From assembly GCA_000004985.1 (NCBI GenBank), contig GG739394.1: a stretch of DNA of 1,523 bases. One strand, written 5' to 3'. Origin of the DNA: Naegleria gruberi (taxonomy: Eukaryota). The notes below the pieces were generated by a model. That model had not been told where the DNA came from and searched no databases. It saw only the letters and a list, made by a program, of their open reading frames with translations. This document shows positions 1-1,523 of the stretch, piece after piece (within the stretch, counting starts at the first letter, position 1; every line of letters begins with the position of its first letter). Position numbers and translations under genes: made by a program.

Positions 1-65
1 GATCGGCTTTTGGATTCTTCCTTGTTCTCTGATGAAGAAGGTTTGGTCTTTTTACTTGGAGGCAT
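1..65 (-). CDS. Putative 5' end of a second minus-strand gene. ATG at 65..63 is followed by MPPSKKTKPSSSENKEESKSR(S), and the frame is still open at the left window edge.
   Basis: Seen in sequence. The reverse complement of 1..75 reads aaaaaaATGcctccaagtaaaaagaccaaaccttcttcatcagagaacaaggaagaatccaaaagccgatc, with an A-rich run directly before the ATG (yeast-type initiation context). The frame is open for all 21 visible codons to position 1. The N-terminus is Lys/Ser/Glu-rich. A promoter-like AT-rich interval with a motif array lies on its 5' side (66..740). Only 21 codons are visible, so statistical support is weak. Confidence 0.3.
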   Translation of the reverse strand, partial: MPPSKKTKPSSSENKEESKSR

Positions 66-216
66 TTTTTTCTGTTGATTATTTCTAGTTTTTAGGAGAT
101 TTTTTAATACTTTACAACGTTAATCTCATCGACCAGTCTTTTCATATTTTATGCCTTGATGGTACAGTGTATTATGTATTATTTGAATAATTGTTGAACT
201 CATTGGAGCTCCAGAC

Positions 217-223
217 TATAAAA
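217..223 (+). promoter_or_regulatory. Consensus TATAAAA on the plus strand, 19 bp upstream of a small plus-strand ATG at 242 and about 100 bp upstream of the TTTGCGAAA array.
   Basis: Seen in sequence: agacTATAAAAcaag. Orientation and use are unknown. A chance match in AT-rich DNA is plausible. Confidence 0.2.
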
Positions 224-320
224 CAAGATTGTTGAAAAAAAATGAGCTCCTCCACTACCACCACCACAAAAAAGCCAGTCATTCAAATTAAACTCTTGAA
301 AAATAATCGGACGGGTGTTT

Positions 321-427
321 TTTGCGAAAAAATAAAATTTTTTGCGAAATGAAAATGAGCATTTGCGAAAGGTTCAATAATTTGCGAAAAAATTTTAATT
401 AAGCGAATAAATTCTTGTTTGGCGAAA
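321..427. repeat. Phased array of six copies of a 9-bp core TTTGCGAAA (minus strand TTTCGCAAA) with 19-21 bp centre-to-centre spacing. Four copies are perfect (321-329, 341-349, 362-370, 381-389) and two are degenerate (400-408 tAAGCGAAt, 419-427 TTgGCGAAA). It is a likely cis-regulatory site cluster.
   Basis: Seen in sequence. The GCGAA sub-core starts at 324, 344, 365, 384, 403 and 422, giving spacings of 20, 21, 19, 19 and 19. That is about two helical turns, so all copies fall on the same DNA face. The 10-12 bp spacers between cores have diverged almost completely (aaataaaattt / tgaaaatgagca / ggttcaataa / aaattttaatt ...) while the first four cores are identical. This points to constraint on the core rather than a recent neutral tandem duplication. 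Confidence 0.75.
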
Positions 428-510
428 AATCTAGATAATTATTTTTCATCTTCCGAAGCAACACCATGATCCTAACATCTTTACAACATTATCCTCAATA
501 GATAGACATG

Positions 511-526
511 AAAAAGAAAAAAAAAG
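511..526. promoter_or_regulatory. Poly(dA:dT) tract aaaaagaaaaaaaaag (A5 G A9 G), a candidate nucleosome-excluding element in the intergenic region. It contains AAAAGAAA.
   Basis: Seen in sequence. It is 16 nt of A with two G interruptions, followed 10 bp later by TATATATA. The role in nucleosome depletion is established knowledge for yeast-type promoters. Its function here is inferred. Confidence 0.4.
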
Positions 527-536
527 ATTCCCTTGG

Positions 537-544
537 TATATATA
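537..544. promoter_or_regulatory. TATATATA octamer. It is either a TATA element or, read on the minus strand about 200 nt 3' of the big ORF's stop and followed by a T-run, a yeast-type 3'-end efficiency element (UAUAUA).
   Basis: Seen in sequence: ggTATATATAgc. Assigning it to a promoter versus 3'-end processing is inference. It lies about 470 bp from the putative ATG at 65, which is far for a yeast core promoter. That favours a 3'-end-processing role, or another transcription unit. Confidence 0.3.
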
Positions 545-673
545 GCAGAATGTTTACCATAAAATATTAAACCAACGACTGTAAAGTGTTACTAGCACAG
601 TTGGGAAAAGATGAAAAATGCACCTCTCTCTGTTTCGAGACTCGCTAACATTTTGACTGTTTTTGGCTTTTAC

Positions 674-706
674 TGAATGTGTATCATTATACAATGAAAA
701 CATTCA
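674..706. other. Imperfect hairpin or inverted repeat in the presumed 3' UTR of the large ORF. The outer stem is tgaatgt/acattca (674-680 / 700-706) and the inner stem is tcatt/aatga (684-688 / 693-697) with a 4-nt loop.
   Basis: Seen in sequence. It is AU-rich, so predicted stability is modest. A chance occurrence in AT-rich DNA is likely. Confidence 0.15.
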
Positions 707-732
707 TGGTATGATAAAGTTCTTGACAGGTT

Positions 733-738
733 TTTATT
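733..738 (-). terminator. AATAAA hexamer on the coding strand 3 nt after the TAA stop of the large ORF. It is a candidate poly(A) or positioning signal.
   Basis: Seen in sequence. Plus 733..738 is tttatt, so the minus strand reads taaATAaccAATAAAaacc immediately after the stop. Function is inferred from general eukaryotic 3'-end signals. The hexamer is expected by chance fairly often in AT-rich DNA. Confidence 0.3.
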
Positions 739-740
739 GG

Positions 741-1523
741 TTATTTAATAGGTCCAGCAGGTTTTGGTGGTATTTTTCTTCTATTTACTCTTTGTCTAAC
801 AGGTACTATGTCAACTTCCATTTCCGAACCTACAATTTCTAAAGAATGATTGTTAATCTCTGTTTGTGTTTCCGATCCAACAATTTCTAAAGGCTTTTCT
901 TGGCCAACACCAAAGAAATTTGATGAATCAACAATTTCATCTATTTGTGTGTCATCTACATCTTGAGAATTATTTTCTAATTGTTTTTGGCTTTCGTTCG
1001 TAATTGTAGTGTTTTGCTCTGTTAATTTCCAACAATCCAATCCAATAAAATTATTCAAGAATTGTCGGTATTTCACTGAATAATATATCCATTTTTCAAT
1101 TCCTAATCTGAGTTTCACCTTTGTCTTGTCTTTAGATAATTTCACTCCTGTTACAGTTTCATTCTCAGCGGTTTTTATCTTCTTTACATAGGAAGCATCA
1201 CATCTATTCAAACTTTCTTCAATAAAAGCCCAGAAGATCCGTATTTGAGTTTCTTGGTGCTTGGTTTTGAATATCTCTAAATCTATTACATTTTTTCTGT
1301 TTGGTATTTTAATATGTAAGAGAATTTCTTCTCCGTTCTTCACAATACCTACAAGCTCATTTTTGGAAAGAATCAGTTCATCCACAGAACATTGCAAGTT
1401 CTCATCTAAAGGAACGACTTCAATATTGTCATCTACATGTACATGATCATACTTTGTTGTTGGATTAGTAATTGGAATTGGTGGTTTGTGTTTTCTACCG
1501 CACTTTTTCCTTCTCGGGAATTT
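741..1523 (-). CDS. Partial protein-coding gene, 5' end beyond the right window edge and stop TAA at 743..741. It encodes at least 261 aa of a hydrophilic protein of unknown family. Visible N-terminal part is KFPRRKKCGRKHKPPIPITNPTTKYDHVHVDDNIEVVPLDENLQCSVDELILSK... and the C-terminus is ...VRQRVNRRKIPPKPAGPIK*.
   Basis: Seen in sequence. The minus-strand frame is stop-free from 1523 down to 744 (261 sense codons), which is very unlikely by chance in AT-rich DNA where stops are frequent. Hand translation of 1398..1523 gives KFPRRKKCGRKHKPPIPITNPTTKYDHVHVDDNIEVVPLDEN with no stop and no in-frame ATG. The track's start codon at 1397 is TTG, so the ORF caller used alternative starts. Codon usage is A/T-rich and uniform (GAA, AAA, ATT, AAT). 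AATAAA follows the stop on the coding strand (plus 733..738). I recognise no family. The protein has basic clusters (PRRKKCGRKHK near the visible N-terminus, RQRVNRRKIPPKP at the C-terminus), an acidic segment (QDVDDTQIDEIVDSS) and a duplicated LEIVGSE motif. Confidence 0.85.
   Translation of the reverse strand, partial: KFPRRKKCGRKHKPPIPITNPTTKYDHVHVDDNIEVVPLDENLQCSVDELILSKNELVGIVKNGEEILLHIKIPNRKNVIDLEIFKTKHQETQIRIFWAFIEESLNRCDASYVKKIKTAENETVTGVKLSKDKTKVKLRLGIEKWIYYSVKYRQFLNNFIGLDCWKLTEQNTTITNESQKQLENNSQDVDDTQIDEIVDSSNFFGVGQEKPLEIVGSETQTEINNHSLEIVGSEMEVDIVPVRQRVNRRKIPPKPAGPIK
821..892 (-). repeat. Intragenic imperfect direct repeat of about 24 bp, at 821..844 and 869..892 (21/23 identical over ttccgaNccNacaatttctaaag), 48 bp apart. 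It encodes the peptide duplication LEIVGSE(T)...LEIVGSE(M).
   Basis: Seen in sequence. Plus-strand copy A is ttccgaacctacaatttctaaag (822-844) and copy B is ttccgatccaacaatttctaaag (870-892). The offset is exactly 16 codons. The protein reads KPLEIVGSETQTEINNHSLEIVGSEMEVD. Confidence 0.8.

What the first reader, a model, noticed from the sequence alone, without database searches (positions are those of the whole stretch)
321..427. Helically phased array of six TTTGCGAAA cores with diverged spacers in the intergenic region
Four perfect and two degenerate copies of a 9-mer recur every 19-21 bp, about two helical turns. The spacers between them have lost almost all similarity. A neutral minisatellite would accumulate substitutions in core and spacer alike. 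Here there are 0 mismatches in 36 core positions of the first four units against near-random spacers, which argues for selection on the core as a protein-binding site presented on one DNA face. The 9-mer does not exactly match any factor motif I know. It comes within one base of the fungal SCB/MCB family (CGCGAAA / CRCGAAA, bound by Swi4/Mbp1) and fits the loose C/EBP-type bZIP pattern TKNNGNAAK. The array lies about 255-360 bp upstream of the putative minus-strand ATG at 65 and about 315-420 bp 3' of the large ORF's stop, a typical UAS position in a compact fungal genome. This is the most system-like unexplained structure in the window.
Basis: partly seen in the sequence, partly recalled or inferred. 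Interest (0 to 1): 0.6.

Follow-up and report, generated by a model that had tools for sequence, protein, structure and literature searches.

The report
Binding-site array beside a Naegleria transposase gene
The regularly spaced TTTGCGAAA array is real and looks like a protein-docking platform, but it sits in the amoeba Naegleria gruberi just downstream of a Mutator-like transposase gene, so it is more likely a transposon end or control element than a fungal promoter element.

Summary
TTTGCGAAA occurs exactly at 321, 341, 362 and 381. TTGGCGAAA lies at 419 and TAAGCGAAT at 400. The pentamer GCGAA occurs six times in the window, all on the + strand and all in this array, at steps of 20, 21, 19, 19 and 19 bp. 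No dinucleotide shuffle (0 of 5000) gave any CpG-containing 9-mer four times. Spacers are no more alike than random intergenic DNA, so this is not a decayed minisatellite.

The window is a 1523-bp Naegleria gruberi scaffold, not fungal DNA. The large minus-strand ORF is the C-terminal tail of a SWIM-finger transposase of the Mutator/IS256 type. No exact SCB, MCB or E2F site is present, and the loose C/EBP pattern fits only two copies. "One DNA face" holds only for the first three sites.

My best reading (about 0.4) is a transposon cis element: subterminal repeats that load several transposase molecules, as in the Aedes MULE Muta1. The main rival (about 0.25) is a promoter array for the downstream minus-strand ORF. 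The N. gruberi genome could not be reached, so the other element end and the copy number are untested. Interest is modest: a new member of a known kind.

The parts
321..329 (+). core copy 1, TTTGCGAAA (exact)
341..349 (+). core copy 2, TTTGCGAAA (exact), 20 bp after copy 1
362..370 (+). core copy 3, TTTGCGAAA (exact), 21 bp after copy 2
381..389 (+). core copy 4, TTTGCGAAA (exact), 19 bp after copy 3
400..408 (+). degenerate copy 5, TAAGCGAAT (3 mismatches, GCGAA kept), 19 bp after copy 4
   Evidence: The chance of GCGAA falling within +/-1 bp of the expected phase is about 1e-3.
419..427 (+). degenerate copy 6, TTGGCGAAA (1 mismatch), 19 bp after copy 5
741..1523 (-). 3' part (260 codons plus the stop at 741-743) of a Mutator-like (MULE/IS256-type DDE plus SWIM finger) transposase gene. 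The catalytic and SWIM parts lie beyond the right end of the window, on another N. gruberi scaffold.
308..317 (.). CGGACGGGTG, the only G+C-rich patch in the AT-rich spacer, just outside the first core. It is a speculative candidate for an outer boundary or terminal motif of the element.
   Evidence: Read from the sequence. Not tested.
1..65 (-). putative start of a downstream ORF (MPPSKKTKPSSSENKEESKSR...) that runs off the left end. It could be a host gene or a second element gene.
   Evidence: There is an A-rich context before the ATG and stops upstream in frame. Unverified.

Best explanation
The array is a block of six same-orientation protein-binding sites. The invariant part is T--GCGAA, the full form is TTTGCGAAA, and the pitch is 19-21 bp. 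It lies in the non-coding DNA 314-420 bp beyond the stop codon of a Mutator-like transposase gene of Naegleria gruberi. Most likely it is a cis element of that transposon, namely the subterminal-repeat block of its 3' end. Several molecules of the element's transposase, or of another element-encoded DNA-binding protein, would each dock on one core. The roughly two-turn pitch would let neighbours touch, and the multimer would mark and organise the end for cleavage. This is what was shown for the 12-bp subterminal repeats of the Aedes MULE Muta1. Shown here: the array and its statistics, the contrast between core and spacer, the source organism, and the transposase nature of the neighbouring ORF. 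Inferred: that the array lies inside the element, which protein binds it, and that binding promotes transposition.
For: The array is far beyond chance, and only the core is conserved. It is not coding, because 19-21 bp steps are not multiples of 3. It is not a structured RNA: z-scores are -1.16 and +0.77 and Rfam finds nothing. The source is N. gruberi. The adjacent ORF continues protein P0002 (XP_002668419): window residues 1-135 equal P0002 residues 328-462 at 100% identity. P0002 has a SWIM zinc finger above Pfam's cut-off. It has a weak but correctly placed match to the catalytic C-terminal part of IS256-family transposases, E 3e-4, residues 63-186 against profile positions 210-334 of 338. 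It carries, in order, D48, C67xxH70 (+19), W132, TTNYVE158S and SWIM at C252. That matches the MULE/hAT signature quoted in PMC5499845: a (C/D)(2)H motif 15-45 residues after the second D, and a W upstream of the E. There is a precedent in the same superfamily. The Muta1 TIR consists of a 10-bp terminal motif plus 9 copies of a 12-bp repeat separated by variable 3-4 bp linkers. All left/right differences fall in the linkers, more repeats give more transposase complexes, and more repeats give more excision. N. gruberi is reported to carry DNA transposons.
Against: No paralogue of the transposase was found in the protein databases. The gene may therefore be single-copy or even domesticated. The window extends 320 bp beyond the array and holds a plausible ORF start there, so the array is not visibly terminal. 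No terminal motif or target-site duplication can be recognised. Muta1-type repeats have a 15-16 bp pitch and abut the terminus, whereas this array has a 19-21 bp pitch. The first catalytic D and the N-terminal DNA-binding domain of the transposase were not seen. The MULE Pfam model itself did not hit.
Confidence: 0.4

Rival explanations
1. The array is a host or element promoter array. It would be a homotypic cluster of sites for a Naegleria transcription factor, driving the minus-strand ORF that starts at 65. Read on that strand the site is TTTCGCAAA, 256-362 bp upstream of the ATG.
For: The position and orientation fit an upstream activating cluster. The ATG at 65 has an A-rich context and an open frame to the contig end, with stops upstream. 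Only the core is conserved. On the minus strand all four perfect copies fit CRCAAAW.
Against: The downstream ORF is only 21 codons long in the window and is unverified. No known factor motif matches exactly. Promoter clusters rarely show such a strict pitch and orientation together with unrelated spacers. The neighbouring gene is a transposase from a superfamily known for repeat-bearing ends.
Confidence: 0.25
2. The array is an internal transposon array bound by an accessory, element-encoded protein, perhaps the product of the downstream ORF. That protein would regulate the element, for example by anti-silencing, as VANC21 does on the YAGTATTAY arrays of the Arabidopsis MULE VANDAL21.
For: The formal pattern is the same as in VANDAL21: a 9-nt motif in many copies, in one orientation, at high density, in non-coding DNA of a MULE between its genes. 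Every core holds a CpG. CpG density is 5.6 per 100 bp in the array against 1.4 in the rest of the intergenic region. N. gruberi methylates repeats and TEs.
Against: The downstream ORF cannot be identified from 21 residues. VANC targets are parts of true tandem repeats, whereas the spacers here are unrelated. VANC is known only from plants.
Confidence: 0.1
3. The array is the relic of a roughly 20-bp minisatellite with no present function.
For: The period is regular. Many 19-22 bp satellites that happen to contain TTTGCGAAA exist in metagenomes: 62 of 125 arrays found had spacer identity of at least 0.9.
Against: Uniform decay to the observed spacer identity (0.41, equal to background) would leave 27 of 27 core matches with probability about 3e-11. 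TRF sees no repeat.
Confidence: 0.1
4. The array is a set of iterons at the replication origin of an extrachromosomal element.
For: There are direct repeats at a pitch of about two helical turns in AT-rich DNA. The scaffold is very small and unplaced.
Against: There is no Rep-like gene, and the only identifiable gene is a transposase. The coding sequence is shared with an 8.3-kb nuclear scaffold. Nothing similar exists in the viral, plasmid or prokaryotic collections.
Confidence: 0.03
5. The array is a fungal SCB/MCB-type UAS bound by Swi4/Mbp1.
For: TGCGAAA differs from CGCGAAA by one base.
Against: The organism is Naegleria. SBF-type factors were not found outside fungi. The window holds no exact SCB or MCB.
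Confidence: 0.01

Closest known systems
Subterminal repeats of the MULE Muta1 (Aedes aegypti; Liu and Wessler 2017, PMC5499845)
   Same: Both lie in a Mutator-superfamily element. Both are blocks of short direct repeats in one orientation, with conserved cores and variable linkers. In Muta1, more repeats bind more transposase and raise excision.
   Different: [quoted passage not shown] Here the core is 9 bp, the linkers are 10-12 bp, there are 6 copies, and neither the terminus nor the second end has been seen.
VANC21 target arrays (YAGTATTAY) in the Arabidopsis MULE VANDAL21 (Hosaka et al. 2017, PMC5735166)
   Same: [quoted passage not shown]
   Different: The VANDAL arrays are parts of true tandem repeats and are bound by a plant-specific accessory protein. 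Here the spacers are unrelated and no accessory protein is known.
Subterminal transposase-binding motifs of Ac/Ds (AAACGG) and En/Spm (12-bp motif). This comparison rests on my own knowledge and was not checked here.
   Same: These are short motifs repeated in the 200-300 bp next to the element ends, and some contain a CpG whose methylation modulates binding.
   Different: They belong to other superfamilies (hAT, CACTA), and their motifs occur in both orientations at irregular spacing.
Fungal SCB/MCB cell-cycle UAS (Swi4/Mbp1)
   Same: It is also a GCGAAA-containing short motif that can occur in clusters upstream of genes.
   Different: The organism is wrong and the factor family is absent outside fungi. 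There is no exact site.
Plasmid and viral iterons. This comparison rests on my own knowledge.
   Same: Iterons are direct repeats at a pitch of about two helical turns that load several copies of one protein.
   Different: Iterons sit next to a rep gene and an unwinding element in a replicon. None is seen here.

Membership tests
Fungal SCB/MCB UAS (SBF/MBF) | The host encodes Swi4/Mbp1-type (APSES/KilA-N) factors | tested here: not met
   The source is Naegleria gruberi. PMC4862756 found no SBF homologues outside fungi, except in some DNA viruses.
Fungal SCB/MCB UAS (SBF/MBF) | Sites match CRCGAAA / CGCGAAA or ACGCGT | tested here: not met
   There are 0 matches on either strand of the window. 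Each core is one base off.
C/EBP-type bZIP site (TKNNGNAAK) | All conserved copies fit the pattern | tested here: not met
   Only copies 2 and 3 fit (starts 342 and 363). The fit depends on a non-conserved flanking base, and there are 5 further hits elsewhere in the window.
E2F site (TTTSSCGC) | Exact consensus present in the cores | tested here: not met
   There are 0 exact matches. Only the degenerate copy 6 fits the relaxed TTTSSCG.
Minisatellite / tandem repeat | Whole units, spacers included, are similar | tested here: not met
   TRF finds nothing. Spacer identity is 0.41 against a background of 0.335 +/- 0.048.
MULE subterminal-repeat block (Muta1 type) | Belongs to an element that encodes a Mutator-superfamily transposase | tested here: inconclusive
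   The adjacent ORF is the tail of a protein with a SWIM finger, a weak IS256-family match and the D-C(2)H-W-E signature. The MULE Pfam model did not hit, the first D was not seen, and whether the array lies inside the element is unknown.
MULE subterminal-repeat block (Muta1 type) | Short direct repeats in one orientation, with conserved cores and variable linkers | tested here: met
MULE subterminal-repeat block (Muta1 type) | The same repeats, inverted, at the other end, next to a terminal motif and an 8-10 bp target-site duplication | not testable with these tools
   The N. gruberi scaffolds cannot be fetched, and the window ends inside the transposase gene.
MULE subterminal-repeat block (Muta1 type) | Bound by the transposase | not testable with these tools
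   This needs EMSA or DAP-seq.
VANC-type target array of VANDAL MULEs | Dense same-orientation 9-nt motifs in non-coding DNA of a MULE | tested here: met
   for the array, and for the definition.
VANC-type target array of VANDAL MULEs | The element encodes a VANC protein, and the motifs are part of tandem repeats | tested here: not met
   The spacers are unrelated. The downstream ORF is cut after 21 residues, so a VANC-like gene cannot be assessed.
Replication-origin iterons | An adjacent initiator (rep) gene in a replicon | tested here: not met
   The only recognisable gene is a transposase. There are no plasmid or viral relatives.

The most novel reading that the evidence does not exclude
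The array could be the landing pad of a previously unknown sequence-specific DNA-binding protein of a heterolobosean. One candidate is a highly divergent Mutator-like transposase, with no detectable relatives among 1.8 billion representative proteins, that recognises T3-GCG-A3. Another is an element-encoded regulator whose binding depends on the methylation state of the central CpG. Either would give the first defined protein-DNA recognition code and transposon cis element in Naegleria.
Probability: 0.15. Interest if true: 0.5.

Novelty: new member of a known kind. Interest (0 to 1): 0.3.

Why it matters
Almost nothing is known about cis-regulatory DNA or about active transposons in Naegleria and other Discoba. 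A clean 9-bp site repeated six times next to a very divergent Mutator-like transposase is a ready-made probe. It could define the element's ends and show how an orphan MULE recognises its DNA. It could also supply a portable binding module or a transposon tool for a lineage with few genetic tools. If the array is instead a host promoter cluster, it would be one of the first candidate transcription-factor sites in Naegleria. In either case the finding is an instance of a known principle rather than a new one.

Tried and rejected
Structured RNA was rejected: fold z-scores were -1.16 and +0.77, Rfam gave only a chance hit at E 0.23 elsewhere in the window, and there are no tRNAs.

Tandem repeat was rejected.

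Coding repeat was rejected. The steps of 19-21 bp are not multiples of 3, and the only ORF across the array is a 36-codon + strand ORF at 242-352.

A literature search for the 9-mer returned only primers and oligonucleotides.

A metagenome scan for three cores at 10-12 bp gaps returned more than 120 loci. Half are plain 19-22 bp satellites, and the rest are unrelated bacterial or other intergenic arrays. None shares protein or DNA similarity with the window outside the array.

A viral scan for two cores gave 49 loci with nothing related.

Attempts to fetch the N. gruberi scaffolds failed.

Searches for relatives of the transposase found only the two N. gruberi fragments. One search was a parameter error.

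The single-sequence AlphaFold model of P0002 was unusable, with mean pLDDT 33, so no fold search was run.

PDB and plasmid searches were uninformative.

An 11-bp perfect inverted repeat brackets the array, at 297-307 and 438-448. I judged it to be at chance level for this AT-rich DNA and gave it no weight.

Full report
**Observation**

The window contains TTTGCGAAA exactly at 321, 341, 362 and 381 on the + strand. A one-mismatch copy, TTGGCGAAA, lies at 419. TAAGCGAAT at 400 has three mismatches but keeps GCGAA in phase.

The pentamer GCGAA occurs six times in 1523 bases. It never occurs on the minus strand and never outside the array. The steps between copies are 20, 21, 19, 19 and 19 bp.

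In 5000 dinucleotide-preserving shuffles, no CpG-containing 9-mer reached four copies, and only 77 shuffles contained the core even once. Tandem Repeats Finder reports nothing here.

Spacers aligned from either side are 41% identical. Random 10-12-mers from the same intergenic region give 33.5 +/- 4.8% (p about 0.09). The four perfect cores agree at 36 of 36 positions. Uniform decay would give that result with probability about 3e-11.

One detail is overstated. At 10.5 bp per turn the six sites sit at 0, -34, -34, -103, -171 and +120 degrees. Only the first three share a DNA face.

**Where the sequence comes from**

The 260-codon minus-strand ORF (741-1523) matches a single database protein at 100% identity. 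That protein is annotated 'predicted protein, partial [Naegleria gruberi]' (XP_002668046) and is recorded on a contig of 1523 bases, the length of the window. The DNA is therefore a small unplaced scaffold of the heterolobosean amoeboflagellate N. gruberi, not a fungal locus.

An exhaustive HMMER search of 1.8 billion representative proteins found only one more protein. This is P0002 (XP_002668419, on an 8349-bp N. gruberi scaffold). Its last 135 residues are identical to the first 135 residues of the window ORF. The window ORF is therefore the C-terminal tail of a longer protein whose upstream part is seen in P0002.

**What the neighbouring gene is**

- P0002 carries a SWIM zinc finger above Pfam's gathering score.
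- It has a weak but correctly placed match to the C-terminal catalytic part of IS256-family transposases: E 3e-4, residues 63-186 against profile positions 210-334 of 338.
- It shows, in order, D48 (IGVD), C67-x-x-H70 nineteen residues later, W132, TTNYVE158S, and then the SWIM finger at C252.
- PMC5499845 describes this as the MULE/hAT signature: a (C/D)(2)H motif 15-45 residues after the second D, and a W upstream of the E.
- SWIM following the catalytic domain is the usual MULE/FAR1 arrangement. That last point rests on my own knowledge.

The Pfam MULE model itself did not hit. The first D and the N-terminal DNA-binding domain lie outside the known fragment. A single-sequence AlphaFold model was useless, with pLDDT 33. 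I therefore call the protein a Mutator-like (MULE/IS256-type) transposase with good but not complete support. No paralogues were detected, so it is low-copy or very divergent.

**What the array is not**

- It is not coding, because the steps are not multiples of three.
- It is not a structured RNA.
- It is not a minisatellite.
- It does not contain any exact SCB, MCB or E2F site.
- The loose C/EBP pattern fits only copies 2 and 3, through a non-conserved flanking base, and it also hits five unrelated places in the window.
- On the minus strand, CRCAAAW (an MSE-like pattern) fits all four perfect copies. This shows that such short resemblances carry little weight.
- SBF-type factors were not found outside fungi (PMC4862756).

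**Related sequences elsewhere**

The N. gruberi assembly could not be reached. A metagenome scan for three cores separated by 10-12 bp returned more than 120 loci. Half of the arrays are ordinary 19-22 bp satellites with identical spacers. The others are unrelated intergenic arrays, for example in bacterial contigs upstream of OsmC and GNAT genes.

None shares any protein or DNA similarity with the window outside the array itself. Scans of viral and prokaryotic collections for relatives of the transposase found nothing. These results give a useful null: any 9-mer will be found in many tandem arrays in a very large collection. They give no orthologue.

**Most likely mechanism**

The array lies 314-420 bp beyond the stop codon of a Mutator-like transposase gene. 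All sites point the same way, and only the cores are conserved. This is the anatomy of transposon subterminal repeats.

The best-studied MULE is Muta1. Its TIR is a 10-bp terminal motif followed by nine 12-bp repeats separated by 3-4 bp linkers. All differences between the two ends fall in the linkers. More repeats give additional transposase-DNA complexes, a repeat is needed for cleavage, and more repeats raise excision in yeast.

I therefore propose that each TTTGCGAAA core docks one subunit of the element's transposase, or of another element-encoded protein. The roughly two-turn pitch would allow contacts between neighbours, and the multimer would organise the 3' end of the element. The G+C-rich patch CGGACGGGTG at 308-317, just outside the first core, is a possible outer motif, but this is speculation.

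Every core centres on a CpG. CpG density is four times that of the rest of the intergenic region. N. gruberi methylates repeats and TEs. Methylation-sensitive binding is therefore conceivable, but it is untested.

**Rival explanations**

- *Promoter cluster for the downstream ORF.* This is the main rival. The minus-strand ORF begins at 65, and the array would sit at -256 to -362, a normal place for a promoter cluster.
- *Accessory-protein platform.* The array could be an internal platform for an accessory protein, as with the VANC21 YAGTATTAY arrays in non-coding DNA of the MULE VANDAL21.
- *Functionless relic.* This is unlikely given the statistics above.
- *Iteron origin.* This is unlikely given the gene content.

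My confidences are 0.4 for a subterminal transposon repeat block, 0.25 for a promoter array, 0.1 for a VANC-like platform, 0.1 for a relic, and 0.03 for iterons.

**Novelty and verdict**

The general idea of a protein-binding array is supported. The fungal UAS reading is wrong in organism, in factor, and probably in function.

Regularly spaced short binding sites at transposon ends or in promoters are well known. This is a new member of a known kind, found in a lineage where neither transposon cis elements nor transcription-factor sites have been defined. Interest is modest (0.3).

The decisive test is simple but outside these tools. Align the window to the whole N. gruberi genome and look for the inverted array at the other end of the element, for target-site duplications, and for further copies.

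Noticed in passing
window 1119-1523: The coding sequence here is identical at protein level (135 of 135 residues) to the end of a gene model on a different N. gruberi scaffold of 8349 bp (XP_002668419). The model stops exactly at window position 1119. The two small scaffolds overlap but were not merged in the assembly, which hints at a repeat, a haplotype difference, or very low read coverage.
   Followed up: partly
window 821-844 and 869-892: A 24-nt direct repeat, 92% identical and 48 bp apart, lies inside the coding region. It duplicates the peptide LEIVGSE(T/M) in the acidic C-terminal tail of the transposase-like protein.
   Followed up: no
window 297-307 and 438-448: A perfect 11-bp inverted repeat, TGAAAAATAAT / ATTATTTTTCA, brackets the whole array almost symmetrically, with TCT on both outer flanks. 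Matches of this length are about what chance gives in this AT-rich DNA, so I gave it no weight.
   Followed up: partly
window 217-352: TATAAA at 217 lies 25 bp before an ATG at 242, in an A-rich context on the + strand. That ATG opens a 36-codon ORF (MSSSTTTTTKK...) that runs into the first two cores. It may be chance, or a short exon or start of a + strand transcript.
   Followed up: no
L078 1035-1130; L120 13368-13452; L005, L051 3700-3760, L039 4759-4820, L038, L022, L027, L055, L058, L084: These are metagenome contigs unrelated to Naegleria, with GC 0.37-0.41. They carry intergenic arrays of 3-6 units with an exact 21-bp period. Each unit has a conserved 13-mer, TTT(A/G)TTTGCGAA(A/T), followed by 8 fully variable bases. 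In L051 the array lies between a ribonucleotide reductase gene and an OsmC gene. In L120 it lies upstream of a GNAT acetyltransferase gene. The layout of conserved core and variable spacer looks like an unexplained bacterial binding-site array or small repeat element.
   Followed up: partly
L018, L021, L047, L048, L068, L071, L081, L088, L094, L100, L107, L110, L114: Thirteen contigs, many from one metagenome (Ga0315282) and with GC 0.43-0.50, share a conserved non-coding locus. A run of AAAATTGCGA-like 10-bp units is followed by TTTGCGAAA aatgtatgcgat TTTGCGAAA aaaagtatggtt TTTGCGAAA. Its function is unknown.
   Followed up: no
L001 2645-2940 (also L102, L043, L079): These are very AT-rich 19-20 bp satellites, TTTTTTGCGAAAAATAAAT, in metagenome contigs. 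In L001 many units read TTTGTGAAA, the pattern expected from CpG-to-TpG decay. They resemble unit 1 of the window array, but nothing outside the repeat is similar.
   Followed up: partly
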